16,588 bases of DNA from Planctomycetota bacterium. Lineage in GTDB: Bacteria; Planctomycetota; SZUA-567; H5-PLA8. A program made the position numbers and the translations under genes. Position 1 is the stretch's first letter; each line of letters opens with the position of its first letter. The stretch spans positions 1 to 16,588 of the forward strand of contig JBBRPR010000105.1 of assembly GCA_038227875.1 (NCBI GenBank), read 5' to 3'. The notes under the pieces are model-generated. The model did not search any database. It was not told the DNA's origin and saw only the letters and a list, made by a program, of their open reading frames with translations. Shown piece by piece: positions 1 through 16,588 of the stretch.

Positions 1-34
1 AAATGGTGATGAGCGCAAGAGTGTCTTTCTGCAT
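1..34 (-). CDS. 5' end of a gene running off the left edge (MQKDTLALITI...), product unknown
   Basis: Minus-strand ATG at 34, preceded by an SD-like GAAAGGAA (42-49) at 7-nt spacing; open to the window edge. Only 11 codons visible. Confidence 0.5.
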   Translation of the reverse strand, partial: MQKDTLALITI

Positions 35-156
35 CAGGGTGTTCCTTTCAGAAGCCGCGGCTGCCATCACCGTCTTCCTACATACCCCGATTCCGCATAG
101 AAGCGATGTTTTGATTTCATAGTGTTTATTTTCGTGCTATTGACTCAGAATTGACG

Positions 157-171
157 GAACGAATTTCGTTC
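157..171. promoter_or_regulatory. Perfect inverted repeat GAACGAA-T-TTCGTTC, candidate operator
   Basis: 7-bp arms with a 1-nt spacer (too tight for a terminator loop), lying between the regulator at 202..1320 and the gene starting at 34. Operator function is inferred. Confidence 0.35.
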
Positions 172-201
172 TGCGCGTTCTGCGCGTACCGGACTACGTC
201 T

Positions 202-1320
202 TCAAGTCGGCTTTCTTGAGGCCACGGTCTTGCCTTCGAACCACGGTGCCGGAATTCTCCGGACCTGCGGTGGAAACTTCGCTTCAAGCAGCAACAGCGC
301 GGCTTGTCTGCCGAGTTCTCGAAAGTCGACACGGGGGCCAGCAATCTCCGCGTGCGTCCCATCGCGTTCCTGGAAACACACCACGCTCAGATCCCGCGGA
401 ATCGCCAGGCCTCTCTGACTTGCGGCTGATAGGACCAGCCGCGCCTTGTCCGAATCCACCGCCACCACGGCAGTCGGCTGCGCCCGGCCGACAAAAAGAG
501 AACGAATGGAGGGGCTGTTGAGATTGTCGGTGCCCAGCGAATTCAATATCAGCTCCGCCCGGACACGAAGACCGGATTCACGCAGCGCGCGTTCGTAGCC
601 TTTCTGGCGCTCAACAGTATCCGGGTCCACGTCCCGCGCATGAATGTGAATCTGGCGGATAAAGGCGATCCGTCGATGACCCAAGGCGACCAAATGCCGC
701 GTCGCGTCGAACGCCGCGTTCTCATTGTCAACGCAGGCGCTGTGCATTTTCCAATTCGCAGGCGGGCGATCCACCAGCACGATGGGCAGATTCATGCGTT
801 CGTAACTCTGAAGCACATCCTTCCGAAAGTTTCCCCAGAGCAGCACACCATCGGCCGGCAAACGTTCAAAGCGAGAGGGAATTGCCGCCAGAAAACGAAA
901 GTTATGTGCCAGCAGCAACGCGCGGCCCTGGTTGGTCACTTCCAGCGTCAAGCCTTCCTGGACCATTCGACCATAGTTTGTGCGCAAGTACGCATCGAGG
1001 TAGCTGCTGACAACTTCAACCGCGAGACGATGGGTGGCCGCGGGCACACCCGAGGGCGCCTGAACCATCAACTGCCCGCCGCGCGTCTTCTCCAGCCGCC
1101 CTTCCATTCGTAACAATTCGAGAGCGCCGCGAATCGTGATGGGTCCTGCGCCGAATTCGCGCGCCATTTTACGCAAGGAGGGAAGAGTAGATCCGCCCCC
1201 CCAGACGCCCGCCGACATCCGCTCGCGCATGGTTTCTGCAATTGTGCGGTAAAGCGCATCCTGCAACGGCGGACGGCCGCGTTTTCGTTTGTGCGGTAGA
1301 GGGCCTTTTGCTGTCGTCAT
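202..1320 (-). CDS. AraR-type transcriptional regulator (GntR wHTH + LacI/GalR-type ligand-binding domain)
   Basis: N-terminal LYRTIAETMRERM...LPSLRKMAREFG...TIRGALELLRMEGRL is GntR wHTH-like. C-terminal PIVLVDR, VDNENAAFDATRHLVALGHRRIAF, RQKGYERAL, GLAIPRDLSVVCF is the LacI-type periplasmic-binding fold. Confidence 0.93.
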   Translation of the reverse strand: MTTAKGPLPHKRKRGRPPLQDALYRTIAETMRERMSAGVWGGGSTLPSLRKMAREFGAGPITIRGALELLRMEGRLEKTRGGQLMVQAPSGVPAATHRLAVEVVSSYLDAYLRTNYGRMVQEGLTLEVTNQGRALLLAHNFRFLAAIPSRFERLPADGVLLWGNFRKDVLQSYERMNLPIVLVDRPPANWKMHSACVDNENAAFDATRHLVALGHRRIAFIRQIHIHARDVDPDTVERQKGYERALRESGLRVRAELILNSLGTDNLNSPSIRSLFVGRAQPTAVVAVDSDKARLVLSAASQRGLAIPRDLSVVCFQERDGTHAEIAGPRVDFRELGRQAALLLLEAKFPPQVRRIPAPWFEGKTVASRKPT

Positions 1321-1355
1321 TCGTATGGCGATTCTGTCACTCTTCTTTCAAGCGT

Positions 1356-3848
1356 TCATTTGTTGCTGCTGTTTGGTTTGTGCTCGGCAACCCACTTGTC
1401 AAACTCCAGTGGACTCGCTCGCCCTGTAAAAACCACATCCTGGACAGCGATTGACGTATCCCAACCCGAACCCCAGACAATGCCAGTGTGGTCGTTGGGT
1501 TTCGCCGACTTATGTTCCAGCAGCACTTTTCCATCAACCATGAAATAATACCGGTCGCCTTGACAACCCATTTCCATTTTTCCACTCGGTGGACATCCCA
1601 CCGCGGACCTGGCAATGACTTCACCCGTGTCCAGGTTTTCCCGACTCACGCTGTCAGTCGGATTGGATAAGTAGATGGCTTTCGTGCCAATCACCAATGT
1701 CATCGCTGCCGATTTGCCCTTCGACCCATCGCCCTGAAACCAGACCAGGATCCGGCTGCCTGCCAGTTTTTTATAGGTGAAGGCCAGGGAGAAATCTCCC
1801 GAGTTTACGAATGGACACTTAAAATATTTGGCGAACCTGCCTCCGGCCCTGAACGACAGCCCGTTTTCGTCGGCATGGACGTAGCTGGATTCGTTCCCCG
1901 CGAATGGTTTTGCGCTCCAATCCTCCAATTGGGATGCGTCCTTCTTGAAATCGTAGTGCAATTGGAATTTCAATACCCGCGGTTCAAATACCTCGAGTTT
2001 ACCGCGAAAGGCCCTGGCCATTGCCGGATCGGCGCCCGCTTGAATTCGCTTCAATTCATCATTCAGTGCCGCTACCCGTTCGAGTTGCCTGGGATTTTTG
2101 CTCCATTTCGTTTTGCCAAATTGTTTGTCGAAAGCATTCACGTCATTCATCAGATTCTTGGCTTGAACGAGTGTCGTCGCGGTCTGCGCGCGGGTTTCGA
2201 TTACGCCCCAAGCGGACGCGGCATCTTTCTCGCGCTTTTCGTCATTGCGTTCGGTGGCCATGTTGCGCAAAGCGCCCTGCAACGCATGGCCATCGCAACG
2301 CGCGAGGGCGGTCTGGGCCTTCTCGAAATCCTGCTTTGCCATGTACGAGAGGGCTTGTCCCATCCATTCATCGATGGTTGCCGGAGCGGGCAACGGGGCG
2401 ATGGCTTCCCGCGAGTCAGGAAGAATGTCCGCAATGGCCACAGACACGGTAGCTGAGCCCTTGACCGCACCGTCGAAAATCAGCGGCTTGTCGATCGATA
2501 GCGAATCGCCTTCGCCCGCCAAAAGTGTGCCCTCCACGATTCCAGCCCGGGTCTCAAGCCGAATCTTATGACCCACGTTTTTTGAGAGTGCTTCGCGCCA
2601 AGCCATGTCGCGCTTCCGCAGCAGCTCCAATGCTGCTTTGAGCGCGTTTCGCGTGTCGCCGGAGACATCGGGATTCTGATCGACCGATCGTATGGCCGAG
2701 GGAAGATCCGGCAGCGAAAGCAACGCAAGCGTCTGTTGCAGCAGCCGCTGAGTTGCGAGCACCGAATCCGCAGCCTTTGCGATTGGAATTTCAGCGGCCG
2801 GTTGTTTCAGGTCGTGGATTGGCTGGCTTGAAATGGCGGGCAGCACCGCATGGGTTTGATTGAATTGTTGAACGGCATTGATGCCGTCACGCAAGGTCTG
2901 AGCGGACGGAGCCAGTTTGGAATCTCCATGGGCTTTTAGAAATGAGTCGACGCACGCGAGCCGGTCGGCGCTATCGCCCTTGTCCATCGAACCCACTCGC
3001 TTGATCATGTTGTCGTAGTCCACCGTTGCCTGCGATTCAGGATCGGGCTTGGGCGGAGATTCCTGTATCGCCTCGGTTTTTGTTGCGACCGGCAATGTCG
3101 GCGGACGCGCAATTTCCTTGGGCGCTTCTGGCGCAACCGGCAGGGGCATGTCTGGGAGTTTAACACCCTCAGTGGAGGAAGCGACCGGGCGATCCGGGTT
3201 GGGGTTCGAACGTGGACGCGATTGGGAATTCAAAAGGAATATTCCCAGTACGACCAGAATTCCCGCACCTGCGACGGCAAGAGCAACGGGTTTAATGCCG
3301 TTTTGCGAGGCCAGGCGAACCCCAGGTTTCGACGGGCGCGATTCCGAGCGTTTGACTGGTGAGATGGCCGCTCGAGAGACACTCTGGACGGACTTGGATT
3401 TCAAAAGAGAATCTGGGGTGACCAGAACCACGTTTTCACCGGACTTGCGTACAATTTTAGGCACGTCGCCGGCAGGAAGCGCCTCGAACTCCATCGTCGT
3501 CACACCGACGGCGCACGTCTTGCAATAAATACCTTTCAATTTCTTGTCGCGCCCAAGTCCCTCGAGAATCTGTTTATCGGTGATCCGTTTGCCGCAGGTC
3601 TCGCAGAAGTAGAATCTTGTCACGTTGTCCGCAGGCGCTACTTCCAAGCCCGGCACTCCACCGGATGTTTTCTGAACTTCCTGCGCCTTGCTATCTCTCG
3701 GGCCAACCGCCGGCAGACCGGATGTGGGGAGTTCATCCAATGCAGCGCATTTGGAACACGTCGCGCTTCCCGTGCGCTTGGACGCCTCAGACTGCAGATC
3801 ACCCGAAAGAAGTCGCGTACCACAGGTGTCGCAATACTTGATTTCCAC
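1356..3848 (-). CDS. 830-aa single-pass membrane protein: two N-terminal Cys4 zinc-ribbon motifs, TM helix, Pro-rich linker, helical region, C-terminal probable beta-sandwich (ConA/lectin-like) domain
   Basis: Long uninterrupted ORF with a GTG start after AGGGG. Motifs CDTC-x21-CSKC (aa 6-34) and CETC-x23-CKTC (aa 82-112); hydrophobic VALAVAGAGILVVLGIFLL. The beta-rich C-terminal fold call (YDF...LEDW...GDRYYFMVDGKVLLEH) is tentative. Confidence 0.8.
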   Translation of the reverse strand: MEIKYCDTCGTRLLSGDLQSEASKRTGSATCSKCAALDELPTSGLPAVGPRDSKAQEVQKTSGGVPGLEVAPADNVTRFYFCETCGKRITDKQILEGLGRDKKLKGIYCKTCAVGVTTMEFEALPAGDVPKIVRKSGENVVLVTPDSLLKSKSVQSVSRAAISPVKRSESRPSKPGVRLASQNGIKPVALAVAGAGILVVLGIFLLNSQSRPRSNPNPDRPVASSTEGVKLPDMPLPVAPEAPKEIARPPTLPVATKTEAIQESPPKPDPESQATVDYDNMIKRVGSMDKGDSADRLACVDSFLKAHGDSKLAPSAQTLRDGINAVQQFNQTHAVLPAISSQPIHDLKQPAAEIPIAKAADSVLATQRLLQQTLALLSLPDLPSAIRSVDQNPDVSGDTRNALKAALELLRKRDMAWREALSKNVGHKIRLETRAGIVEGTLLAGEGDSLSIDKPLIFDGAVKGSATVSVAIADILPDSREAIAPLPAPATIDEWMGQALSYMAKQDFEKAQTALARCDGHALQGALRNMATERNDEKREKDAASAWGVIETRAQTATTLVQAKNLMNDVNAFDKQFGKTKWSKNPRQLERVAALNDELKRIQAGADPAMARAFRGKLEVFEPRVLKFQLHYDFKKDASQLEDWSAKPFAGNESSYVHADENGLSFRAGGRFAKYFKCPFVNSGDFSLAFTYKKLAGSRILVWFQGDGSKGKSAAMTLVIGTKAIYLSNPTDSVSRENLDTGEVIARSAVGCPPSGKMEMGCQGDRYYFMVDGKVLLEHKSAKPNDHTGIVWGSGWDTSIAVQDVVFTGRASPLEFDKWVAEHKPNSSNK

Positions 3849-3951
3849 GTCATTGCCCCTGCGAATCGATGCAAAATGAAGGGTCTTAATGATCCAACAT
3901 CACTCGCCGCAAAAACTTGGCCACGATCGAGATTTACACCTCGCAGCGAGG

Positions 3952-5079
3952 CTAAAGTTTTCTGATCGTCGTTTCACCATCCTGCACAAATAGCGGCAGC
4001 AACATGCCCACGGGGGTGGGCTGCCGACCGGAAACGAGGTCACCGACGAGTTGAATCAGCGTCCGTCCCAGTACGCCCGGTTCGGCAACAGCCTTCGTGA
4101 TCGTCGGTACGCCTGGGATCCCTTCATAGAATCCGCCCACGCATGCGACACTGACATCGTGTGGCGTTCGCAATCCCAATTCATTGAGCGCCAGAATGGC
4201 CGCATGCGCAAAAAATCCATCGCGCGCGAAGATTGCCGACGGCGGCCGACGGCGCTGAAATTCGGTTTTCAGTTCAGCCTGAACTTCAGTGAAGGATTGT
4301 CCAACTCCCGTCCGGCCGACTGGATAGTGAAGTCGTTCGAAATCCAGGGCTGAAGGTGCCAACGCCGCCCGCCAACCTTCCCGACGGTCGACCGTGACTT
4401 TATACTCTTTTCGAGAGTTGATCAGCGCCACGGTGCTGTGTCCGAGTTCCTGCAGATACCGGACCACCGAGAAGGCGCCCTGGTAATCGTTGGGCGCCAC
4501 GAAACTCAGTACAGTCGTTTCTTGAAACGGACCAGCGACGACGACCGGCATTCCGCTCGACTGTGCCTGAACGAGTTCCTCAGGATTGGACCAATCGAGC
4601 ACCATCAATGCCTGGCAATCCAACTCGGCAACGCGTGATTCCAGACGTTTTCCAACGGAGTCGTGCGCGGGCAAAAAGTTCATCGACACGCCACGCTTCG
4701 CACATTCAGCCTGAACTTCCAGAAAGGTGAAATAAAATACAGGATCGCGACGCAGCGCGTCCCAGTTGTCGCTGTGGATCACTGCCAGCCGTTTGAGCGG
4801 AGTGGAATTGACTGCGCCTAACGGGGTACGCTCGGATTGTTCCCGAACATACGTCCCTTTGCCGCGCCCGCGTTGTCGAACCAGCAATCCTTCATCCACC
4901 AGTTCCTGCATCGCACGGCGGATGGTCATGGGCGCAGCATCCAGTCGCGCAGACAACTCTCGCTCGGATGGAACCGGTGTTGCGCCACCGTAACGTCCAT
5001 TAGCAATATCTTGAATAAGGGCTTGTTTAACTGTTCGATATTTCAGTTGCCGAATTTTTACAGTATGCTGCAAACCCAT
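3952..5079 (-). CDS. Second AraR-type regulator (GntR wHTH + LacI-type sensor)
   Basis: KYRTVKQALIQDIANG...PSERELSARLD...TIRRAMQELVDEGLLVRQRGRGKGTYV, then LGHSTVALI, DRREGW, GLRTPHDVSV. Start moved from 5112 to the ATG at 5079 because a perfect AGGAGG (5089-5094, minus strand) precedes it. Confidence 0.93.
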   Translation of the reverse strand: MGLQHTVKIRQLKYRTVKQALIQDIANGRYGGATPVPSERELSARLDAAPMTIRRAMQELVDEGLLVRQRGRGKGTYVREQSERTPLGAVNSTPLKRLAVIHSDNWDALRRDPVFYFTFLEVQAECAKRGVSMNFLPAHDSVGKRLESRVAELDCQALMVLDWSNPEELVQAQSSGMPVVVAGPFQETTVLSFVAPNDYQGAFSVVRYLQELGHSTVALINSRKEYKVTVDRREGWRAALAPSALDFERLHYPVGRTGVGQSFTEVQAELKTEFQRRRPPSAIFARDGFFAHAAILALNELGLRTPHDVSVACVGGFYEGIPGVPTITKAVAEPGVLGRTLIQLVGDLVSGRQPTPVGMLLPLFVQDGETTIRKL

Positions 5080-5094
5080 ACTCAGTAACCTCCT

Positions 5095-5245
5095 ACGGAT
5101 ATAGTACACCATTCATGCTAAACATCTAGACATTATAAATATTTTTTATATGTTATATCCACTGACAATCGCGCGCGGTGTACTTGTCGTGGGTTCAATC
5201 ACAAAACGGGACCTCTTCTTGACGATCAATCGGAACTGAGCAGCA
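5095..5245. promoter_or_regulatory. AT-rich divergent promoter region between regulator and amidohydrolase
   Basis: Divergent gene starts; AT-rich core 5118-5160; 8-bp inverted repeat AGTACACC (5103-5110) / GGTGTACT (5177-5184); near-palindrome ATCTAGACA. Confidence 0.55.
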
Positions 5246-6673
5246 ATGGAGATCGGAATCGGAAGAGCAACGTTATGGGGTACTTGGAAGACCGGACGAC
5301 GGCTGGCCGATGAGGTTGAATTCAGAGTATTGATCGCGCGTAACGGCGGAAATTCTGCAGCCATTGCCGTGGCAGATCTTCAAGGATTGTGGCCGAGTAC
5401 TTCGCTGCTGTTGCGCGAGCACCTGGCCCGCTGTATCGGGACCTCTCCGGACAACGTTGGCATTTTCACCACTCAGAATCATGGCGTACCGGTTGAATCG
5501 AACGGAGTCTTTGATCCAGGGTTGCTTGCAGCTGCACTGGAACGTGCGGCTGGCGCGGCACTCTCGAATTCAACGCGTGCCGAGTGGGGATTGGTAGCGA
5601 CGCGGACAGAAGCACCTTCCATATTCTGTCGACGGGTCCCTATCGAAGGGATGGGAAAACTTACATGCTGGTACGGGCTTGAAACTTCCGAGACCGGACG
5701 TGCGGACTGTACAGCCCTAGTGTCAAATGCCCTCAGGAATTTGGAATCTCGCGAATTGCAGCAGCAACGATGTCTGGAATGGGACACCGTTGTTCAGCGT
5801 TCTTCAATCGATTTGCATCGCACCTATTTGCCACCCGCTAAAGACGATCTTATCCAATGCGTATTCTTTCGCGAGGTGGGTAGCCAGCGTCCATTGGGCG
5901 CCTTTTTACGATTCGCAGCACATCCCGCGACGTCCAACTTGCGTGGGGCCAACTGGCATTCTGGCGACTATCCTGTTTATGCGTGCCGCTATTTGGAACA
6001 GCATTTCGGCGGCGTTGCACTCTTCGGTACGGGTCCCTGCGGAGACCAATGTCCTCTAATTGGAAGGAAAGGAATAAAACTTTCTGAACGAATTGGAAAC
6101 CAAATCGCCAAGGCTGCCATTGCGGATTTGCCTAAACTCCGCTGGGAATCGGAGGGGCCGCTGCTGGTGGAATCTCCAAGCATATGCGTGCACGTCCGCG
6201 ATGCGTTCAAATTGGAATCGGCATCGGTAGAAAGGCAACTCAACTGTATTCGAGAAATTCACCAGAGCCGGCACTTCAGCATCAACCAATTCAAGAGAAT
6301 GTCCGACACCCATGAAACTCTTGCGAATGTCGCCACGCAAGCCCGGCTGGAAGACACTGGCATTGATCCCAGACATTGCAGCAACGGAAGTTACTCCCAT
6401 CCTCATTTCGTGCTTCGACTGGGAGCAGTTGCCTTTGCAGGTCTGTCCGGCGAACCCTTTGGTGCTTATAGTACCCGGCTTCGAAATGAAACACTTCGAG
6501 ACAACCTGATTGTCCTCGAAGAAGCCAATGGTTACATCGGCTATGTACCGACAGACGACGAATTCGGACAAGGTGGTTATGAAGTAAATGCGTCGTGGGT
6601 CGCCAAGGGCGTTGAGCAAAAAATCGTTGCTGCAGTAAAGAAATCAATAACTGAGCTCATGACGATTGAATGA
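5246..6673 (+). CDS. Neutral/alkaline ceramidase-like metallo-amidohydrolase
   Basis: Ordered family motifs: AVADL, IFTTQNHG (variant of THTHS), RFAAHPAT, SGDYP, GPCGDQCP, GEPF, ANGYIGYVPT..EF..GGYE. An in-frame TGA at 5237 fixes the start. Confidence 0.8.
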   Translation: MEIGIGRATLWGTWKTGRRLADEVEFRVLIARNGGNSAAIAVADLQGLWPSTSLLLREHLARCIGTSPDNVGIFTTQNHGVPVESNGVFDPGLLAAALERAAGAALSNSTRAEWGLVATRTEAPSIFCRRVPIEGMGKLTCWYGLETSETGRADCTALVSNALRNLESRELQQQRCLEWDTVVQRSSIDLHRTYLPPAKDDLIQCVFFREVGSQRPLGAFLRFAAHPATSNLRGANWHSGDYPVYACRYLEQHFGGVALFGTGPCGDQCPLIGRKGIKLSERIGNQIAKAAIADLPKLRWESEGPLLVESPSICVHVRDAFKLESASVERQLNCIREIHQSRHFSINQFKRMSDTHETLANVATQARLEDTGIDPRHCSNGSYSHPHFVLRLGAVAFAGLSGEPFGAYSTRLRNETLRDNLIVLEEANGYIGYVPTDDEFGQGGYEVNASWVAKGVEQKIVAAVKKSITELMTIE

Positions 6674-6755
6674 AAGACCCATTTTGAAACAATCTCTATC
6701 GCTTAAGCACTTCCGCCATTGAGCCCCAACACTCAAAGCTCTTATTCTGAGCACG

Positions 6756-6794
6756 TTACATCAACGAGATTGCACTATAGAATTTTTATAGAAT
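6756..6794 (+). promoter_or_regulatory. Candidate sigma70-type promoter with phased direct repeat
   Basis: TTACAT (6756-6761)-N16-TAGAAT (6778-6783); TATAGAAT occurs at 6776 and 6787 (11-bp period), upstream of the + strand cluster. Confidence 0.3.
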
Positions 6795-6887
6795 CCGTTT
6801 GCTGAAAACGAATTCTGCGGGGAACAAGATGATGAAGGGCAGAACAACGGTTTCGGAACTGAATGCGCAATCACCAGGCGACTTGGC

Positions 6888-7070
6888 ATGAACGAACGTG
6901 ACGACGTCTCCCTTCTGAATGCAATCGCCCGGGACCGTGATGAAGCGGCCTTTGCTGAACTCTGCGAGCGCTACCAAAAGCGCGCCTTTTGCTCATCCTT
7001 TCGGATTCTATGCAACGCGGCATTGACCGAAGAGGCTGTTCAGTAGGGCATGCTATCTGTTTGGCTCTCT
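6888..7070 (+). pseudogene. Truncated ECF sigma-70 factor (region 2 only, premature stop)
   Basis: Manual translation MNERDDVSLLNAIARDRDEAAFAELCERYQKRAFCSSFRILCNAALTEEAVQ*GMLSVWLS matches the ECF region-2 pattern (AF..L..RY...A....RIL......EEAVQE.ML.VW). TAG at 7044-7046 sits where Glu (GAG) is expected. No region 4 follows. Confidence 0.8.
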
Positions 7071-7083
7071 TCTCAGCACGGTC

Positions 7084-7975
7084 TTGCGAAACCCTGCACG
7101 CAACACGCAAACGAGTCTGTGGCGAGCGCTGTTGCGACGGCTGACGGGAGTGTGGATTCCGCCGCGCATTCAAGGTTTTGAATTTTGCGATCAACCATGG
7201 CTGGGTGGTGTCTGGCGCGAAGCCTATCTGGACGGTTTGCGATTCCTGTTCAATCTCGGCGGCGTCTATCGCAGCATGCACATTCCGTTTGCACGCTGGG
7301 CGGCGGCTGCCGGCCATGCGCGCGTCCTGGATCTGGCCAGCGGAAACGGCGGACCGACGGAGACCATGTTAGCGAACGCTCAGGCAAACGGCATCGTCAT
7401 GCCAACCATTGTACTCAGCGATTTCTATCCCGACCGCGAGACTTTTGAACGTCTTAAGCAAGCACATTCTGATCAGATTGACTACATCGCCGAAAAGGTC
7501 GATGCGGTTTCCAACCCGTTACATACCGAACTCGTTTCGATCTGTTCTGCCTTCCATCACTTTCCGCCGGACCTGGCAAGAAAACTACTCGCCAATGCCG
7601 GCGAAGGCTCCGACGGCATCTTCATCATGGAGGTTTTCTCGAGGTATTTGCTGACACCGTTCCAATCGCTAATGAACCTGATTCCGTTGATGATTTCGTG
7701 CTTTTCCGCCAACCGTGTCTCGCTACGCAAAGCTCGCCATTACCGCGCTCGTCCCCATCGTTCCCCTGATGATCATCTTTGACGGAATCGCAAGCGCACT
7801 GCGCACGTATCGCCCCGAAGAAATTTTGGACCTGGTTCCCGAGAGGCAGTGTCACGACTGGCAATGGGAGTCGGGAAGTCAGCGCTATCTCGGGATATTT
7901 AGCGCGCCGTATCTGTTTGGATTTCGCCGCAGGACATTAGAAAAGGCTGGCCAACGCAGAGAAATTCACCTTTAG
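7084..7975 (+). pseudogene. Class I SAM-dependent methyltransferase split by a single extra base (pseudogene or sequencing error)
   Basis: FEFCDQPW, VLDLASGNGGP (motif I), LSDFYP, SAFHHF in 7084..7782. The expected C-terminus (LVPIVPLMIIFDGIASALRTY..EE...WQWESG) is in the 7715..7975 frame. Removing one A from AAA at 7729-7731 joins them as ...VSLRKLAITALVP.... The TTG start is uncertain. Confidence 0.8.
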
Positions 7976-8035
7976 GAATGCCGCCATGTTAGACGCGACC
8001 CAAGCCAGAAATTTGAAAAAGAATACTGTCCGGAA
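7974..8035 (+). repeat. Imperfect direct repeat, copy 1 (copy 2 at 10542-10603)
   Basis: Ungapped hand alignment gives 46/62 identities, 27/30 over the first 30 nt (AGGAATGmCGCCATGTTmGAmGCGACCCAA). Weaker similarity extends upstream to about 7940/10504. Confidence 0.85.
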
Positions 8036-8120
8036 GAGCACAGCCCTTTGTTTAGTGACCTCCGGCCGTCTCGTAGCCCGCAGCGCGCCTCCACGGCGAT
8101 TTTCATCAGGAATTAATTAG
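7986..8120 (+). pseudogene. 44-codon ORF, degenerate paralog of the 5' part of the DUF2892 gene
   Basis: MLDATQARNLKKNTVRKS...SGRLVARSA versus MFEATQSNVMQNDNDRNA...WGRLLAGSA (10554). Same AGGAATG-based RBS context; lacks the TM helices and the CP motif. Confidence 0.6.
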
Positions 8121-8216
8121 CACGGATATAAACACTCTGGAAGATACTCATCGCTTCCGCGCAGAACCGGGGTATGAGGAAGACGGCGATTTACCCGCGC
8201 TCGAAAGGGAGGCAGC

Positions 8217-9254
8217 ATGAAAGCGTTCGTCACCGGCTCCACGGGATTTCTGGGGATTCATCTGCTGCAGGAGTTGTCGAATGCGGGATGGGAGGTGATC
8301 GCTTTCCATCGCGCGACTTCCGACCTATCGGACGTGCGCGCTATTCCGCGAATTTCCTACGCGGTTGGCGATGTTTTGGACAAAGCATCGATCCAGCGGG
8401 CGATGCCGGAGCACGTCGATGCGGTCTTTCACGCCGCAGGCTCGGTGGGCTTCTTGAAGCCCGGCGATGAACGCGAACAGTACGCCGTCAATCTCGAAGG
8501 CACCCGCAACGTCGTCGAAGTGGCGATCGAAAAAAAGGTCGGCCGGTTTATCGAAACGTCGACGGTGCTGACCTACGACTTCAGCCATGGCCGCCGGGTG
8601 ACGGAGTCATCACCGCGCAACGCCGGAATCCAATACGCCTACATTCATTCCAAATACCTGGCGGAACTGGAAGTGGAGAAGGGGATACTGAAAGGTCTGG
8701 ACGCGGTGGTGCTGCATCCGTCGGCGATTTTTGGCGCGTACGACAAGGCGACCTGGTCGAAAGTTTTTCGCGAAGTTCAGCGCGGACTGCACATTCCGTT
8801 TGCGCCGCCAATGCGCGCCAATCTCTGTCACATGCGAAAAGTTGCGCAGACGCATCTCACTGCGTTTCACAAAGGCCGGCGGTGCGAGCATTACATTCTG
8901 GGCGGCCCGGAGGCGACCATGATGGAGATCGCCACGGAAATTGGAAAGCTGTTGCAACGCCGCGGTCCGCTGTTTGTCCTGCCCGCGCCGATTTTCAAAT
9001 GTCTGGGTCAGATCGAATACCGGCTCTCCACACTTCTCGGCAAGGAGCCGATGGTCACGCCATCGATGGCGGAGATTCTGTGTGACGTGGTGCTGTGCGA
9101 TTCATCAAAAGCCATTCATGAACTCGATTACGACCCGTCTTCCCTGCAGGTCATGCTCCAGGATTGTTACGCCTGGATGGTTCAGGCGAGGTTGCTTCCG
9201 GCGCCTGAAAATCTCCCGCGCCAGACGGCTGAAGTCGGCCTGGCAACGCGGTGA
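8217..9254 (+). CDS. Extended SDR / NAD-dependent epimerase-dehydratase (dihydroflavonol-reductase-like)
   Basis: VTGSTGFLG Rossmann motif, VFHAAG, VNLEGTRNV, catalytic YIHSK (YxxxK), LHPSAIFG; strong RBS GGGAGG upstream. Confidence 0.93.
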   Translation: MKAFVTGSTGFLGIHLLQELSNAGWEVIAFHRATSDLSDVRAIPRISYAVGDVLDKASIQRAMPEHVDAVFHAAGSVGFLKPGDEREQYAVNLEGTRNVVEVAIEKKVGRFIETSTVLTYDFSHGRRVTESSPRNAGIQYAYIHSKYLAELEVEKGILKGLDAVVLHPSAIFGAYDKATWSKVFREVQRGLHIPFAPPMRANLCHMRKVAQTHLTAFHKGRRCEHYILGGPEATMMEIATEIGKLLQRRGPLFVLPAPIFKCLGQIEYRLSTLLGKEPMVTPSMAEILCDVVLCDSSKAIHELDYDPSSLQVMLQDCYAWMVQARLLPAPENLPRQTAEVGLATR

Positions 9255-9269
9255 TAGCGAGGCAGACGC

Positions 9270-10493
9270 ATGTTCAACTCCCTGATCGTTCGCGCCCGGC
9301 TCTTTGACTTTCACGCGAGGCATCTGTGGCGGTTCCACCGGGTTGTGGCCCGCAGACATCTTTCGAAACGATGTTTGAATTGCGCCATCTCGGAAGTCTG
9401 CTCACCACTGGACGCCGCTGGCGTTTGCGCGGAGTGCCGGACTCATCAGGCCAAAGCGCGAAATTCAATTCGGGAGATCACTGCGCCGACAGCCGAACTT
9501 GCCGCGGCATTGACGGCGCTGTTGCGCAATTACGAAGGCGCCGGCAAAGGCGCCTATGATGCGCTGGTCATGCTCAGCGGTGGCAAAGACAGCGCGCTCT
9601 TGATTCACGAACTCCAGCAGCGCCATCCCAAGCTCAGGCTGCTGGCCATGACCATCGACAACAGCTACATGAGTCCCGTCGCACTGCAGAATTGCGCGCG
9701 GATTGTGGATACGCTCAACGTCGATCATGTTTCGGTGCGGCTGGCAAAGTCGGTGTATGCCAAATCTTTTCGCTTTGCCTGTTGCCACGTTGAAGACAAG
9801 AAAGGCGCGTTCGAAACGGTCGACCGGATCGACGCCGACTTGGGATTCTCACAAGCGAAGATCTACGCCGCAACGCACCGGATTCCCCTGCTGCTCAGCG
9901 GACTTTCGTGGACTCAGGTTGAGCGCCTGTTCGGCCTGCAGTCGTTTGAGGTTCCGCAAGAACAGGCGCTGGCGAAAGTGACGTCGACGCTGGGCGTGGA
10001 TCTGAACGAAATCTACGACGCCAGCGAACTTCGCTACTGGTGGGATCCCCAACGCTTCGACAAGGCAGACTGGCCGCGGTTTGTGCATCCCTTTTATGCG
10101 TGGCGGATGGAGGAGCAGGATATTCGTGATCGGGTCGTGAACCTCGGATTGATCAAACCCGGCAACGACAGTCCGTTGCTCACGAACAACGTCTTGATTC
10201 CGATGATGATCGTCGCTGATTTCCACAACCAGGGATACGCGAGTTTCGAACCGGAATTCGCCTGCCTGGTGCGCGAAGGAAAAGCGGCGCGGCTGTTCTG
10301 GCGCAACGTATTTGAAATGCTGGAGTACTCCGCAAAGACGGGTTGGATGCTGGAAAAAGAAATCGACAAACTCGCCAGCAGCATCGGCCTGACCCGGCAC
10401 GACCTGGGAATTAACACCGGGACTTCGCGCAGGACGAGCGCGGAAAGTCAGACAGCGAGTTCTGTACACATTCGCCCACACACAGTGACTTGA
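9270..10493 (+). CDS. PP-loop (adenine nucleotide alpha hydrolase) ATPase related to N-acetyl-sugar amidotransferases
   Basis: N-terminal CLNC...CAEC; YDALVMLSGGKDS PP-loop; LAMTIDNSYMS..A.QN. RBS GAGG; 15 nt after the SDR stop. Substrate unknown. Confidence 0.8.
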   Translation: MFNSLIVRARLFDFHARHLWRFHRVVARRHLSKRCLNCAISEVCSPLDAAGVCAECRTHQAKARNSIREITAPTAELAAALTALLRNYEGAGKGAYDALVMLSGGKDSALLIHELQQRHPKLRLLAMTIDNSYMSPVALQNCARIVDTLNVDHVSVRLAKSVYAKSFRFACCHVEDKKGAFETVDRIDADLGFSQAKIYAATHRIPLLLSGLSWTQVERLFGLQSFEVPQEQALAKVTSTLGVDLNEIYDASELRYWWDPQRFDKADWPRFVHPFYAWRMEEQDIRDRVVNLGLIKPGNDSPLLTNNVLIPMMIVADFHNQGYASFEPEFACLVREGKAARLFWRNVFEMLEYSAKTGWMLEKEIDKLASSIGLTRHDLGINTGTSRRTSAESQTASSVHIRPHTVT

Positions 10494-10541
10494 AAACGCC
10501 ACGGAAACGATTGCGCAGCGCAGGGGAATTCCACGCTTTTA

Positions 10542-10603
10542 AGGAATGACGCCATGTTCGAAGCGACCCAATCGAACGTAATGCAAAACGATAATGACCG
10601 GAA
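10542..10603 (+). repeat. Imperfect direct repeat, copy 2 (copy 1 at 7974-8035)
   Basis: See copy 1; offset 2568 bp. Confidence 0.85.
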
Positions 10604-10892
10604 TGCCGTGTCGTCGCACGGACTGTGGAGCGTGGATCGATGGGGCAGATTATTGGCGGGGAGTGCCATAGTCCTGACGACCGCGCTTGGCATCCTTCAT
10701 CACCCCGCATGGCTAATCGGAACGCTGCTGGCATCCACCAATCTCATTATCACTTCCGTAATCAACCGATGCCCGTTGCATGACCTGTTGATCCGATTCG
10801 GCGCGAAGGAGCGTGAAGATCTGTATCTTCCTGGTGGCGCGGTGCGGCCAACAGTGCGATCACACTCTTCCAACTTCCCGCCAAAAGGATGA
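10554..10892 (+). CDS. DUF2892 / YgaP-like small membrane protein
   Basis: VDRWGRLLAG, two hydrophobic helices, then NRCPLHDLLIRFG (CP motif typical of DUF2892); RBS AAGGA. Confidence 0.8.
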   Translation: MFEATQSNVMQNDNDRNAVSSHGLWSVDRWGRLLAGSAIVLTTALGILHHPAWLIGTLLASTNLIITSVINRCPLHDLLIRFGAKEREDLYLPGGAVRPTVRSHSSNFPPKG

Positions 10893-10926
10893 AGCGAAAC
10901 CGCAATCGAATGCCAGGAGCGGAGAA

Positions 10927-11868
10927 ATGAAAATGCTGACCGGCGAAAATCTTGAAGTTCCTAGCACAGTGCCTGAGTCAAAGCATGCCAGGCGTTCCAC
11001 AGCCGTCTCCCAGGCGTTGAAAAAAATCGACGCCATGCAGAGCGAGATTGCGCCGCATTCATCTGCGAATGTACGGTCGGGCGATGAAAAGTCGAAATGG
11101 CCGGCGATTGAAGAAGAAATTTCTCTAGGTTGCAGAATTCTAGTTGCTTCGGACCGAAAAACGCGTGAGCGTGCCTATGCGCTGGCACACACGGTTTATC
11201 ACAGCGCGGGATATGTTTCCGCAAACGGACACGGGCTATGCGTGTCACCCTACGACGCTACGTCGCAGACCCTGACGCTTCTGTCTGAAGACGCCGATGG
11301 CAACGACCTGGCCACGATTTCGTTGGTATTCGATTCCTCTGAAGGATTGCCGTGCGATGAAATATACGGAGATGAAGTCTCTGCACTGCGCCATCAAGGC
11401 TGCCGAATGGCGGAAGTGACGCGTCTGGCCATTAGCGAGAAATGCCGCGTTAAAAAAGATCTCCTGCTTCGGCTATTCAACTATTGCTACATTTACGCCC
11501 GAATCGTACGAAGGCAGAGCGATTTCCTGATTGAGGTCAATCCGCGGCACGTGGGCTATTACCAGCGGTTGCTCCGTTTTCAGCAGGCCGGTCCAGTGCG
11601 GCCTTGCTCACGCGTAATGGGCGCGCCCGCAGTTTTATTACGCCTGAGCCTTTCGGAAATTGAATCCACCGTAAAAGAATCAGGTTGCACCAAGGGCCGG
11701 GATCTGAACGGTCTTCGCTTGCATCAATATCCCTATTCCAAACCCGAAGAACATGCGATCGCGAACTATCTAGCCAGAAATCACACACCGATGTGCGCGG
11801 GAGATATGAAATATTTCGGAATTGCTGGCGGTGCCAATAACACTTCCTCATACTGGATGATGCGTTGA
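10927..11868 (+). CDS. FeeM-type long-chain N-acyl amino acid synthase (GNAT fold; OxzA-like)
   Basis: RERAYAL...VY...GY, TISLVFDSSEGLPCDEIY..EV..LR..G.RMAEVTRLA, IEVNPRHVGYYQRLL.F...G..R.C.RV.GAPAVLLRL. Start moved from the GTG at 10813 (overlaps DUF2892) to the ATG at 10927 after AGGAG; 10933 is also possible. Confidence 0.88.
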   Translation: MKMLTGENLEVPSTVPESKHARRSTAVSQALKKIDAMQSEIAPHSSANVRSGDEKSKWPAIEEEISLGCRILVASDRKTRERAYALAHTVYHSAGYVSANGHGLCVSPYDATSQTLTLLSEDADGNDLATISLVFDSSEGLPCDEIYGDEVSALRHQGCRMAEVTRLAISEKCRVKKDLLLRLFNYCYIYARIVRRQSDFLIEVNPRHVGYYQRLLRFQQAGPVRPCSRVMGAPAVLLRLSLSEIESTVKESGCTKGRDLNGLRLHQYPYSKPEEHAIANYLARNHTPMCAGDMKYFGIAGGANNTSSYWMMR

Positions 11869-11892
11869 TCACAACCTTGGGATGGGGTGCAC

Positions 11893-12048
11893 ATGAAAAC
11901 AGCAGAAAGCGATTCCAGTCCGGACATAAGCGAATTCTCTGCGCTTTACGAGAAGCAAGCAGTTTCCGCCTACGGCATGGCGCTGCGACTATCCGAAAAT
12001 CGCGCACAGGGTTGGGTGACGATTGATTTTTCGAAGCCTTGTTCCTGA
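11893..12048 (+). pseudogene. Second truncated ECF sigma-factor stub (51 codons)
   Basis: Manual translation MKTAESDSSPDISEFSALYEKQAVSAYGMALRLSENRAQGWVTIDFSKPCS*. EFSALYEK.A..AYGMALRL..NRAQ fits the start of ECF region 2; similarity breaks at about 12009, just before the expected AED..QE motif. Confidence 0.6.
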
Positions 12049-12084
12049 GTTTTCACCGCGTTGCTCAAGCGAAAGGTCATGACC

Positions 12085-13044
12085 ATGATGATTGTGCGGG
12101 AGAACACCACCGCTGAGTCCGACGTCGACCGCGGGTTCAACTACCGCCGCGCGTTTGCGCGTAATCTTGGACTCGTCAGCGTTTCAGAGCAGTCGCGCCT
12201 GCAACACACCCGCGTTGCGCTGGCCGGATTGGGTGGCGTCGGCGGCGGGCACCTGCAGGCGCTGGGGCGGTTGGGCGTCGGCGCGTTCCGCCTCGCCGAT
12301 CCCGATACGTTCGATGTCGTCAACATGAACCGGCAACTCGGCGCGACGATGGCCACCGTGGGCCGCCCCAAGGTCGAGGTCCTCGCCGAAGCCGCGCGCG
12401 CGATCAATCCCGAGGCCGAAGTCGTCGCCTTTCCCGACGGCATCACCCGCGAAAATATCGGCGCGTTTCTCGACGGGGTCGATGTCGCCGTCGACGGTCT
12501 GGAATTTTTCGCAATCGAAATCCGCCGCATGTATTTCCACGAATGCCGCCAGCGCGGCATTCCCATCGTCACCGCCGGACCCATCGGCTACGGCGCGGCA
12601 GTGCTGGTCTTCACGCCCGATGGCATGTCGTTCGACGACTACTTCCGCATCGACGACACGATGACTCGCGCCGAACAACTGATGGCCTTCGGCCTGGGCC
12701 TGGCGCCGGGACTGATCAGCGACGTGGACCCCTCGCGCGTCGACGTTGCCGGAGAAAAAGGACCGGCGCTGGCGTCCGCGTGTTTTCTCTGCGCCGCAGC
12801 CGCCGCGACAGAAGTGCTCAAACTTGTCTGCGGCCGCGGGGCGCTCTCGTCCGCGCCGTTCGGCACATACTACGATCCCTATCGCGGCAAAATATGCGCG
12901 CTGCGGCCGCGTCCGTCGTTGACGCACAGCCTGCGCGGACGCGTGCTGCGCTGGCTGGCGTTCCGCCGCTTCCCCGCGTTTCGCGTCATGCATGAACGCG
13001 AAGTGGCTGCGCGCACCGCGAGCGAAAGGTACGCTCATGCTTGA
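12085..13044 (+). CDS. ThiF/MoeB-family adenylyltransferase (like the N-terminal domain of OxzB)
   Basis: AFARNLGL, GLGGVGG, ADPDTFDVVNMNRQ, GRPKVEV, VDGLEFF. Start placed at the ATG at 12085, 8 nt after GAAAGG; 12079 and 12088 are alternatives. Confidence 0.92.
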   Translation: MMIVRENTTAESDVDRGFNYRRAFARNLGLVSVSEQSRLQHTRVALAGLGGVGGGHLQALGRLGVGAFRLADPDTFDVVNMNRQLGATMATVGRPKVEVLAEAARAINPEAEVVAFPDGITRENIGAFLDGVDVAVDGLEFFAIEIRRMYFHECRQRGIPIVTAGPIGYGAAVLVFTPDGMSFDDYFRIDDTMTRAEQLMAFGLGLAPGLISDVDPSRVDVAGEKGPALASACFLCAAAAATEVLKLVCGRGALSSAPFGTYYDPYRGKICALRPRPSLTHSLRGRVLRWLAFRRFPAFRVMHEREVAARTASERYAHA

Positions 13045-14131
13045 TTGCCCACCGCGCGTCGTGGAACGCGAACTGGTCGCCGCGGATCAGGCCGTGCTGG
13101 AATTGCTGCGTGCCTGCGTCGCAGCGGCGGTGCGCGCACCCTCGGGCGACAATTTGCAGCCGTGGCGCTTTGATGTGGACGCGCTGAACGGCGAGATCGC
13201 CGTCTGCCTCGACGCCTCGCGCGATCGTTCGCCGATGAACGCCGGCCAGAAGATGTCCCGCATCGCCTGCGGCGCCGCCGTACAGAATATTCTGATCGCA
13301 GCAGATGCCGCTGGAGGCAGCGCGACGCTGTTGGACGTTCACGCTAACGATGTCGTCGCGCGAATTCTTGTGCGGCCCGGAAATGGCTCCGTGCGGATGC
13401 CGCGCGCCATCGTCGAACGCGCGACGCACCGCGGTATGTATTCGGGAGAACCGCCGTCGGAAAGCGTTCATGCCGCGTTGGTCGACGCTACGCCGCGCCT
13501 GGATGGCGTGGACACGAATTGGATCTGCGAACCGGAGCGAAAAACCGCGCTGTCAAAATCGATCGGCGCGGCCGACGCGCTGATGTTCGCCAACGCGGCG
13601 ATGCGCACCGCATTTTTCGCGAGCGTTCGATTCGACCGGCCTGCGCGCGAAAGTGTCGACCACGGATTGTCGCTGGCATCGCTGGAACTTTCCGCACCGG
13701 AACGCCTCTCGTTGCCGCTGATGAAGCAGACACCCACGGCGCTCCTGCGGCTCGGCGGCGTTTTTCGCGGCATGAGCGCACATTCGCAGAAACTGGTCGT
13801 CAGCGCATCGGGCCTGTGCGTGATCACGGCGAAAAACGCGTCGGATCGCAGTTGCGTCACCGTCGGCCGCGCTCTGCAGCAGGCATGGCTGGAACTCACG
13901 CGTCGCGGATTCGTCGCGCAGCCGATGATGTCGCTGCTGGTGCTCGCCAACGCGCTTGAAAATGGCGCATCTCACATGCTGGACCGCGCGCAAACCGAAC
14001 AACTGCTCCAGGCATTTCGAGCGGAATTGAATCTCGACGCCCAACCGATGTTTCTGCTGCGCTTCGGCTACGCCGGACCGCACAGCGGCCGCACCGGACG
14101 CCGGCCCACACCGGAGATCTCCGCGCCATGA
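13037..14131 (+). CDS. Nitroreductase-superfamily FMN-dependent oxidoreductase (Acg-like double domain; like the C-terminal domain of OxzB)
   Basis: AVRAPSGDNLQPWRF, IACGAAVQN, ERATHRGMY, GRALQQAWLELT..G...QPM, FLLRFGYA...RT.RRP. ATG at 13037 has its own GAAAGG RBS and overlaps the ThiF end by 8 nt. Confidence 0.88.
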   Translation: MLDCPPRVVERELVAADQAVLELLRACVAAAVRAPSGDNLQPWRFDVDALNGEIAVCLDASRDRSPMNAGQKMSRIACGAAVQNILIAADAAGGSATLLDVHANDVVARILVRPGNGSVRMPRAIVERATHRGMYSGEPPSESVHAALVDATPRLDGVDTNWICEPERKTALSKSIGAADALMFANAAMRTAFFASVRFDRPARESVDHGLSLASLELSAPERLSLPLMKQTPTALLRLGGVFRGMSAHSQKLVVSASGLCVITAKNASDRSCVTVGRALQQAWLELTRRGFVAQPMMSLLVLANALENGASHMLDRAQTEQLLQAFRAELNLDAQPMFLLRFGYAGPHSGRTGRRPTPEISAP

Positions 14132-14396
14132 TGTCCATCGGCTGGCGAAATTTGAAGCGGGATCTGTGGCGGGCGGACTTGCGGTGCTTGCGTCGTCTTC
14201 GCGGTGGTGCTCGTGACGGTCGAAGTCGGGATGTTGATAGGGCTGGTGCGGAATGATCGATCAGTCGAAGGCGTATCTGTGGGTTTCGACTGTTGACGTA
14301 AAGACCTTCGACTTCGCGACGCCGTTCGATCAGCGGAAACGTTATCGCATCGAAGCGGTGCTGGGCGTCGAGCGCGTCAAAGAATTCAACGTTTAA
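14128..14396 (+). pseudogene. Frameshifted, truncated ABC transporter permease (DevC/FtsX/MacB-type) N-terminus
   Basis: ATGA overlap with the nitroreductase stop and a GGAG RBS. Three consecutive segments joined by two frameshifts: MMSIGWRNLKRDLWR / VVFAVVLVTVEVGMLIGLVRN / IDQSKAYLWVSTVDVKTFDFATPFDQRKRYRIEAVLGVERVKEFNV*. Confidence 0.8.
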
Positions 14397-14409
14397 CGTT
14401 ACGTAGACG

Positions 14410-14442
14410 TCGCTCCCGCGCGGGGAGCGAGCCGCGTTTTTT
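14410..14442 (+). terminator. GC-rich hairpin region followed by T6, possible intrinsic terminator
   Basis: TCGCTCCC (14410-14417) pairs with GGGAGCGA (14423-14430). An alternative stem CGCGG/CCGCG (14419-14436) directly precedes TTTTTT (14437-14442). Confidence 0.35.
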
Positions 14443-14552
14443 CGAAGACATATTACCATTGCCGTGGCGACACCGAACGGTTCTGCGCAGGCCGGACTGC
14501 CGATTACCATCGTCGCCGGCGATCACCAGCGCGCTCCCGGCCAACGCTCGAT

Positions 14553-14903
14553 ATGGCCTCGCTTACAGACGCTCTGGCCAAGAAGTTGCAGTCGAAGCCT
14601 GTCTCAGCGATATCACTTGATCTTAAAATTCTGCAACGAGCAGTAAATACGCGATCTGTCGCCGAGATCAAGTCCGACGCGGAGATTATCGCGAAAGGCG
14701 TGGATTGGAATTTGAAGCTTTTGAAGGACGCCGCTCCCGGCAAACGTGTCGAAGCAGCCATAAGACTGAGTGGCTTGCGCGATCCACGCGTCGCAGACGC
14801 GATGCTTGCCATGTTGACGGATCCTGATGGAGGGGTGCGCTCTAGTGCGGTTTTCGTTCTCGATGAGAAGCGCGATCCACGGGCTGTGGATAAGCTTAGT
14901 TAG
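14553..14903 (+). pseudogene. HEAT-repeat (PBS-lyase-like) protein fragment
   Basis: LLKD....KRVEAAIRLSGLRDPRVADAMLAMLTDPDGGVRSSAVFVLDEKRDPRAVDKL ends mid-repeat; no clear RBS. Confidence 0.7.
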
Positions 14904-15033
14904 TTCCTGTTTCCCTGATCGCAGCACAATAAATTTTCATACGAAAAAGTGAATTTTAAAGGCTGTAAAAATTAAGTTTATACGACAATAATCATGGGGG
15001 CAAAAAGCAAAAATGGCGGGGTTTAAGCATAGA

Positions 15034-15174
15034 ATGCGCAAAAAAGCGGTGCGGCAGTTGCCCCTTGATTTCGCGGGCACGCAGAAACTCACGCAGAATT
15101 GGTATGTGCGCTATCGCAACATTCACGAGATTCTGGAGCAGAATCCAGAAGCGCTGGACTTGGTCCACGACGAT
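15034..15174 (+). mobile_element. N-terminal stub of a probable ISNCY-type transposase
   Basis: MRKKAVRQLPLDF...RYRNIHEILEQNPEALDLVHDD resembles, from recall, ISNCY transposase N-termini (MRK....Q.PL....I..ILD.NP.ILDLVH.DL). Preceded by an AT-rich leader (14901-15030); no DDE domain follows. Confidence 0.55.
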
Positions 15175-15285
15175 CGGACTCGAGGGCAAAAGAAACTGAA
15201 ACGCAGACCCAAGTCGGATCCAGTAGCATGGGAGCAAGTTACCACGAACCGCCACGAAACAAACGCCTGGCACCTTGATACGAAG

Positions 15286-15730
15286 CTAGAGGGAGTCGAT
15301 TTCGTGGATCTCCCGAGGGTGAATTACTTCCCAGACCAGCCCGAACGCTGATAAGGTCAAAATGATTAAATAGGAAATATCGAGTTCCCACCAGCGCATT
15401 CCATGGGCTGCAGAACGTTGTTGGGCATGATGATTGTTGTGCCAACCTTCACCAAACGTCAGCAATGCCACCACGGGATTATTGCGGGAATTGTCATCTG
15501 TATGGTAATTTCGATAACCCCAACGATGTGCCACTGAATTCACTAACCAAGTGCCATTGAATCCGAAAACAAGTCGGACGCACATCCCCCACACTATCCA
15601 AGGCCATCCGCCGGCGGCGTAAAGTACGACCGCCACCAAAAGAGAAATGGCTAGACCCCATCGGTCTATCAAAATCAATACCGAATCGTTGGAGAGGTCG
15701 TTAGTGCACTTCTTTGCCCGGTCGTCCTTT
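15286..15730 (-). pseudogene. 3' half of a delta-9-type membrane fatty acid desaturase
   Basis: TWLVNSVAHRWGYRNY..DDNSRNN..VALLTFGEGWHNNHHA..RSAAHG..WWELD with the third His box HNNHH (15427-15441). The first two His boxes are absent; the 5' boundary is approximate. Confidence 0.88.
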
Positions 15731-15984
15731 TCGGCCTTCCGAATAAAGGCGGCGACATTTCGCAGAAGATTTCGAGCAAAACTAAGCCGAAATCTGACGG
15801 GCAATAGGTTTTCCGGGGCGAGCTACGGGACGCCGTCCAGACCCTACCGGGAAAGGGCCCGAAAAAATAAAAAGGGTAATAAAAGACTTATTAGTTTACC
15901 CTGTAAGTTTAACCCGTATAATGGTTTGCAATATTCATGAAAGTTGCCTATGGAAATATTCAAAGTTTGTTCCGGACGGCCAAT

Positions 15985-16542
15985 AAGACGGAGAACCGTT
16001 TCGCTGGTCCGCGACTCGGTATATCTGAATACAATCTCGCTGCAGTTCGCTCCGCCGATCAAGACCCACACGCGAACGCGATCGCATTGTCCCGGTGCTT
16101 GCACGCGCACGTCCGTATCATCGGCGTGCAGTTTGAATCCGTTCAGGATTTCCATTTCCTGCGCGCGCATGATCGGCGCCAGTAATTTGCCCAGCCAGAT
16201 CATCCAAGAGCAGATCGTCGAGCGTGCCAGCGGGCAACCCAGTTCCGCAAACAATCGTTCGATCCGGTATAGCGTTCGATGGTAATGCAGCCGATCGATT
16301 GCAATCTGCGTCAGGATCTCCGGAGAGGCCGCGCACTTCGGAAACACCTTGATCATGCCGCCCACCGTCACCAGCCGCGTTTCGCCGTCGCAGGTCGAAT
16401 ACAAAACCGCCGGCCGCTTATGGACGATGACGTGCGGGCGCGGCAAGACCAATTCCTCGCAGGTGTCGTGATCGATGACCTTGAATCCTTTGGCGGGATC
16501 GAAATTGGGAAGATCGCGGGCGGGATCGAGGAAGCGTCCCAC
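15985..16542 (-). mobile_element. tnpC: Internal fragment of an IS66-family transposase (TnpC)
   Basis: HYHRTLYRIERLF...G..LARSTICSW......LAPI......IL....LHADDTDVRV..PG....RVWV...VFRYTESR. Similarity stops at about 15985, before the later catalytic residues; the N-terminal region and tnpA/tnpB are not in the window. Confidence 0.88.
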
Positions 16543-16588
16543 TGATTGTTGAAAATTGAAGAGCGTCCTGTGCCGATGAAGAAAGGTA

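Follow-up and report, generated by a model that had tools for sequence, protein, structure and literature searches.

A FeeM-ThiF-nitroreductase gene cassette of probable TyzABC/stieleriacine type, with decaying flanks, in a planctomycete genome

The window analysed is the whole of a 16,588-nucleotide stretch of DNA from a Planctomycetota bacterium (assembly GCA_038227875.1, contig JBBRPR010000105.1). Its cassette (Table 1) has a core of three genes, encoding a FeeM-type N-acyl amino acid synthase, a ThiF-like adenylating enzyme and an Acg-like flavin oxidase (FDO). An earlier note on this DNA had described a FeeM gene followed by overlapping ThiF and nitroreductase genes, and open reading frames were found at just those positions. 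FeeM and ThiF are separated by 210 bases on the same strand, while the 3' end of ThiF and the 5' end of FDO overlap by eight bases.

Table 1. Features of the cassette, in order along the window
Feature	Position	Strand	Remarks
Large ECF sigma factor, broken cassette head	6888..7076	+	first ~62 codons; in-frame TAG 7044-7046
Frameshifted gene, methyltransferase-like by eye only	7084..7975	+	no Pfam/NCBIfam match
Extended SDR / NAD-dependent epimerase, intact	8217..9254	+	Pfam Epimerase E 7e-25; HpnA 183 bits, below cut-off
WbuX-like N-type ATP pyrophosphatase, intact	9270..10493	+	TIGR03573 E 1e-16, below cut-off
YgaP-like membrane protein, small	10554..10892	+	Pfam YgaP-like_TM 29.6 bits
FeeM-type N-acyl amino acid synthase	10927..11868	+	313 aa, intact; Pfam PF21926 153.9 bits, E 4e-45, cut-off 27
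ECF sigma factor stump, small	11893..12048	+	homology stops near codon 38, ~12007
GCGAAAGGT	12069..12077	+	likely ribosome-binding site of ThiF gene
ThiF-like adenylating enzyme, predicted cyclase	12079..13044	+	321 aa, intact; PRK08223 type
GCGAAAGGT	13022..13030	+	within ThiF 3' end; likely FDO ribosome-binding site, core 7 bases 5' of ATG 13037
Acg-like flavin oxidase (FDO), nitroreductase	13037..14131	+	364 aa, intact; Pfam Nitroreductase E 2e-10
ABC exporter permease gene, broken	14128..14393	+	first ~90 codons; three frameshifting deletions, then ends

The sole match of the synthase in a PDB sequence search was FeeM itself (2G0B, E 1e-10). FDO scored 136 bits against the Acg-family model, under its cut-off of 199. 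Its PDB sequence matches were limited to Acg (2YMV), which was also the top fold match (E 3e-16, TM 0.70) of its predicted structure (pLDDT 95.4). Published work likewise gives Acg as the nearest structure to the FDOs of TrzS and of the TyzC type. Two features of the acyl-oxazolone pathway are seen at the locus: a gene for a FeeM-fold N-acyltransferase beside ThiF, and an Acg-like FDO gene adjoining it, whose 364-aa product fits the approximately 340-370 aa of the monomers in that nitroreductase subgroup.

ThiF and FDO are two polypeptides, since the ThiF stop (13042-13044) lies just beyond the FDO start, and not the single polypeptide of OxzB or TrzS. It is scarcely credible that the split is an assembly error within one fused OxzB-like gene, despite the overlap of the two reading frames and the existence of fused relatives (P0364, P0499 and L006). 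A contig from a second assembly (run X1, contig record 5) covers 11196-14930 with no differing letters and no gaps; run X1 is probably the source sample, so that this compares contigs of two assemblies and not independent samples. It holds no indel at 12990-13045, where the earlier note had asked for one to be sought, and the split is genuine. In addition, the FDO start has a predicted ribosome-binding site of its own, and paralogues on two other contigs (C13 and C89) are also split. The split form is the usual one among the relatives examined: among the best 149 relatives of FDO, 119 have the length of a single domain and eight exceed 500 aa. Identity of the window FDO to proteobacterial fused FDO domains is just 23-26%, and to the FDO of the ThiF-FDO fusion P0364 it is 48%. 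Other arrangements include a FeeM-FDO fusion (P0369) and a protein of D. vulgaris (DVU_RS16045) in which FeeM, ThiF and FDO are fused in the gene order of the window. The order FeeM-ThiF-FDO-permease was also found on C13 and C89 and in G004. Prediction of a ThiF-FDO complex gave a score of 0.13 against a mark of 0.32, in a run without folded controls.

The same sequence containing a ribosome-binding site had been said to precede each of the three genes. This holds for ThiF, which has in-frame ATGs at 12079, 12085 and 12088, and for FDO, but FeeM has no copy. The two copies of GCGAAAGGT in the window were equalled in 2 of 200 shuffles, for a motif chosen after the fact. There are 82 copies genome-wide, and none was found in the 30 bases 5' of six starts on other contigs (five ThiF/FDO paralogues and one permease), two of which have the GAAAGG core alone. 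These counts rule out a special element, and GCGAAAGGT is best read as an ordinary ribosome-binding site. No 16S 3' end against which to compare it was recognised among the motif matches. A scan of 7900-14600 for sigma-70 promoters and terminators gave hits at chance level.

ThiF scored 358 bits against NCBIfam PRK08223 (cut-off 266) and at most 89 bits against MoeB, ThiF and TcdA models. In the tree it falls within a 23-row clade (support 99/98) whose other members include the D. vulgaris triple fusion and five ThiF-FDO fusions from proteobacteria, and E. coli MoeB, ThiF and TcdA lie outside. This tree had 33 rows, with 32 dropped, including the long branches C9, C49 and Rhizobium; an earlier tree of 65 rows was run in quick mode only. 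In pairwise comparison, with database size fixed at 4e7, all 11 of the proteobacteria-type fused ThiF domains tested were 46-52% identical to the window protein, at E 1e-70 or better; MoeB, ThiF and TcdA gave E 2e-17 or weaker. Matches on plasmids were to Nitratidesulfovibrio and Bdellovibrio only (E 1e-30). Within its clade the window protein belongs to a subclade (97/96) separate from the sampled Pirellulaceae loci.

There is very little chance that ThiF is a housekeeping MoeB, ThiF or TcdA, or a RiPP enzyme, lying in this neighbourhood by accident. Its top PDB sequence matches are indeed TcdA, ThiF and MoeB, and its relatives are labelled 'molybdopterin/thiamine biosynthesis adenylyltransferase' in the sources. 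However, these matches are limited to the N-terminal ATP site, whose residues G50, G53, D74, R85 and K98 are retained. MoeB C172, C175, C187, C244 and C247 align with L, F, G and gaps, so both zinc-binding CxxC motifs and the catalytic Cys187 are absent. The TcdA model gave 75.9 bits against a cut-off of 304. Separate MoeB-like genes in the genome group with E. coli MoeB/ThiF (100/98). As to RiPP enzymes, no YcaO cyclodehydratase was present among the 16 window ORFs scanned, and the match to MccB was just E 1e-5 over approximately 105 residues. Grouping with MoeB or TcdA, which the earlier note had named as grounds for abandoning its proposal, was thus not seen; profile scores, tree and missing cysteines together rule out a MoeB, ThiF or TcdA identity.

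Glu142 of the window ThiF aligns with MoeB Asp130, a position occupied by Glu in 84 of 119 standalone relatives and by Asp in 118 of the 120 that are fused; TrzS D217, a conserved Asp of the adenylation motif, is equated with it by inference. PDB sequence searches with ThiF and FDO returned no solved structure from the ThiF clade, and the names OxzB, TyzB and TyzC were absent among the best 120 matches listed. The assignment to acyl-oxazolone-type enzymes made in the earlier note is supported by the ThiF profile, tree and residues; it is a predicted function, for which look-alike proxies stand in place of characterised OxzB, TyzB or TyzC sequences.

We consider it probable (roughly 70%) that the three genes encode a lipid pathway of the TyzABC/stieleriacine type. 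FeeM would attach a fatty acyl chain to an amino acid, giving an N-acyl amino acid; ThiF, as a separate protein, would activate its carboxyl with ATP and then close the oxazolone ring; and FDO, also separate, would desaturate the amino-acid part. The product may be an acyl-oxazolone or, after ring opening, an N-acyl dehydro-amino acid. The ATP-dependent cyclisation and O2-dependent desaturation are proposed by analogy with TyzABC, OxzAB and TrzAS. In every characterised case the amino acids are aromatic.

A close parallel in size and layout, the terms in which the two were compared, is TyzABC of M. tuberculosis (PMC10404671), where TyzB and TyzC are separate proteins that cyclise and desaturate N-acyl-tyrosine. 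The FeeM-fold acyltransferase, ThiF cyclase and single-domain Acg-like FDO of that system have 322, 318 and 372 aa, against 313, 321 and 364 aa in the window, and in both ThiF and FDO share one operon. In contrast, tyzA is on the opposite strand, whereas the window genes are all on one strand, in a cassette that is sigma-headed and retains a remnant of an ABC exporter. Oxazolone chemistry has been demonstrated for OxzAB of Pseudoalteromonas rubra (10.1101/2020.06.11.147165). OxzAB and TrzAS (PMC12856293) have the three domains of the window in the same order, acyltransferase first, but with ThiF and FDO on one polypeptide. A TrzS-family ThiF domain on a Rhodococcus plasmid (L071) is distant (33% over 143 aa) and outside the window clade. 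The triple fusion DVU_RS16045 is represented by NCBIfam PRK14852, its three parts matching the three window proteins in order; PRK14852 and PRK08223 are both labelled 'hypothetical protein'.

Synthase, ThiF and nitroreductase are likewise each encoded by a gene of their own in the planctomycete Stieleria and in Massilia and Thalassotalea, in the latter two with short gaps or overlapping frames (PMC12479983). Their products are stieleriacines, kyonggic acids and thalassotalic acids, respectively, and these NasY-ThiF-nitroreductase clusters make N-acyl dehydro-tyrosines (PMC12479983). Stieleria resembles the present organism in being a planctomycete with several synthases per genome, though it has three to four and the genome of the window 19; in S. 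neptunia the main synthase is not the clustered one (PMC12479983). The novelty that the earlier note implied for a two-polypeptide version does not stand, as the split was already published for M. tuberculosis, Massilia, Thalassotalea and Stieleria (PMC10404671, PMC12479983).

Whether an oxazolone is the end product is uncertain, as none is found in the three published compound families of Stieleria, Massilia and Thalassotalea (PMC12479983). That absence also lends something to an unlikely alternative, in which ThiF merely activates the N-acyl amino acid, as an adenylate or short-lived azlactone, for another acceptor. The pathway would then end in an amide or ester conjugate, with the N-type ATP pyrophosphatase and the SDR encoded upstream as potential participants. 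A nearby FDO is missing from 9 of the 19 ThiF clade loci fetched and from 9 of 14 same-phylum regions, the metal site of the window ThiF subclade has Glu and not Asp, and the D. vulgaris triple fusion is surrounded by PEP-CTERM genes, a setting that differs from that of the window cassette. On the other hand, ThiF overlaps the FDO gene, an arrangement tied to oxazolone synthesis in the TrzS paper (PMC12856293), TyzB and TyzC do form an oxazolone (PMC10404671), and oxazolones are labile and readily overlooked.

The window FeeM differs in lineage from the FeeMs of the two sister ThiF-FDO cassettes. It groups (98/96) with paralogues from cassettes lacking ThiF, and trees forcing it beside the sister FeeMs were rejected (p-AU 1e-9, 8e-5 and 0.02), the groups compared having been named after the tree was seen. 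FeeM has a GC3 of 0.55, which puts it in the bottom 3% among 2244 long ORFs, and GC3 steps from 0.55 to 0.79 between FeeM and ThiF. The stump has no Pfam match of its own; it is 42% identical over 36 aa (pairwise E 1e-5) to a 180-aa Sigma70_r2/r4 protein 3' of FeeM on contig C88 and 55% identical (E 6e-5) to a region of C67. A contig from run X3 matches the window at 11742-12010 and then diverges, and the 70 bases from stump to ThiF had no useful match in the genome or the loci. The stump is likely to mark a join of two gene blocks, at which a ThiF-FDO-permease block was probably added later to the window FeeM. If so, the ThiF/FDO pair may equally use the products of any of the 19 synthases, and given its tree it is uncertain whether the window FeeM is their dedicated partner. 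Elsewhere in the set, the neighbour of FeeM on C27 reads as a methyltransferase.

The cassette is decaying: its sigma and exporter genes are broken and its enzymes intact. The broken head is 39-65% identical to the N-termini of large sigma paralogues that have Sigma70_r2/r4. At the DNA level the broken permease is 75-80% identical to the permease genes of C13 (a MacB_PCD/FtsX paralogue), C49 and C89, and the alignments show gaps of 1, 1 and 11 bases. The SDR and the ATP pyrophosphatase are possible tailoring enzymes. Look-alikes of the latter in the Atlas are QueC, NAD synthase and amidotransferase (score 0.96-0.97), and a paralogue adjoins FeeM on C49. The YgaP-like protein has four paralogues, every one within a FeeM cassette.

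Such decay might mean that the locus is a silent relic with dead regulators and exporter and enzymes no longer expressed. This is improbable, even though the large sigma, the methyltransferase-like gene, the sigma stump and the permease are damaged, an IS66 fragment lies downstream, the GC3 of FeeM is low and both C13 and C89 carry a sister copy. Six cassette genes, those of the three enzymes among them, contain neither stops nor frameshifts. Conserved columns are retained at 13 of 13 positions in FeeM (across 34 relatives, Glu150 included), 57 of 59 in ThiF and 39 of 41 in FDO, whose two departures (E83Q and N131H) do not exceed the variation seen across 113 relatives. The permease has three frameshifts in 265 bases and ThiF plus FDO none, where a rough sum at the permease rate predicts about 23; frameshift-free ThiF and FDO beside a decaying permease point to selection.

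With the three-gene layout published for several bacteria, the TyzABC/stieleriacine-type pathway proposed here would be one more ordinary example of a known one, and a split oxazolone synthetase as such adds little, the form being characterised and common. A bolder and doubtful reading sees the window as a moment of cassette shuffling in a planctomycete lineage whose synthases, as many as 19, and multiple ThiF/FDO modules act as a combinatorial lipid library. A synthase from a flavin-oxidase-type cassette would have been joined at the sigma stump to a ThiF-FDO block from an uncharacterised subclade with the Glu motif, 3' of the ATP pyrophosphatase and SDR, to yield an acyl-oxazolone or conjugate with an undescribed amino acid or tailoring. 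We found no literature treating such a synthase, a planctomycete and an ECF sigma factor together. Since the role of ThiF in planctomycete N-acyl tyrosine pathways has been left open (PMC12479983) and TyzB and TyzC were for the most part insoluble (PMC10404671), the undamaged ThiF/FDO pair, standalone and from a separate subclade, could serve as a test case. The joining of two gene blocks may be a concrete example of tailoring-enzyme swaps among the synthase cassettes of one genome.

The FeeM, ThiF and FDO genes (FDO being an Acg-like flavin oxidase of the nitroreductase family) most likely specify an acyl-oxazolone-type pathway (probability about 0.7). FeeM is predicted to synthesize an N-acyl amino acid, which ThiF would adenylate and cyclize and FDO would desaturate, yielding an acyl-oxazolone or a ring-opened dehydro-amino acid. 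The ThiF/FDO pair could also act on products from other synthases. The overlapping ThiF and nitroreductase genes behind a FeeM-type gene, described in the earlier note, were borne out: the two ORFs share 8 bases and Pfam and NCBIfam support the families. The three parts of PRK14852 (a 989-aa NCBIfam model) were matched in order by FeeM, ThiF and FDO; the NCBIfam Acg-family model matched FDO under its cut-off.

Features of the window and of one comparison locus
Feature	Position	Strand	Remarks
GntR-HTH + LacI-type sensor regulators (two)	202-1320, 3952-5112	-	flank 830-aa zinc-ribbon protein
Broken large ECF sigma	6888-7076		in-frame TAG
WbuX-like N-type ATP pyrophosphatase	9270-10493		paralogue on contig C49 sits between FeeM and divergent ThiF
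FeeM	10927-11868	+	313 aa, intact ORF; Pfam FeeM 153.9 bits
ThiF	12079-13044	+	321 aa, intact ORF; Pfam ThiF 149.5 bits
Glu142 codon of ThiF	12502-12504	+	DGxEFF motif
FDO	13037-14131	+	364 aa, intact ORF; Pfam Nitroreductase 41.5 bits
Fatty acid desaturase fragment	15286-15804	-
IS66 transposase fragment	15844-16542	-
Triple fusion DVU_RS16045	L060:6062-9031 (NC_005863.1)		D. vulgaris plasmid; within XrtA/PEP-CTERM locus

The identity of ThiF was examined in a tree of 33 rows (32 of the 65 rows of an earlier, larger tree were left out). It fell inside a clade of 23 rows (99/98) that also takes in standalone forms, five ThiF-FDO fusions from proteobacteria and the triple fusion of D. vulgaris, rather than with MoeB or TcdA, the grouping that was to count against the pathway. 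Outside that clade lay the genome's own two MoeB-like genes as well as MoeB, ThiF and TcdA of E. coli. PRK08223 matched with 358 bits (cut-off 266), against ≤ 89 bits for the NCBIfam MoeB, ThiF and TcdA models, and the zinc and catalytic cysteines of MoeB are missing. Assignment to MoeB, ThiF or TcdA is thus ruled out, and a housekeeping role is very improbable. Six close homologues bear planctomycete names, which makes a planctomycete origin of the genome likely.

The ATP-site residues G50, G53, D74, R85 and K98 are all present in ThiF. However, where MoeB has Asp130, ThiF has Glu142; Glu is also found in 84 of 119 standalone relatives, whereas Asp occupies the site in 118 of 120 fused domains. 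The DGxEFF motif also occurs in several FDO-less ThiFs. That ThiF activates an acyl donor instead is unlikely. For the acyl-oxazolone-type pathway, clade and fold are favourable, with ThiF-FDO fusions and the like as proxies for OxzB, TyzB and TyzC in judging probable membership; Glu142 is a caveat.

The predicted FDO structure (pLDDT 95.4) best matched Acg (TM 0.70, E 3e-16), a modelled fold that marks the enzyme as a probable member of the FDO subgroup, home of TyzC, OxzB and TrzS. Conserved columns were kept at 39 of 41 positions in FDO (E83Q and N131H lie inside the spread of 113 relatives) and at 13 of 13 in FeeM. The three domains are linked because natural fusions unite them: FeeM-ThiF-FDO in DVU_RS16045, ThiF-FDO in relative protein P0364 and FeeM-FDO-glycosyltransferase in P0369 (1092 aa). 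P0369 is unusual among the FDO relatives, as are P0362 (ThiF-FDO-FDO) and the tandem FDOs P0363 and P0484. Characterized oxidases use O2, which makes the triple fusion of the anaerobe D. vulgaris notable. One gene of the Rv1355c (TrzS) family lies on a plasmid of Rhodococcus qingshengii (L071:2626-4818, NZ_CP088909.1).

In the available parts of the published accounts, OxzA forms N-acyl-tyrosine, which fused OxzB and ATP convert to an oxazolone (10.1101/2020.06.11.147165), and M. tuberculosis divides OxzAB-type chemistry among separate TyzA, TyzB and TyzC, most FDOs reportedly being single-domain proteins of ~340 residues (PMC10404671). In a ThiF network, TyzB shares a subcluster with OxzB and TrzS belongs to a different one; most members adjoin, or are fused with, genes for FDOs and acyltransferases (PMC12856293). 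Massilia, Thalassotalea and two Stieleria species have separate synthase, ThiF and nitroreductase genes, the main synthase of S. neptunia lying outside the cluster; that account, as far as available, records no oxazolone from these organisms and terms the role of ThiF enigmatic (PMC12479983). The split version proposed earlier is therefore not new, such layouts being in print, at least in those parts (PMC10404671, PMC12479983). The trio probably works like TyzABC, sharing the tested pathway-type features other than the ambiguous Glu142/Asp site, its chemistry being predicted. OxzB in the strict sense is a ThiF-FDO fusion, so the separate pair is not strictly OxzB.

The ThiF/FDO split is real and common. 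A contig from run X1 covered 11196-14930, including the junction suspected of an indel, with no differing letters or gaps; X1 is probably the source sample, making this a second assembly rather than an independent sample. Split paralogues also occur on contigs C13 and C89, and an assembly error is hardly credible. Among the best 149 FDO relatives, 119 were 300-420 aa, eight > 500, 21 < 300 and one in between. PRK08223 matched in 9 of 201 genomes of the phylum (24 matches), 22 in open frames ≤ 416 aa, one fused (719 aa) and one in a 510-aa frame. In the family of locus L005 (nominally Pirellulaceae), 7 of 121 genomes matched, all of them standalone, and in all 7 the retrieved DNA also contained an oxidase gene. 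The 19 named genome loci comprised one fused, nine with a separate oxidase inside the locus and nine without one there.

GCGAAAGGT precedes ThiF and FDO as claimed, but not FeeM; two copies were reached in 2 of 200 shuffles. It reads as an ordinary ribosome-binding site because it occurs 82 times genome-wide and was not found upstream of the paralogues inspected, two of which have the GAAAGG core only.

The genome has 19 FeeM genes, five ThiF genes above the PRK08223 cut-off (one broken) and five FDO-type oxidases. FeeM is expanded in relatives too: among 40 of them, G004 and G021 gave 24 and 47 FeeM matches (not copy numbers) and G028 gave 13; 28 of 41 genomes had none. Many of the G021 and G028 matches belong to long open frames (500-1200 aa).

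The FeeM and ThiF-FDO parts may differ in origin. FeeM clusters (98/96) with paralogues on C83, C49, C2, C97, C64 and C102, none followed by ThiF and four by a FAD-oxidase-like gene (FAD_binding_4 in a domain scan of that on C49). Trees constraining it beside FeeMs of ThiF-FDO cassettes were rejected (p-AU 1e-9, 8e-5 and 0.02, for groups defined after tree inspection). ThiF is closest to the C13 copy (75%), yet the FeeMs share 29% identity. GC3 steps from 0.55 in FeeM to 0.79 and 0.74 downstream, between FeeM and ThiF lies a stump, the opening 38 codons of a small sigma factor resembling the one behind FeeM on C88, and a low-depth contig from another study (run X3) tracks 11742-12010 at ~91% identity, then diverges. 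Combined, these suggest that a ThiF-FDO-permease block was added near 12010.

The cassette comprises the broken sigma gene, a frameshifted methyltransferase-like gene, an SDR, the pyrophosphatase (possibly a tailoring step), a YgaP-like protein, FeeM, the sigma stump, ThiF, FDO and a broken ABC permease. Sigma-FeeM-ThiF-FDO-permease order recurs on C89 and on C13, the latter carrying ATPase and membrane-fusion genes as well. An unnamed ORF of ~90-100 aa lies between ThiF and FDO on C13 (~123570-123840) and locus L046 (~7850-8150) and before FDO on C49 (190-495), with no counterpart in the window. Downstream debris (14553-16588) includes a HEAT-repeat fragment; contig depth goes up at 14901-15500. 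The window copy could be a silent relic, though this is improbable. Within 265 bases, the permease stub shows three deletions that shift the reading frame, a rate at which ~23 frameshifts would be expected in ThiF and FDO by a rough sum; there are none, and the enzyme genes may thus have been retained by selection after exporter loss.
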